Positions 1 to 64,000 of a DNA stretch of 64,000 nt are shown piece after piece (within the stretch, counting starts at the first letter, position 1; the number at the start of each line of letters is the position of its first letter). The DNA comes from Longimicrobiales bacterium (GTDB lineage Bacteria > Gemmatimonadota > Gemmatimonadetes > Longimicrobiales > Gaopeijiaceae): positions 1,696,001-1,760,000 of the forward strand of contig CBDDCX010000008.1 in NCBI GenBank assembly GCA_965226375.1, written 5' to 3'. A program made the position numbers and the translations under genes. Below the pieces are notes generated by a model that saw only the letters and a program-made list of their open reading frames with translations, made no database searches and was not told the DNA's origin.

Positions 1-27
1 GAGCCTCCATGGGCGGCCCGCATTTTT

Positions 28-132
28 CGTGGAAAGTACCACGGCCCAGCGCGGGGGTTAAGACCGCGAGTGAGTCAAGAAGTCGGAAGGTGCGGATCGT
101 CCGAAACTCCGACCATGACCAACAAGATGGAG
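28..132 (+). promoter_or_regulatory. Candidate structured 5' leader RNA of csp gene (copy 1)
   Basis: Three hairpins (28-43, 50-68, 74-119) followed by a GGAG RBS. The same order and core sequence occur upstream of the second csp (6017-6120). Confidence 0.6.
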
Positions 133-139
133 CAAGATG

Positions 140-346
140 ATGCGTACCAAAGGCACTGTGAAGTGGTTCAACGACCAAAAGGGCTTCGGCTTTATCACCC
201 CGGAGGATGGCAGCAGAGACCTGTTCGTTCATCATTCGGCGATTCAGGCCGAGGGCTTCAAGTCTCTCGCCGAGGGCGAGAGCGTTGAGTTCGACGTGGT
301 AGAGGGCCAGAAGGGCCCCGCCGCGGAGAACGTTCAGAAGCTCTAA
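140..346 (+). CDS. cspA: Cold-shock protein (CspA family)
   Basis: GTVKWFN, KGFGFI (RNP1), LFVHHSAI (RNP2) and [16 protein letters not shown] at 137/140, GGAG at 129-132. Confidence 0.97.
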
Positions 347-377
347 AGCCTCTAGGGCCGTATGGCCTATAGCAGGT

Positions 378-417
378 AGCGGGCCACCCCGGGCATCGGG
401 GTGGCCCGCTTTTTTTT
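378..417 (+). terminator. Rho-independent terminator after csp
   Basis: AGCGGGCCACCCCG / CGGGGTGGCCCGCT stem followed by a T run. Confidence 0.9.
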
Positions 418-515
418 CTCCGGCCGGTGTGCCCGGCCGCGGTTGCCGCCCAATCCCTTCTCGGACACGTTGGTCCCGTCCCGAAGAGCCCCTTGGCCGA
501 CCTGAAATCAAACAG

Positions 516-1496
516 ATGGCTCACATTGAGAACCCCATACTCCCGTTCATTCGGTCCCAGGGCCAAATCGTGCTGGACGGGGGACTCGCCACGGCCTTGG
601 AGGCACGTGGACATGACCTGAACAACGATCTCTGGTCCGCCAAGGTCTTGCTCGAGGATCCCCGGGCGATCCGCGAGGTGCACGGCGACTTTCTGACTGC
701 CGGGGCCGACTGTATCACGACGGCCACGTATCAGGCCACCTTCTCCGGATTCGCGGCCAGGGGCCTGAGTGACGAGGCGGCGGGGGGGCTTCTGCTGCAG
801 GCCGTCGACCTGGCCGTTGAGGCCCGTGACACGTTCTGGGCCGATCCCGCGAACCGACACGGTCGCCTGCGTCCGCTCGTGGCGGCCAGTGTCGGACCCT
901 ACGGGGCGTTCCTCGCGGACCGATCCGAGTACGATGGAAAATACGGGCTCGACGCCGGCGAGCTGCGCGCATTCCACGAGAGACGCTGGCGGGTATTGGC
1001 CGACAGCCGAGCGGATCTATTGGCGTGCGAGACCCTGCCCTCTCGCCTGGAGGCGGAGGTACTCCTCAGCCTTCTCCGTGATACGCCAAACCGCTGGGCG
1101 TGGATGAGTTTCAGCTGCCGAGATGGAGCCCATCTGAATGATGGCACTCGACTCGAGCACGCCGCCGAACTGTGCGCCTCCGAGCTGCAGGTCGCCGCAA
1201 TCGGCGTCAACTGTACCGCGCCCGCTCACATTTCGTCGCTGATCGGGGAGATTCGTAAGGCCAGGCCGAAACCGATCATCGTCTATCCGAACTCGGGGGA
1301 GACGTACGACGCCAAGAACAAGGAGTGGGCCCCGTCCACAGCCGTCATCGGCTTTGCGACCCTTGTGGAGGAGTGGGCCGAGCTGGGGGCCACCGGGATA
1401 GGCGGATGCTGCCGCATTCAGCCCCCCGACATCGTGGAGGTAAGGACCAGACTCGTCCCGGGAGCAACGTCGGCGGATCGGGCTCACCATGACTGA
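516..1496 (+). CDS. mmuM: Homocysteine S-methyltransferase
   Basis: LDGGLATALE, LWSA, AASVGPYGA, LACETLP, GVNC, YPNSGE and the Zn-binding IGGCCR. ATG at 516 chosen as start. Confidence 0.92.
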   Translation: MAHIENPILPFIRSQGQIVLDGGLATALEARGHDLNNDLWSAKVLLEDPRAIREVHGDFLTAGADCITTATYQATFSGFAARGLSDEAAGGLLLQAVDLAVEARDTFWADPANRHGRLRPLVAASVGPYGAFLADRSEYDGKYGLDAGELRAFHERRWRVLADSRADLLACETLPSRLEAEVLLSLLRDTPNRWAWMSFSCRDGAHLNDGTRLEHAAELCASELQVAAIGVNCTAPAHISSLIGEIRKARPKPIIVYPNSGETYDAKNKEWAPSTAVIGFATLVEEWAELGATGIGGCCRIQPPDIVEVRTRLVPGATSADRAHHD

Positions 1497-1953
1497 GTGC
1501 CTGCCGGGCATCTTCGTAGATGCAGACGCCTGTCCCGTAAAGGACGAAGTCTACCGGGTCGCCCAGCGGTATGGTATCGCAGTGAAGCTGGTCTCCAATT
1601 CCTGGCTGCGAACTCCCCGAGAGGACTGGCTCGAGTTGGTGATCGTGGACGGAGAGCTCGACGCCGCGGACGCCTGGATTGTCGAACACGTGTCGATGAA
1701 CGACATCGTGGTCACGGCCGACATCCCCCTGGCTGCGGAGTGTCTGAAGAAGGGGGCTCGTGTACTGGGCCCCCGGGGACGACCCTTTACGGAAGAGTCC
1801 ATCGGTGGCGCTCTGGCGACCAGAGAGCTCATGTCCCAACTCCGCGACATGGGCGAGGTGACCGGAGGACCCCCTCCGTTTGAAAAACGAGACCGCTCCC
1901 AGTTCCTCCAGGCCCTGGACCAGATGATTCAGGCGGTGCGTCGCGCAAAGTAG
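1489..1953 (+). CDS. YaiI/YqxD family protein (UPF0178)
   Basis: IFVDADACPVKDE, DAADAWI and DIVVTADIPLA. Confidence 0.92.
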   Translation: MTECLPGIFVDADACPVKDEVYRVAQRYGIAVKLVSNSWLRTPREDWLELVIVDGELDAADAWIVEHVSMNDIVVTADIPLAAECLKKGARVLGPRGRPFTEESIGGALATRELMSQLRDMGEVTGGPPPFEKRDRSQFLQALDQMIQAVRRAK

Positions 1954-2036
1954 GGGGATTACACGTCCGCGAACCGTAGAATACGGGGGCCAGAGGGGTC
2001 CCCGACGGGGAATCCGCGATACTGCGGGCCCCTCGC

Positions 2037-2202
2037 CTAGTGTCCTGTCCCAGAAATACGGTGCCGCACCGAGGGGACCGAAGCGCCGCCCTGGCAAGGC
2101 GAGACGACGAGGGATAGCACCGCTATCTTGAGGAGGAACAACGCCGCCAGGGTGGATGCAGCGGTTCCCGAATGCCGGCGTATTTCTGGGACACGACACT
2201 AG
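2037..2202. mobile_element. MITE-like palindromic element, copy 1 (166 bp, CTAG-bounded)
   Basis: 24-bp terminal inverted repeats CTAGTGTC(C/G)TGTCCCAGAAATACG. A homologous copy lies at 50866-51030. Non-coding. Confidence 0.75.
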
Positions 2203-4490
2203 ATCCGACTCAACCAGGTGAGCTTTACGATTGCCGCACGACTCTCCGGAATCCCGGGGATACCGCCCCCGGAACGCCCGTCCTGAAAGACGATGAACAG
2301 GTCGCTGGCCGGCCGATATTGGTACTCGATCCTCGCGCTCGTGGTGAGACGCTGATCCAGCGTGTTGTACTGGATGCGTAGGGTCGAGGACAAACGGGTG
2401 GAGAAGGCGTATCCAACCCCCAAGGACGCCACATCGGAGACGAACCGTCCCCCCGGGAGTTCCACGTCACTCCGCGTCAGACCGAGATCGAGCCTCGTAC
2501 CTGTGCCCGAGACGACACGAGTCGCGAGGGTCGCGGTCAGGATCCGGCCCTCGTATACGCGCTGACGAACCAGATGGGCGCTCCCGCTGATGCGGCGAGC
2601 CGGGCTCGTCGTCAGCATCAGACCCAGAGTTACGGATTCGTAGTCACCGGCGGATACCGGCACCCGGCCCCCCAACGCAAAGCCCTCATCGAGGCGAGTC
2701 CGCCCAGACTTGAAGTACGGCGTGACGTTCTCGCCGGAGTCCCAGGTGACGGAGAAGGCGGGCCCAGCTACCCAGTCCTGAAACTCACCGGTGGTGCGAG
2801 TCTGGTATTGCCCCACGATCATCAAGTCCGTGCGCCGGAGTCCCGCCACACGAGGTCTGGCGGTGAGCCTCAGCAGCCCATCGTTGCGACGGATGTCGGT
2901 GCGGGTGACGAAGCCCAAATCCGCTCGCACACCAGGTTCGATGTAGAGATGTTGCCCCGTGAAGCCCAATCTGGATTTCTGGTACCCCACGCCCAGACGA
3001 TACGCCGACGTCTCCCTGTTCTGGGAGGGATTATCGGTGCGCACGGCCATGCCCTGAATGTTCAAGCTGCCCGTGGGCCAGAGGGACCAGTCGACGCCGC
3101 CGGCGACGTTGGTAGTATCTGGTCCGGCGACCCGGGTGAGCATTGCGCCGAGGTATCCCGCTTTCCCCACGTCCCGCTTGAGCCGCGCCACCGTCTGGTT
3201 CATACGGGGACCGCCGAAGGCCCGATCGGTCACCGTATGGAGGAACCCCACGGTCTGACGCCCCGCGCGGCCCGACAGCCGCGGGCCACCGAGTAGGGGG
3301 ACCGGACCGTGATCCGACATGCCGATACGTCGAGAAAAGAAGAGCAGAAACGGGGGCGGCTCCGCACTCCCACGCACACCGAATTCGAAGACCCCGCTGT
3401 TCTCCAGGAAGAACTCCCTCTTCTCCGGCAAGAAGAGGTCGAACCGTGTGAGGTTCACCTGCTCGTCGTCCACCTCGGCCTGGGCGAAGTCCGCGTTCAC
3501 GGTGCCGTCGATGACAAGCCCGGGACGCACCTCGTACTTGAGGTCCAAACCCAGATCCATTTGGCCCGTGGTGCCCGTGCCACGCTCCGCGGATGTCGCG
3601 TCGACGCCGGAGCCGGGCCCATGCTTGACGTCGGATCCTCGATGACTCCCTTCCGCGAGCACATAAGGCTTGACGTCTACGCCCACGCCTCGGGGAGCGG
3701 CCACGGTAACACCCCGAAGATCTCCGGCCAGACTCACACGGACGAACCCTTCGCTCTCGGGTCGCCACGAGCGCCACAGGGCCTGCTCGTTCTTCCTCCG
3801 AATGGAGCGATAGACGTTGAATCCCAGCGTTCCGTCCGTCCCACCGGTCGATCGCAGAGTCCGGAGTGGAATGGCGAACTCCGCCGTCCACCCTTCGGCG
3901 TGACGTCGAGCCGACACGGCCCATACGGCGCGCCAGCTGATGTTGATATCGCGACCCTCGTCGCCAATGTGCGCGTCGAACTCCGCCCCGTTGGGATTCG
4001 TGGCGAAGACCACTGCGTTGCGGTGGTCGTGGAAGGGATCGATGAGCAGGGCGATGGCGTCGTCACCGGCGAAGTCGAGGCCACCGTTACCATCCGACTC
4101 CATCACCCGATCTCGCTGTAGGATTCGGCTGATGATCCGATCCGGATCCGTGTCGAAGGCTTCGACTCCGACGTAGAGGGTCGTGCTGTCGAAGACCACG
4201 CGAATGGTCGTGACCTCGGTGGCAGGGTGCCCCTCCTCGGGCTCCTCCTGTCGCAGATCACCGAATGGAAGAGCCGACCGCCACACCGGCTCCCCGAGGC
4301 TTCCGTCCACCCGGATCTCGGCTCCGCGGGGAACCCTGACGGCCAACGCCGCGTCGATGGTCGCATCGTGCGGCACAGGCGCCGTGAAGCGATCGGCCTG
4401 TTGCGCTTCGACTTCGACCGCAAGCTGTAACGGCGCCCACGCGCAGACGGCGATAAGAACCAGGGCCCGGCGGATCACCTTCAGAGTCAC
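2199..4490 (-). CDS. DUF5916 / CBM9-like sugar-binding domain protein, probably outer-membrane or secreted
   Basis: Signal-like N-terminus, IRVDGSLGEPVW, GWTAEFAIPL, TVNADFAQAEVDDEQVNLTRFDLFLPEKREFFLE, FFSRRIG. Start is approximate (GTG 4490 or 4478). Confidence 0.8.
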   Translation of the reverse strand: MTLKVIRRALVLIAVCAWAPLQLAVEVEAQQADRFTAPVPHDATIDAALAVRVPRGAEIRVDGSLGEPVWRSALPFGDLRQEEPEEGHPATEVTTIRVVFDSTTLYVGVEAFDTDPDRIISRILQRDRVMESDGNGGLDFAGDDAIALLIDPFHDHRNAVVFATNPNGAEFDAHIGDEGRDINISWRAVWAVSARRHAEGWTAEFAIPLRTLRSTGGTDGTLGFNVYRSIRRKNEQALWRSWRPESEGFVRVSLAGDLRGVTVAAPRGVGVDVKPYVLAEGSHRGSDVKHGPGSGVDATSAERGTGTTGQMDLGLDLKYEVRPGLVIDGTVNADFAQAEVDDEQVNLTRFDLFLPEKREFFLENSGVFEFGVRGSAEPPPFLLFFSRRIGMSDHGPVPLLGGPRLSGRAGRQTVGFLHTVTDRAFGGPRMNQTVARLKRDVGKAGYLGAMLTRVAGPDTTNVAGGVDWSLWPTGSLNIQGMAVRTDNPSQNRETSAYRLGVGYQKSRLGFTGQHLYIEPGVRADLGFVTRTDIRRNDGLLRLTARPRVAGLRRTDLMIVGQYQTRTTGEFQDWVAGPAFSVTWDSGENVTPYFKSGRTRLDEGFALGGRVPVSAGDYESVTLGLMLTTSPARRISGSAHLVRQRVYEGRILTATLATRVVSGTGTRLDLGLTRSDVELPGGRFVSDVASLGVGYAFSTRLSSTLRIQYNTLDQRLTTSARIEYQYRPASDLFIVFQDGRSGGGIPGIPESRAAIVKLTWLSRI

Positions 4491-4530
4491 CTGAGACCGG
4501 CTCCCGAAGCCAGCCGAACAGAGGCCGTGC

Positions 4531-5319
4531 TCAAGACGGGAACAGCTCGAGGAGGGAGGCTCGCCACTTCTGCTCCAGGGCACCGACATCCGCCTCGTCC
4601 GCTCCGTATGTGGACAACCATACGCTGGCGGAGCCTTCACAGAGCTGCGCCCTGAACAGGCCGTCGTTCCAGCCGTCTACGGTGCCCGAGAACTGCCACG
4701 GTGGCTGCCCAAAAGCCACGACCCCCTCGAGCATCTCGCCCGTTGCCGTTTGGATCCCGTACCTACCCCCACGGGTCAGACCCGCAAGGCCGCTGGATCC
4801 GAACCAACCACCCGCCTCGGTCATCCTTGTCCACGCCTCCTCGTCATCACAGCCGTATGCCGCATGCGCCGAAGCTACAATCCGACGCTGGCCCGGGTGG
4901 CGCTCCAGATAGTGGCGAAGGCCGTTGAGCTCGAAGTCCCAACCGCGACCCCAGGCCTCGTACATGTAGTCCCACTCCGCGTCCTTCCCGAAACCGGAAC
5001 TCACCACGCGGAGGACCGTGCCGCCGCCTTGGCCCTGGAGATAAAAGTCGGTGGCGATCTGGAGGGCCGCGCCTTTGCTAGGCCCCGTTCGGAGGTGCTC
5101 CTCGGGTTCCCAGACTTCGATGGGTGCGGTCTCGTCTCCGGCGTCCGACCAGCTCATCCAAACCGAGCCGCCGGCCCCTGGCACCACCCCCGCGTTCAGT
5201 GGGAACCACCTCGTGAGCGCCTTCCATACCCACGCCAACGGTGCCTCGATCTCGATCTCCCGCTCGACCGCGCGGATTTCCTGATCTTGCGAGCCTCCGA
5301 ATTGTTCCTCCGTACTCAT
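4531..5319 (-). CDS. SRPBCC (Aha1-like) domain protein
   Basis: VEREIEIEAP..VWKALT..WFP and GTVLRVVSSGF..GW..L..LRHYLE. ATGA overlap with the upstream regulator. Confidence 0.8.
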   Translation of the reverse strand: MSTEEQFGGSQDQEIRAVEREIEIEAPLAWVWKALTRWFPLNAGVVPGAGGSVWMSWSDAGDETAPIEVWEPEEHLRTGPSKGAALQIATDFYLQGQGGGTVLRVVSSGFGKDAEWDYMYEAWGRGWDFELNGLRHYLERHPGQRRIVASAHAAYGCDDEEAWTRMTEAGGWFGSSGLAGLTRGGRYGIQTATGEMLEGVVAFGQPPWQFSGTVDGWNDGLFRAQLCEGSASVWLSTYGADEADVGALEQKWRASLLELFPS

Positions 5320-5933
5320 GAGTCCTCCTCCTGGAGATCGCTCCCTGCACCGTCTTCCGAGGGAGCCGGGTACGAACCGGCGATGACCCGGAACCGCCGA
5401 CCGTGGGGTTCATCTTCGTCGTGGTACTTGGAAACCAATCGTGCGACCGCCTGCGAGAGCTCGGTCGCGAACGCGTGCTGCTGCTCGGGTGAGGCGAAGC
5501 GGACGTCCGCTTGGAGCGTCAGTGTGGGCAGACGCTTTCCGCCCCCGCGGGCACGCTCGCGCTGCTCGGCAACCTCCCGGATAACCTGTGCCGCCACAGC
5601 CACCAGGTACGCGCTCGACGCCCGGTCTCGGATTGATGCGGGATCCACCGCCAGGTCGCCGAGAGTGGCAGGGCTGATCAGATAGGATCGGGCCACCGCT
5701 CGGACCAATCGCTCGGTACAGTTCCTCACCTTGCGCTCTCCAACCCGCTCGAGTAGCCCCTGTGCTTCCAACTGGCGGACGTGGTAGTTCAGCTTCTGAC
5801 GGGGTATCCCGAGTCGTCGAGCCAGGCCGGCCGCCGAGTCGGGCTCCCCCAACTCCGCCAGAATCTTGAGTCGCAATGGATGAAGAACCGATGCGGCACG
5901 ATCTCCATCCTCAATCACATGCACTGGGACCAC
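5316..5933 (-). CDS. ArsR-like helix-turn-helix transcriptional regulator
   Basis: HPLRLKILAEL..PDSAAGLARRLGIPRQKLNYHVRQLE..GLLE. Confidence 0.85.
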   Translation of the reverse strand: MVPVHVIEDGDRAASVLHPLRLKILAELGEPDSAAGLARRLGIPRQKLNYHVRQLEAQGLLERVGERKVRNCTERLVRAVARSYLISPATLGDLAVDPASIRDRASSAYLVAVAAQVIREVAEQRERARGGGKRLPTLTLQADVRFASPEQQHAFATELSQAVARLVSKYHDEDEPHGRRFRVIAGSYPAPSEDGAGSDLQEEDS

Positions 5934-6016
5934 CGGGGGGGCAACGCAAAAGACTTGACCGGGAGCACGCGGGCAGGCACCGTTGGTTCACCCTCGACCC
6001 GACGTCGAGGATTTTT

Positions 6017-6120
6017 CCGTGTCGCTACCGGCACGGCGCCCAGCGCGGGGGAGTTTCCGCGCGAGTCATGTAGTCGGGAGGTGCGGTTCATCCGGACTCC
6101 GACAGTGACCACCAAAGGAG
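6017..6120 (+). promoter_or_regulatory. Candidate structured 5' leader RNA of csp gene (copy 2)
   Basis: Hairpins 6017-6036, 6043-6062 and 6065-6109, then AGGAG. Homologous to 28-132. Confidence 0.6.
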
Positions 6121-6127
6121 CAGGATG

Positions 6128-6337
6128 ATGCGTACCAGAGGGACAGTGAAGTGGTTCAACGATCAGAAGGGATTCGGATTTATCACGCCGGAGGACAACA
6201 GCAAGGATTGCTTTGTCCACCACTCCGCCATTCAGGCTGAGGGCTTCAAGACCCTTAACGAGGGCGACGTCGTCGAGTTCGAGATCGTTGAGGGGCAGAA
6301 GGGACCAGCCGCAGAGAACGTGGTGCGAGTCACCTGA
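6128..6337 (+). CDS. cspA: Cold-shock protein (CspA family), paralog 2
   Basis: [15 protein letters not shown] and [14 protein letters not shown] at 6125/6128, AGGAG RBS. Confidence 0.97.
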
Positions 6338-6363
6338 CCTGTTCCTGAGCTGATAGAGGCTTC

Positions 6364-6404
6364 AGGGGCCGCTCCCGTCACATCGGGGCGGCCCCTTCTT
6401 TCTT
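6364..6404 (+). terminator. Rho-independent terminator after csp paralog 2
   Basis: AGGGGCCGCTCC / GGGGCGGCCCCT stem followed by TCTTTCTT. Confidence 0.75.
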
Positions 6405-6425
6405 GCCCGAGAACCGGATACGCCG

Positions 6426-7058
6426 ATGAGCGCCGATATTGTGCGCCACCCCACCCCTATCCTGATCCCCGGGATCTTCACCGGGGCCTACCTCTCGATA
6501 TCAGCGACCTCGGCCCTTCTCGGCGGCAACACAGAGTTCCTGCTCTACGTGGGCGTGATGCTGATCTTGATCGCAGCGGTGTGGGGGGTGCACCGCCGTG
6601 TAAACCTGGCCCTGGGGACGCTCTGGTGCCTGAGTTCGTGGGGGCTCCTACACATGCTCGGGGGGCTGGTCACCGTTCCCCAAGGTTGGCCCACGAATGG
6701 TGACTCGGGAGTTCTCTATACCCTGTGGCTGATCCCCGGTCGACTGAAATACGATCATGTAGTGCACGCCTTCGGCTTCGGCACCACGACGTGGGTGTGC
6801 TGGCAGGGCTTGAAGGCCATGGTACGGGCAGGTCGTGACCACGTGGAACCCAGCCTCGGTCTCATGATCCTGGCCATCGCCGCAGGCCTCGGATTCGGCT
6901 CCCTGAACGAAGTCGTGGAGTTCTTCGTGACACTCATGGTTCCCGAATCAAACGTGGGAGGATACGTCAACACGGGTTGGGACCTGGTGGCGAACCTGGT
7001 GGGAGCCACCGTCGCCGCCGTTCTGCTCTTCCGTTGCGATCGGCCAAGAACGACCTGA
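6426..7058 (+). CDS. Integral membrane protein (DUF2238-like)
   Basis: Several hydrophobic helices. LHMLGG, YDHVVHAFGFG, LNEVVEF and NTGWDLVANLVG. Confidence 0.7.
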   Translation: MSADIVRHPTPILIPGIFTGAYLSISATSALLGGNTEFLLYVGVMLILIAAVWGVHRRVNLALGTLWCLSSWGLLHMLGGLVTVPQGWPTNGDSGVLYTLWLIPGRLKYDHVVHAFGFGTTTWVCWQGLKAMVRAGRDHVEPSLGLMILAIAAGLGFGSLNEVVEFFVTLMVPESNVGGYVNTGWDLVANLVGATVAAVLLFRCDRPRTT

Positions 7059-7155
7059 TCGGGCACCTACGTCGAGACGTCGAGGGACCTGGTGCGCCGA
7101 CGCGGGACCCGCACCAACCCCTGGGAGGTTAGGCAGGTCCCGCTCGGGCCTGAAA

Positions 7156-7962
7156 TCAGAAGTGATAGAACAGGGCCAATTTGACCTGGGCCTTCAGCTC
7201 CTGCTCACCGAGCGGGAAACTTCCCCCGACTCCCACGAAGAGAGATCTCTCAGCGAAGAGAGCCAGTTTTATCCCCGGTGAGAGACTGATGATGCCCTCC
7301 CCCGCCTCTTCGCCACTAAGACCACCGTGCCCGTTCAATTCGACAAGCCCCTGAACGCGGGGCGAAAAATGATAGAGCATCGAGAAATCGTAGGCGATCT
7401 CAGTCTCGATCTCCTCGTCATCCCTCTGGTTCGTCGGTATGCCGAAACGAGACCACGCGACGAGCTCCACGTTGCCTGTCTTGACTCCGATATTCAGGAA
7501 GGGCTCGAGTTCCCAGATGTGACCGTCTCCGATGCCCTTCGACGAGTCCCCGGTCGGGATGCCGACTTCGAGGCCGTAGCCGAGCAGAACCCCGCTGTTT
7601 TCGAACGCGAAGTTGGCGAACTTGAGCGCTACTTCTGCGCTCCCCAGGTTCGACTCGGAGGATCCTTCATCCGGGCTCGAGAAGCCGTATGGGACACCGA
7701 CCTCGACGCTGAACGAACGATGAAAGGGATACTCAACCTCGACCTCCAGCTCCGAGCCGGTTCCCTCGTCTTCCCACTCTCGACCGAAATCGAGCCTCAC
7801 TTTCCGGTCCGGGCTCACCGACTCCGTAAAGATCGGATGGGTAAAGTGAAGATCATGTTCATGGTCGATGTCGTTGTTTTGGCCTCGAAGCTGACCGGGA
7901 AGACCCACTAACAGCGCAACAAGGGGCCACGGCCCACAGTTCTTCACACAGTTACAGCGCAT
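7156..7962 (-). CDS. Putative outer-membrane beta-barrel transporter-family protein with His-rich N-terminus
   Basis: Signal-like N-terminus, DHEHDLHFTHP, alternating beta-strand pattern, GIPTGD motif, C-terminal ..LFYHF, and a GAGGAG RBS. Confidence 0.6.
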   Translation of the reverse strand: MRCNCVKNCGPWPLVALLVGLPGQLRGQNNDIDHEHDLHFTHPIFTESVSPDRKVRLDFGREWEDEGTGSELEVEVEYPFHRSFSVEVGVPYGFSSPDEGSSESNLGSAEVALKFANFAFENSGVLLGYGLEVGIPTGDSSKGIGDGHIWELEPFLNIGVKTGNVELVAWSRFGIPTNQRDDEEIETEIAYDFSMLYHFSPRVQGLVELNGHGGLSGEEAGEGIISLSPGIKLALFAERSLFVGVGGSFPLGEQELKAQVKLALFYHF

Positions 7963-8060
7963 ACCACTCTCCTCGAAATAGCGTCGGGTTCAACACGGAG
8001 CACCCCCACGCGCGTCAGCGCGAGCGGTCGGGCGAGCCGAGTCGTCTCTTGGGGACTTAC

Positions 8061-8462
8061 TTACGAGGAGTGGTGCGGTGGAGGCTGGGGAAACGGTGCG
8101 AGATAGTCGTTGGCAGACGCAAAGAATGCGCCGTGGTCACGGAGGCCGAGAATCCGCACGGTATGGGACCGCGGCGCGGATGCGATTCGACCGCTAGAAA
8201 GCAGGGCATCGGATCCGGGATTGCACCCATCTACGCACGAGCAAGAAGCGCTCTCGCTATCGTCAGGCGAGTCTTCCTGGAGTCCGTGCCCGGAGTGTAG
8301 AGCCTCCGCAGGAGCTGAAGGTATCGCTCCGTGTGCGCCGACCTCGACGTGGGAGTGCTGGGGACACGGTTGGATTCCCTGGGCGATCGAGGAAAACAGG
8401 AAGACGGCACACGGCAACGCACGCCAGAGGCTCTTCCTAAGTCCGTCGATGGCTCCGCCCAT
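8061..8462 (-). CDS. Small Cys/His-rich protein with Pro-rich C-terminus (DUF2946/CruR-like leader)
   Basis: N-terminal hydrophobic segment, PCPQHSH, HSGHG, CSCVDGC, and the ending YLAPFPQPPPHHSS. Lies directly upstream of the outer-membrane protein gene. Start uncertain. Confidence 0.55.
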   Translation of the reverse strand: MGGAIDGLRKSLWRALPCAVFLFSSIAQGIQPCPQHSHVEVGAHGAIPSAPAEALHSGHGLQEDSPDDSESASCSCVDGCNPGSDALLSSGRIASAPRSHTVRILGLRDHGAFFASANDYLAPFPQPPPHHSS

Positions 8463-8899
8463 AACCCAATCCCGATCTCTACGATCTCCACTTACCGACG
8501 TTGCTGGGGCCGAAGGCCCCGGTATCTTAGGAGGGTCGCGACGTTATCAACTCAACCCGACCTCTCCCTTCATGGTGATAGCTTGAAGCTAGAAGGGCAT
8601 TGGGGCCTTGTCTACCGGGAAACGGCTACATCGGAAGGACCTCTTTTGAGCCCATGGACGCTTTGATCTTCCGAGCGGCCACGGCCGCGGATCTGCCTCG
8701 TCTCGTCGAGATGCTGGCCGACGATGCGCTGGGTGCGATGAGGGAGCGCTCCGAAGATCCCCTCCCCGACGCCTACTGTGACGCGTTCGCCGCGATCGAG
8801 GCCGATCCCGCGAACGAACTCGTGGTCGCTTTGAGCGACGGGAGGCTTGTCGGCTTTCTCCAACTGACCATCATTCCCAACCTCACGTATATAGGGAGA

Positions 8900-9966
8900 A
8901 TGGGGTATTGCCTTAAGTCCACCGCCCACTACATGTTGTGGTCATGGCGGTTCCGGCTTCTCAGCTCCGTGGCGGCGTGGACTATCCCCGTACGCGGCTG
9001 GAGCTGGACGAGTTCTTCCCCGACGATGCGGCATGCCTGGAGTACGTGGAGGGTCTGCGCTGGCCGGAAGGGTTTGTGTGCGTGGGCTGTGGCGGGTTGG
9101 GAGAGGTCTGGCGAGCATCGCGGGGGCGTCTCGTCTGCCCACACTGTCGAAGGCAGACCTCGGTGCTGGCGGGAACCGTGTTCCACCGCACGCGCTCGCC
9201 CCTGCGTCTGTGGTTTCTCGCTGCCTGGGAGCTCACGAGCCAGAAATACGGAGCCAATGCTCTCGGGCTCCAGCGCGTGCTCGGACTGGGAAGCTACAAG
9301 ACAGCGTGGGTCTGGCTCCACAAGCTCCGCCGGGCCATGGTCCGACCGGATCGCGACCAGCTGAGCGGCGTTGTGCAAGTGGACGAGAGCTATGTCGGGG
9401 GCGTGGAGGCTGGAGTGCGGGGCCGCGAGACGATCAAGAAGGCCATCGTCGCGATCGCCGCCGAGGTCGACGGACGCAAGATCGGGAGAATACGGCTGCG
9501 TTGGGTGCCCGACCTCTCCGCTCCGGTTCTGCGAGGCTTCGTCAAGGATAGCATCGCACCGGCAAGCACGGTGCATACCGACGGATGGCCAAGCTATCAG
9601 GGACTCGCCAAACTGGGCTTTCGCCACACGGTCACGAACCTCTCGACCTCCGGCGATCCCGCTCACGTGCTCATGTCGGCCGTACATCGGGTGGCGTCTC
9701 TCCTCAAGCGCTGGGTCCTCGGAACCCTCCAAGGAGGGATCGCCCGCGAACACCTCCCCTACTATCTGGACGAGTTCACCTTTCGCTTCAACCGACGCAC
9801 ATCCCGGGCTCGCGGCCTGTTGTTCTACCGCTTGCTTGAGCAGGCTGTTCAGTGTGCTCCCACGCCAGCTTCGGCCCTTTACCTCGGCACCGGACGTGGG
9901 AAACGGCCCGCAGAGCCCCGGTAACCACTATATCTTGGGGTCGGTGGACTTAAGGGAATACCCCCT
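8900..9966 (+). mobile_element. IS1595-family insertion sequence (1067 bp)
   Basis: 24-bp TIRs A(T/G)GGGGTATT(G/C)CCTTAAGTCCACC. 8-bp TSD TAGGGAGA at 8892-8899 and 9967-9974. Confidence 0.93.
8944..9924 (+). CDS. IS1595-family transposase
   Basis: RWPEGFVCVGC..CPHC Zn ribbon, VQVDESYVGG, VHTDGWPSY and YLDEFTFRFNRR. Confidence 0.95.
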   Translation: MAVPASQLRGGVDYPRTRLELDEFFPDDAACLEYVEGLRWPEGFVCVGCGGLGEVWRASRGRLVCPHCRRQTSVLAGTVFHRTRSPLRLWFLAAWELTSQKYGANALGLQRVLGLGSYKTAWVWLHKLRRAMVRPDRDQLSGVVQVDESYVGGVEAGVRGRETIKKAIVAIAAEVDGRKIGRIRLRWVPDLSAPVLRGFVKDSIAPASTVHTDGWPSYQGLAKLGFRHTVTNLSTSGDPAHVLMSAVHRVASLLKRWVLGTLQGGIAREHLPYYLDEFTFRFNRRTSRARGLLFYRLLEQAVQCAPTPASALYLGTGRGKRPAEPR

Positions 9967-10355
9967 TAGGGAGAAATCGAGCACTCATCGAGGGGGTACG
10001 AGTCGCGGCCGGAATCCGAGGACACGGAGTCGGTCAGGCCCTGGTAGAGTGGGCGGTCGACCGAGCCCGAGAGCGCGCATGCCACCTGATACAACTCACC
10101 ACGGACAAGACGAGGCCGGCAGCCCTCCGTTTCTACGAGAAGCTGGGCTTCGAGGCGACCCACGAGGGCCTGAAGCGCCACCTCGGGTCCGGCCAGGATG
10201 ATTCTCGGACCACCGAGTAGCCGGATTCGGCCGGCCAGGGTCGGGTGTACGAAAACGTGGCGACGAACACACAGTGATAGTAACGTTGGAATATCCCCCC
10301 CCGGACAAAAATTCGACCCGCCTGAACACTCGATCCCTGCTGGGAGTCTGAGCCC

Positions 10356-10904
10356 TTGTCTACCGAACTGGTTCTCCTCATCGAGGACAACCATGAACAC
10401 GCGACCCTGATTCAGGCCCTCCTGGACTTCCGTTCTCTCGACAGCCCGGTGTTCGTAACAGCCAGCGTGTCGGAAGGACGTGCCTACCTGGCCGGCGATT
10501 GGCCTTTCGACAATCGGCATCGTCACCCTCTACCAGGTCTGATCGTCCTCGATCACTGGCTACTCGACGGGACCGGGTTGGAGATCCTCGAGTGGCTCCA
10601 AGAATACGATGAGCTGTCGTCGATTCCGATCGTGATCTTTACAGCGTGCGTGGACAAGAAGGTGGAGAAGCGGGCACGTGAGCTCGGCGTTCGTGAGTAT
10701 CTCGTCAAGCCCGAGGGGTACGGAGAGCTGGCCGTGGCGATCGAGCAGATTCTTCGTCCGCCGCGGCGATTCCGAAGTCGGTCAGGGCTATCCGGCCCGT
10801 GTCGTCCTCCACCAGGGCGTTGTCGGGGCGCACGTCTCGATGCACGATTCGCTTCGCGTGCGCGCCGGCGAGTCCGTTGGCTATGCCCAGGACAACGCGT
10901 CTGA
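10356..10904 (+). CDS. Single-domain response regulator; C-terminal ~45 aa probably read-through into the kinase antisense strand
   Basis: LLIEDN, LIVLD (phospho-acceptor), IPIVIFT and YLVKP. The receiver domain ends near 10760. Confidence 0.8.
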   Translation: MSTELVLLIEDNHEHATLIQALLDFRSLDSPVFVTASVSEGRAYLAGDWPFDNRHRHPLPGLIVLDHWLLDGTGLEILEWLQEYDELSSIPIVIFTACVDKKVEKRARELGVREYLVKPEGYGELAVAIEQILRPPRRFRSRSGLSGPCRPPPGRCRGARLDARFASRARRRVRWLCPGQRV

Positions 10905-12063
10905 TGTCCTCGTCCCCTAGCTGGCTTCCCGAGGCAAGCCAGTCGGCGAGGCTCGTACCCTTGATCCCCTCCATCACCATGTAGGGCAATTCGTTCTTCA
11001 AGACCCCGGTCCGGAAGACCGAGGCTACGTTCGGATCCGAAACCCGAGCCGCGGCCTGGGCCTCACGGATGAACCGCTGCCTGGCCGTCGTGGTCTCGGC
11101 ATGTTCAGGCCGTAAGACCTTGATCGCCACAAGCCTGCGGAGACTCACCTCGCGCGCCAGATAGATTTCGGCCATCGCCCCTTCGCCGATCTTGCGAACC
11201 ACGTCGAACTCTCCGGCCACGGTCGCCTCGAGCAGTCCACGAACGCCCCGATTCGTATTCACCGGCACTGGGTCCGGGTCCTCATCCCCGCCCGTGATCG
11301 CGACGGGCGCTTCGGTCGGAACAGACGAAATACCGGGTTGCTGGGCGCCGAGCTCCTCATCGTTTCCAGCCCGGATCCGCTCGATCAGGCGGTGCATCTC
11401 CGCGAGAGGGCTGACCTCCAACTCACGGCGTAGGGTACGCTCGAATTCATCGAACTGGCTGAGTGCCTCGGAGCGGTGCCCGGCATCGGCGAGTAGCTTG
11501 ACCAGCGTATGCTGTGCCTCATCGTCCAACGGGTCGCACTCGACCCAGAAGTAGGTCACCTCGAGCGCTCCTTCGAGATCCCCCCGCCCTACACGAAACT
11601 CCACCTCAGCGCGCTGGGCGTTTCGGCGCATTCGGTCGATCGCTGAGCGGCGGCGGTCCACCCACTGCTGAAAATCGGGAGAGTCCACTAGATAGGTCCC
11701 CTCCAGGAAAGGCCCCAGATACAAGCTCAGGGCTTCCTGATATTTCTCGGACTCGACAGCCCGAACGAATCGTGTGGCGTCCGACTCCAAGTCACCGACT
11801 CGGAGTACCTCTCCTGTCGATTCGACCCAATCTTCTCCCAGATCCTTCCGCAGTTCATAGAGCGTCTGGCTCAGTGAATGGCGGGCCTTTTCGGGAGAAC
11901 TCTCCGGCCAGACAAGGCCCATCGCGGCGTCGCGAGTGGTCTCTCCCTCGAGTGCGATGTGAAGTAGGAGGGCGCACCGCGTCCCCCGGACCGAGTAGGA
12001 CTTCAACTCCTCGGATCCTCGAAACACCTGGAGTCTGCCCAGGGTGTTGAGGCGAACGGTCAT
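10705..12063 (-). pseudogene. SARP/BTAD-domain protein fused to a Ser/Thr kinase, truncated after the DFG motif
   Basis: N-terminal LNTLGRL..LVWPES..ARHSLSQTLYELRK, BTAD DPLDDEA, kinase IGEGAMAEIYLA, VAIKVL, HRDVRPDN and TDFGIA. No APE motif or C-lobe follows. Confidence 0.8.
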
Positions 12064-12373
12064 GGTAGAGGTCCTTCAGGCCTCGTCGGAGCGCCGCCCG
12101 GGGGAGAAACGAGGGTACTGGGCCAATCCACCCATCGTCTCCCCTCGGGCCTCATCCGCTACCGCGATCCCAGTTTGGACGCTCAACAACAGCGTTACTA
12201 CGACCACGGCCACGACTCGGCAGCGCATGCACCCTCTGGGTCTGTCCAGCCCTCGGGGCTACTGACGGGCGAGCCGGGTACCGTCTGACGAACGCCATGC
12301 CGGATCCCCGACGGAGTCCATCATGAAACGCGCCGTGCTTCTCGCTGCACCCCCTTCGCCCCAGGAGTAGCGG

Positions 12374-12646
12374 ATGTGCCCTCCGAAAGAACTGTCACGA
12401 AGAACCTTCCTGGGCGCCGCGGTAGGCGGGGCGGCGCTATCGGGTGGCAGGCCACCGCTCAACGGGCTTATGCAGCCCGCCACCGGCCGCTTAAACCTTC
12501 GGGAGCCCGGCCCCATGCTGCCGCCGGTCCCCGCCCTTCTTCGGGATGACCGCCGGAAGCGGCGAGTTCTATACGATAGGTCGAGCCGTGGGCCACATCG
12601 GAAAGACCGTGGGCCGCTCGGACATTCGGTACTGATGGAATCCTAG
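12374..12646 (+). pseudogene. Probable remnant of a Tat-exported protein
   Basis: AGGAG RBS, SRRTFL twin-arginine motif and a hydrophobic stretch, then no recognisable domain. The stop is the TAG of a CTAG mini-palindrome. Confidence 0.4.
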
Positions 12647-12664
12647 TGTGCTACACCACACTAG
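12643..12664. repeat. 22-bp CTAG-bounded mini-palindrome (collapsed element)
   Basis: CTAGTGTGCTACACCACACTAG. Its reverse complement shares CTAGTGTGGTGTAGC with 62289-62303. Confidence 0.5.
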
Positions 12665-12686
12665 AGATGAGGTTTTCCCGGCTCCG

Positions 12687-13856
12687 TCACAACACCCAGA
12701 TCGGGTTCGTGAAGATCCAGGGGACCTGGCCGCGCCCCAACTCGACGTAGACTTCGAGTCTATACACTCCAGGCTCAGACAACGCCCCGGAGTCGTACTC
12801 GGGTCCTCGGCCCTCCGAAACCATCGACCCATCCCGATACAGCTTTACGATGGTGGGAGCCGCGATGTCTGGAACGGACGCGGTGACACGGACACCGTTG
12901 GCCTCCCAGGCAAGCTCTCCCCCCAGCGTCACCGACTCGTCGAGGTTCACGGCCTCGGCAGAGAAGCCCGCGGCATCGGCGATTCCGTCCAGAGCGCAGA
13001 AACTGCGACCGAAGCGTAACGCCTCGATCACGAGGGCCGCATCGTGGGCCGCATCTCCGGTGGGTGCAGCACTGAGGAGCACATGTTGGCGCGCCAGGTT
13101 GAACAGGTCCCGGTAGGCAGGGAACGGCAGGACCAACTCACCGGTCAGGGGCACGTTGGAATGCGCATCCACCGAGCAGACGCCCGGCACCCGGTGGCCA
13201 TCCGCAAGCAGCTGGTCCCAACGCTCGAGAGTGGCAGTCGGCCGGTCGAGAAGCTCCAGCATGGCGGATACCGGATCGGCCGGCAGAAGCAACAGCGCCT
13301 TGGGCCAGTCACCGAACCCATCATCACGGAGTTCCGTGTCCCAGTTCCAGATCTCGAGGGCATCGAACCCGGCGGGGTCCCAATCCTGCCACGGTTCACC
13401 AGGACCCTCGGGGTGGGCGACGATACGAAGGCCTGTACCCGCCGGGACCGAAGATCCCAACGGCAGACCCCGCTCCTCCGCTTCGACACGGCGCGCCCGT
13501 CTTTCTTCCGGATCGTCCCCCCCGAGGACCAGCATGTGGCCGGCAGGCACCCGCGCCTCTTCTCCGAGCACCATGAGAGGGCCATCCGTATACTGGGGTC
13601 CCGGCATGGCCCACAGGTTGTGGTCCGTAATGGTGACAAAGTCGAGGCCGGTCACCCGCGCGGCCTCCGCAACCTCGGCCAAGGTTCCACCTCCGTCCGA
13701 CGCCACGGTGTGGACGTGGATGGCCCCCACCCACTCGAACTCTCCGCGAGCCGACGGCGCTTCGAGCGGCAAACGGGTTGTTACGGAGACCACAACGGCC
13801 AAGACGAACGCCAGCAATCCGGTCGCCAGCGTAATCTTCAGCAGGTGCGTCAGCAT
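12687..13856 (-). CDS. PHP-domain (CehA/McbA-like) metallohydrolase, membrane-anchored or secreted
   Basis: N-terminal TM helix, GAIHVHTVASDG, GLDFVTITDHN, IVAHP, SVDAH and C-terminal WIFTNPIWV. Confidence 0.8.
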   Translation of the reverse strand: MLTHLLKITLATGLLAFVLAVVVSVTTRLPLEAPSARGEFEWVGAIHVHTVASDGGGTLAEVAEAARVTGLDFVTITDHNLWAMPGPQYTDGPLMVLGEEARVPAGHMLVLGGDDPEERRARRVEAEERGLPLGSSVPAGTGLRIVAHPEGPGEPWQDWDPAGFDALEIWNWDTELRDDGFGDWPKALLLLPADPVSAMLELLDRPTATLERWDQLLADGHRVPGVCSVDAHSNVPLTGELVLPFPAYRDLFNLARQHVLLSAAPTGDAAHDAALVIEALRFGRSFCALDGIADAAGFSAEAVNLDESVTLGGELAWEANGVRVTASVPDIAAPTIVKLYRDGSMVSEGRGPEYDSGALSEPGVYRLEVYVELGRGQVPWIFTNPIWVL

Positions 13857-14313
13857 GGCATGTCGGAGCCGCGCAAGACGATTGCGGCACGGGAGGGGAA
13901 GCAGAGGCCCATACTAGATGCTAAGGAGCCTCTCGAGTTTCTGGAAGGCGCGTCTCAGGGGCTCAGCGCAGAGTCCGGCCTATCCGGGTCGACGGCCCCG
14001 TCACCCGCTGCCCGGCAGCGCCGGCCCAACCTGATACGGAAACGGGGGAGGGTTGCCCCTCCCCCGCCGGTGCGGCACGCAAACGATCAGCTCTTCCGTC
14101 CGCGATTTCGGAGGGGATGACGGCCGTCGCGGGTCGACAAGTCGACTTCGAATGACTCGCCATCTACGGACATGGTAGCGAATTGTGTACCGTTGAAGGT
14201 AATGACCACGTGTCTGGTACGTGGGTACAGCCTACCCTGATCCTTTACACAATGGCCTACACTGATGGTTGACAGGTTCCTATCAACCAGGGTTCTGCAA
14301 CAAGGAGAGCCCG

Positions 14314-14832
14314 ATGGACTGGAACCGGTCGACCATGTACGAGCAAAGAGTACGCTTCATCCTCGAAGTGCAACAACGGACGTTCAGTTTCGCCGAGTCC
14401 TGTAGGCGCTACGGTATCAGCAGGACCGCGGGATACACCTGGTGGAATCGCTTCCGCGCAGAGGGATTCGAGGGACTGCAAGAGCGATCGCGCCGACCCC
14501 ATCACTGCCCGCACGCCGTGGAGGAGCCGATCGTCGAACACGTCGTCGACCTGCGTCAGCGCTACGGATGGGGATCACGCAAGATCCGTAAACTCACAGC
14601 TGAGAAGTTTGGCTCGGCCCCAGTTCGCAGGACGATCGATCGCATCTTCGAGCGTCACGACCTGATCACGAAGAAGCGCAGACGCTCCGGCAAACCGGGC
14701 CACCCCGGCAAGCCGCTCACTGCGATGGATGAGCCCAATGCGGTCTGGACCGTCGACTTCAAAGGGCAGTTCAAGATGCGCAACGGTCGCTACTGCTACC
14801 CCCTCACGATCCAGGACGGCTTCAGCCGGTTC
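14314..14832 (+). pseudogene. IS481-family transposase, N-terminal fragment
   Basis: CRRYGISRTAGYTWWNRF..GLQERSRRPH, WGSRKI, PNAVWTVDFKG and YPLTIQDGFSRF, then the IS3-family element begins. AAGGAG RBS. Confidence 0.88.
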
Positions 14833-14871
14833 GGAACCTGTCAACGACAATGGGACACTCTACGGGATTAA

Positions 14872-15879
14872 TTAGAGAGCAATGTCCTGTGTGGTGAGGG
14901 AAGGGATGGGAGGATTGATGAAGACGGCCTCCGGGAGCGGTTTGGGCTTCGGCACACCTCTGACGAAGCGTTCGGGATGAGCGGCCCATGCTTCGCGGAG
15001 CACGGATTTCCTGCCGGCAATGACCTGATCGGCGTTCCCGAAGTGGACCTGCTCGGGGGTTAGCATCGAGATGCCGCCATGGCGGTGCTCGGCATTGTAC
15101 CAGCGGAAGAACGATCGACAGAACGTCTTGGCTTGGCCCTGATCCCCGAACCGTCCGGGAAACGAGGGATGGTACTTCAAGGTTTTGAACTGAGCCTCGG
15201 AAAACGGGTTGTCATCCGACACCTGAGGCCGGCTCAACGAGCGGGTCACGCCGAGGTCAGCGAGAAGTTGAGCGGTGCATTGGCTCGTCATTGGAGCTCC
15301 CCGATCCGAGTGCAGGGTCAGGACCCGGGGCTGGACGCCATGCTTCAGGCAGCTCTGCTGGATCAACCGGCCGGCCAGGGCCGAGTTCTCCCGGTCCGCC
15401 ACCATCCAGCCCACGACGTAGCGGCTGTAGATGTCCATGATGACGTAGAGGTAGTAATAGCTCCACTTCTTCGGCCCGAGCAGCCGCGTGATATCCCAGG
15501 ACCACACCTGGTTCGGCGCCGTGGCCATCAACTCGGGCTTCTTGTACTCGGGATGGGTGCGCTGCGCCCGGCGTTCCTGAACCGGCACCTCGGAGGCCAG
15601 AACACGATACATCGTGCGTTCGCTGCACAGGTAGACCTCTTCGTCGAGCAGCGTGGCCACCACCTCGGCGGGTGAGCGGTCCACGAACCGCTCCGAACAC
15701 AGCGTGTCGAAGACCTCGCCTCGTTCCGTCTCGCTCAATGCCCGGGCGGGCGTCGGGCGGGGCTGCTGTTGCCCGGTTGATGGGCCTCGACGACGGTACA
15801 ACGTCGATCGGGAGACCTCGAGGGCCGCGCACGCCGGTTTTACACCGACGTGCTTAGCCAGCTCATCGGCCGCCTTCAA
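14872..15879 (-). CDS. IS3-family transposase OrfB (rve/DDE)
   Basis: APNQVWSWDIT, DIYSRYVVGW, LHSDRG, DNPFSEAQFKTLK and WYNAEHRH. Confidence 0.93.
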   Translation of the reverse strand: MKAADELAKHVGVKPACAALEVSRSTLYRRRGPSTGQQQPRPTPARALSETERGEVFDTLCSERFVDRSPAEVVATLLDEEVYLCSERTMYRVLASEVPVQERRAQRTHPEYKKPELMATAPNQVWSWDITRLLGPKKWSYYYLYVIMDIYSRYVVGWMVADRENSALAGRLIQQSCLKHGVQPRVLTLHSDRGAPMTSQCTAQLLADLGVTRSLSRPQVSDDNPFSEAQFKTLKYHPSFPGRFGDQGQAKTFCRSFFRWYNAEHRHGGISMLTPEQVHFGNADQVIAGRKSVLREAWAAHPERFVRGVPKPKPLPEAVFINPPIPSLTTQDIAL

Positions 15880-16325
15880 GAGTTTGTCCCGTCGTCGAGG
15901 CTTATCCCCAGCAGCCCCGCAACTTTTCCCTGCACGTCGATGATCAGGTGTGCCTTCCTGAGCTCATTCCCGAGCCGTGCGTTTCGCCGCTCCAGCTTGC
16001 GTACCTTCTCATCCAGCGGATTTCGCTCCGGCTTGCGGCCGCGTTTCTTCGACAGGGCCTTCAGCGACCCGCTATGCGCCGCCTTGCGCCACGTCGTCAG
16101 GTGCGACGAGTACAGGCCCTCTCGCCGCAGGACTTGACCCACCTCGCCGGGCTCGGTGCACCGGTCCGCTTCTTCGACGATCCGCAGCTTGTACGACGGA
16201 CTGAACCGCCGCCGTAGCGGCCTATCTACTACCTCCGGGTCCGCAGGAGCTGCCGCGCTTCGCTTGGCCTCCCCGGTTCCAGGGGCACTACCATTCTCTG
16301 CCATTCTCTCTCGCAGTCCCAACAT
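15876..16325 (-). CDS. IS3-family transposase OrfA (HTH)
   Basis: RRRFSPSYKLRIV..LRREGLYSSHLTTWR followed by a coiled coil. Overlaps OrfB in the -1 frame. Confidence 0.9.
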   Translation of the reverse strand: MLGLRERMAENGSAPGTGEAKRSAAAPADPEVVDRPLRRRFSPSYKLRIVEEADRCTEPGEVGQVLRREGLYSSHLTTWRKAAHSGSLKALSKKRGRKPERNPLDEKVRKLERRNARLGNELRKAHLIIDVQGKVAGLLGISLDDGTNS

Positions 16326-16611
16326 GTTCGTTTTCTCTGCCTTCGCCCTACTCTAATTCTTTGCGTGCTCCGTGTCTCACGTACGTTGGCAGAGAGGGCC
16401 GCCTGACCGCCACGATCCTGCAGATTTTCCTCGGGGGGTGTCGGCACTTCTCATCCGATGGAAAGCCTCGCACATCGTGTCTCGACTCACGCTGGAAACA
16501 CCTCCTTGTGGACGGAGCAGTGACTCGTCGAAACGGGCCACCCGCCCTTCCCTGCAATGTGTTATCGTTTTTGGCTGAAACCCGCAGAACCACAACGAGC
16601 AAGGACAGGAC

Positions 16612-17412
16612 ATGACGGACAAGACATTGGTCCACTACGACGTTCAGGACCGCGTGGCGGTTCTCACTCTCGACGACCCGCCCGCGAACACCTACACCCA
16701 CGAGATGATGGTCCAGCTCGACCAGGCCATCGTACGGGCTCGCTTCGACGAGGACGCGGAGGTGATCGTGGTCACCGGTGCCGGTGAGAAGTTCTTCTGC
16801 GCCGGTGCCAACATCCAAATGCTCTCCGAGGTGACGTCGAGCTTCAAGTACTGCTTCTGCCTGCACGCCAACGAGACCCTGAATCGGTTCGAGCATACGC
16901 CGAAACTGGTCATCGGCGCGCTTAACGGGCACACTGTCGGCGGCGGACTCGAGATCGCCATGGCCTGTGACATTCGGGTCGCACGAAAGGACGGAGGGCA
17001 GTGCGGCCTCCCCGAAGTGGCACTCGGCGTACTCCCCGGCACGGGCGGCACACAGCGGCTCGTCCGCATTGTCGGGAAATCGAAGGCCATCGAACTGATG
17101 GCGGGTGGAGACACGTTCGGCTTCGACAAGGCGCTCAAGCTCGGCCTGGTGAACCAGCTCATCGACGCCGAGAGCCGAGACGACTTCATGGCCAAGGTCA
17201 TGGAGTACGCAAAGCAGTTCACGACCCCGAACAAGGCGGTTCGAGCGGTCGGCAACATCAAGCGTGCCGTCCAGTCCGGCGCCGAGATGCCTTTCGAGCT
17301 CGCACTGACCTTGGAACGAGAGCTGCAGCAGCAGCTCTTTCAGAGCCAGGACGCCAAGGAGGGGCTTGCCGCCTACGTGGAGAAGCGTAAGGCCGAGTTC
17401 ACAGGCAAGTAG
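16612..17412 (+). CDS. Enoyl-CoA hydratase/isomerase family protein
   Basis: FFCAGANI, GGGLEIAMACDIR and LPEVALGVLPGTGGTQRL. Confidence 0.92.
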   Translation: MTDKTLVHYDVQDRVAVLTLDDPPANTYTHEMMVQLDQAIVRARFDEDAEVIVVTGAGEKFFCAGANIQMLSEVTSSFKYCFCLHANETLNRFEHTPKLVIGALNGHTVGGGLEIAMACDIRVARKDGGQCGLPEVALGVLPGTGGTQRLVRIVGKSKAIELMAGGDTFGFDKALKLGLVNQLIDAESRDDFMAKVMEYAKQFTTPNKAVRAVGNIKRAVQSGAEMPFELALTLERELQQQLFQSQDAKEGLAAYVEKRKAEFTGK

Positions 17413-17414
17413 TC

Positions 17415-18872
17415 GTGTCCGACGGCATGGATGGCCGGCTGTGGATCGACAACGCCAGGGAGGACGCGGCCTCGGGCCGTACCTTCGAGACGGTGAACCC
17501 CGCCACGGGTGAGGCCATCGCATCTGTGGCCGAGGGCGCGGAGGCAGACATCGACCGGGCGGTGGTGGCAGCCCGAGCGGCTCTGGTCTCCCCCGAGTGG
17601 CGCGGCATGGATGCGCACCGAAGGGCGGAGATCCTGTGGCGCTTGGGCGACCTCATCGAGGCGAACGCGGACGAACTGGGTACGATGGAAACCCGGGACA
17701 ACGGGAAGCCCATCTTCGAATCACGGCAGGTGGATCTACCGAGCGTGGTGGGAAACTTCCGGTACTTCGCCGGATTGGCGGACAAGATCCAGGGCGAGAC
17801 GATACCGGTCAAAGGCCCGTTTCTCAACTATACGCTGCGCGAGCCCGTGGGCGTGGTGGGATGCATCGTGCCTTGGAACTTCCCGCTCTCCCTGGCCACG
17901 TGGAAGGTCGCTCCGGCCCTCGCTTGCGGGAACACGGTCGTCCTGAAGCCAGCGGAGGAAACCCCCCTTACCGCCCTCCGTCTGGGGGAACTGGCGGCGG
18001 CGGCGGGACTTCCGGCCGGAGTGCTGAACGTGGTTCCAGGATTCGGTGAGACCGCGGGGGCCGCATTGGTCCGTCACCCCGGGGTGGATGCCGTCGCCTT
18101 CACCGGGTCCACCGAGGTGGGCAAGACGGTCATGCGTGAAGCCGCTGACACCCTCAAGAAGGTCTCGCTCGAGCTGGGCGGTAAGTCGCCCAACATCGTG
18201 TTCGCGGACGCCGACATGCCCGCTGCGATCCGGGGTGCCACCACGGGCATCTTCTATGGAAAGGGAGAGGTGTGCGCGGCCGGATCACGTGTTCTGGTGG
18301 AGCGGACCATCTATGAAGCTTTCGTCGATGAATTTGCCGCCCGAGCCGAAAAAATGACGGTTGGTGATCCCATGGGACCCAAGACCCGTCTCGGGGCCAT
18401 CGTGTCCGAAGCGCAGCTCGAACGGGTGCTCGGCTACATCGATGCGGGCAAGTCGGAGGGTGCCCGCCTGGTCACGGGAGGCGAGCGGACCCAGGTAGAT
18501 GGTCGGGGCAACTTTGTCACGGCGACCGTCTTTGCGGACGTGGACGCCGACATGAAGATCGCCCAGGAAGAGATCTTCGGGCCAGTCGCTGCCGTGATCC
18601 CCTTCGACGACATGGCGGATGCCATCGAAAAGGCCAATAGCACCGTCTACGGCCTGGCCGCCGGCGTCTGGACGCGTGACGTCGGCAAGGCCCATCGGGT
18701 CGCGTCGGAGGTACAGGCCGGCACCGTTTGGATCAACACCTACAACCAGTACGACTCTGCCTCTCCCTTCGGTGGCTTCAAGCAGAGCGGCTTCGGCCGA
18801 GATCTGGGATATCAGGCGGCCCTCGAGAAGTACACCCAGACCAAGAGCGTTTGGGTAGCCATAGATCGGTGA
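17415..18872 (+). CDS. Aldehyde dehydrogenase
   Basis: [26 protein letters not shown], catalytic Cys in GEVCAAGSR, and EEIFGPV. Confidence 0.95.
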
Positions 18873-18877
18873 CCAAG

Positions 18878-20071
18878 ATGAAGACGGCATGGATCGTTGA
18901 TGCGGCACGCACCCCCATCGGCCGGCACGGAGGCGCTCTTGCGTCCGTCAGACCCGACGACCTGGCGGCATGCGTCATCCGGGCGCTGGTCGAGCGGACC
19001 GGTGTCGACCCGGCAGACGTAGACGACGTGCTCCTCGGGTGTATCAATCAGGCGGGCGAGGACAACCGGAACGTCGCCCGTATGGCGCTCCTTCTCGCCG
19101 AACTCCCGGTTAGCGTTCCGGGAGTCACTGTAAACCGCCTGTGCGGCTCGGGCCTCCAGGCCGTGAATTCAGCCTTTCACGCCATCCAGGCGGGTGAAGG
19201 AGAAGTCTTCATCGCGGGCGGCGTGGAGAGCATGAGCCGCTCCCCCTTCGTGATGCTCAAGCCCGAGCGTGGCTACAGCCGCGGGAATCCTGAGACTGCG
19301 GACACGGTCTTGGGCTGGCGCTTCACAAACCCGGCAATGCCCAGCCACTGGACCATCGGCCTGGGCGAGACGGCGGAGGTGGTCGCCGAGGAGTTCGGGA
19401 TCGGACGCGAGGAACAGGACGCCTTTGCCGCAGAAAGCCAACGGCGAGCCGAACAAGCCATGGAGGCCGGTCGCTTCGACGCGGAGATCGTTCCGGTGGA
19501 GATTCCGCAGCGGAGGGGCGATCCCGTGGTGGTCGACCGGGACGAGCACCCCAGACCCGGTACCACGGCTGAAGACCTGGCCCGGCTGCGCCCAGCCTTC
19601 AAGAAGGGGGGCACGGTCACAGCCGGCAACGCCTCTGGGATCAACGACGGCGCCGCGGCCCTCCTGGTCGTCGAGGAGAGCCGGGCCCGGAGCCTCGGGC
19701 TCGAGCCCATGGCAAGGGTCGTCGCCTCTGGAGTGGCGGGAGTGGAGCCCCATCGCATGGGTATGGGTCCGGTCCCCGCGGGACGACTGGCGTTGCGCCG
19801 CGCTGGCATGGCGGCCGGCGACCTGGACCTGATCGAGTTGAACGAAGCCTTTGCTGCCCAGGCACTTCCTTGCATGCGGCAGCTCGATCTGGATCCAGAA
19901 AACGTGAATGTAAACGGCGGAGCCATCGCCCTGGGACACCCGGTGGGTTGCTCGGGAGCCCGCATCCTCACAACTCTTGTACATGAAATGTCGAGACGAG
20001 AATCCGTCACCGGGATGGCGACCATGTGCATCGGCGTCGGTCAGGGCATCGCGACAGTAGTGTCGACATGA
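18878..20071 (+). CDS. Acetyl-CoA C-acyltransferase (thiolase), PaaJ/PcaF-like
   Basis: [45 protein letters not shown] and MCIGVGQG. Confidence 0.93.
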
Positions 20072-20934
20072 CGACCCCTTTCGAGCGAGTCTCCGTTCTC
20101 GGCGCAGGCACGATGGGTCATGGAATCGCACACGTGTGTGCCTCCGTCGGTGTGCAAACCACCCTGTACGACATCGACTTGTCCCAGGTGGAAGCCGGGT
20201 TCGAGCGCATCCGAGCCAACCTCGATAAGGGCGTTTCCCTCGAGAAGATCACGGCAGAGGAGCGGGACGCGACGTTGGGGCGGATCGAACTGACCTCCGA
20301 GCTCGCCTACGCCCTCGAACACACTCCCCTGGTGATCGAGGCGGCTCCGGAGTCGATAGAGATCAAGCTGAATCTCTACCGACTGGTTGAGCAGAGGGTG
20401 GGAGAAGATACGATCTTCGCGACGAACACGTCGTCGCTGAGCATCTCCAAGTTAGCCGCAGGCCTGGAGGCTCCCGATCGCTTCGTGGGCATGCACTTCT
20501 TCAATCCTGTCCACATCATGAAGCTCGTGGAGGTGGTCACGGGTGAGCTGACCTCGGACGAGACCACGAAGATGGTGGTAGACTTCGCTCGCTTCATGGG
20601 CAAGGAGCCCATCGTTGTGAAGGATTCGCCGGGATTCGCTTCGTCGCGGCTCGGCATTGTCCTGGGCCTCGAGGCCATACGCATGGTCGAGGCGGGCGTG
20701 GCAAGCCCGAGTGCGATCGACAAGGCCATGATGCTGGGCTATCGGCATCCCATGGGCCCCCTCAAGCTCACGGACGTGGTCGGTCTCGACGTTCGTCTGG
20801 ACATCGCCCAGTATCTGCACCGGACGTTGGAGTCCGAGGCCTTTCGACCGCCGGATCTGCTCAAACGGATGGTCGCAGAGGGTAAGCTGGGCAAGAAGAC
20901 AGGCGAGGGATTCTACCGCTGGGAAAAGGAATGA
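20068..20934 (+). CDS. 3-hydroxyacyl-CoA dehydrogenase
   Basis: [38 protein letters not shown] and [13 protein letters not shown] overlap. Confidence 0.94.
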
Positions 20935-21710
20935 GCGACGCACCCCTCCTCTTGGAGCGCGATGGGGCGCTGGGCGTTCTCACGCTCAATCGCCCCGACA
21001 AGCTCAACGCCCTGAACCAGGATCTTCGTCAGCGCATCAAGGACGCGCTCCACGAGCTGGCCCACGATCCGAGCGTCAAGGTCGCCATCATTCACGGCCA
21101 AGGTGAAAAGGCCTTCATCGCCGGGGCAGACGTCTCAGAATTCGCGTCGCGCACCGCGGCGGAACAACGAGAGGTCTACCAGAACCCGCGGGTGTACGAC
21201 GTGGCGGCGGCTTTCCCAAAGCCGTTGATTGCGGCGATCCACGGATTCTGCATCGGGGGCGGTTGCGAACTGGCGCTCGCGTGCGACATCCGGGTGGCCG
21301 ATCGGACCGCGCGTTTCAGTCAGGCCGAGATCCGGTTGGGCCTCATTCCTGGTGCCGGCGGTACACAGCGTCTCGCCCGCTTGGTGGGGGCCGGTCAGGC
21401 CATGCGAATCGCCCTCACCGGTGACTTTGTCGAGGCTGAAGAGGCGTTTCGTATCGGACTGGTAGAGTTCTTGGTCGATGATGGCCAACACCTGGAGAAG
21501 GCTCGTGAGCTGGCCGGGCGTATGGCTCGCTGGAGCCCCGTGGCACTGCGCCTGGTAAAGCAATCCGTTCAGGCCGCCTCCGAGACTCCCCTCGCGGCCG
21601 GGCTCGACCTCGAGCGGGAGCTGTTCCTCTCGGCGTTCGCCAGCGACGACGGGCGCGAAGGGGTGCAGGCGTTCGTGGAGAAGCGAAAGCCGGAATTCAA
21701 GGGCCGATGA
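20931..21710 (+). CDS. Enoyl-CoA hydratase (crotonase)
   Basis: LNRPDKLNAL, FIAGADV, GGGCELALACD and EIRLGLIPGAGGTQRL. Confidence 0.93.
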   Translation: MSDAPLLLERDGALGVLTLNRPDKLNALNQDLRQRIKDALHELAHDPSVKVAIIHGQGEKAFIAGADVSEFASRTAAEQREVYQNPRVYDVAAAFPKPLIAAIHGFCIGGGCELALACDIRVADRTARFSQAEIRLGLIPGAGGTQRLARLVGAGQAMRIALTGDFVEAEEAFRIGLVEFLVDDGQHLEKARELAGRMARWSPVALRLVKQSVQAASETPLAAGLDLERELFLSAFASDDGREGVQAFVEKRKPEFKGR

Positions 21711-21744
21711 CACCGGACTCCGTACGATCCGTCGGATCAAGCGC

Positions 21745-22092
21745 ATGAGCGACACCCAGGCACCTCGAGGCGACACTACCGGGACTCAGGCCGAGCTGGA
21801 AGCGCTGCGGGACCGCATCATGCAGTTGGACGACGAGATCATCCGCCTCATCGGAGAGCGACGTACGGTCGCGATCGAGATCGGCCGCGTGAAACAGGAC
21901 CTGGATCTTCCGGTGCTCGATCCGGCCCGTGAAGCGCTAGTCGTACGCCGCGCTGCTGAGAGGGCTCGGGAACTGGGCGTCGATCCGGAGCTAGCCCGGG
22001 ACGTGGTCCGGCGCATCATTTCGGGCGCCCGCCGGGCCCAAAGTGGAGACCCTTCCCGGGCAGGGTCCGGCACATCCGATTCGACCGACTAG
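21745..22092 (+). CDS. Chorismate mutase (AroQ-type)
   Basis: LEALRDRIMQLDDEIIRLIGER..IGRVK..LPVLDPARE. Confidence 0.85.
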   Translation: MSDTQAPRGDTTGTQAELEALRDRIMQLDDEIIRLIGERRTVAIEIGRVKQDLDLPVLDPAREALVVRRAAERARELGVDPELARDVVRRIISGARRAQSGDPSRAGSGTSDSTD

Positions 22093-22133
22093 CCGAAAGG
22101 GAGAGGGAGATCAGGCAACGTCGGCTACCTCTC

Positions 22134-22290
22134 GTCAGTCGGGGCGGCGGAGCCGCGTTAGGCGCGGCGGAGCCGCGTTAGTCGGCGCGGCGGAGCCGCG
22201 TTAGTCGGCGCGGCGGAGCCGCGTTAGTCGGCGCGGCGGAGCGGCGTTAGTCGGCGCGGCGGAGCCGCGTTAGTCGGCGCGGCGGAGCCG
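22134..22290. repeat. Tandem array of ~7 units of a 23-bp palindromic repeat
   Basis: Unit GTTAGTCGGCGCGGCGGAGCCGC with hairpin CGCGGC-GGA-GCCGCG. No unique spacers. Confidence 0.9.
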
Positions 22291-23265
22291 GCGATCGGGC
22301 ATGCCCAAGGCGGCTACCACCTGAGGACCTGCGCCAACAGGCACACGGAGAGGATACGCCGCGCCCGGAGGTGTCATGTCCCTGATGAGCTGAGGGTTGA
22401 ACTCGTGCATGCGCGCCGTCGACACGCCCACGGACTCTGCCACGCCCTCGAGTCACGTTCCCCCCGGAGTCCAGACGATGTCGTACGTATACGGCTCCGC
22501 ACGGGTGACTGCGAATCCGTACTTCGAGGCGTAGCGAGCCAAGTACGTAGCGGCTACGAGCTTGGGTACGTACTGGGCCGTCTCCGGTGGTAGGTGGTCC
22601 ACTATCTCCCAGTACAGGCTCTCGTCACCGACCCGTCCACCCGCATGTCGGTTGAGGGCACGGGACACACGGGTGGGACCCGCGTTGTATGCCGCGGATG
22701 CCAGATACCAGGAGCCGTACCGCTCGTACAACTCCTCCAGGTAGTCGAGCGCGGCGTCGGTGGCACGGACCGGGTCACGTCGCTCATCCACGTAGGAGTC
22801 GATGCGTAGACCGTACGCCAAAGCCGTCGGGCTCATGAACTGCCAAACGCCGAGGGCCGAAACATAGGACCGAGCGCTCGGAACGAATCCGGACTCTATC
22901 GCGGCCAGATACAGCAATTCCTCAGGCATACCGCGCTCGCGGAGCTTGGCCGTGATCATGTCCGAGTAGAGGCCCGCCCTCGAGAGAATCTCCTCGAACG
23001 CCTTCTTCTCCTCGGTGACAAACCGACGGGTCCAGTATTCGACCCGCTCGTTCTGATGTAGAGGCAATTGGGCCGATGCCAACTCACGCTCGATGTCGGC
23101 GAGCACCACCGGCACGACCTCTTCACTCAGCCAGCCGGAGTCGTTGACTACGTCATCTCCGTCGTCGAAACCCCACCCGGCGGCAAGAAACGCCGCGGTC
23201 AGCACGAGTGCCGCGCCACGAACCACTCGCCTCAGCCATTTATCGCATATCGCTCTGGAGTACAT
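22270..23265 (-). pseudogene. Lytic transglycosylase (MltD-like SLT domain) with an in-frame TGA at 22453-22455
   Basis: MPEELLYLAAIESGF, ALGVWQFM, DERRDP, AYNAG and ETAQYVPK. The frame stays protein-like past the TGA (LEGVAESVGV..FNPQL..TPPG..LRVP) to TAA at 22270. AAGGAGG RBS before ATG 23265. Confidence 0.8.
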
Positions 23266-23401
23266 ACCACCCTCCTTATTTATCTGTCTCGCACACCGTA
23301 CGAGCCGATCCTTCAAAAAGATCCACTCCGTCCGCCCAAATCAGGTACGGGTCCGAAAAGATCCAGGATCCTGTGTCTTGTTCAATTCTACTGCGAGGCA
23401 T

Positions 23402-23442
23402 AAAGAAAGCCCGCTTCGCAGGGCCTCCCCGCGAAGCGGACT
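23402..23442 (-). terminator. Rho-independent terminator after rpmA
   Basis: Minus strand reads AGTCCGCTTCGC..GCGAAGCGGGCT followed by TTCTTT. Confidence 0.7.
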
Positions 23443-23460
23443 GGTAACGTCTTTAGGGAA

Positions 23461-23727
23461 CTACTCGCCCGAGGCGATCGATGGGTACACCGACACGGCC
23501 TTACGCCGACGGTAGGTCTCGAACTTCACCACGCCATCTGCGGTGGCGAACAGCGTGTCGTCTCTTCCCTTGGACACATTATTGCCCGGGTGGAACGGCG
23601 TACCACGCTGGCGAATGATAATGCTGCCAGCGCTGACCCATTCTCCTCCGTATCGCTTTACGCCGAGCCGCTTCGGATTGCTGTCGCGGCCGTTTCGGCT
23701 CGAGCCCACGCCTTTTTTATGTGCCAT
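23461..23727 (-). CDS. rpmA: 50S ribosomal protein L27
   Basis: [24 protein letters not shown] and IIRQRGT. Confidence 0.99.
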
Positions 23728-23766
23728 GCGATGTCCCTCGGAGTATCGCTCCGGATGTCGGTGCGC

Positions 23767-24078
23767 CTAGAGCTTGATGTCGGCAATCCGAATCTCGGTG
23801 AACTTCTGACGGTGTCCCTGCTTCTTGCGGTAGCCCTTCCTGCGCTTCCGTTTGAACACGATGATCTTCTTGTCCTTGCCGTGGCGGAGCACTTCGGCGG
23901 TTACCTTGGCGCCACTCACCAGAGGCTGTCCCACTGAGAGCGCTGATCCGTCCGAGGCAAGCAGAACCTCATCGAACGAGATCGTGCTTCCCTCGTCCGC
24001 TTCCAAGGACGGAATCCGGAGCCTTACGCCCGGTTCCGCCCGGAACTGCTTACCACCTGTCTGAAAAACCGCGTACAT
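23767..24078 (-). CDS. rplU: 50S ribosomal protein L21
   Basis: MYAVFQTGGKQFR and FKRKRRKGYRKKQGHRQ. Confidence 0.99.
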   Translation of the reverse strand: MYAVFQTGGKQFRAEPGVRLRIPSLEADEGSTISFDEVLLASDGSALSVGQPLVSGAKVTAEVLRHGKDKKIIVFKRKRRKGYRKKQGHRQKFTEIRIADIKL

Positions 24079-24164
24079 GCTGTGCCTCGATGGCAGTACA
24101 GTGTCATCCACTAGAGCCTTAAAATCTCACGAAAATGAAGGGACTGGTCAAGATGTGGCCAGAC

Positions 24165-25688
24165 TCATGCAGCTGCGTAGCGAGCCGTCACGTCCGTCTC
24201 CGCCGCACCCGAGAGGATTCGGAACTCGTCCTCTCTGAGTAGCGGGTCGTCCCTCATGTCCAGCGACAGCTTGGTATGGCGTCGCAATCTTCGTAGGAAG
24301 TCAGGCTCGTCTTCCAGGATGCGCAGGGTCACCTCGGGATGCATCCGAATCATGATCTTCCGTTCCTCACCCCTGGCTGTGACCCTCGAGAGACTTCTCT
24401 CGATCTGCCGGACGACGGTGGCCGGAGTGTACACCCGCCCCCCACCCTCACAGTGGTCACAGTGCTTTGTCAGGGAAGTGAAGAGAGACGGCCGTACCCG
24501 CTGTCGTGTCATCTCCACCAGCCCCAGCCCGGAAACCTCGAAAGCCTTGGTCCGAGCGCGATCGCGTGCGAGGTGGGTTCTGAGCTCCTGGAGGACACGA
24601 TCGCGGTTCTGTTGGGACTCCATATCGATGAAGTCGCACACGATGATTCCCCCGATGTCGCGCAGCCGAAGCTGGCGGGCGATCTCACCCGCGGCGTCCA
24701 GATTGGTCTTGAGGATGGTGCGCTCGGCATCCTTCTTACCGGTGTAGCGGCCCGTGTTGACGTCTATGGACACGAGCGCCTCGGTCGGCTCGATGATGAT
24801 ATAGCCGCCCGAGGGCATGATCACCTTCTTCTGGAACGCCGCCTGAATGCCTTCTTCGACCCCGTACTTGTCGAAGAGTGCAACCGGGTCCGAATAGAGT
24901 CGCACTCGGTCCTTCAGGTCAGGGGCCACGTTCTTCACGTACTGCAGGATCTCGTTGTAGACGGCCTTGTTGTCGACCGTAATCGACTCGAAGCGATTGC
25001 TGAAGAGGTCGCGAATGACCCCACTGATGAGCTTAGCCTCGCGGTGCAGGAGCGCCGGAGCCTTCACCCCATCCTTCTTCTTGAGGATCTTCTTCCAGAT
25101 CGCGTGGAGGCGCTTGAAGTCCTTCTCGAAGGTGTCCTCGTTGAGCTCCTCGCTCACGGTACGGACGATGATCCCGCCGCTATTCTTGGGCAGAATGCTC
25201 TTGGCGAGCTTGCGCAGCCTGGAGCGCTCGTCACGATCCTCGATCTTTCGACTGACGCCCACGTGGGACGAGCCGGGCATGTAGACCAGAAATCGGCCCG
25301 GGAGCGAGATCTCGGCGGTCAGGCGAGGTCCCTTGGTACTGATGGGCTCCTTGGTGACCTGTACGATCACCTGCTGGCCCTTCTTGATCATGTCCTGAAT
25401 GGGGGGATACTTCTTCGGGCGCCGCCGTCTCCCTCCCCCGCCGTTGTCCTCGTCGTCTTCACCCGTCTCGACGTCCGAGACGTGAAGGAATCCCGCCTTG
25501 TCCGTTCCGATATCGACGAAGGCGGCTTGAATACCGGGCAAGACCGCTTCGACCTTGCCTAAATAGATGTCACCGAGCAAACGCCCTTGATCGGGCCGGT
25601 CGAACAATATCTCGACCAACTGCTCGTCTTCCATGAGCGCCACCCACGATTCGTGGGCCGAAGCGCTCACGAGGATTTCTCTCCTCAA
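24165..25688 (-). CDS. rng: Rne/Rng family ribonuclease (RNase G-size)
   Basis: GDIYLGKVEAVLPGIQAAFVDIG, QVTKEPISTKGPRLT, SIDVNTG, QLRLRDIGGIIVCDFIDM and CDHC. Confidence 0.95.
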   Translation of the reverse strand: MRREILVSASAHESWVALMEDEQLVEILFDRPDQGRLLGDIYLGKVEAVLPGIQAAFVDIGTDKAGFLHVSDVETGEDDEDNGGGGRRRRPKKYPPIQDMIKKGQQVIVQVTKEPISTKGPRLTAEISLPGRFLVYMPGSSHVGVSRKIEDRDERSRLRKLAKSILPKNSGGIIVRTVSEELNEDTFEKDFKRLHAIWKKILKKKDGVKAPALLHREAKLISGVIRDLFSNRFESITVDNKAVYNEILQYVKNVAPDLKDRVRLYSDPVALFDKYGVEEGIQAAFQKKVIMPSGGYIIIEPTEALVSIDVNTGRYTGKKDAERTILKTNLDAAGEIARQLRLRDIGGIIVCDFIDMESQQNRDRVLQELRTHLARDRARTKAFEVSGLGLVEMTRQRVRPSLFTSLTKHCDHCEGGGRVYTPATVVRQIERSLSRVTARGEERKIMIRMHPEVTLRILEDEPDFLRRLRRHTKLSLDMRDDPLLREDEFRILSGAAETDVTARYAAA

Positions 25689-25710
25689 TGTACTTTTCTC
25701 CTTGGTCGGC

Positions 25711-25878
25711 TACTCGCGGCCAATCTCGCCGGTGCGCCCACTCCGCCCCGGCCTCGGGCCTCCCACGTTCTGGGGAGGAGCGAAGCCGGCCGCAGCATGG
25801 GCGGCCCGCGTAGCGCACGTTATCCGCGCGCGCACCGCGCGCTTACAGCGCTCGGTTGGCGAGCCAGCGGCCCGAGTA
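25711..25878 (-). promoter_or_regulatory. Candidate structured leader RNA upstream of rng
   Basis: Nested long-range complementarity: TACTCG/CGAGTA, GGCC/GGCC, CTCGCC/GGCGAG and GGTGCGC/GCGCACC. Ends just before the AAGGAG RBS. Confidence 0.4.
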
Positions 25879-25888
25879 TGCTTCCCTG

Positions 25889-27115
25889 TTATGCCAGCGC
25901 CGATCCGTCGAACATCTCCTTGATGAGCTGTCGACCGATCACCAAACGCTGAATCTCGTTAGTTCCCTCACCGATCTCGCAAACCTTGGCGTCGCGCATC
26001 ATGCGCTCCACCGGGTAGTCGGCGGTGTATCCCGCTCCACCCATGATCTGGACCGCGCTCTGCGTGGCTCGCATGGAAAGCTCAGAACAGAAGAGCTTGG
26101 CCATGGCGGCCTCCTTCATGAACGGTCGGCCCTGATCCTTGAGCCAGGCTGCGTGGTACGTGAGGTGTTTACCTGCTTGAATGTCTGTGGCGATGTCCGC
26201 CAACTGAAATTGGACGTTCTGGAAGTTCCAAATCTTCTCTCCAAACTGCTCGCGCTCGTTCGAATACCGCATTGCTGTCTCAAACGCTCCCTCGGCCAAG
26301 CCTAGAGAGAGGGCCGCAATGCCGATCCGACCGGCGTCCAGGGTTTTCATGAAGTTGATAAAGCCCTGTCCCTCTTCACCCAGCCGATCCTCTTCGGGAA
26401 CGAGCGCATCCTCCATGATCAACTCCCGAGTATCAGAAGCTCTCCACCCCATCTTGTCCTCTTTCTTGCCCGCCCGCACCCCCTCGAGGAACGGAAGGCT
26501 GTCATCGTGTCCGAAACCGAGCGATCGGGTCCGCTCTAAGTCCACCGTCGGCTTACACACGATGAAGCTCGAGATTCCCGCGGATCCTCGATCGGGCTCG
26601 GTCACCGCGGTGATCGTGAAGATCTCTCCCACACCCGCATGGGTGATGAAGATCTTCGATCCGCTGACACGGTATCCTCCGTTCTCGCGAACGGCACGCG
26701 TCAGCGTTCCGCCCGCATCGGAGCCGGCTCCCGGTTCGGTGAGCCCGAACCCACCGAGCACCTTCCCGCTGGCCAAGGGCGGCACGTACTTCTCCCGCTG
26801 AGCGTCACTGCCGAACTGCAGGATGGGAGAAGTGCCCAGTGTGGTGTGGGCGGAAACCGTAATAGCGTGGCTCGCGTCGACCTTGGCGAGCTCCTCGACC
26901 ACCAGAATGTAACTCAAGTAGTCACGGCCCATACCCCCGAGCTCACTGGGGACCGGTACGCCGAGCAAGCCCATCTCCCCCATCGCCTTGACGCTTTCCC
27001 AGGGAAAGTTCGTCGACTCGTCGGCTTCCCGGGCGTGGGGCGCAACGCATTCTCGGGCAAAGGCCCGCACCTCTTCCACGAGGTTGTTGTGCTCTTCTGA
27101 CAGATATCTATGCAT
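25889..27115 (-). CDS. Acyl-CoA dehydrogenase (short/branched-chain type)
   Basis: GFGLTEPGAGSD, GSKIFIT, KMGWRASDT, TLDAGRIGIAA and EIGEGTNEIQR. Confidence 0.95.
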   Translation of the reverse strand: MHRYLSEEHNNLVEEVRAFARECVAPHAREADESTNFPWESVKAMGEMGLLGVPVPSELGGMGRDYLSYILVVEELAKVDASHAITVSAHTTLGTSPILQFGSDAQREKYVPPLASGKVLGGFGLTEPGAGSDAGGTLTRAVRENGGYRVSGSKIFITHAGVGEIFTITAVTEPDRGSAGISSFIVCKPTVDLERTRSLGFGHDDSLPFLEGVRAGKKEDKMGWRASDTRELIMEDALVPEEDRLGEEGQGFINFMKTLDAGRIGIAALSLGLAEGAFETAMRYSNEREQFGEKIWNFQNVQFQLADIATDIQAGKHLTYHAAWLKDQGRPFMKEAAMAKLFCSELSMRATQSAVQIMGGAGYTADYPVERMMRDAKVCEIGEGTNEIQRLVIGRQLIKEMFDGSALA

Positions 27116-27544
27116 ACGGTTCTTTGGCACCGAAGATTCGTTTCGACACTCGCCGGCCATTCTTGTCACAGAGGTCACAGCCTCCACAAGCCGCTGTCAC
27201 GTCCCCGAAATAGTCGAGGAGCACCGCTCGCCGACACCGGCCGGCGGCGGCATATTTCCGAACGGCTCCAAGACTTGCCAGGGCACCCTCCCGCAGTCGG
27301 CGAGGGCCCGCCCAGTCTGGATTACCGGGTCGTAACGCGACGTCCAACAGCTCGTGCCCAGAGTCGCTCTCCGACTCCGATTCCGACAAGCAACTCGGCT
27401 CTTTGTTACCCACAAGGCACCGTTCAGAGCCCCGCGGGCCGGATCCGCGGTAGACTCGTACGGCTCCGATCCCCTCTCTGCCAACGTACGTGAGACACGG
27501 AGCACGCAAAGAATTAGAGTAGGGCGAAGGCAGAGAAAACGAAC

Positions 27545-27994
27545 ATGTTGGGACTGCGAGAGAGAATGGCAGAGAATGGTAGTGCCCCTGGAACCGGGGA
27601 GGCCAAGCGAAGCGCGGCAGCTCCTGCGGACCCGGAGGTAGTAGATAGGCCGCTACGGCGGCGGTTCAGTCCGTCGTACAAGCTGCGGATCGTCGAAGAA
27701 GCGGACCGGTGCACCGAGCCCGGCGAGGTGGGTCAAGTCCTGCGGCGAGAGGGCCTGTACTCGTCGCACCTGACGACGTGGCGCAAGGCGGCGCATAGCG
27801 GGTCGCTGAAGGCCCTGTCGAAGAAACGCGGCCGCAAGCCGGAGCGAAATCCGCTGGATGAGAAGGTACGCAAGCTGGAGCGGCGAAACGCACGGCTCGG
27901 GAATGAGCTCAGGAAGGCACACCTGATCATCGACGTGCAGGGAAAAGTTGCGGGGCTGCTGGGGATAAGCCTCGACGACGGGACAAACTCTTGA
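27545..27994 (+). CDS. IS3-family transposase OrfA (HTH)
   Basis: Translation identical to 15876-16325. Confidence 0.9.
   Translation: MLGLRERMAENGSAPGTGEAKRSAAAPADPEVVDRPLRRRFSPSYKLRIVEEADRCTEPGEVGQVLRREGLYSSHLTTWRKAAHSGSLKALSKKRGRKPERNPLDEKVRKLERRNARLGNELRKAHLIIDVQGKVAGLLGISLDDGTNS
27940..27979 (+). promoter_or_regulatory. Putative -1 programmed ribosomal frameshift signal
   Basis: G GGA AAA heptamer in the OrfA frame and a downstream stem CGGGGCT/AGCCTCG. The -1 frame is open into OrfB. Mirrored at 15924-15930 in copy A. Confidence 0.65.
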
Positions 27995-28998
27995 AGGCGG
28001 CCGATGAGCTGGCTAAGCACGTCGGTGTAAAACCGGCGTGCGCGGCCCTCGAGGTCTCCCGATCGACGTTGTACCGTCGTCGAGGCCCATCAACCGGGCA
28101 ACAGCAGCCCCGCCCGACGCCCGCCCGGGCATTGAGCGAGACGGAACGAGGCGAGGTCTTCGACACGCTGTGTTCGGAGCGGTTCGTGGACCGCTCACCC
28201 GCCGAGGTGGTGGCCACGCTGCTCGACGAAGAGGTCTACCTGTGCAGCGAACGCACGATGTATCGTGTTCTGGCCTCCGAGGTGCCGGTTCAGGAACGCC
28301 GGGCGCAGCGCACCCATCCCGAGTACAAGAAGCCCGAGTTGATGGCCACGGCGCCGAACCAGGTGTGGTCCTGGGATATCACGCGGCTGCTCGGGCCGAA
28401 GAAGTGGAGCTATTACTACCTCTACGTCATCATGGACATCTACAGCCGCTACGTCGTGGGCTGGATGGTGGCGGACCGGGAGAACTCGGCCCTGGCCGGC
28501 CGGTTGATCCAGCAGAGCTGCCTGAAGCATGGCGTCCAGCCCCGGGTCCTGACCCTGCACTCGGATCGGGGAGCTCCAATGACGAGCCAATGCACCGCTC
28601 AACTTCTCGCTGACCTCGGCGTGACCCGCTCGTTGAGCCGGCCTCAGGTGTCGGATGACAACCCGTTTTCCGAGGCTCAGTTCAAAACCTTGAAGTACCA
28701 TCCCTCGTTTCCCGGACGGTTCGGGGATCAGGGCCAAGCCAAGACGTTCTGTCGATCGTTCTTCCGCTGGTACAATGCCGAGCACCGCCATGGCGGCATC
28801 TCGATGCTAACCCCCGAGCAGGTCCACTTCGGGAACGCCGATCAGGTCATTGCCGGCAGGAAATCCGTGCTCCGCGAAGCATGGGCCGCTCATCCCGAAC
28901 GCTTCGTCAGAGGTGTGCCGAAGCCCAAACCGCTCCCGGAGGCCGTCTTCATCAATCCTCCCATCCCTTCCCTCACCACACAGGACATTGCTCTCTAA
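27991..28998 (+). CDS. IS3-family transposase OrfB (rve/DDE)
   Basis: Translation identical to 14872-15879. Confidence 0.93.
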   Translation: MKAADELAKHVGVKPACAALEVSRSTLYRRRGPSTGQQQPRPTPARALSETERGEVFDTLCSERFVDRSPAEVVATLLDEEVYLCSERTMYRVLASEVPVQERRAQRTHPEYKKPELMATAPNQVWSWDITRLLGPKKWSYYYLYVIMDIYSRYVVGWMVADRENSALAGRLIQQSCLKHGVQPRVLTLHSDRGAPMTSQCTAQLLADLGVTRSLSRPQVSDDNPFSEAQFKTLKYHPSFPGRFGDQGQAKTFCRSFFRWYNAEHRHGGISMLTPEQVHFGNADQVIAGRKSVLREAWAAHPERFVRGVPKPKPLPEAVFINPPIPSLTTQDIAL

Positions 28999-30286
28999 TT
29001 AATCCCGTAGAGTGTCCCATTGTCGTTGACAGGTTCCGATCCGTTCGAGAACCTCCAGTACACCAAGGAACTCCTCATCCGTGCAGCGGGCCTCCCGGGC
29101 CGCACGACCGACACTCAGCGGTCCTCGCATGCCTGTGCCCACGATGGTACGAAGCGTCCGGTGAGCCTTCTTGAGCGTCCGCACCGAAGGCCTCGCGCGG
29201 TCGATGAACGTTTCGTGTAACCGATGGTCGTGACGGCCATGAAGAGCAACGCAGCGCGCCGCCGCGCCGTCTCGCCCGGCCCGTCCAGCCTCTTGATAGT
29301 AGGACTCCAGCGTACCCGGCAATTGGTAGTGGAGGACGAGGCGCACGTCACTCTTGTCCACGCCCATGCCGAACGCGTTGGTCGCGACGACCACACGTGT
29401 CTTCCCAGCCAGGAAGTCGTGCTGTGCAGAGCTCCTTGGCCCGGCGTCGAGCCCCGCATGATACGCCGTCGCCGGCACGCCGAGTCGGGACAAGTCGACA
29501 CGGATGGCCTCTACCACACGGCGAGTGCCCGCATACACGACGACGGCGCCTTTCTCTTGCCGCACCATCCGCCGGAGGGCACACAGCTTGGACCGGTATC
29601 GTCCGCTCGTTGGACATGCCAGGACAGATTGGGGCGATCGAAAGAACCGACCATACGAACCGGGTTCACCAGGCCGAGCACCGCGACAATGTCCTCTCGC
29701 ACCTTGGGTGTGGCCGTGGCCGTCAGCGCCATGAAAGGCGCCTGCACGCTCCGGCGCAGAAAGCCGATCCGGCGATACGACGGCCGAAAGTCGTGTCCCC
29801 ACTCGGAAATACAGTGCGCTTCGTCGACGGCCACCAGCGACACCAGCATCTTGTCGAGCGCGTCGACGAAGCTGGCGGTTTCCAGGCGTTCCGGCGCTAC
29901 GAAGAGGAGCTTCAACTGCCCCTCTACCGCCCTTCGCAGAACGTCCTGTCGCTCGTGATTCGAGAGCCCGCTCGTGAGAAGAGCGGCGGGAATCCCGGCT
30001 GCGAGCGCCCTGGTCGTCTGATCCTCCATGAGGGAGATCAGGGGACTCAGCACCAGCGTGAGGCCCGGAAGAGCGAGCGCGGGTACCTGGTAGCACAGGC
30101 TCTTGCCCCCTCCCGTCGGAAGAACCCCCAGTGCGTCCCGGCCCGACATCCCGGCTACGACCAGGCGCTCTTGGCCAGGGCGGAAGGTTGGAAAGCCGAA
30201 GTGCTTCTTCAGAAGACGATGGGCCAGGGCCAGATCGGTGGGCATCCGGGACCTTGGCGAGATCCGGTGGGCATCTCAATGGCCGA

Positions 30287-30508
30287 TCAGGCCTCGGGAT
30301 CCACTACCCCCTCCTCCTCGTCCACGGCGCCCGGATTGGCGGTGTATCGCATGGCCACCCCGCCGATAAGCACCACGAGAGCCGCGGTCACCAACCAAGA
30401 TATGTCCAGGAAGATGCCCGCCAGACCGAGCACCGCTCCGGCTCCGAAGATCCGCAGCCTCCACTCGAGGAAGCGGACCGCTCGTGGTCCCGACGGCCAG
30501 AGAGCCAA
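30287..30508 (-). CDS. Small membrane protein (hypothetical)
   Basis: Two hydrophobic helices and an acidic tail. Fills the gap between co-oriented genes. Confidence 0.55.
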   Translation of the reverse strand: MALWPSGPRAVRFLEWRLRIFGAGAVLGLAGIFLDISWLVTAALVVLIGGVAMRYTANPGAVDEEEGVVDPEA

Positions 30509-30516
30509 ACCCGACC

Positions 30517-31287
30517 TCAGCCCTGAGACCGATCCAGGAAGCGCCTCACACCCTCACGACACGCATCGGTCCGTCGAGCGATGGCGTTCACCTCCGCACC
30601 CCTTCTGATGCCTTCTTCGAAGCCCGTCTCATCGAGCTCATAGAGCAGTCCCTTTGAGAACTCCAACGCCGACGCCGGCTTTCTCGCGAGGGTCTCGAGG
30701 AAGCCAGATGTGCCGCTTTCGAACTCGTCGGCGCCGAAGAGCCGGTTCACCAGTCCGATCCGTTCGGCCCTCTGAGCCGAGATCGCCTCGCCCGTGGTCA
30801 CGAGTTCGAAAGCCACGGACTCCGTGACCTTACGTCGCAGGATCGCCATGACCATGGCCGGAACAAAGCCGATATCCACCTCCGGATACCCGAATTCGGC
30901 GCTCGCGTCGGCCAGCACGAGATCGCACGCCGTAGCCAACCCACAACCGCCCGCCAGCGCCCTTCCATGTACCACCGCGACGATGGGCTTTGGATGACTC
31001 CGCATCTGGATGAACAGGTTTCCAAGAGTCATGGCATCGGCCACGTTCGCCTCGTGGTCCTGCTCCGCGATCCGTGCGAGCTCAGCCAGGTCTCCTCCTG
31101 CGCAGAAGTCCTTGCCTGCACCCATGATCGCGATGACTCGGACCGCATCGTCACCCGACGTACGATCGAGGGCGTCCGCCAGGGCAGACACCAGATCGCC
31201 GTTCAAGGCATTCCGCTTCTCGGGACGATTGAGCGTAAGGCGGCAAACCCCGGCGGAAACCGTCTCCTCCAATACCGGGGGCGTCAT
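30517..31287 (-). CDS. Enoyl-CoA hydratase family, methylglutaconyl-CoA hydratase-like
   Basis: LNRPEKRNAL, FCAGGDL, AGGCGLATACD and YPEVDIGFVPA. In an operon with a carboxyltransferase. Confidence 0.85.
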   Translation of the reverse strand: MTPPVLEETVSAGVCRLTLNRPEKRNALNGDLVSALADALDRTSGDDAVRVIAIMGAGKDFCAGGDLAELARIAEQDHEANVADAMTLGNLFIQMRSHPKPIVAVVHGRALAGGCGLATACDLVLADASAEFGYPEVDIGFVPAMVMAILRRKVTESVAFELVTTGEAISAQRAERIGLVNRLFGADEFESGTSGFLETLARKPASALEFSKGLLYELDETGFEEGIRRGAEVNAIARRTDACREGVRRFLDRSQG

Positions 31288-31667
31288 GGCTGTCTCTCCT
31301 CCTGGTCGGTGGGCACTCGGCCGCGACCTCGAACGGCGTCCGCCACCTCGGTGGGCACGTCCACTTCGAGGCGGAGGAGCGCCGTACTGAAGACTTTGCC
31401 CTGGGCGTCGTTCATGAGGGACTTGGTGCCTCCCCCGTCGAGAGCGTTGTGTAGCAGGAAGTTGAGGGCGCCGAGGTTGGGGAGCTCGAAGCGCTCCACC
31501 GGCCCGCGCACCATGTCACCGAAGTGCTCCTTCACGCGCTCCACCGTCAGAATCTCTTCGAGGAGCTCGTAGTGACTCGGGTCGTACGCGATCACGCCCA
31601 CGTTGGCAGTATCACCCTTGTCTCCGGAGCGGGCATGCGCCAGGTCGACCAGTTGGATCTTGGCCAT
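31284..31667 (-). CDS. AtuA-related small ferredoxin-fold protein
   Basis: AHARSGDKGDTANVGVIA, VERFELPNLGALNF and LDGGG..DAQGK. Confidence 0.88.
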   Translation of the reverse strand: MAKIQLVDLAHARSGDKGDTANVGVIAYDPSHYELLEEILTVERVKEHFGDMVRGPVERFELPNLGALNFLLHNALDGGGTKSLMNDAQGKVFSTALLRLEVDVPTEVADAVRGRGRVPTDQEERQP

Positions 31668-31729
31668 GTTATCTCCCACCCTTTCCGCTTCGGTCCTCTC
31701 GGCGAGCACCGCACGCGCGTCCGGACGCT

Positions 31730-33106
31730 CTACACATCGAAGACCTCCACCGTCAGATGAGGCTCCACCGCCTCCTTGGCGATCAGGGCGGGCCAATAGG
31801 CCATGATCTCCTGAACACGCGGTCTTCCCCCGGCGAACCCCGTGACCGAGGGAGGCCCGGTCAGGACCAGAGGTGCGATCTCGCGCGTGAAGCGCTCAAC
31901 CGCAGCACGGTCCTTGCTCCTCACCCCAAGCCGCAATTGGACCTCGGGGAGATCCGCGGGCGGCGGCCCCGGCAAGGAGCCGTGCGTAGAATCCCACCCC
32001 ACCAGCTCCGTGCGCATGTCCAGATCGAGGCCCAGCCGATCCAGTCGTTCCCGGAGAACCCGGCCGGCAGCCCGGGCCTTGGCGGCAGCATCCGGCCAGG
32101 AGTAGGTAAGGGTCCCCACGGCCTTGAAGCCGTCGGAGTAGGCGATAGAGACCTTCAAGAACTCCGTAGCTTCCCGCCCCCTAACCCCTTTGACGCGAAC
32201 CCGGTCGTCACCTTCCTCGTCGAGCTCGATGGTCGTGAAGTCGGCCACCACGTCGGGAGTGATGTACGTTCGGGGATCCCCCATCTCGTAGACGATCTGT
32301 TCGGTGACCGTACCCCGGGTCACCCGTCCGCCTGATCCCTCGTGCTTGGTCACCACGAACGTGCCGTCGGCGGTAGCCTCGATGATGGGAAAGCCCACCT
32401 CGGCAAGGTTCGGGACCGACCACCAGTCGATGAGACAATTCCCGCCGGTGCTCTGCGCGCCGCATTCGTTGATGTGCCCCGCCACCACACCGGCGGCCAG
32501 ACGATCCCAATCGTCCAGCGCCCATCCGAACTCGTGAATCATGGGCGCGTACGTCAGAGCCGTATCGGTGGAGCGGCCCGTCACGATCACGTCGGCTCCC
32601 CGTGAGAGGGCCTCGAGGATCGGTGTAGCACCCATGTAGACATTGGCGCTCTGCACCCGGTCGCGCAGGCTCGAGAGAGGCTCGTCGGTCTCCATGTTTC
32701 GAAGCTCGTGGCCGTCGGCCAAGAGCCCGTCGAGCCGATCCATAAGATCGTCGCCGACCACCATGCCCACGGTGGCCCTGCCCCCTACTCCAGCCTCTCG
32801 CCCCGCCTCGACCAAAGCCTCCGCACACCCCAGTGGATTCACGCCACCGGCGTTGGTGACGACGGTGACGCCACGCTCCACGCACGTCGGGAAGATCCGG
32901 CCCATCAGGGGTACGAAGTCCCTGGCGTATCCCGCAGACGGGTCCCGGGCTCGCTGCTTCTGCATGATGGACATGGTGACCTCGGCCAGGTAGTCCATCA
33001 TGAGGTAGTCGATGTCTCCGCCCTCTACCTGACGGACGGGTGCCTCTGGGTCGTCGCCCCAAAACCCCTGGCCTGAGGCGATGCGTACGACGTCCCTGTC
33101 AGCCAT
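31730..33106 (-). CDS. Acyclic terpene utilization AtuA family protein (DUF1446)
   Basis: RIASGQGFWGD, DYLAEVTMSI, TNAGGVNP, SANVYMG, AGHINECGAQSTGGN and EQIVYEMGDP..YITPDV. Confidence 0.9.
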   Translation of the reverse strand: MADRDVVRIASGQGFWGDDPEAPVRQVEGGDIDYLMMDYLAEVTMSIMQKQRARDPSAGYARDFVPLMGRIFPTCVERGVTVVTNAGGVNPLGCAEALVEAGREAGVGGRATVGMVVGDDLMDRLDGLLADGHELRNMETDEPLSSLRDRVQSANVYMGATPILEALSRGADVIVTGRSTDTALTYAPMIHEFGWALDDWDRLAAGVVAGHINECGAQSTGGNCLIDWWSVPNLAEVGFPIIEATADGTFVVTKHEGSGGRVTRGTVTEQIVYEMGDPRTYITPDVVADFTTIELDEEGDDRVRVKGVRGREATEFLKVSIAYSDGFKAVGTLTYSWPDAAAKARAAGRVLRERLDRLGLDLDMRTELVGWDSTHGSLPGPPPADLPEVQLRLGVRSKDRAAVERFTREIAPLVLTGPPSVTGFAGGRPRVQEIMAYWPALIAKEAVEPHLTVEVFDV

Positions 33107-34763
33107 GGTCGGGCCCCAGGTCCAGATGGAACGGTCCAATATGGGGGCCGGGATTGTGGAGCGCGGCCTTGAGGAGGTGGACCAACGCGGGCCGAAGCTC
33201 CTCCGGCAGCACGATCTCGTCGACGAAGCCCCGGGCCGCCGCAAATCGGGCATCGAGCTGGCGGTCGTAGTCCGCACGGACCTCGTCCATGCGGGTGCTC
33301 AGATCCTCGTCGGGCACTTCGCCCTTAGCCTTGAGCTCATCGAGTTGTCGGCCGAAGAGCGCCATCACGGCGCTGTCCCCTTCCATCACACCCATACGGC
33401 CTGTTGGCAGGGAAAGGATGAAGTCCGGATCGAATCCCTGACCTGCCATGGCGTAGTAACCGGCGCCCGACGCGTGGTTCAGGGTGAGCACGAGCTTGGG
33501 CACCGTGGCGGTGGCCATGGCCTCGACGAAGCGAGCGCCGGCACGGATGATCCCCGAGTGCTCGGCCTCCGGACCCACCATGAAACCCGACACGTCCTGT
33601 ACGAACAGGATCGGTGTCCGGTGGCGATTCATGGTCTCGATGAAATACGCCACCTTTTCGGCGCTCTCCGTATAGACGATTCCGCCGAACCTGGGTGGGC
33701 CGGGCCGATCGTCCTGGATCATGCTCCGCGCGTTGGCGATGACGCCGATCGGCATCCCCCCGAGAAAGCCCGTCCCGCAGATCATCTCGGCGGCGTATTC
33801 AGGCTGGAACTCGTCGAGTCCTTCTCCGTCGAGGATACAAGCCAGCACGGCGCGCGTGTCATAGGGCTGGCGATGGTCCGGAGGAAGGAGGTCGTACAGT
33901 TCCACGGCCTCTCGGGCAGGTGCCGACCCAGCTCCGGCCTCCGGAGCCACGGCGGCCTCTCCCGGTAACTCGTAGATCAGCCTCCGCAGTTTGACGAGAC
34001 ACGCCTCGTCGTCCGGCACCATGTAGTGTGCGACACCGCTCACCTCGGTATGCACCCGCGCGCCTCCCAGCTCCTCCGAACCCACCGTCTGGCCCGTGGC
34101 CCCTTTCACGAGGTTTGGCCCTCCGAGTCCCATGAAACTCGTCCCGTCCACCATGAGAATGACGTCGGAGAGAGCCGGCAGGTATGCGCCGCCGGCGATG
34201 CACGGTCCCATCACCGCCGCGAGCTGAGGAATCCCCAGATAGCGACGCATGATGGAGTTGTAGTAAAAGATGCGGGCCGCCCCGTATTGACCGGGAAACA
34301 CCCCCCCCTGGTACGGCAGATTCACGCCGGCGGAGTCCACGAGGTAGACGATCGGAATGCGGCACCGCATAGCGATCTCTTGGGCCCGCAACATCTTCTT
34401 GATGGTCTCGGGCCACCACGATCCCGCCTTCACGGTGGCGTCGTTCGCCACCACAACGACCTCCCGCCCTTCAACCACGCCCACTCCCGTCACCACGCCG
34501 GCACCGGGGGCACCGCCGTCGTATTGATCGTGGGCAACGAGCAGGCCGACCTCGAACCACGTGCTCCCGGCATCCAGAAGGTGCCCTACCCGTTCGCGGG
34601 CGGTCAGCTTTCCCTGGTCGTGCTGACGTTGGATCCGTTCCGGTCCGCCGCCTTGCAAGAGCGTGGACCGGAGCTCCTTCAACTCCTCCCCTAACTCGAA
34701 AAGGCGACCCTGGCCCTGAGGGGTCCGAGGCTCTTCGTCGGCAGCGTCCCCGGTCGGGGTCAC
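33099..34763 (-). CDS. Acyl-CoA carboxylase carboxyltransferase subunit (methylcrotonyl-CoA carboxylase beta-like)
   Basis: GKLTARERV, ANDATVKAGSW, LVDSAGVNL, GPCIAGGAY, LGGARVH and QDVSGFMVG. Start approximate (GTG). Confidence 0.9.
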   Translation of the reverse strand: MTPTGDAADEEPRTPQGQGRLFELGEELKELRSTLLQGGGPERIQRQHDQGKLTARERVGHLLDAGSTWFEVGLLVAHDQYDGGAPGAGVVTGVGVVEGREVVVVANDATVKAGSWWPETIKKMLRAQEIAMRCRIPIVYLVDSAGVNLPYQGGVFPGQYGAARIFYYNSIMRRYLGIPQLAAVMGPCIAGGAYLPALSDVILMVDGTSFMGLGGPNLVKGATGQTVGSEELGGARVHTEVSGVAHYMVPDDEACLVKLRRLIYELPGEAAVAPEAGAGSAPAREAVELYDLLPPDHRQPYDTRAVLACILDGEGLDEFQPEYAAEMICGTGFLGGMPIGVIANARSMIQDDRPGPPRFGGIVYTESAEKVAYFIETMNRHRTPILFVQDVSGFMVGPEAEHSGIIRAGARFVEAMATATVPKLVLTLNHASGAGYYAMAGQGFDPDFILSLPTGRMGVMEGDSAVMALFGRQLDELKAKGEVPDEDLSTRMDEVRADYDRQLDARFAAARGFVDEIVLPEELRPALVHLLKAALHNPGPHIGPFHLDLGPDHG

Positions 34764-34764
34764 G

Positions 34765-35184
34765 TCAGACCCTCTCCTCTCGCGTGGCGAACCAATCGCG
34801 GATATACGCCACCGCATCGGTGGTGGACGTCCCTGGACCGAACAGCTGCCCAACACCCTCCTCCTTCAGGGCACGCATGTCCTCCTCGGGAATGATCCCT
34901 CCCCCGGTCAGGAGCATGTGATCCGCACCCTCCTCCCTGAGCAACCCGAGCACTCTCGGAAAAAGCGTCATGTGCGCCCCCGACAGGACGGACAAGGCGA
35001 CCACATCGACGTCCTCCTGGACCGCGGCATTCACGATCATCTCCGGCGTCTGATGGAGGCCCGTGTAAATAACCTCGAAACCTGCGTCCCGGAACGATGC
35101 GGCAATCACCTTGGCCCCGCGGTCGTGTCCGTCCAATCCCGGCTTGGCCACGAGCACCCGGATCTTTCGATCCTCCGACGTCAT
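34765..35184 (-). CDS. Acyl-CoA mutase small subunit, cobalamin-binding domain
   Basis: [14 protein letters not shown] (DxHxxG), SVLSGAH, GGGIIP and FGPGT. Confidence 0.95.
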
Positions 35185-35399
35185 TGGATTCTCCGTTTGG
35201 GAATGCTCGAAGCGCGATCCGATCGGGTCGCTCGAAGCGTTTCAAATGTATTCGATTCAGCGGGGACGTCACTAGTGTGCGGGGCCATGACTTGATAAGG
35301 GACCGGCGGGGAGGCGAGTTTCCGAGCTGGATTCGTAACTACTTGCACCGACCGCTTGCCCGAACCGCGACCACCACGATGATCCCTTTGGAGATCGAC

Positions 35400-36953
35400 A
35401 TGAAGATGCCCCGTTTACCCAGCCTCACAGTGCTCGCCTGGATCACGGCCCTCGTGGCCGCACCCGGTGGCGCAGCACAGACGTTCCCGACCGATGATCC
35501 GGTCATCCGAGCCATCTGGGAGCAGGGCATGGAAGAGGGATCTCAGATCCAAAGCCTTGCCCAGACGCTCCTGGATTCGATCGGTCCGCGGCTTTCGGGC
35601 AGTCCTGGTCAACGAGCCGCGATCGACTGGGTCGCGAGCATGTACGAGGGGTGGAACGTGCCTGCCCGACTAGAGGAATACGGCACCTGGCAAGGCTGGG
35701 ACCGTGGCTACACCCACATCGATCTGATCGCGCCGAGAAAGCGGACACTGAGCGGGATGATGCTGGCCTGGAGCCCCGGCACTGACGGTCCGGTCGAGGG
35801 CGAAGTCATAGCCCTGCCCACCTTCTCGAACCGATCCGAGTTCCAGTCCTGGCTCCCACAGGCGTCAGGCAAGTTCGTCGCCCTCAGCTACGCCGAGCCC
35901 ACCTGTCGGGCACCCGAAAGCTGGGAGGCGCTGGCGACGCCGGAGTCGGTGGAGCGCATGGAAGCGCTGCAGGCGAGCGTCCGCGGCGAGTGGAACCAGG
36001 GGGTGGGGAGCGCCGGCGGACCGGGGCAGGTCGCGGCGGCCCTTGAACAGGCGGGAGCCCTGGGCGTGCTCACGAGCCGCTGGTCCAACGGATGGGGAGC
36101 CAACAAGATTTTCTCTTCCGCCACGCGGACGGTTCCTTCCCTGCATCTGAGTTGCGAGGACTATGGACTGGTGCACCGGTTGGCGTCGAATGGTCAGGGT
36201 CCTCGGCTGCGCGTGGACGCCCAGGCCGAGGATCTCGGTGAGGTCCCGGTGGCGAACGTCATCGGCGAGATACGAGGAACCGAGCTTCCGGACGAGTACG
36301 TTCTGCTCACGGCGCACTTGGACTCCTGGGACGGAGCCTCGGGCGCGACGGACAACGGCACGGGCACGGTCATGATGATGGAGGCCATGCGGATCCTGAG
36401 GGAAGTGTATCCCCGACCTCGCCGCACGATCGTGGTGGCCCACTGGGGCGGCGAGGAGCAAGGGCTCATCGGCTCCAGCGCCTTCGCGGAGGACCATCCG
36501 GAGGTCGTGGACGGTCTACAGGCCGCCTTCAACCAGGACAACGGCACCTGGCGGATCGACTACATTCGCATGCAGGGATTCGCGGAAGCGGGCCGGAGCT
36601 TCGGCGGCTGGTTCGGGAAGATCCCTCTCGAGATCGCGCAACACGTCGAGCTCGACATTCCGGGCATTCCGGAACGGGGAGGGAGCGACCACATGTCGTT
36701 CATCTGCCGAGGGACCACGGGATTCCGCCTGCAATCCCACTATCCCGACTACCGGCAATACACCTGGCATACCGACATCGATACGTACGACAAGCTCGTG
36801 TTCGATGACCTGCGAAACAACGCGACGCTGGCGGCTATGTTGGCCTACTTGGCCTCGGAGGACGCCGAGCGGGTGTCGAACGCACAGAGGACCCTCCCGG
36901 GCAACCAGCAGTGGCCGGGGTGTCGTCCCGCCCGGCGAAGCTCCGGGAGATAG
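35400..36953 (+). CDS. Secreted M28-family metallopeptidase (carboxypeptidase Q-like)
   Basis: Signal peptide, IGPRLSGS, AHLDSWD, GATDNGTG, GEEQGLIGS, SDH and HTDIDT. Confidence 0.9.
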   Translation: MKMPRLPSLTVLAWITALVAAPGGAAQTFPTDDPVIRAIWEQGMEEGSQIQSLAQTLLDSIGPRLSGSPGQRAAIDWVASMYEGWNVPARLEEYGTWQGWDRGYTHIDLIAPRKRTLSGMMLAWSPGTDGPVEGEVIALPTFSNRSEFQSWLPQASGKFVALSYAEPTCRAPESWEALATPESVERMEALQASVRGEWNQGVGSAGGPGQVAAALEQAGALGVLTSRWSNGWGANKIFSSATRTVPSLHLSCEDYGLVHRLASNGQGPRLRVDAQAEDLGEVPVANVIGEIRGTELPDEYVLLTAHLDSWDGASGATDNGTGTVMMMEAMRILREVYPRPRRTIVVAHWGGEEQGLIGSSAFAEDHPEVVDGLQAAFNQDNGTWRIDYIRMQGFAEAGRSFGGWFGKIPLEIAQHVELDIPGIPERGGSDHMSFICRGTTGFRLQSHYPDYRQYTWHTDIDTYDKLVFDDLRNNATLAAMLAYLASEDAERVSNAQRTLPGNQQWPGCRPARRSSGR

Positions 36954-37070
36954 CCGAGGCCACACGAACCGCTGGACAAACAGGACGTTCGTGCATAACA
37001 TCGGCCAGTTTCGGGCCGTTTGAGGATTGGCCGGTAAGAATTCAAGCTCGCCAGTTGGAGGAGATAATCG

Positions 37071-37493
37071 ATGGCGCGGATTCGTGTCACGCTGCAGTGG
37101 ATCAAGATTCTCGACAAGCTCGAACCGTTTTTCAAAGAGACGGGAGAGTTCCGCTTCCGGTCCAATGTTTCGAGTGAGAACTCAGGTGGTCTCGCGGAGG
37201 AGACCCGCTTCCCCGAAGAGGGACACTACTCCCTATCGGACAAGCCGGGATGGAATTTCGTGACGTTGAACAAGGTCCTGTTCGACGGCGACGTCGAAGA
37301 CCACCTGGTCGTGGAGCTGTTCGGCGAAGAGATCGACACCTTCTCCGCGAACGATGAGCTCGATCGGTACCGCCGGGAGTTCAGTGGTCCGGTTGATGAG
37401 TGGGCGGGTCTCTACGAGCCCGCGGACGAGGGATCGACCGATCCTGAAGCGATGTCCAACTGGCGCATCAGCTACATTATCGAGAAGGTTTAG
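37071..37493 (+). CDS. Hypothetical protein (acidic, 140 aa)
   Basis: GGAGGAG RBS and typical codon usage. No recognised motif. Confidence 0.7.
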   Translation: MARIRVTLQWIKILDKLEPFFKETGEFRFRSNVSSENSGGLAEETRFPEEGHYSLSDKPGWNFVTLNKVLFDGDVEDHLVVELFGEEIDTFSANDELDRYRREFSGPVDEWAGLYEPADEGSTDPEAMSNWRISYIIEKV

Positions 37494-39214
37494 AAAAACA
37501 CGGGCTCCTTGTAGCTCCCGAAGACGATCTCCATGGCGTGCCGGATCTCGTACAGCGTACAGTCCGCCCGCGCACAGTCGAGGATCGCCGGGACCACGTT
37601 TCCACCGTCACGGCACACGCCCTCGAGATGCCCCAGGGTTTCTTGTACCCGGGCGTTGTCTCTTCCGGCGCGAAGCTCGGCCATACGCTGACGCTGACGT
37701 TCCTCGGCAGAAGCATCGATCTTGAGCGTGTCGATCTCGACGTCCTCTGAGCCCTCTGTGAACTCGTTCACGCCCACTACCAGTCGAGTGGACGACTCCA
37801 CCTCGCCCTGCTGGCGCATGGCCGAGGTCGCGATCTCCTGCTGGAAGAAGCCGGTCTCGATGCCAGGAACGACACCGCCCAGGTCGTCGATCTGCTGGAA
37901 CAAGTCGAGCGCTTCGGCCTCCAGCCGGTCCGTAAGCGACTCCACATAGTACGAACCCGCGAGCGGGTCGATCGTGTTGGGCACACCACTCTCGTAGGCA
38001 AGGATCTGCTGCGTACGAAGCGCGATCCGGACCGCCTTCTCCGTCGGAAGTGACAGGGTCTCGTCCATCGAGTTGGTGTGCAGAGACTGGGTGCCACCCA
38101 ACACGGCAGCCATGGCCTGATACGCGACACGCACGATGTTGTTCTCAGGCTGCTGAGCCGTGAGGCTCACCCCGGCCGTCTGGGCGTGGGTACGGAGCCT
38201 CCAAGCATCGGGATTCGTGGCGCCGTACTTGTCCCGCATGACCCGAGCCCAGATTCGCCTGGCCGCCCGGAACTTGGCAATTTCCTCGAAGAAGTCATTG
38301 TGGACATCGAAGAAGAAGGAGAGGCGCGGCGCGAAGAGGTCCACGTCCAGGCCCCGCTCAATTCCCCGTTCCACGTACTCGAAGCCGTTCCGGAGCGTGA
38401 ACGCCAACTCCTGAGTGGCGGTGGCACCGGCTTCGCGAATGTGGTATCCGGAGATGGAGATCGGGTTGTACTTCGGGGCATGCTCCGAGCACCACTCGAA
38501 CATGTCGACGACGCAGCGCAACGCGGGTTCCGGAGGAAAGACCCACGCGTGCTGGGCCTGGTATTCCTTCAGGATGTCGTTCTGCACCGTGCCGCGCAGC
38601 TTGTCCGGCGAGATTCCCTGCCGCTCCGCGGCCGCTACGTAGAAGCAGTAGAGGATGACGGCCGGCCCATTGATGGTCATGGAGACGGAGACGCGGTCGA
38701 GTGGCATTCCTTCGAAGAGCGTCTCCATGTCGTTCAAGGACGAGACGGCGACTCCACAGACCCCCACCTCACCCAGTGAGCGTGGGTGATCGCTGTCATA
38801 GCCCATGAGAGTGGGAAAGTCGAAGGCTACCGAGAGACCCGTGGTACCGTGTGCCAACAGGTACTTATACCGCTCGTTCGTCTCCTCGGCCGTGGCAAAT
38901 CCCGCAAACTGCCGCATCGTCCACAGACGCGTGCGATACATGGTCGAGTAGGGACCGCGAGTGAACGGAAACTGGCCTGGAACCCCCAGAGCCTCCTCAT
39001 AGCTGTCCGCCCCTTCCCTGTCAGCGGGCGTGTAGAGCGGCTGGATCTCCATGCCGGAGAGGCTGCTGAAGAGGGCGTCCCGCGTGGGTGTCGCTCCGAA
39101 CTTCTCCTCCCACACCTTCAACTGTTCCTGAAGCCGCTCGATCTCGGCGTTCTGCTCGGCCACCTTCTCCATCAGGTCACCGGGAGACGGAATATCGCGC
39201 TCTAGTGTGGACAT
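37490..39214 (-). CDS. Acyl-CoA mutase large subunit (methylmalonyl-CoA mutase family; isobutyryl-CoA-mutase-type residues)
   Basis: PFTRGPY, WTMRQFAGF, GLSVAFDFPT, QNDILKEYQAQ, SISGYHIREAG and GGTQSLHTNS. No fused B12 domain. Confidence 0.93.
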   Translation of the reverse strand: MSTLERDIPSPGDLMEKVAEQNAEIERLQEQLKVWEEKFGATPTRDALFSSLSGMEIQPLYTPADREGADSYEEALGVPGQFPFTRGPYSTMYRTRLWTMRQFAGFATAEETNERYKYLLAHGTTGLSVAFDFPTLMGYDSDHPRSLGEVGVCGVAVSSLNDMETLFEGMPLDRVSVSMTINGPAVILYCFYVAAAERQGISPDKLRGTVQNDILKEYQAQHAWVFPPEPALRCVVDMFEWCSEHAPKYNPISISGYHIREAGATATQELAFTLRNGFEYVERGIERGLDVDLFAPRLSFFFDVHNDFFEEIAKFRAARRIWARVMRDKYGATNPDAWRLRTHAQTAGVSLTAQQPENNIVRVAYQAMAAVLGGTQSLHTNSMDETLSLPTEKAVRIALRTQQILAYESGVPNTIDPLAGSYYVESLTDRLEAEALDLFQQIDDLGGVVPGIETGFFQQEIATSAMRQQGEVESSTRLVVGVNEFTEGSEDVEIDTLKIDASAEERQRQRMAELRAGRDNARVQETLGHLEGVCRDGGNVVPAILDCARADCTLYEIRHAMEIVFGSYKEPVFF

Positions 39215-39264
39215 GTTCGAAGTTTACCCGTTTCTCAGCGAAATGTCCCGAGTACTCGGAGCCT

Positions 39265-39300
39265 GATAGTGGGTCAGTTTGAACAAATTGACCCACTACC
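39265..39300. mobile_element. Minimal IS remnant: two 17-bp TIRs separated by 2 bp, with an 8-bp TSD
   Basis: GATAGTGGGTCAGTTTG-AA-CAAATTGACCCACTACC flanked by CGGAGCCT at 39257-39264 and 39301-39308. Confidence 0.7.
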
Positions 39301-39307
39301 CGGAGCC

Positions 39308-40381
39308 TCAGGTCCGATTCAGTAGATCGTCCAGAATGGACGAGGACACGGAGTAGGGGGTCGCCTCGCCGTCCTGAATCCGGTCGAGACCCTTGTTCAG
39401 GAGTGCCACGACGCTCTCACGCCCCCACAGAATGCCGCGGATCTCCCGATTGGCCACCTCTCGGACCCGGACGGCCGCCCTGGCCCTACGCCTTACCCGG
39501 AGCTCGCCGGACTCCGTCAGAAACCTCCCGTGCTCCCCGATCGCTGCCAACAACTCGGGGACGCCCTCACCCGTTTGAGCGACGGTCTTGAGGACCGGGA
39601 TGTCCCACACGGGCCCCTCGACGATCGGCTCCGGCGCGATCGGCTCCTTCGTCCCTAGACGCGACAGATCCACCCCATGATGGGCCGGCACGTTACTCAA
39701 GGCCCTTCCGGCCCTCAGATGTAGGGCCATCCGCAGGTCCTTGAGCAGGCGGTCCGCTCCGGGTCGATCCGCCTTGTTCACCACGAAGATGTCGGCGATC
39801 TCCATGAGCCCTGCCTTCATGGCTTGAATCCCGTCGCCGGACTCGGGAACGAGCACGACCACCACAGTGTCCGCCGCTCCCGTGATCTCGAGCTCCGTCT
39901 GACCCACGCCCACGGTCTCGACCATGATGCGGCCGAGCCCGAACGCATCCATCAGGTCGATCACCTCTTTGGTGGTGATGGCCAGCCCCCCCAAGGAACC
40001 GCGTGTGGCCATGGAGCGGATGAATATCCCCTTGTCGGTCGACAGGTCATTCATCCGGATCCGGTCGCCGAGAAGCGCACCTCCCGAGTACGGCGACGTG
40101 GGGTCGACCGCGACGATACCCACCTCGTCACCCTCGGCACGGCAGAGAGTCGCGAGAGCCGCGATGAGGCTGGACTTCCCCGCGCCGGGCGGGCCGGTCA
40201 TGCCGAGACGGCGAGCCCGAGGCCCCTGGTCGAGGGCTCGGTGCAGAAACCCTTGGAACGACGGGCGTTCGCCCTCGATCACCGAAATAGCCCTGGCGAG
40301 CGCCAAGCGCTCTCCTGCTCGGAACCGCTCCAGCAGCGATTCGAGCGCATCCGGTAACGGCTTCAGGATCTCCTCGGTCAT
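39308..40381 (-). CDS. meaB: MeaB/ArgK family GTPase chaperone of B12 mutases
   Basis: GPPGAGKSS, VDPTSPYSGGALLGDRIRM, RSMATRG, ETVGVGQ and NKAD. Confidence 0.95.
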   Translation of the reverse strand: MTEEILKPLPDALESLLERFRAGERLALARAISVIEGERPSFQGFLHRALDQGPRARRLGMTGPPGAGKSSLIAALATLCRAEGDEVGIVAVDPTSPYSGGALLGDRIRMNDLSTDKGIFIRSMATRGSLGGLAITTKEVIDLMDAFGLGRIMVETVGVGQTELEITGAADTVVVVLVPESGDGIQAMKAGLMEIADIFVVNKADRPGADRLLKDLRMALHLRAGRALSNVPAHHGVDLSRLGTKEPIAPEPIVEGPVWDIPVLKTVAQTGEGVPELLAAIGEHGRFLTESGELRVRRRARAAVRVREVANREIRGILWGRESVVALLNKGLDRIQDGEATPYSVSSSILDDLLNRT

Positions 40382-42039
40382 CGGTGGCGCTCTCCAGGGC
40401 GGATCCGTCGGGCATGACGCAACGGATTCTCGAGCAGGTGCGTCGGGATGAAAAACACTAGCACGAACATGAGCAGCGCCAATCCGAGGCCCAACGCAAG
40501 AAGCCATACGCTCCGTATCGAGATGAAGAGGATCGAAGAGATGACCGCCGTCGCGGTGGCGAAGATGCTGAGGGTGACGCGACGGGCCTGCAGGTGGAGA
40601 AAGCGCTCCTGACCCTGAATATCCCGAGGATGCACGCGGACCCTAAGTTCCTCACGCTCGGCCCTGGTCAGGAGATCCCTCATGGTGCGGAGAGCCGCCT
40701 GAGCATCGCCGAGCAAGTCCCTGGCCACGGAGACGGGCTCACGTACCGCCGTCTTCACGATCTCGCCTCTCAGGTCTCGCACGACCCGCTTCAGCACCCC
40801 CAGACCATCGAAATTGCGGTCGTACCGAATCCCCAAACCTTCCAAGAGGGCCGCAGCCCGAAAGAAGTAGACGAGCTCCTGAGGAAGCATGATGGGCCAC
40901 GTGTAGAAGGTGTCGAAGATTTCCTGTACGATCTCTTCGATGCGGTCCCGATTCGAGATCCGCATCCGGGCCATCACGGAGAGGATCTCCGTGGCCGCTT
41001 CGCGAATCTCTCCCCGGGAGACCTCAGGGCTGATCATGCCGAGTCGGTACATGCCGTTGATCATCCCGTCCAGGTCGTCCCTCTCCACCGCCAAAGCGAG
41101 ATCGAGGATGTACTCCCGCGTCCACCGGGGCACGTCGAGGACCATTCCCCAGTCGAGGACCACGATGGTCCCATCTTCCTGCACCAGGAGATTCCCCGGA
41201 TGGGGGTCGGCGTGGAGAACTCCATCCACCATCATCATCCGGAGGTAGAGGCCGGTGAGACGCTCCATCAACTCCGTGAATCGGAGGTGACCCGACTCGA
41301 AGAAGTCGTCCAGCTGATCGATCTTCGTTCCCGAACAACGCTCCATTACCAATACGCGGCGGCGTGTGAAGTCGGAGAGAACCTCGGGGGCCCTGACCTT
41401 CGGATCGCTCCTGAAGTGCCGCTGAAAACGCTCGATGTTCTCTGCTTCGTGGTGGAAGTCCATCTCCTCGCGAACGCGGTGCGAGAACTCTCGGACCACA
41501 TTGGTCAGCGCCTGAACGTGATGGTTGGGGAAAAGGATGTTGAGCCAGTACAGGAGAGTGAACCCGATGTCGAGATCCAAGGCCACCAGCTCCTCCACCC
41601 CGGGCCGTAGCACCTTCACCACCACATCACGACCTCCCACGACGGCGCCGTGCACCTGACCCAGGCTGGCCGCCGCCATCGGCTCCCGCTCGAACTCGTC
41701 GAAGGCCTCGTCCACCGAGCGGCCGAGATCCTCCTCGAGCACCGCGATGATTTCATCCGGGGGATCGGGCGGCGCCTGGTCCTGGAGAGTTCCGATGGCC
41801 GTCAGGTACGGCTCAGGGAAGATGTCGGCTCTTGCCGAAAGCAGTTGAGCGAGCTTGATGAACGTGGGGCCGAGACCCGCCACGCGCTTCACCAGCTTCT
41901 CCGCTCTGCGCTGATGATGGCGCTCACTCCGCCGGGCCGGGCGCCCCAAGATGATCCACCGTCTCCGGTCTCGCAGAAACGCCACCACGAAAGGCGTGAG
42001 CCCGGTGACGACCCGAAGTCCCCTGAAAAGGCGCTTCAC
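40378..42039 (-). CDS. ABC1/AarF/UbiB family atypical kinase
   Basis: LGPTFIKLAQ, AAASLGQVH, VVKVLRP, HADPHPGN, LDWGM and C-terminal TM helices. Confidence 0.92.
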   Translation of the reverse strand: MKRLFRGLRVVTGLTPFVVAFLRDRRRWIILGRPARRSERHHQRRAEKLVKRVAGLGPTFIKLAQLLSARADIFPEPYLTAIGTLQDQAPPDPPDEIIAVLEEDLGRSVDEAFDEFEREPMAAASLGQVHGAVVGGRDVVVKVLRPGVEELVALDLDIGFTLLYWLNILFPNHHVQALTNVVREFSHRVREEMDFHHEAENIERFQRHFRSDPKVRAPEVLSDFTRRRVLVMERCSGTKIDQLDDFFESGHLRFTELMERLTGLYLRMMMVDGVLHADPHPGNLLVQEDGTIVVLDWGMVLDVPRWTREYILDLALAVERDDLDGMINGMYRLGMISPEVSRGEIREAATEILSVMARMRISNRDRIEEIVQEIFDTFYTWPIMLPQELVYFFRAAALLEGLGIRYDRNFDGLGVLKRVVRDLRGEIVKTAVREPVSVARDLLGDAQAALRTMRDLLTRAEREELRVRVHPRDIQGQERFLHLQARRVTLSIFATATAVISSILFISIRSVWLLALGLGLALLMFVLVFFIPTHLLENPLRHARRIRPGERHR

Positions 42040-42055
42040 GACGACGCTCGCACCA

Positions 42056-42132
42056 CGAATCGTTGCCGAATCGTGATGCCATACCGAATCGTCATGTCAT
42101 ACCGAATCGTCATGTCATACCGAATCGTCATG
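42056..42132. repeat. 18-bp tandem repeat (~4 units)
   Basis: Unit CGAATCGTCATGTCATAC, degenerating leftwards. Starts immediately after the mgtE stop. Confidence 0.85.
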
Positions 42133-43500
42133 CTAGAGCAGAACGGTGGCGAGGCCAAGCAGCAGCAGGAAGCCCGTCAGATCCGTGAGAGCCGTGAGGA
42201 AGACCGTCGATGCCACGGCGGGGTCCTGTCCCATGCGATCGAGGAACGTCGGAATGAAGGAGCCGGCGAACCCGGCCATGGCGATGTTGCCCCACATGGC
42301 GAGCAGAACGACGACTCCGAGGCGTGGGTCGGCACCCGCCGCACTCGCGAGCGCCGCGGACGCAGCAGCCACGACCGTCCCGATGACCCCGCCGTTCAGC
42401 AACGCCACCAGGAGCTCCTTGCCGACCACGTGGCCCCGGCTCTCCAGTGGGCCCGTCGACGTGGCCAGTCGGCGGATCGTCACGGCCAGAGCCTGCTGAC
42501 CTGCGTTGCCCCCGAGACCGGCCACCACCGGCATCACGACGGCCAGAAGGGTGGCGGCGGCAATCTGGTCACGAAAGATCCAGACCACGGCGGCGGCGAA
42601 GCTGGCCGTCATCGTGTTCAGGAGGAGCCAGGGTAGCCGGGCCCGGATCGCGTCCATCGAGCTACCACGTAACTCCTCGTCGTCGGACACACCGGAGAAA
42701 AGGAGCAGGTCTTCGGTGGTCTCCGCCTCAATCACGTCGATGACGTCGTCGAAGGTCACACGGCCCAAGAGGACGCCGTCCTCCGAGACCACTGGGAGGG
42801 AGGGAAGGTTGTAGCGCCGGATGAGGTGACCCACGTCTTCCTGATCCGTATCCGGAATCACCGATGCGACGATGGGCTCGACGAGGTTTTGCACGGGTTC
42901 GTCGGGGTCCGCGAGGATCAAGTCATCCAGCGGAACGGTGCCCAGGAGCCGCACGCCGTCGTCCACCACGAACACCCTGTAGAAGTCCTCGACCCTACGA
43001 CCCTGAACCCTCACCACACCGATCGCCTCCCCTGCGGTCACCGTGCCGAGCACGGACACCAGGGCGGTGGTCATGATACCCCCGGCGGTTTCCTCGTCGT
43101 ATTGGAGAAGGTCTCGGATCTCTCCGGCCTCATCGGCCGGCAGCTGGGCCAGGATGCGATCCTGGTCCTCGGGCTCCAACTCGCCGATGAGGTCGGCGGC
43201 ATCGTCGTCGGGGAGCTCGTGCAGGAGCTCAGCACCCTCCGTCGGCTCGAGAGCGGCGAGGAGCTCCGCACGGGCGTCCCCCTCCTCCATCTCGGCCAGG
43301 GCCTCGGAGGCAAGCTCCGCGGGAAGGGCCCGCACGAGGGCCAGACGCGTAGCCCCATCCACCGATTCCACGACATCAGCGATGTCCGAAGGATGGAGCT
43401 CAGCGAGAAACGCCTCCAAAGCCCTCATGTCGCCCTGGTCGACGAGGGTGGCCATGCGCTCCCTGAGATCGGGAAGATCCTGAGTCCGGCTGGTGCTCAT
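42133..43500 (-). CDS. mgtE: Magnesium transporter MgtE
   Basis: HPSDIAD, YDEETAGGIMT, CBS pair, RLPWL, GGNAGQQ and DPAVAS..TALTD. Confidence 0.95.
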   Translation of the reverse strand: MSTSRTQDLPDLRERMATLVDQGDMRALEAFLAELHPSDIADVVESVDGATRLALVRALPAELASEALAEMEEGDARAELLAALEPTEGAELLHELPDDDAADLIGELEPEDQDRILAQLPADEAGEIRDLLQYDEETAGGIMTTALVSVLGTVTAGEAIGVVRVQGRRVEDFYRVFVVDDGVRLLGTVPLDDLILADPDEPVQNLVEPIVASVIPDTDQEDVGHLIRRYNLPSLPVVSEDGVLLGRVTFDDVIDVIEAETTEDLLLFSGVSDDEELRGSSMDAIRARLPWLLLNTMTASFAAAVVWIFRDQIAAATLLAVVMPVVAGLGGNAGQQALAVTIRRLATSTGPLESRGHVVGKELLVALLNGGVIGTVVAAASAALASAAGADPRLGVVVLLAMWGNIAMAGFAGSFIPTFLDRMGQDPAVASTVFLTALTDLTGFLLLLGLATVLL

Positions 43501-43519
43501 GCCCCGCAGAGTGGGGCGT

Positions 43520-43951
43520 TCACAACGCTTCGTCCAGTAGCTCTCCGAGAAGTCTTTCCCGGACCCTGAACATCTCGCTGTCGAAGCGAGCGTCGGTCTC
43601 GGGATGCTCGTGTCCCAACACGTGCAGCACGCCGTGGATCGCCAGTCGCGCGAGTTCCTCCGTCACCGGAATGGCCATGTCGGCGGCCTGACGTACCGCC
43701 TGCTCGTGACCGACGTAGACATCGCCGAGGACCGGTTGACCCGCTTCGTGAAGAGCGAATGCGATGACGTCAGTGGGCTGATCCCGACCGAGGTGGTCTC
43801 GGTTGAGCTCACGGATGGCACGGTCGCCCAGGAGTGCAAGGGAGATCTCACCCTCCTCGACGCCGGCATCGCTCAATACCAATTCGACGGCCGCGCAAAG
43901 TAGATCTCGGGACACATACTTCGTATCTCCGAGAGAGATCTGAACCTCCAA
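43520..43951 (-). CDS. ybeY: rRNA maturation RNase YbeY
   Basis: LNRDH..PTDVIAF, LGDVYV and IHGVLHVLGHEH. Confidence 0.95.
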   Translation of the reverse strand: MEVQISLGDTKYVSRDLLCAAVELVLSDAGVEEGEISLALLGDRAIRELNRDHLGRDQPTDVIAFALHEAGQPVLGDVYVGHEQAVRQAADMAIPVTEELARLAIHGVLHVLGHEHPETDARFDSEMFRVRERLLGELLDEAL

Positions 43952-43956
43952 CCGGC

Positions 43957-46341
43957 TCAGACCCCTTCGTCGGTTACGGCACCGAGCTCCATCTGTGCGT
44001 CGTCCTTATCGGCTCCTTCGGAGATCGAGCTGTCGTCGGCCCCGGAGGTCGATCGGTCGGCGGGCTCGGACACCGTGCCCGCGTCTGCAACGGAATCCTT
44101 CTCAGCCTTCGACGCCCGCGAACCGGGAGCCTCGGTCAGGTGTTGAGTGGTCGGATAATCGATCCGGTGATGGTAGATGCCGCTCAGAACCTTCACGAAC
44201 GTGTCCTTCAGCACGGTGATCTCCCGCAACGTCAGTGGAGCCTCATCGAGCTGCCCGTCCTCCCGCTTGCCCTCGACGATGCCGTCCACGAGGCCCCGCA
44301 CCCGCTCCGGAGTGGGCTCCTGAAGCACGCGCGTCGCCGACTCGATGGAGTCCGCCATCATGGCGATGGCCGTCTCCTTCGACTGAGGCTTGGGTCCGGG
44401 ATAACGGAAGTCGGCCTCGTCCACGTTGTCCTCACCGAACTCGTCCTTCGCTCGCGCGTGGAAGAAGGCGATCAGCTGCGTGCCGTGGTGCTCGGCGATG
44501 AAGTTGAGCACGATGTTGGGCAATTTCTCCTCACGGGCCAGCCGCAAGCCTTCCGTAACGTGCTCGCGCACGATGGAGGCAGACGTGTCGGGCTTCAGCT
44601 TGTCGTGGGGATTCCTACCCTCGGGTTGGTTCTCTACGAAGTAATGAGGCTTGAGCACCTTTCCGACGTCATGGTAGTACAGACCGACCCGGCACAGCAG
44701 ACCGTGTGCGCCGATGGCATTCGCGGCCATCTCACCGAGGTTGGCCACGTTGATCGTGTGCGCGTAGCTCCCCGGGGCTTCCAGGGACAGTCGCCGGAGC
44801 AGTGAGCGATTCGGATCCGCCCACTCCAGCAGGGTCTGGTCGGTGGTGATCCCGGTAAACCACTCGAAGACGGGCATGAAGCCCATAGCGATGAGGGCGC
44901 TCAAGGCCGCATTCGCCCCCGCCCATCCCATCGAGACGGCAACCGGTCCGGCGGAGAGCCCATCCAGAAGCGCCAGGGCGAGGAGGGTCACGACGTAGGA
45001 GCCGGTGATGATTGCCACGAACACCCACGTCTGTGCTCGGCGCCGGACAACGCGCACACTCATGGCGGCCGCGGCCCCTCCGACCATGGTCGGGAACAGA
45101 ACAGCCGTGGCGGCGAACGGGGACTGCGCCACAGTCAGCACGGCCAGAACGAGCCCCATGACCAGAGCGATCCTGGAGTCCCAGAGGACCGCAACGGTCA
45201 GGGTGACAAACGCCAGCGGCAATGCCTCAGGCGGAAGGCCATTGGAGGCAACGAGCCGCGCCAGAGCGAAGTAGGCGACTACGAGCCCCGCCTGCAGGAC
45301 CAGCCAGCGGAGAGAGTCGTATATCAGCGGCCGAATGAAGTAGACGAGCACACCGAACACCGCGAGGATGGTCAGGTTCAGGAGGAACGCCCCGAAGATC
45401 ACTCCAAACCGAAGCCCCGGATCCTGTAGCTGCTGGCGTTGCCGCAACTCCGCCTCATAGGCGTTCAGGCGCTCCAGATCCTCGCGCGTGATGGGTTCGT
45501 TGGCCCGCACGATGGCCTCCTGCTGCACCACGTTCCCCTTGGTCGTAGAGACCGCCTGCCGAGCCTGTTCGCGGTCAGCCTCGGTCGTGGAAGCGTTGAA
45601 CTCCAGCGAATAGACCGTATGGCGGATCATGATCAGGCGGAGGAGCTCGCTGAGCTCGGGGCTGGGCGTCATGAGCTGATTGACGACGTGGTCCTGGAAC
45701 TCACGGCCGGAGAGCATATCGTCGCTCGCCACCGAGCGCCGGCCCCCTGCGGCGGTATTCTGGATCAAGACGCGCTCCGCCGTGAGCTCCCGAGCCTGAC
45801 TGGCGTCCGTGATTCCGGGGACGGCAAATTGCCGGGCCCCGGATATGGATACCGTACGCAGCAGGAGTCGGGTCTCCTCGTTCATCAGCAACGTGGCCTG
45901 ATCCAACCCGGAGACCACGGAAGACCCCAACAAAAAACGGCGCAGCGTCTCCGCGTCACCGGCAGAAGCGATCGTGTCGATTTGGTCGAAGAAGCGTCCC
46001 AACCGAAGCGCCATCGTATCGGCAGCTCCGGATCGGAAGTCGAAGGTGGGCGACATTCCAGCCGCTGCATCGGCACGTTCGCGCTGCAGCTGGGCGATAG
46101 ATTTGGGAACGACGAAGGGCACCTCGGCGATCACCGGCTCCGTCAGAACCATACCCACCGTATAACGGCCGACGGTCGACCGCCCCATCGGAGGGAAGAG
46201 AGCCGTAACCACCGCCGCCACGCCCACGATGAGCAGCAGCCGCGATCCATGGTACAGCACCCCGTCCGGCCAGAGCGGCCTCGGTTCGTCCGAAGGGCCG
46301 CCGGAGATCGGGGCCAGGTTTCCGCGACCGCTACGGGTCAA
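43957..46341 (-). CDS. 7TM-HD (HDIG) phosphohydrolase, PgpH-like
   Basis: Extracellular domain, TM bundle, EAPGSYAH, YYHDVGK..YFVENQ, EHHGT, FRYPGPKP and MMADSIES. Confidence 0.9.
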   Translation of the reverse strand: MTRSGRGNLAPISGGPSDEPRPLWPDGVLYHGSRLLLIVGVAAVVTALFPPMGRSTVGRYTVGMVLTEPVIAEVPFVVPKSIAQLQRERADAAAGMSPTFDFRSGAADTMALRLGRFFDQIDTIASAGDAETLRRFLLGSSVVSGLDQATLLMNEETRLLLRTVSISGARQFAVPGITDASQARELTAERVLIQNTAAGGRRSVASDDMLSGREFQDHVVNQLMTPSPELSELLRLIMIRHTVYSLEFNASTTEADREQARQAVSTTKGNVVQQEAIVRANEPITREDLERLNAYEAELRQRQQLQDPGLRFGVIFGAFLLNLTILAVFGVLVYFIRPLIYDSLRWLVLQAGLVVAYFALARLVASNGLPPEALPLAFVTLTVAVLWDSRIALVMGLVLAVLTVAQSPFAATAVLFPTMVGGAAAAMSVRVVRRRAQTWVFVAIITGSYVVTLLALALLDGLSAGPVAVSMGWAGANAALSALIAMGFMPVFEWFTGITTDQTLLEWADPNRSLLRRLSLEAPGSYAHTINVANLGEMAANAIGAHGLLCRVGLYYHDVGKVLKPHYFVENQPEGRNPHDKLKPDTSASIVREHVTEGLRLAREEKLPNIVLNFIAEHHGTQLIAFFHARAKDEFGEDNVDEADFRYPGPKPQSKETAIAMMADSIESATRVLQEPTPERVRGLVDGIVEGKREDGQLDEAPLTLREITVLKDTFVKVLSGIYHHRIDYPTTQHLTEAPGSRASKAEKDSVADAGTVSEPADRSTSGADDSSISEGADKDDAQMELGAVTDEGV

Positions 46342-47321
46342 GAATCCCCCTCGGAGTCTGATCTGGCATAGGCCCGGATGATGTCCTTCACCAACCGGTG
46401 CCGGACCACGTCCATGTCGTCCAAGTAAATCAATTGGATACCGTCGATCCCACTCAAGATAGCCTCGATCTCGAGCAGTCCGGAATCCTCACGTCTGGGG
46501 AGATCGATCTGGGTCTTGTCGCCGGTGATGACCACCTGTGAGTTCAGACCCAGACGAGTGAGGAACATCTTCATCTGAGCCGTCGTCGAGTTCTGCGCCT
46601 CATCCAGGATCACGAATGCGTCCGACAGCGTCCGGCCCCGCATATAGGCGAGGGGCGCGATCTCGATGGTGTTGTCCTCTAGGGCGCGCCGCACGCGATC
46701 GCTGGGCATCATGTCCTCGAGCGCATCGTAAAGCGGCCGAAGATAAGGGTCGACCTTCTCCTGCATGTCACCGGGCAAGAAGCCGAGACTCTCACCGGCC
46801 TCCACCGCAGGCCGTGCCAGGACAATGCGCTTGATCCGCTTCTTGTAGAGGGCGTCCAGGGCCGCGGCCACGGCGAGATAGGTCTTGCCGGTCCCCGCCG
46901 GGCCGATCCCGATGACGATATCGTTGTCCAGAATGGAGCCGAGGTAACGCCGTTGGCCATCCGACTTGGGACGGATGACCTTGCGGGTACCCGGAAGTGC
47001 GATCCCGATATCGTCCTCCGGATGCACCACTCCGTCACCGCCGTGAGCGGCGAAACCCTCGGCAAAGCGCGCGATGTCGTTGGCATCGAACGGAGCCCGA
47101 AGACGGGAGAGTTCGATGACGTGTTGCACCACGGGAGCCGCCTGCTCCACGGCTATGACCTCGCCCGAGAGGATGACGTGGTCGCCCCTGAGGACCAGGC
47201 GAATGCCGAACAGCTTGGACACCTCCTGCAGGTTGGCATCGTTCACTCCGGTCAACAGGAGCGGATCTATTCCCTCAGCGTCCAACCGATGCTCGACTAT
47301 GGTACTCTGTCCTGACGTCAT
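46338..47321 (-). CDS. phoH: PhoH family ATPase (YbeZ-like)
   Basis: GPAGTGKTYLA, RPAVEAGESLGFLPGD, APLAYMRGRT and LDEAQN. Confidence 0.95.
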   Translation of the reverse strand: MTSGQSTIVEHRLDAEGIDPLLLTGVNDANLQEVSKLFGIRLVLRGDHVILSGEVIAVEQAAPVVQHVIELSRLRAPFDANDIARFAEGFAAHGGDGVVHPEDDIGIALPGTRKVIRPKSDGQRRYLGSILDNDIVIGIGPAGTGKTYLAVAAALDALYKKRIKRIVLARPAVEAGESLGFLPGDMQEKVDPYLRPLYDALEDMMPSDRVRRALEDNTIEIAPLAYMRGRTLSDAFVILDEAQNSTTAQMKMFLTRLGLNSQVVITGDKTQIDLPRREDSGLLEIEAILSGIDGIQLIYLDDMDVVRHRLVKDIIRAYARSDSEGDS

Positions 47322-49138
47322 GCCGTTCCGCCCTTTACCGTGGCCGGTGGCTCTATCAACTCCGCCCTACGGAGCCCCAGATCGGTCAGATCCGTATCGG
47401 ACAAGGGAGTGGGAGCACCCTCGAAAAGCGCACGTGCCGCCGTGGTCTTGGGGAACGCGATCACGTCCCTGATACTGTTCGCTCCCACGAACTCAGCGAC
47501 GATCCTATCCATCCCGAAGGCCACTCCGCCATGGGGTGGAGCTCCGGAATCAAGTGCGCCCAACAAGAATCCGAACTTCAGTTCGATCTCTTCGTCCTCG
47601 AGACCGAGGATTCTCAAGATGCGACGTTGGATATCCGGATCATGATTCCTGATACTCCCCGACCCGAACTCGACGCCGTTGTACACCAGGTCGTACGCGA
47701 GACCTCGCGTCGACATCGCGTCGGAATCGAGGAGCTCGACATCGTCCGGGTGTGGCATCACGAACGGATGGTGATTCGCCGCCGGCCGGCCGTCGGCTCC
47801 CGGTTCGAACATGGGAAAGTCCACGACCCACAGCCACGCGTGCTCTCGCTCTTTTTCGATGCCGAGCGCCTCGATGACAGCCGCCCTGGTAGCAGCCAGC
47901 GCCGCCGAGGTTATGCGGTCGTCTCCGGCGGCCACCAGGACCAGGTCTCCGGACTCCATGCCGAGCGCCTGGAAGGCGCTCTCGTCCATGAACCGGGATA
48001 GCGGTCCCGATCCACCCTCCTCGCCCAGCTTGGCCCACAGAAGGCCGGGCGCACCCGCGGCCTTGGCGTGGGACTCGACGGCCTCTACCTCTCGCCTGGA
48101 CAAACGTGCTCCTGCCTTCAGGAGCAAACCGCGGATACGCCCTCCGCCCTCGACGGCCGCGTTCAGAATGGCGGACTCACCGCCGCTCAGGACGTCGGTC
48201 CAGTCCTGGATCTCCAGCGAGTAGCGCAGGTCGGGGCGATCGATGCCGAAGCGGTCGAGCGCTTCCCGATGGGTCATCCGCGCGAAGGGCGTCTCTGCTT
48301 CCACGCCGGGGGCCTCGGCCGCCAACACGGCCATCAGTCCCTCCATCCACCGCAAGATGTCGTCGGGCTCCACGAAGGAGGCTTCGACGTCGATCTGCGT
48401 GAATTCGGGCTGCCGGTCGGCTCTCGGATCTTCGTCCCGAAAGCAACGGGCAATCTGGAAGTAGCGGTCGAACCCGGCGGCCATGCAGATCTGTTTGTAG
48501 ATTTGCGGGCTCTGAGGCAGGGCGTAGAACTCACCCTTGTGTACGCGGCTCGGCACCAGGTAGTCCCTGGCGCCCTCCGGCGTCGGCTTGGTGAGAACGG
48601 GCGTCTCCACCTCTATGAAACCCAAGGCGTCCATGTAGTTGCGGCACGCCAGGATCAGGCGGTGTCGGAGTCTCAGGTTGCTCTGGAGCTCGTCGCGACG
48701 CAGATCGAGAACACGATGCTTCAGACGTAACTCCTCCGAGGGCAGTTCGTCTTCCGGCGCCTGATAGACGGGAATCGCCGGCACGTCGGCGTCGGTAAGC
48801 AGACGTAGGGTCGTAGCCCGGATCTCCACATCTCCGGTGGCCATGTCCGTGTTTCGGGCCTCCCGCGGGCGGGCGACCACGGGACCCACCACGGTCACCA
48901 CGTCCTCCGCACCGAGCCGATGAGCCAACTCCAGAGAAGACGCCTCCGTCCAATCGGGTCCAAGAGAGACCTGGACGAGCCCGCTGCGGTCACGCAGATC
49001 CAGAAAGATCAATCCGCCAAGATCCCGGCGGCGATGGACCCAGCCGGCCAGCTTCAACTCGGTCCCCTCATCACCGGCCCGAATGCCGCCGACCATTCGA
49101 GAACGGAGCGCCGTGCGCTCAATATCGATATCCGTCAT
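47318..49138 (-). CDS. aspS: Aspartate--tRNA ligase
   Basis: GWVHRRRDLGG, TPEGARDYLVPSR, LPQSPQ, CFRDED.RADRQPEFTQID, PPHGG and IRDVIAFPK. Confidence 0.98.
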   Translation of the reverse strand: MTDIDIERTALRSRMVGGIRAGDEGTELKLAGWVHRRRDLGGLIFLDLRDRSGLVQVSLGPDWTEASSLELAHRLGAEDVVTVVGPVVARPREARNTDMATGDVEIRATTLRLLTDADVPAIPVYQAPEDELPSEELRLKHRVLDLRRDELQSNLRLRHRLILACRNYMDALGFIEVETPVLTKPTPEGARDYLVPSRVHKGEFYALPQSPQIYKQICMAAGFDRYFQIARCFRDEDPRADRQPEFTQIDVEASFVEPDDILRWMEGLMAVLAAEAPGVEAETPFARMTHREALDRFGIDRPDLRYSLEIQDWTDVLSGGESAILNAAVEGGGRIRGLLLKAGARLSRREVEAVESHAKAAGAPGLLWAKLGEEGGSGPLSRFMDESAFQALGMESGDLVLVAAGDDRITSAALAATRAAVIEALGIEKEREHAWLWVVDFPMFEPGADGRPAANHHPFVMPHPDDVELLDSDAMSTRGLAYDLVYNGVEFGSGSIRNHDPDIQRRILRILGLEDEEIELKFGFLLGALDSGAPPHGGVAFGMDRIVAEFVGANSIRDVIAFPKTTAARALFEGAPTPLSDTDLTDLGLRRAELIEPPATVKGGTA

Positions 49139-49542
49139 GTCCGTACCGTTGACGATGCTGTTGTTCCTTCGTCGGGTGCCCGATCGCTCTGTCGCGAAGA
49201 AGGCACGAATCTAGTGAAGAGGAGGTACCCCGCGAGCACTCCAAGAGCGTTCGCCAAGCCATCCATGAGCTCTGCCTCCCTGCCCGGCACGAACGTTTGG
49301 TACCACTCGACCAACGCGCCATACACCACGCCCATGACCATCAGGACCGCGACCGATACACCAGATGCCGTCCGGTCCCTTCCCCATGCAAGGGTCAGGC
49401 CGAGAACCAGATAAGCACCACCGTGGACTAGCTTGTCGATTCCGGAGTCCAAGCTGACGCTCGGCGCACTCCAGGCACTCAACAAAAAGAGGACCGCCGC
49501 CCAAAGGACGGCAGGCCCCCAGCCGATGACCTTCTGGATCAT
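49135..49542 (-). CDS. VanZ family membrane protein
   Basis: DKLVHGGAYLVL and EWYQTFVPGR..DGLANALG. Confidence 0.85.
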   Translation of the reverse strand: MIQKVIGWGPAVLWAAVLFLLSAWSAPSVSLDSGIDKLVHGGAYLVLGLTLAWGRDRTASGVSVAVLMVMGVVYGALVEWYQTFVPGREAELMDGLANALGVLAGYLLFTRFVPSSRQSDRAPDEGTTASSTVRT

Positions 49543-49767
49543 GGATTGTTCGGTGATAGGAACAGCGCCCGATCCTCCTCTCAATCGTGTCAGAATCGCT
49601 TGAAGTTTAACCCGCGCACCGGAGCGATACAAGAAAACCCACCGAGCCTCAGGTGGCCACACCGGACTTCTCCGACAGGCCTCCAGACGCCGTTACGTTA
49701 TCTTTTCGCTTAACCGTGCGGAACCGCCGCTCACGGCACAGCGGCAAGGCGTCACACCCGGTATACG

Positions 49768-50856
49768 ATGCACGCTGACAAGACCGACCTGCTCGGACTG
49801 ACACCCGAGGAACTCGACGTGGCCCTTGCGGACCATTTCGACTCCAGGGGCCAACCGTCGTACAGGGCCGAGCAGGTGAGGCGTTGGATCCTCGAGGAAT
49901 GCGTCGAGAATTTCGACGACATGACCAATCTGCCCGGGGGTGAACGCGCAGCTCTCGGGGCCGCCTTCGTTCTGGGCGAGGCCGTAGCCGATACGGTGTC
50001 ACGCTCCTCCGACGGCACCGTCAAACACCTCTGGAAGCTCTTGGACGGGGAGCTCGTGGAATCGGTTCTGATTCCGGCGACCGATCGGCTCACGCTCTGC
50101 ATCTCCTCCCAGGCCGGCTGCGCTATGGGATGCACCTTCTGTGCGACCGGTTGGGCCGGTTTCCGGCGACAGCTGACCGCGGGCGAGATCGTCTCCCAAT
50201 ACCGCGCGTCGCGCCGGTGGGCCGATGACAACGACTACGGCCGGATCACGAACGTCGTCTACATGGGAATGGGCGAGCCCATGAGCAACAGGAAGGCCCT
50301 CAACGCCTCATTGACGATCCTCCACCAGGGATATGGACTGGGCGCCCGCCGCATTACGGTATCCACGGTCGGGGTCGTGCCCGGGATCCTGGAGCTAGCC
50401 ACGCGCAAGGAGCAGTTTCGCCTCGCCGTCTCGCTCCACTCGCCGGAGTCCGAGTCTCGCCAAGAGCTCATCCCGTTGGAGAAGCGGTATCCTCTGACTG
50501 AACTGGTCGAGGCCCTCCGCCGTTTCAACCGAGCCGGAGGGCGCAGGATCACCTTCGAATACATCATGATTCGAGGTGTGAACGACGCCCTGAGCTTTGC
50601 TCCGAAGCTGGCCGAGCTCGCGTTTTCACTCGAGGCCTTCGTAAACCTCATCCCCTTCAACCCCATCCCCGATCAGGACTGGAAGGCGAGCACCGGAGGG
50701 CGAATCGAGGAGTTCCGGTCCGTTCTCGAGGAGCGGGGTGTGGCCGTTGCCGTTCGGGTGCCCAGGGGACGCGACATCGACGCGGCATGCGGGCAGCTGC
50801 GTGCGAGCGCCCTGGTGGAGCTTCAGCCGTCTTCCAAGGCGACGAGCGAGATGTGA
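49768..50856 (+). CDS. rlmN: 23S rRNA m2A2503 methyltransferase RlmN
   Basis: CISSQAGCAMGCTFCATG, MGMGEP, ITVSTVG, NLIPFNP and RGRDIDAACGQL. Confidence 0.97.
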   Translation: MHADKTDLLGLTPEELDVALADHFDSRGQPSYRAEQVRRWILEECVENFDDMTNLPGGERAALGAAFVLGEAVADTVSRSSDGTVKHLWKLLDGELVESVLIPATDRLTLCISSQAGCAMGCTFCATGWAGFRRQLTAGEIVSQYRASRRWADDNDYGRITNVVYMGMGEPMSNRKALNASLTILHQGYGLGARRITVSTVGVVPGILELATRKEQFRLAVSLHSPESESRQELIPLEKRYPLTELVEALRRFNRAGGRRITFEYIMIRGVNDALSFAPKLAELAFSLEAFVNLIPFNPIPDQDWKASTGGRIEEFRSVLEERGVAVAVRVPRGRDIDAACGQLRASALVELQPSSKATSEM

Positions 50857-50865
50857 CCCGAAGCC

Positions 50866-51030
50866 CTAGTGTCCTGAGTCAGAAGTCCGGCGCAGAACCG
50901 AGGGGGCCGAGGCGCCGCCCTGGCAAGGCGCGATGACGAGTAATAGCAGGGCTATTGGGAGGAAGAGAAACGCGGCCAGGGTGGATGCATCGGGCCACAT
51001 ATCCGGCGAACTTCTGACTCAGGACACTAG
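50866..51030. mobile_element. MITE-like palindromic element, copy 2 (165 bp, CTAG-bounded)
   Basis: 24-bp TIRs CTAGTGTCCTGAGTCAGAAGT(C/T)CG. Core homologous to 2037-2202. Confidence 0.75.
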
Positions 51031-51045
51031 TGGGCCGCGGTCCCG

Positions 51046-51840
51046 TCAACGGATGCGAGAGAAGATTCGGCTCCCCCGGACCTCGCGAATCCAGGGAAAA
51101 GGCCTGAAGGAGCCCTTGTTGTACGAAAAGTAGATGAAGGACGTCCGCCCCTCGAGACGCCACCCCTCCAGAAGCCCCCAGTATCGCGAGTCCAGGCTGG
51201 TATCGCGATTGTCTCCCAACATGAAGTAGCGATCCTCGGGAATCACCAACGGACCCCAGTTGTCGCGGGTCGGGCGATAGCTTGGGCGGTCGACGGTGCC
51301 CGCCAGGTACTGCGACTGCCACGTCATCATCGGATGCGGAAGGTCACCCTCGGGATCGAGGTGTTTGACATAGGGCTCGTCCTGCGGCACACCGTTGAGC
51401 AGGAGTGAAGCATCGCGCATCTCTACGGTATCGCCCGGCATGCCGATGAGTCGCTTGACCAGCTTGAGATCGGGCTCGTGGGGTGGATCGAATACGATGA
51501 CGTCCCCCCGCCGTACCGACGAATAGCCTGGGATGTGGATCCGAGTACCCGGAATCCGGGCCCCGATCGCTGCTCGATTCGCCAGGAGGAAGTCTCCCAC
51601 GAGCAGCGCGTCTTCCATGGATCCGGAGGTGATGACGAAAGTCTGGAGGAGAAAAGTCCGGATCAGGACGAAGAGCACGGCGGCGATGGCCAGGGACTTG
51701 ATCCACTCGACGAAGGCGTTTTCCTCGGGCGGGGCCTTGGCCGTCTTGGCTCTCTTCGCGGTCTTGGCCGTCTTGGCCGTGGCGGCCTCGGCTCCTGAAC
51801 GTGGCTTACTCTCGCCCTTGCGTCGGCTCTTCTTGGCCAT
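51046..51840 (-). CDS. lepB: Signal peptidase I
   Basis: TM helix, SGSMED, GDVIVF, LVKRLIGMPGD and GDNRDTSLDSRYWG. Confidence 0.96.
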   Translation of the reverse strand: MAKKSRRKGESKPRSGAEAATAKTAKTAKRAKTAKAPPEENAFVEWIKSLAIAAVLFVLIRTFLLQTFVITSGSMEDALLVGDFLLANRAAIGARIPGTRIHIPGYSSVRRGDVIVFDPPHEPDLKLVKRLIGMPGDTVEMRDASLLLNGVPQDEPYVKHLDPEGDLPHPMMTWQSQYLAGTVDRPSYRPTRDNWGPLVIPEDRYFMLGDNRDTSLDSRYWGLLEGWRLEGRTSFIYFSYNKGSFRPFPWIREVRGSRIFSRIR

Positions 51841-51863
51841 TCCGAACCCGGATCAACCCTCGA

Positions 51864-52355
51864 TCAGCGGAGGTGTTTGCGAAGGTCCCACCACGGGACC
51901 TCATCGCCGGGAACGTCCTCGCTCTCCGGGGTCTCCGGTGTCCACTCCCTGCCAAGCAATACGGTCACGTCCAGATAAAGGTTCGAATCAGGTTCGCTCA
52001 GGATCGACGTCGTCCCCATGACATCACCCACCGCCCGAGCCGCTTCGAGCCGACCGGACCGGTCCAGGACTACCGTGGAATCCTGGTCGAAGGATTCGGC
52101 GTTCCCGAAGTAGACCACGTCGAAACCCTGATCACGGAGGCGGTCGGTGGCCAGCCGTGCCATTCCCGCTTCGCCTCCGGCGTTGAGGACCTCGACACGA
52201 ATTCGCCCCAGAGTATTCGTTGTGGGATTGCGGGGAGGGGCCACGGAGCGCTCCTGCTCGGGGAGCGGTTTCCACTGCGAAACTGCCGAACCGATGAAGA
52301 CCCCGGTCGCCAGGACGACGCCCAGGAGCATCAGACCTCGGACGCGCTCGCCCAT
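51864..52355 (-). CDS. LytR C-terminal domain protein
   Basis: N-terminal TM, IRVEVLNAGG..GMA, GNAE and DVTVLLG. Confidence 0.85.
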   Translation of the reverse strand: MGERVRGLMLLGVVLATGVFIGSAVSQWKPLPEQERSVAPPRNPTTNTLGRIRVEVLNAGGEAGMARLATDRLRDQGFDVVYFGNAESFDQDSTVVLDRSGRLEAARAVGDVMGTTSILSEPDSNLYLDVTVLLGREWTPETPESEDVPGDEVPWWDLRKHLR

Positions 52356-52945
52356 GCCTGCCCTTTCACCATAACGTTCCAGAAGCCCATCGTTTCAGGT
52401 CGAACCGGTCGTTCTCTGTCCAGAAGGTGCCGAATCCGGAGCCAGAGGATTTCTCGAACCACGACCTCGAGGTCCTCGGGCATACGCTTGCGCATCTCTT
52501 GACGCCACTTCGGGCGGAATCTCCTGCCTGGCTCGATGAAGTCGGCAACGTAGAGCGCCCTGCCCAAGTCATCGAAGTCCGGACTGCCCAGGGTATGGAA
52601 GGCCACAGCCGTCAGGATGGGCTCGTCCGTCACTCCTTCTTCGCGAAGCCGGACCGCCGCAGCGGGTCCATGGAGCACCGCGTTGGGCACGTCCGCCGGG
52701 GACCCCGACACCACCCGGCGCAGCACCTTGGGCTTCGCGTCTCGCATCATGTCATGAAGATAACCCACAGCCGCCCAGCGCTGGATATCACTCTTCGATT
52801 CTCCGCGCGCCTTGCTCCACTTCTTCAGGAGCTTGGCCACGCGGGCCATGTGCTCTCGTCGCTTGGTTCCGGCGACCGCCCACTCCGGCAGCTCACCTTC
52901 GGCCGCCGCCGATACCAGGGGGTGGAGCTCGGAGCCTCCGCTCAT
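52331..52945 (-). CDS. HD-domain protein, YqeK-like (Ap4A hydrolase family)
   Basis: RREHMARVA, YLHDM, LHGPAAA, AVAFHTLG and LYVADFIEPGR. Confidence 0.8.
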   Translation of the reverse strand: MSGGSELHPLVSAAAEGELPEWAVAGTKRREHMARVAKLLKKWSKARGESKSDIQRWAAVGYLHDMMRDAKPKVLRRVVSGSPADVPNAVLHGPAAAVRLREEGVTDEPILTAVAFHTLGSPDFDDLGRALYVADFIEPGRRFRPKWRQEMRKRMPEDLEVVVREILWLRIRHLLDRERPVRPETMGFWNVMVKGQAWASASEV

Positions 52946-53119
52946 ACCGTCGCGGGGGCCGGATTCGGCACGATTTCGTGAGACACGAAAAGGATACGCT
53001 CATCCTGGATGAGGAGGCTCGTTCGAGGGCTGTCGGCGGCAACCTAGTGACACGTCGGGGAATCGGCCAGGGGAGTGTAACGGCCGACGTCCCATACCTG
53101 CTATCTTCACGCCATGACC

Positions 53120-54808
53120 ATGCGATGGGACCCCGTTCTTACCGCCGCGGTGGCTCGCGAACTGAGTGAGGCTCTCTCCGGCGAACGGCTCAAGGCAATC
53201 TTCGTCGACCGCGGTGCCGGCACCCTCCACGCGTATTTCGGCCGGGCCACGCTTCTGGCAGATCTCGATCCCTCAAGAGTCGGCCTCGATATTCGGGAAG
53301 CGGCCGACCCCCCGGAGGGAGCCAGGACGTTTCCGTGTCGTCTCTCCACCGTGGAGGCCCTGCCCGACGAACGTATCCTCGTACTCGTGCTTCCAAGGGT
53401 ACGTGGCCGCGGTGGGGTTGTCCGGATCGTCCTCGAGATGGTTCCTAACCGCGGGAATGCCACGGTGGTCGAGGGTGATGATTGGACCGTCAGGCACGTT
53501 CTGACCGACCGGGGCGGAGCCCGGACACCACGGGTCGGCCGACCCTATCCCCTGCCCGACTCGACCCGCCGCGGACTCGAGTCACCTCTGAGCCTCGAGG
53601 AGTGGCGCGACCTGCTGGGGCTCGTTGAGCCGAGAGCACGGAAGGGGGCCCTGCTCCGCCATGTCGCGCTCGCCTCTCCCGTCAACGCTGCCGTCCTGCT
53701 CGGCGACGCCGTGGACGGGGGCGGTGACACAGACACGGGCACGGACTCCGGCCAGGCCACCGACGGCGACGAGCTCGCACTCGCGGCAGGTCACGGATTC
53801 TGGATGCATCTCCTGGAGATTGGGCTCGGTTCGGCCTCTGCCGAGGCCTATGTGGTCCAATGCCCCTGGGGCCCCCAACCATACCCCGTCTGCCTTCCGG
53901 GATACGAATGTGAGCCGTCACAGTCTCTGTTGGATGCGATCCGAGAGGTCAGGGCCACGCTAGGCACCGCTACCGGGCTAATCCCGTCCGGGCTGACGGG
54001 GGCCCTGGAAGACGCCCTCTCCCTCTCGAGCAAGCGTACGGCCAAGCTCCGAGCAGAACTCGAGCGAGCGCCCGATTCTCAGCTGCTCAGGGGGACGGGA
54101 GACCTGATCCTGGCCCACCTTCAGCAGGTGCCGAAAGGTGCGTCCGAGGTGGCGCTCCCCGGATTCGACGGCGAGAAAGCGACCATAATCCTGGATCCGG
54201 CGCTGGCCCCCCAGCAGAACGCGGCCCGTTACTACGACAGGGCCGGCCGCGCCGAACGGGCGAGAAAACGGCTTCCCGACCTGATCCGCCAGAGCCTGGA
54301 CAAGGAGGTGGCGCTGGCAGAACTCTCGGCACGGGTCGGAGCCGGAACGGCCACGGAAGAAGAGATCCGCCGGGCTCTCCCGGAAAGAGAGCTACGAGCT
54401 CGGACACCACAGGGAGAGACCGTCCCCGGTCTGCCTTACCGCGTCTACCGGACATCGGGTGGGTTGGAGGTTCGCGTGGGACGCGGATCGGGGTTCAACG
54501 ACGACCTGACCTTCCGACACTCCAGGCCCGACGACATTTGGCTGCACGCCCGGGACTCCGCGGGAGCTCACGTCATCCTGAGGTGGAACGGGCAAGGCGC
54601 ACCTCCGGCTCGCGATCTTCACGAAGCCGCGGTGTTGGCAGCGCTGAACTCCAAGTCAAGAACGTCGGGAAGTGTACCGGTGGATTGGACGCACCGGAAG
54701 TACGTCCGAAAGCCCAGAAAGTCCCTTCCGGGGAGCGTCGTCCCCGATCGGGTAAAGACCCTCTTCGTCGCACCCGATGCGACCCTCTCGGACCGCCTCA
54801 GAGAGTAG
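53120..54808 (+). CDS. NFACT family protein (RqcH/FbpA-like)
   Basis: DERIL, LDPALAPQQNAARYY, VGRGSGFNDDLT, DIWLHARDSAGAHVIL and VDWTHRKYVRKP. Confidence 0.9.
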   Translation: MRWDPVLTAAVARELSEALSGERLKAIFVDRGAGTLHAYFGRATLLADLDPSRVGLDIREAADPPEGARTFPCRLSTVEALPDERILVLVLPRVRGRGGVVRIVLEMVPNRGNATVVEGDDWTVRHVLTDRGGARTPRVGRPYPLPDSTRRGLESPLSLEEWRDLLGLVEPRARKGALLRHVALASPVNAAVLLGDAVDGGGDTDTGTDSGQATDGDELALAAGHGFWMHLLEIGLGSASAEAYVVQCPWGPQPYPVCLPGYECEPSQSLLDAIREVRATLGTATGLIPSGLTGALEDALSLSSKRTAKLRAELERAPDSQLLRGTGDLILAHLQQVPKGASEVALPGFDGEKATIILDPALAPQQNAARYYDRAGRAERARKRLPDLIRQSLDKEVALAELSARVGAGTATEEEIRRALPERELRARTPQGETVPGLPYRVYRTSGGLEVRVGRGSGFNDDLTFRHSRPDDIWLHARDSAGAHVILRWNGQGAPPARDLHEAAVLAALNSKSRTSGSVPVDWTHRKYVRKPRKSLPGSVVPDRVKTLFVAPDATLSDRLRE

Positions 54809-54844
54809 AATCGGCACCGGATCGTGGGGCCGGCGCCGAGGTCT

Positions 54845-55654
54845 TCACGTAGTGCCGCGACCCTCGTCCATAGCCGCACGTAGCGACGCGACGAACGCAC
54901 TCCCCTCGGCGGCACCGCCACTGTCCAATGCCTTGATCAGGGCACTCCCCACGACGACACCGTCGGCGACCCCTGCCACCATCGCTGCCTGTTCCGGCGT
55001 CGAGATCCCGAAACCAACGGCGACCGGTAGGTCCACCCGATTCACGAGGCTCTCCACCTCGGCGGCGAGGCTCTCACTCAGGCTCTCTCGAGCGCCCGTA
55101 ACGCCGGTGCGGGAGATGTAGTAGAGGAAGCCCTGGCCGGCCTCGGCCACCACGGCGACCCGGTCGGGCTCGGTGGTGGGAGCGATGAGCCGGATCAGGT
55201 CCAAAGGCGAATCGAGAATGGCGTCTTCCACCGCAGGATCGGCTCCGGTGGGTACGTCGGTAAGGAGAAGCCCCTGGGCCCCAGCCGCCGATGCGTCCCG
55301 GAGAAAGGACTCCAAGCCGTACCGGAGCAACGGGTTCACATAACTGAAGAGCACGACGGGCGTATCGGACACGGCACGAAAGGCGGACAGGACCTCGAGG
55401 GTACCGACCACGGTCATGCCCCCCTCGAGGGCCCTGTGCGTGGACTCCTGAATGGTGGGCCCGTCCGCTAGCGGGTCACTGAAGGGGATGCCCAACTCGA
55501 GAATATCCCCACCCGCTTCGGCGATGGCCAGGAGCACGTCCACGCTCGCTTCGGATGATGGAAAGCCGCACGTGACGTAGGGCACCAGGGTGCTCCGCCC
55601 CTCGGCCCGGCGCTCCGCGAACCGCTCTGAGATCCCCACCCCCCCGGAGCTCAA
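54845..55654 (-). CDS. trpA: Tryptophan synthase alpha chain
   Basis: LELGIPFSDPLADGPTIQ, LIAPTT, SRTGVTG, VGFGIS and DGVVVGSA. Confidence 0.97.
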   Translation of the reverse strand: MSSGGVGISERFAERRAEGRSTLVPYVTCGFPSSEASVDVLLAIAEAGGDILELGIPFSDPLADGPTIQESTHRALEGGMTVVGTLEVLSAFRAVSDTPVVLFSYVNPLLRYGLESFLRDASAAGAQGLLLTDVPTGADPAVEDAILDSPLDLIRLIAPTTEPDRVAVVAEAGQGFLYYISRTGVTGARESLSESLAAEVESLVNRVDLPVAVGFGISTPEQAAMVAGVADGVVVGSALIKALDSGGAAEGSAFVASLRAAMDEGRGTT

Positions 55655-55678
55655 TGCCGCGGCCCGGGAGTCAGACGA

Positions 55679-57085
55679 TCACATGAGATAATCGCTGACA
55701 CGGATTCCGTACTTCTGAGGGTTGGTGGTCTTGATGATAGCACGGCCACCGAGCGCGAGATCTACCTGCAGCGGCGTCGCTAACGGCACCGCCATTTCGT
55801 CGGATATGATCTTCACGAGCGGCTGATGAAGGTGGGCAACATCGGGGTTCACCTTGGCGACGACGGCCAGCTCCAGCGTGTCGAGCACGACCAGAGTGCC
55901 CACCGGATACACCCCCGTGGCGTTGATGAAGGTTTTCACGATCAGCTGGTCGAAGCCCCGGCGCGGGTTGTCCCTCATTTCCTTCAGAACCTCGTCGGGC
56001 GGCCAAGGTTCATACTGGTAGCTCCGCACGGAGGTGCCTGCGTCGAACCCGTCGGCGACCGCCACGATCCGCGAGAACAGGCCCGGCTTCCGTGCGCGCG
56101 TGTTCTCGGGATAACCGGTCAGATCGATCTTCATGTGATGCTCGTACGCCATCAGCATCTGACGGTACGGGACGTCCGAGAAGCCGTGCATGTCGAAGAG
56201 GAGAATGAGCCCCTCTGTGGGATGCTGCTTCATGGCGTCCCACTCTTGGTCTGTAAGCCCGCCGGCTTTGTTGATGACGTCGGGGTCGACACTCATCTTG
56301 CCGATGTCGTGAAAGAGTGCGCCGATGCCGAGCTCGTAGAGTTGCATCTTGGTCAGACCCAACCGCTGGCCGATGACGACGCTGAAGATGCAGACGTTCA
56401 CCGAATGAGTGAACGTGTATTCGTCGAACCCGCGTAGCGTGGTCATGGTCACCATGGACGACTCGTTGTCCAGCACCTGATCCACGATCCCCTGCACCGC
56501 CCGCTTCACCTTCCGGACGTTGACGGCCTTTCCGAGACGCATGTCCGTAAGCACATCCTTGGCAACCTTCACGGACTGCGCGTAGGTGCCTTTGGCGGCC
56601 ACCATGGCATCACGCTCGATCAGTTCCGGCTCCTGCGCCTCAACCTCGGGTCGGACCCCGATGTGCTCGACCGGCGTCTTCGAGAGCCGCTCGACAAGGG
56701 CTTCAAACGGATCCGTCTCACTGGGATCCCGTAGGATGACCGAAATGAACGGTGCCCACTCGCTCCGTTCCACGTCGGCGTCCACCGCCAACTCACCGAC
56801 CCCGTGCCTGCTGAGCGCGGAGGAAAAGCTCCCGAAGGTGGAGAAGTTCGACAGATCCAGGCGGAGCCTGGTCTCGTTGACAAAGAAGAAATCCCCGACC
56901 AACTGAAGCTCGAACCCGCCCTCGTGCTTGAAGAATTCGGTCATCTGGGCGTGGAGGTCATCGATGGCCTGCTGGACCCGCTGGTTCTGCACCGGATAGA
57001 GCTTCAGGGAGCGGAGGGCCACATAAAACGCCGTCAGGAGCCGGCCTCCGAGTTCCTGGATGATGCCGGTATCGGTCTGGCTCAT
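55679..57085 (-). CDS. HD-GYP-like phosphodiesterase with uncharacterised N-terminal domain
   Basis: DEYTFTHSVNV, LFHDIGK, QHPTEG, EHHMKIDLTGYP, IVAVADGFDA and GVYPVGTLV. Confidence 0.85.
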   Translation of the reverse strand: MSQTDTGIIQELGGRLLTAFYVALRSLKLYPVQNQRVQQAIDDLHAQMTEFFKHEGGFELQLVGDFFFVNETRLRLDLSNFSTFGSFSSALSRHGVGELAVDADVERSEWAPFISVILRDPSETDPFEALVERLSKTPVEHIGVRPEVEAQEPELIERDAMVAAKGTYAQSVKVAKDVLTDMRLGKAVNVRKVKRAVQGIVDQVLDNESSMVTMTTLRGFDEYTFTHSVNVCIFSVVIGQRLGLTKMQLYELGIGALFHDIGKMSVDPDVINKAGGLTDQEWDAMKQHPTEGLILLFDMHGFSDVPYRQMLMAYEHHMKIDLTGYPENTRARKPGLFSRIVAVADGFDAGTSVRSYQYEPWPPDEVLKEMRDNPRRGFDQLIVKTFINATGVYPVGTLVVLDTLELAVVAKVNPDVAHLHQPLVKIISDEMAVPLATPLQVDLALGGRAIIKTTNPQKYGIRVSDYLM

Positions 57086-58845
57086 TCGGTGCCCTCCCCA
57101 CCCTGAATCGCCTTCCGTACAGCTGTGCGAACAACCGCCTCTCCGTCGTCCTTTGCGGTTGCCAGTGCCTTCTGGGCCTTGGGCATGCGAATCTTGCCCA
57201 ACGCTCGGGCGGCCGACGCCCGGATCTCGGCAGGCTCCTTGCGCCTGAGGAGACCCTTCTTGTTCAGCAGATTGTCGAGAACGTCGACGGCTTCTCCCCC
57301 ACCGAGTATCCCGTAGCTCTCAAATATGGCGATCTTCTCGGTGAGATCCGCCTGCCGAATTTCTTTCCCGGTGACAACCGCTTTGAACGCCGCGGCGGCG
57401 TTCGTGTACTGCATTCCCGCAAGCGCGCGGGCTGCCCCGATCCGGACATCCGACTCCGAGTCCGTGAGCGCATTGATCAGTCCCGGAGCCGCCCCACTGT
57501 CGCGAAGGGTACGGGCCGCTTCCACCCCGGCGAGCCGCACCGCGGGATACGGATGACCCATGAGCCGGACCAACCTGGGAGCCGCATCGGAGAGACCCAT
57601 CTCGCCAACGAGGCGGGCGGCCCCCGATACGATCAACGCATTCTCTTCATCCAGGAGACCGATCAAGGCCTCTCGATTCTCGTCGGCAATACCACGCACG
57701 GCTCGGCGAAGCGTCTCTTGCAGCCCAGGCTCCTCCGCTTCCTCAGAAGCCAAGAGAAGGGCCGGCAGGGCCCCGGCTCGCAGATACTTGAAGAGGCGCT
57801 CCAAAACGTCCACCGGTACGTCGATGGTGCCATCTTGAAGTGCACGAACGAGTTCTTCCATGGTCTCGGGCGAGGAAAGGTCGTCCATGAGGGCGTCACA
57901 TTCCTGCTGTTGAACCGGGTCGAGCGCCCCGGGTTTGGCCCGGATCGCCGCCAACTGCTCCAGGACCTCAGCGGCAGAGACCACCGCCCCGCGGCTCAGG
58001 AAGTTCGGTAGGAGGTCCCGCAGGATTCCGAGGATCGCCGACTGGCGTTGCGCCTGCTCGGGCTCCTCCAACCGGTCGAACAGGGCTGCGAGCACGTCGC
58101 CCCGAAGGTCCCTCGTCATCTCGGCCTCGAGCTCCTGCTTCAGCTCGTCCTTCTCCCTCGGATCCAGAGCGTAGAGAGCGGGCTGGAAGTCGTCCCGCCC
58201 GAGCTTCGGAGGCGGCGTCTCTTCCTTGGCAGCCTCGGCAGTCTCAGCCGCAGCACTCTCCTCCTGTCCTTCGGTCGCCTCCTGGAGCACTCCATCCAGC
58301 GCCGGGCGATCCTCTTCGGGACGCGCCTCTGGAGTCTCGACCCCGTCCGCCAGTTGGTCTATGTAGTAGTACTTGAAGAACTCCAGGTCTTCTTCCCAGA
58401 GAATAGTGAGAAGGTCGTCTCCCTGTGTGGCTTTCAGGGCCTTGGCCCTTTGGAGAAGGCTCAGCAGACGCTCGAGCTCCTCCCCCTCGATTCCAGGGAG
58501 CAGCGTCACATCGCGGACGCCGTCCTTGTAGAAGAGGAAGGCGAGCGAATCTGCTCGTGGATCACTGCGGTAAACCTCTTGGGCAGCCAGCGTGAACCGG
58601 TCTTCCTCAACCGAGACGTTGAGGCCCTCGATCTCCTGCCAGAGATCCACAAACGCCTCCCGCAGGCCTGTTACGAAGCGCTTGTAGACCGGGTTGTTCT
58701 CGTCGTAGAGCTGATAGGCACGTAGCGCCTTGCCGAGGATGACGAACAGCTCCCGGACTTGGGCGAACGGAAGATCCTCGGCCTCGGACCACTCGGCCGA
58801 GCCGTCCGCATCCTGGTCGGAGATATCGACGGGAGAGTCGGTCAC
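57082..58845 (-). CDS. HEAT-repeat protein
   Basis: C-terminal repeats such as AVRLAGVEAA, DVRIGAARALA, EIRASAARALG and VVRTAV. ATGA coupling to the HD-GYP gene. Confidence 0.85.
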   Translation of the reverse strand: MTDSPVDISDQDADGSAEWSEAEDLPFAQVRELFVILGKALRAYQLYDENNPVYKRFVTGLREAFVDLWQEIEGLNVSVEEDRFTLAAQEVYRSDPRADSLAFLFYKDGVRDVTLLPGIEGEELERLLSLLQRAKALKATQGDDLLTILWEEDLEFFKYYYIDQLADGVETPEARPEEDRPALDGVLQEATEGQEESAAAETAEAAKEETPPPKLGRDDFQPALYALDPREKDELKQELEAEMTRDLRGDVLAALFDRLEEPEQAQRQSAILGILRDLLPNFLSRGAVVSAAEVLEQLAAIRAKPGALDPVQQQECDALMDDLSSPETMEELVRALQDGTIDVPVDVLERLFKYLRAGALPALLLASEEAEEPGLQETLRRAVRGIADENREALIGLLDEENALIVSGAARLVGEMGLSDAAPRLVRLMGHPYPAVRLAGVEAARTLRDSGAAPGLINALTDSESDVRIGAARALAGMQYTNAAAAFKAVVTGKEIRQADLTEKIAIFESYGILGGGEAVDVLDNLLNKKGLLRRKEPAEIRASAARALGKIRMPKAQKALATAKDDGEAVVRTAVRKAIQGGEGTE

Positions 58846-58882
58846 CGGTCGCTCTCCCTACTGATCCGTCTGCGGTGTCAGT

Positions 58883-60076
58883 CTACGCAATGCTCCCTCG
58901 CCCCTCGGTTCGAGCCACGTGGGTAACGTCTTTGTCTCCTCGGCCACTCAAGCATACAAGAAGTGAGCCGCGCTCCTCGTACGCCGGCGCCATCTCCAAC
59001 ACATGAGCCACAGCATGTGCGCTCTCCAGGGCCGGAATGATGCCCTCGAGTTCAGACAACCGATGAAACGCCTCGAGAGCCTCCGCATCCGTCATGGACA
59101 CGTATCGAGCCCGACCAGATTCCTTGAGGGACGAATGCTCCGGACCTACGCCCGGATAATCCAGACCCGCCGAAATCGAGTGTGCCGGTGCCACCTGGCC
59201 GTCGCTGTTCTGAAGAACATAACTCATGGCCCCGTGGAGGACACCAGGTTTTCCGGCTGCCAGCGTGGCGGAGTGTCGACCCGAGTCCAGGCCCTCCCCG
59301 GCTGCCTCGACCCCGATCAGCTCGACGTCATCATCTCGAAAGGCATGGAAGATCCCCATGGCGTTGGATCCCCCCCCAACACACGCCACTATGGCCGCCG
59401 GCAGGGCGTCTGTCCGATCGAGCATCTGTTCACGGGCCTCGACGCCGATGATCGCCTGGAGGTCCCTCACGATGCGGGGAAATGGCGCGGGCCCCACCAC
59501 CGAACCGATGATGTAGTGGGTGGTCTCGACGTGAGTCACCCAGTCCCGGATCGCTTCGTTCGTCGCGTCCTTGAGGGTTCGCGTGCCTGAAGCCACGGGA
59601 CGCACCTCTGCGCCCAGTAGCTCCATCCTGTAGACGTTCAGCGCCTGCCGCGCGATGTCTACCTCTCCCATGTAGACCACACACTCGAGATCGAAGAGCG
59701 CACAGGCGGTCGCGGTCGCGACTCCGTGTTGGCCCGCCCCCGTCTCGGCAATGATGCGGCGCTTACCCATACGGCGAGCCAGGAGGGCCTGACCCAAGGT
59801 GTTGTTGATCTTGTGGGCACCTGTGTGGTTGAGGTCTTCCCTCTTGAGGTAGATAGGCCCCGCCCCCGCGTACTCCTCGAGCCGCCGCGCCCGGTACAGG
59901 GGCGAGGGGCGACCCACATAGTCACGAAACAGGGCTGCGAGTTCACTGTGGAACGCACTGTCCGCCGCGGCCGCCTCGTACGCCGCCTCCAGTTCGTCCA
60001 GAGCCGATATGAGCGTTTCAGGGACGTATCGGCCACCGAAGGACCCGAAGCGACCCGCTTCAGCCTGAATGCTCAT
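58883..60076 (-). CDS. trpB: Tryptophan synthase beta chain
   Basis: [48 protein letters not shown] and SGRGDKD. Confidence 0.98.
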
Positions 60077-60747
60077 CGTTTCTCCGCATCCGGGATGGGA
60101 GCGTCGTGCGTCCCAGCGTTACGCACGAACGCTCGAATCAGATCGTGATCCTTGAGCCCGGGCGAAAGCTCCACGCCCGAGCTGACGTCGACCACATCCG
60201 GTGAGAGCACCCGCACCGCGCGTCCAACATTGTCTGGAGTGAGGCCTCCGGCGGCGATCAGCTCGACCGTCGACGGAAAGGCGTCTACGAGGGAAGCGAC
60301 GTCCTCCCATTCGAACGAGACGCCCCCGCCTCCCGGGCGGTCAGGGCGCCAGGCGTCCAGAAGTAAACCGTCCACCGAAGCCCCGTATTCGCTCACAGCC
60401 CGCCTCACGTCCTCTGGTTCTCTCACCCTCACGGCCTTCCAGATGGCCCAATCGCCCCGCATGCGCAACTCCTGCACAAACCCCGGGCTCTCTTCCCCAT
60501 GAAGCTGAATCACCTCAGCGCCCACCAGCGCAGCGATACGGTGGGCCTCATCCACAGATTCGTTCACCAAGACCGCGACCACAGGTGTATCCACCGCGAG
60601 CGCGATATCCACCGCCTGATCGGGCAGAAGGCTTCTGCCGAATCCCTGTGAGAGGATCATACCGAGATAACTCGCCCCGAGCTCCTCCGCCGCTCGCGCG
60701 TCCACCGCGGAACAGATTCCGCAGATCTTGACCCGCACGTCAGCCAT
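60073..60747 (-). CDS. trpF: Phosphoribosylanthranilate isomerase
   Basis: [25 protein letters not shown] and VDVSSGVE. Confidence 0.96.
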
Positions 60748-61564
60748 GATCCCGAGCCCTCCTCGTCGCTCCCGCGAGGGCGGCCACCCCCTCGCCGGGA
60801 TCGTCCTGGCGGAGCAGCGACTCTCCGACCAATACGGCGTCCACTCCCTTGTCACCGAGCATGCGCACGTCGTCCCGAGTCCGGACACCGCTTTCGGAGA
60901 CCAGGACCACCTCCGGAGGAATCCGGTCCAGAAGGCCGAGCGTCACCTCCAGCCGGGTCTCGAACGTCTGCAGATTCCGATTGTTCACGCCGAGTAGTGT
61001 GGCGCCAGACGCCACACCGCGATCGACCTCCTCTCCGTCGTGGGCCTCGACCAGAGCCGTCATGCCCAACTCCTCGGCCAAGACGCGTAGGGAGCGCAGG
61101 AGCGTGTCGTCGAGAATCCGAGCGATGAGCAGGATGGCGTCCGCCCCGGCGGCCCTCGCCTCGTAGATCTGAGACTCGTGGATCATAAAGTCCTTCCGGA
61201 GGACAGGTAGGCCTACCAGAGCTCGGGCCCCGGTCAAATCTTCGAGTGAACCTCCAAAGTAGTCGCGGTCCGTCAGTACACTCAGGGCCGCCGCGCCTCC
61301 GGCCTGATAGATCGGCGCGAGTTGCAAGGGATCCAGATCGGGACGAATAAGCCCGGCGCCCGGCGATCGCCTCTTGATCTCCGCGATCACCGCAACGGAC
61401 TCGCGACCGCGGAGGGCTCCGAAGAAGTCCCGAGGAGGGCCTGCGCTCTCAGCCGCAGCCCGCAGCTCCGTAACCCGATCTGCGAGCCCCGCCACCTCCT
61501 GCCGTTTGGTTTCCACGATCCGCTCGAGTATACCCACCGGGGCACCACCCACCGGAGCACTCAT
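60740..61564 (-). CDS. trpC: Indole-3-glycerol phosphate synthase
   Basis: IAEIKRRSP, LSVLTD..FGGS, LRKDF, GVNNRNL, SESG and LVGESL. Confidence 0.96.
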   Translation of the reverse strand: MSAPVGGAPVGILERIVETKRQEVAGLADRVTELRAAAESAGPPRDFFGALRGRESVAVIAEIKRRSPGAGLIRPDLDPLQLAPIYQAGGAAALSVLTDRDYFGGSLEDLTGARALVGLPVLRKDFMIHESQIYEARAAGADAILLIARILDDTLLRSLRVLAEELGMTALVEAHDGEEVDRGVASGATLLGVNNRNLQTFETRLEVTLGLLDRIPPEVVLVSESGVRTRDDVRMLGDKGVDAVLVGESLLRQDDPGEGVAALAGATRRARDHG

Positions 61565-61614
61565 TCTCGCCCCCGATGACCGGCTAAACACCATGATCCC
61601 CACACGTCCTTGCG

Positions 61615-61659
61615 CTTCGGGCAACGTTCGGGTATCGTTTGTTCGGGTCCTATTCGGGT
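61615..61659 (+). promoter_or_regulatory. Candidate LexA operators (GTTC-N7-GTTC-like direct repeats)
   Basis: CTTC-N7-GTTC-N7-GTTT (61615-61640) and GTTC-N7-ATTC (61641-61655), directly upstream of the lexA RBS. Confidence 0.6.
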
Positions 61660-61683
61660 GCCATCGATACGGAGGCGAACACA

Positions 61684-62292
61684 ATGCCCCTGACGAAGCG
61701 ACAAAAAGAGATCCTCGATCATATTGAGAGTTTCATCGACGAGCACGGGTACGCGCCGAGCTTCGAAGAGATCGCTGAGGCGTTCGGATACTCATCCCTC
61801 GCCACAGTGCACGAGCATCTGAGCAATCTGGAGCGCAAGGGCTACATCCGGAAGGCCTACAACGAGAGCCGGTCCATCGAGTTGGTCGGGCACCCGTCCT
61901 CGCCCGGAGGGCTCGAGTTGCCGCTCCTGGGGGCTGTGGCCGCCGGGCTTCCGATCGAGGCCATCGAGCAGCAGGAGACCCTCGCCGTGCCGCCGGACAT
62001 GGTGCGGGCCGGGAGCGACAACTTCGTGCTTCGTGTGCAGGGTGAGTCCATGATCGACGAGCAGATCCGCGACGGAGACTACATCGTCGTGACGGCGCAG
62101 GAGACAGCCACCGACGGCCAGATGGTCGTTGCTCTGATCGGGGGTGATTCTGCGACCGTCAAGAAGCTGTATCGCGAGAGCGACGGTCGTATTCGGCTGC
62201 AGCCGGCCAACCCGGCCATGCAACCGATTCTCGAGGATCCGGACAACGTCCAGATTCAAGGCGTCGTCGTGGGGGTGATCCGAAAGTACTAG
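61684..62292 (+). CDS. lexA: SOS repressor LexA
   Basis: LTKRQKEILD, PSFEEIA, HLSNLERKGYI, VAAG cleavage site, GESM (Ser) and ATVKK (Lys). GGAGG RBS. Confidence 0.97.
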   Translation: MPLTKRQKEILDHIESFIDEHGYAPSFEEIAEAFGYSSLATVHEHLSNLERKGYIRKAYNESRSIELVGHPSSPGGLELPLLGAVAAGLPIEAIEQQETLAVPPDMVRAGSDNFVLRVQGESMIDEQIRDGDYIVVTAQETATDGQMVVALIGGDSATVKKLYRESDGRIRLQPANPAMQPILEDPDNVQIQGVVVGVIRKY

Positions 62293-62320
62293 TGTGGTGT
62301 AGCGGAAGTCACCACACTAG
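62289..62320. repeat. 32-bp CTAG-bounded mini-palindrome between convergent lexA and trpD
   Basis: CTAGTGTGGTG-TAGCGGAAGT-CACCACACTAG. Contains the lexA TAG. Confidence 0.6.
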
Positions 62321-62326
62321 ATACGC

Positions 62327-63382
62327 TCAGGGCTTGCGAGTCGCCGCCTTGAGCAAGTTCAGAGCTTCCAGCGCCTGGCCGTTGTCGAGGGCCTCCCTGG
62401 CCAGATCGACACTCGCCTCCAACGTCTCCGTAGCACCCGAAACGTAGATAGCCGCGCCGGCGTTCAGCAGCACGGCCGACCGGGCACCTGCCTGCCCCGC
62501 TCCCTCGAGCACTGCCATGATGACCTCGGCGTTTTCCATGGGCTCGCCCCCGGCCAACTCCTCGGCCGAGCAAGGCTGCATGCCGAAGTCCTCGGGGCTG
62601 ATCGTACGCTCGCTCACCACACCGTCCACCAACTCGGCCACTCGCGTAGGCCCCATGGGACTGACCTCGTCCATCCCGGGCTCCCCGTGCACGACCAGCG
62701 CGTGGGCATGGCCCAACTCATGGAGCGCCTCGATCACGAGCGAAACCAGAGACGGATCCGCCACACCCACCAACTGCCTGCCGACCCCGGCCGGGTTGGT
62801 GAGCGGTCCCAGAATGTTCATCACCGTGGGAAAGCCGAGCTCCCTACGAACGGGCCCGACATGCCTCATGGCCGGGTGCAGGAGAGGAGCGAACATAAAA
62901 ACGAGCCCGACCTCTTTGAGCACGATAGCCATCTCTTCCGGAGTGAGCTCGATGCGTACTCCGAGCGCTTCCAGAACATCGGCACTCCCGCTTCGGGAGG
63001 TGAACGAGCGATTGCCGTGCTTGGCAATGCGTACCCCCGCCCCGCAGGCGACCAGCGCGGCGGCCGTGGAGATGTTGAAGGTGGTCACGGCCCCGCCCCC
63101 CGTCCCACAGGTGTCGATAAGCTGGTCCGTCGCCTCGGATGCCACACGCACCATCGCCTTGCGGAGCGCTCTCACGCCTCCGGCCACCTCGACGGGGAGG
63201 ACACCCCTCACGCGAAAGGCGGTGAGCAGCGAGGACATCTGCGCCGGAGAAGCACTTCCGTCCATGAACGTGTCGAACGCGAACTCCGCCTCTGCCGCGT
63301 TGAGGTGCTCGCCGTCGGCCACCTTGAGAAGGACATCCCGAAGGTCCGGCGAGTGCGACGATGAGGTGGGACTCTGACTCAT
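62327..63382 (-). CDS. trpD: Anthranilate phosphoribosyltransferase
   Basis: DTCGTGG, TFNIST, AKHGNRS..SGSADVL, HPAMR, NILGPLTNP and GMDE. Confidence 0.97.
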   Translation of the reverse strand: MSQSPTSSSHSPDLRDVLLKVADGEHLNAAEAEFAFDTFMDGSASPAQMSSLLTAFRVRGVLPVEVAGGVRALRKAMVRVASEATDQLIDTCGTGGGAVTTFNISTAAALVACGAGVRIAKHGNRSFTSRSGSADVLEALGVRIELTPEEMAIVLKEVGLVFMFAPLLHPAMRHVGPVRRELGFPTVMNILGPLTNPAGVGRQLVGVADPSLVSLVIEALHELGHAHALVVHGEPGMDEVSPMGPTRVAELVDGVVSERTISPEDFGMQPCSAEELAGGEPMENAEVIMAVLEGAGQAGARSAVLLNAGAAIYVSGATETLEASVDLAREALDNGQALEALNLLKAATRKP

Positions 63383-63471
63383 TCGAGATGGCGTTCCCGT
63401 AAAAAATGCAGTGCCGGAGAACGCGATTACCCCGGCAGAATACAGCTACAATTCAACCTTTCGGGCCTCGC

Positions 63472-63499
63472 TTGACAACAGTTACCTCCGTTCTACCTT
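63472..63499 (+). promoter_or_regulatory. Putative sigma70 promoter for truA
   Basis: TTGACA-N16-TACCTT, with the -10 element ending 6 nt before GTG 63506. Confidence 0.5.
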
Positions 63500-63505
63500 C
63501 CGGGC

Positions 63506-64000
63506 GTGGAATCCGCGAGGGTGAATCGCCTCAAGCTGATCCTTCAATATGATGGCTCAGCCTTCTTCGGCTGGCAGATGCAGCGTGAGGAGCGAACCGT
63601 TCAAGGGGAGCTCGAAGCGGCTCTGACGCGTCTTACGGGTGCCCGGCGCCCGGTCGAGGGATCGGGCCGAACGGATCGGGGAGTCCATGCGACCGGTCAG
63701 GTGGCGGCTGTGTCACTCCCTGAGAGCTGGGGACCGCCCAAGCTCGAGAAGGCTCTGAACGCTGTGCTGCCCAACGATATCTGGATCGAATCCGTCGAGT
63801 CGGCCGCCCCTGACTTCAGCCCCAGATACGATGCGGTTGCCCGCACGTACCTCTATCGACTCGGTGTCTCGGAGCAGAGCCGGTCTCCGTTTCATCGTCC
63901 TTGGTGCTGGGCCCTCACGACCGCGGTACACTCCGCCCTCTTGGGAAGAGCCGCCAATCTCCTGGCCGGGGAACACTCGTTCAAAGCCTTCGCCAAGTCG
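63506..64000 (+). CDS. truA: tRNA pseudouridine(38-40) synthase TruA (partial, runs off the window; absent from the ORF track)
   Basis: Manual translation gives LKLILQYDGSAFFGWQ, TVQGELE, SGRTDRGVHATGQV, LNAVLPNDI and FSPRYDA..RTYLY. Confidence 0.95.
   Translation, partial: MESARVNRLKLILQYDGSAFFGWQMQREERTVQGELEAALTRLTGARRPVEGSGRTDRGVHATGQVAAVSLPESWGPPKLEKALNAVLPNDIWIESVESAAPDFSPRYDAVARTYLYRLGVSEQSRSPFHRPWCWALTTAVHSALLGRAANLLAGEHSFKAFAKS

Follow-up and report, generated by a model that had tools for sequence, protein, structure and literature searches.

Two cold-shock protein (csp) genes lie on the forward strand near the beginning of the window, the whole 64,000-nucleotide stretch of DNA analysed here. 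Each is preceded by a leader with three hairpins, P1 to P3. The genes, their leaders and the hairpins that follow them are:

28–43, forward strand: P1 hairpin of leader 1, 28–32 pairing with 39–43; stem present in the sequence, which varies across the family
50–68, forward strand: P2 of leader 1, 50–54 with 64–68; stem present in the sequence
74–119, forward strand: P3 switch hairpin of leader 1 (ON state), 74–77 with 116–119, 82–86 with 109–113, 93–95 with 101–103
120–148, forward strand: A/C-rich linker, SD and start of leader 1; SD 129–132, ATGATG 137–142, start codon 140–142, codons 2–3 143–148
140–346, forward strand: cold-shock protein gene 1 (PF00313, E 2e-32)
378–418, forward strand: intrinsic terminator after csp gene 1, with 15 pairs and a U run
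6017–6036, forward strand: P1 hairpin of leader 2, 6017–6024 with 6029–6036; stem present in the sequence
6043–6062, forward strand: P2 of leader 2, 6044–6048 with 6057–6061, or 6043–6048 with 6057–6062 as a pseudoknot stem
6065–6109, forward strand: P3 switch hairpin of leader 2 (ON state), 6065–6068 with 6106–6109, 6073–6077 with 6099–6103, 6084–6086 with 6092–6094
6110–6136, forward strand: linker, SD and start of leader 2; SD 6117–6120, ATGATG 6125–6130, start codon 6128–6130, then codons 2–3
6128–6337, forward strand: cold-shock protein gene 2 (PF00313, E 3e-31)
6365–6402, forward strand: terminator-like hairpin with a U-rich tail after csp gene 2

The earlier note on this DNA proposed a three-hairpin architecture common to both csp leaders, and every stem that it named is present in both sequences. 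The limits it set, 28–132, are too narrow, as the element runs further on both sides. The ATGATG with which it ended both leaders is present as well; the likelier start is the second ATG (140 and 6128), because it is spaced 7 nt from the SD and the relatives begin M-R-T.

A blastn search within the 4.2-Mb source genome matched leader 1 to leader 2 with an E value of about 1e-11 and found no other match better than E 0.1. From P1 to the start codon, 82 of 117 columns are identical in a global alignment (70%, compared with 47% for shuffled sequences), and the region of the pseudoknot and P3 is 76% identical. The earlier note had proposed to weigh leader identity against synonymous-site identity; only 5 of the 20 four-fold synonymous sites of the two csp paralogs agree, and the leaders, at 70–76%, are higher. 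Single-sequence folding stability is not significant (z -1.9 for leader 1 and -0.6 for leader 2), and the case for structure therefore rests on comparison. That comparison indicates that the three hairpins are real and under selection. Downstream of the genes, the 3′ terminators of both paralogs have a similar stem and a common CATCGGGG segment, and the 3′ regions are 59% identical, compared with 46% when shuffled. The terminators at 378–418 and 6365–6402 are possibly a conserved 3′ element.

We asked how far the leader extends beyond this genome. The csp gene set comprises 171 genes: the best 80 of 573 protein relatives, 90 matches from 41 related genomes and the three other csp genes of the source genome. 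It is biased toward proteins close to the query, and within the best 80 of 573 relatives 75 of 79 loci belong to Gemmatimonadota. An anchored parse, scored solely on the consensus and on P3 pairing, was run on 170 csp genes. The P3 core, with consensus GUCGG-NN-RGU-R-CGG-loop-CCG-N-ACY-CCGAC, was found in 117 of these and was absent in 40; 13 ambiguous rows were dropped. Comparative tests used 82 representatives with less than 80% identity.

A covariance model was built from the core alone, without the SD or coding sequence. At E < 0.1 it finds exactly the two window leaders in the source genome; by both parse and core model, the motif is absent from the two remaining csp genes. With 40 candidates scored per genome, the model has a match at E ≤ 0.05 in 82 of the 151 genomes from the phylum. 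Of the 124 non-self matches we inspected 69. A csp gene follows directly downstream of all 59 that have E < 0.01, and of 1 of 10 between E 0.02 and 0.045, indicating that some of the 82 genome matches are due to chance. Among the chance matches are the two found in other classes, as well as three in the family to which the window belongs, where the element is patchy. The earlier note described the leader in the two paralogs. It is indeed conserved in both, and its range spans the class. Among 80 genomes of another phylum (that of G186, Thermoanaerobaculia), two of six inspected matches are upstream of csp. We also observe the switch core before csp in two genomes outside Gemmatimonadota, at L244 (G266) and at L249 (G259), the latter on a contig of more than 3.6 Mb.

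No Rfam 15 family matches the 64 kb at the gathering score, in agreement with the earlier note's view of a candidate new RNA. At E ≤ 10, nothing overlaps the leaders besides RF01766, the E. coli cspA family, which likewise describes a csp mRNA with alternative pairing between UTR and coding region. Membership in RF01766 was rejected: the scores of 61.1 and 44.0 bits are both below the gathering score of 78, and by eye the alignment covers mostly the coding region and the 3′ terminator, skipping about 107 UTR positions of the model. A literature search, outside which most subscription journals fall, found no relevant paper on a csp leader of Gemmatimonadota. Neither Gemmatimonas nor csp is named in the main text of a 50-genome survey of ncRNAs (PMC11109978); its supplement might bear on novelty. 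We conclude that the leader is a real, uncatalogued cis-regulatory RNA family of Gemmatimonadota csp genes.

Three low-share RNA libraries cover 7, 6 and 8 of 30 bins, with the greatest depth at the two csp genes; over the window, the cover comes mostly from other organisms. One RNA contig spans 6038–6232, which includes the pseudoknot, P3 and the coding start, with 4 differences in 195 letters, and is of a kind that cannot reveal the start, end, strand or level of a transcript.

In leader 1, P3 contains an anti-start strand (89–101) and an anti-SD strand (107–111). The 5′ strand of P3 together with its loop (89–101) is complementary to the AUG and codons 2–3 (136–148), and the 3′ strand (107–111) is complementary to the SD (128–132). 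These pairings nest as one long hairpin, the OFF helix, which excludes P3 and buries the SD, the AUG and codons 2–3:

89–148, forward strand: OFF helix of leader 1, 89–94 with 143–148, 96–101 with 136–141, 107–111 with 128–132
6080–6136, forward strand: OFF helix of leader 2, 6080–6085 with 6131–6136, 6088–6093 with 6123–6128, 6097–6100 with 6117–6120

We compared how each core pairs with the start region of its own gene and with those of others. The predicted core/start-region duplex is -22.5 kcal/mol for cognate and -18.0 for non-cognate pairs, the cognate being better in 73 of 82 leaders (permutation p 0.0002). As controls, two coding windows matched in length and relatedness gave no effect (cognate better in 39 and 46 of 82). 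Compared with the nearest relative by coding sequence, the leader's own start region was better in 59 cases, worse in 22 and tied in one. In 29 held-out leaders, the cognate start region was better in 24, against 13 for each of the two controls.

We also counted compensatory changes on a MAFFT alignment of 77 rows (75 representatives and the two window leaders), which had been fitted to neither of the folds. In it 87% of the ON pairs are formed and 15 two-sided changes occur, compared with 5.6 after shuffling; for the OFF pairs the values are 79% and 72, compared with 34.5, in shuffles that ignore relatedness. Slid registers of the OFF helix are 29–54% formed. The outer P3 stem covaries too (69/111). 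The wider alignment thus contains the covariation for which the earlier note had proposed a test, and the note's claim of a structured, lineage-restricted leader kept by selection is supported by paralog identity, family matches, covariation and the lack of an Rfam family.

Individual positions link the leader to the codons. A leader C at the first OFF position, which breaks the P3 pair, goes with G at the wobble position of Thr3 (8/9 vs 13/58). In held-out rows this C-G link alone is not significant (3/6 vs 7/19, p 0.65), and the G-C link is (11/14 vs 2/11, p 0.005). A leader G goes with the Arg2 codon CGC (8/19 vs 5/73). CGT encodes Arg2 in 66 of 78 genes, compared with 17 of 102 Arg codons at other positions of these genes; csp genes lacking the motif often have CGT at codon 2 too (17/35). 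Among five listed genes with Thr-to-Ser at codon 3, the change is mirrored in the leader in three. In L091, L099 and L109 the SD has an additional A, matched by an additional U of the anti-SD (GGAAGU with ACUUCC), and in L071, L101 and L109 a CGG-to-CCG change is present in all three strands. RNA pairing in this leader constrains synonymous codons and probably also N-terminal residues of Csp. Much of the SD pairing is invariant and hence uninformative as covariation.

Conceivably P3 alone is real, and near-palindromic GTAC words, together with GC content and common descent, produce the OFF complementarity incidentally. GUACG and CGUAC are nearly self-complementary, and tree-based independent contrasts over 186 coding columns had no power (one or two pairs on supported branches), so that shared ancestry is controlled by the nearest-neighbour and held-out tests only. 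Both of those tests are positive, however, the equally related coding-region controls lack the cognate advantage, and there are changes that break P3 while keeping the OFF helix, as well as mirrored SD indels. We regard this explanation as most improbable. Instead, computation and covariation point to two mutually exclusive folds, one sequestering the SD and start codon and the other sequestering the anti-SD. The stems described in the earlier note stand, but they are not a static three-hairpin fold: P3 is one of two exclusive states.

The two folds appear to be closely balanced. The anchor pairs of both are possible in only 63 of 82 leaders, in which the median of E(ON) − E(OFF) lies between -0.3 and +0.5 kcal/mol from 10 to 45°C. 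The predicted energies are within 3 kcal/mol of each other in about half of the leaders able to form both, and 21 of 82 leaders prefer neither named state at 37°C. In a folding model, both window leaders have an ON probability of about 1 and an OFF probability of 0 until codon 3 is transcribed. With codon 3 present, OFF rises to 0.76 at 37°C or 0.37 at 15°C in leader 1, and to about 1.0 in leader 2. The direct-path barrier, an upper bound, is about 19 kcal/mol at 37°C and 23–24 at 15°C in both window leaders. The best predicted fold of leader 1 is ON at 10–20°C and OFF at 30–45°C; leader 2 is predicted to be OFF at every temperature. An equilibrium thermometer common to the family is not supported: between 10 and 45°C, the ON probability falls in 10 of 82 leaders, while in 9 it rises. 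Control by kinetics or by a chaperone is therefore the likelier reading, and cold kinetic trapping of the ON fold is plausible from the modelled barriers.

We favour, with moderate confidence, a bistable translational switch that starts ON, whose refolding is slowed by cold and sped up by Csp, and to which an upstream terminator-like hairpin, P0, adds a read-through step. P3 would form first during transcription, hiding the anti-SD and anti-start strands and leaving the SD and AUG open in the A-rich linker. After codon 3 emerges, these strands could pair with the SD, AUG and codons 2–3 in a fold of about equal stability. The ON state would permit initiation and refolding to OFF would stop it. 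Comparison and computation support both folds, their exclusiveness, the energy balance and the predicted folding order. By analogy with the csp leaders of E. coli and S. aureus, cold would trap ON kinetically, and warmth together with accumulated Csp chaperone would melt P3 toward OFF, giving cold induction with negative feedback. The trigger, the Csp feedback and termination are those parts of the scheme that we infer by analogy.

The comparison with known leaders draws on parts of the papers cited. For the 5′ UTR RNA thermometers of E. coli cspB, cspG and cspI, a two-state logic has been shown experimentally (PMC13271884). The Gemmatimonadota leader has the same two-fold logic, the thermal response being experimental in E. 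coli and proposed by analogy here; the likeness drawn here is one of mechanism. In S. aureus, too, two paralogous leaders, those of cspB and cspC, have an open and a locked fold that exclude each other; the anti-RBS lies in the hairpin of the open state, as the anti-SD does in P3 here, and a Csp paralog favours the locked fold (PMC8034633). The S. aureus switch sequence occurs in Staphylococcus only. Its hairpin loop carries a UUUGUUU site for CspA, to which nothing in the P3 loops of Gemmatimonadota corresponds. Alternative folds have already been proposed in PMC8034633 as widespread among csp leaders, which limits the surprise. Overall, the Gemmatimonadota leader probably works like these cold-shock RNA switches of E. 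coli and Staphylococcus. The csp leader conformational switch is a kind already known, and this family of it is uncatalogued.

The same two-state switch might be read by protein only (Csp, another RNA-binding protein or a helicase), temperature playing no direct part, a proposal we consider unlikely but worth keeping in view. Similarly unlikely, in our estimate, is its corollary that the ON/OFF ratio serves homeostatic autoregulation, or growth-phase or stress control. The lack of a family-wide temperature shift in equilibrium folding fits such an arrangement, as does the fact that many csp paralogs, S. aureus CspA for example, are not cold-induced; Csp proteins also prefer U-rich RNA (PMC8034633, in part), and might bind the U tract that follows P0. 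Against it, the known csp switches of the same geometry, E. coli cspB, cspG and cspI, respond to temperature in vitro in the absence of protein (PMC13271884, in part), and the predicted barrier is higher in the cold, though this is true of any RNA refolding.

Upstream of P1, both leaders have a promoter-like site and the hairpin P0:

Starting 80 nt before the window (C8:1695921), forward strand: promoter-like TTGACG-N17-GAGGTT of leader 1, by a relaxed pattern
1–27, forward strand: 3′ part of P0 of leader 1, an imperfect terminator-like hairpin (1–22) with a U tract (23–27); the 5′ arm extends some 7 nt upstream of the window
5955–5983, forward strand: promoter-like TTGACC-N17-CACCGT of paralog 2, below the threshold of the E. 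coli consensus scan
5992–6016, forward strand: P0 of paralog 2, a terminator-like hairpin (5992–6010) with a U tract (6012–6016), called by the stricter scan

P0 of leader 1 has -14.5 kcal/mol by the relaxed scan and was missed by the stricter one. Of 81 leaders, 64 have a terminator-like hairpin and U tract, at a median of 118 nt before the start codon; the corresponding counts are 8 of 81 on reverse strands, 6 of 120 at other gene starts and 18 of 40 at csp genes lacking the motif. A TTG-type promoter-like site lies upstream of P0 in 59 of 81, the median distance from predicted start to U tract being 69 nt. The stock sigma-70 scan (E. coli consensus) found no promoter at either csp gene, and the promoter claim is that of the relaxed pattern (TTG-start plus xAnnnT), which fits 73 of 81 leaders, compared with 12 of 120 controls, and also fits 26 of 40 csp genes lacking the motif. 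We observe that the -10 element is (G/T)AnnnT after CCGC-like bases, not TATAAT (strict pattern in 68/111); it may reflect the housekeeping promoter of the phylum. The earlier note had raised the case of a transcription start downstream of the stems; as a sequence pattern, the promoter-like sites lie upstream of them, suggesting that the leader is the 5′ UTR of the csp mRNA.

The upstream genes are divergent in the source genome, so P0 is not their terminator. P0 of paralog 2 begins right after the predicted transcription start site and may be merely a 5′ stabilising hairpin. At about 70 nt after the promoter, P0 probably adds a transcription-attenuation step, termination itself being a matter of analogy. 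An RNA antiterminator is not supported, as four flank-versus-arm tests on 90 terminators gave p 0.41–0.94; attenuation at P0 would thus need an effect of protein or temperature. Of the elements of an intrinsic attenuator, then, the terminator-like hairpin and U tract between promoter-like site and gene are found and the antiterminator helix is not. As a separate observation, CCAG 12–20 nt before P0 could pair with CTGG of the terminator 5′ arm in L135, L028, L129, L004, L078, L054 and others. In L029 (G039), a csp gene with P2 and P3 but no P0 of its own directly follows an upstream ORF, whose end resembles what we take to be ribosomal protein S21.

In E. coli and Salmonella, the cspA, cspB and cspG leaders couple premature termination to RBS masking, and Csp binding gives negative feedback (Delaleau 2024, as summarised in the review PMC12360218). 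Termination there is Rho-dependent, at a Rut site masked by the fold; the Gemmatimonadota leader instead has a separate intrinsic-type hairpin and U tract upstream of the switch, with no antiterminator pairing detected. In the parts of PMC13271884 consulted, neither an intrinsic leader terminator nor a pseudoknot, both of which this leader has in candidate form, is seen for E. coli cspB, cspG and cspI.

Attenuation at P0 could even be the main control, with P3 and the OFF helix serving mRNA stability or the timing of decay, which we think improbable. It is equally improbable, to our minds, that P3 and the OFF helix act as a timer that translates briefly and then closes, or as a nuclease site, rather than in regulated initiation. 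The frequency of the hairpin (64/81, against 6/120 and 8/81 in controls), its tight distance from the promoter (median 69 nt) and the orientation of the upstream neighbours in the source genome, which point away, are all consistent with control at P0. Moreover, Csp proteins change terminator read-through in E. coli (PMC9765468, in part) and in B. subtilis, where they mostly favour termination (PMC8307031, in part). However, 17 of 81 leaders have P3 but no P0, and 18 of the 40 leaders that lack P3 have P0, indicating that the two modules can be separated. What the OFF helix covers is precisely the SD and AUG, and the four tests on 90 terminators revealed no antiterminator covariation.

Between P1 and P3, the linker and the loop of P2 suggest a further fold:

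44–68, forward strand: candidate H-type pseudoknot of leader 1, S1 44–47 with 55–58 and S2 (P2) 50–54 with 64–68, by pairing of its own linker and loop
6039–6062, forward strand: candidate pseudoknot of leader 2, CCC 6039–6041 with GGG 6049–6051, and P2 6043–6048 with 6057–6062

P2 was located near the core in 72 of 111 leaders, and its consensus was not found in the other 39. The start of the P2 loop is complementary to the linker 1–3 nt before the stem, a topology that we take to be that of an H-type pseudoknot. A leader's own linker pairs better than a non-cognate one in 59 of 72, variants other than CCC/GGG occur (for example L097, L131, L025 and L190), and the fourth pair is Watson-Crick in 22 of 42 compared with 14.6 after shuffling. 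Judging from these complementarities, a pseudoknot between the CCC linker and the P2 loop is possible, although the same signal would come from a transient hairpin preceding P2. The GCCCAG(C) linker of the earlier note is present in both leaders, not as a plain linker but as one strand of this candidate pseudoknot. Its role is probably to insulate or stabilise the switch. A P1-like hairpin is found in 64 of the 74 leaders having P2. The csp leader is modular in its sequence organisation, as far as the combinations of elements indicate. P2 with CCC/GGG but no P3 was observed in L093, L044, L059 and the second csp of L047, three of which also have P0; P3 without P2 was observed in L091, L004 and L054.

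A compact pseudoknot with compensatory changes, together with strong conservation in paired regions, would also suit a ligand- or ion-binding aptamer formed by pseudoknot and P3, with the OFF helix as expression platform. We hold such a riboswitch to be very unlikely. The conserved letters are explained by their double pairing duty, while loops and linkers vary; the P2 consensus is missing from 39 of 111 leaders, visibly so in L091, L004 and L054; and the confident matches precede csp only, with no metabolic genes to hint at a ligand.

Returning to the bistable switch, the modules might be integrated more closely than we propose. In this bolder and rather doubtful version, the terminator would be opened by Csp or cold, the pseudoknot would protect or prime the read-through mRNA, and Csp would close the switch as a negative input. 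Equally doubtful is the associated idea that the terminator, having no RNA antiterminator, is a positive input and yields an RNA of about 70 nt that titrates Csp. If this were true, Csp would have opposite effects on its own mRNA at the levels of transcription and translation, RNA pairing rather than protein function would fix the conserved M-R-T with which Csp begins, and the leader would be a csp control element of a type not described before.

With this family, a class studied experimentally in a few model bacteria gains a compact conformational switch of about 75 nt that is supported by covariation and comes from a phylum that is abundant in soil and sediment and mostly uncultured. One leader joins a terminator-like hairpin, a candidate pseudoknot and a putative translational switch. 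With hundreds of natural variants in which the energies of the two states are almost equal, the leader is well suited to distinguishing kinetic trapping from chaperone feedback in csp cold sensing.

Finally, some features of the neighbourhood were observed. Same-strand tandem csp pairs 2–6 kb apart recur in relatives (L171 in G002, L172 in G011 and L173 in G021). The intervening genes differ: only a homocysteine S-methyltransferase-like gene in G002, YaiI-like and HTH genes in G011, and extra genes (DUF5916 and others) between the paralogs of the source genome (window 140–6337). At 8938–9924 of the window, an IS1595-family transposase (PF12762, PF12760) apparently interrupts an ORF starting near 8640 that is presumably GNAT-like. 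Elsewhere in the source genome, contig C2 carries an array of 17 tRNA genes within 2.2 kb (1703–3908).
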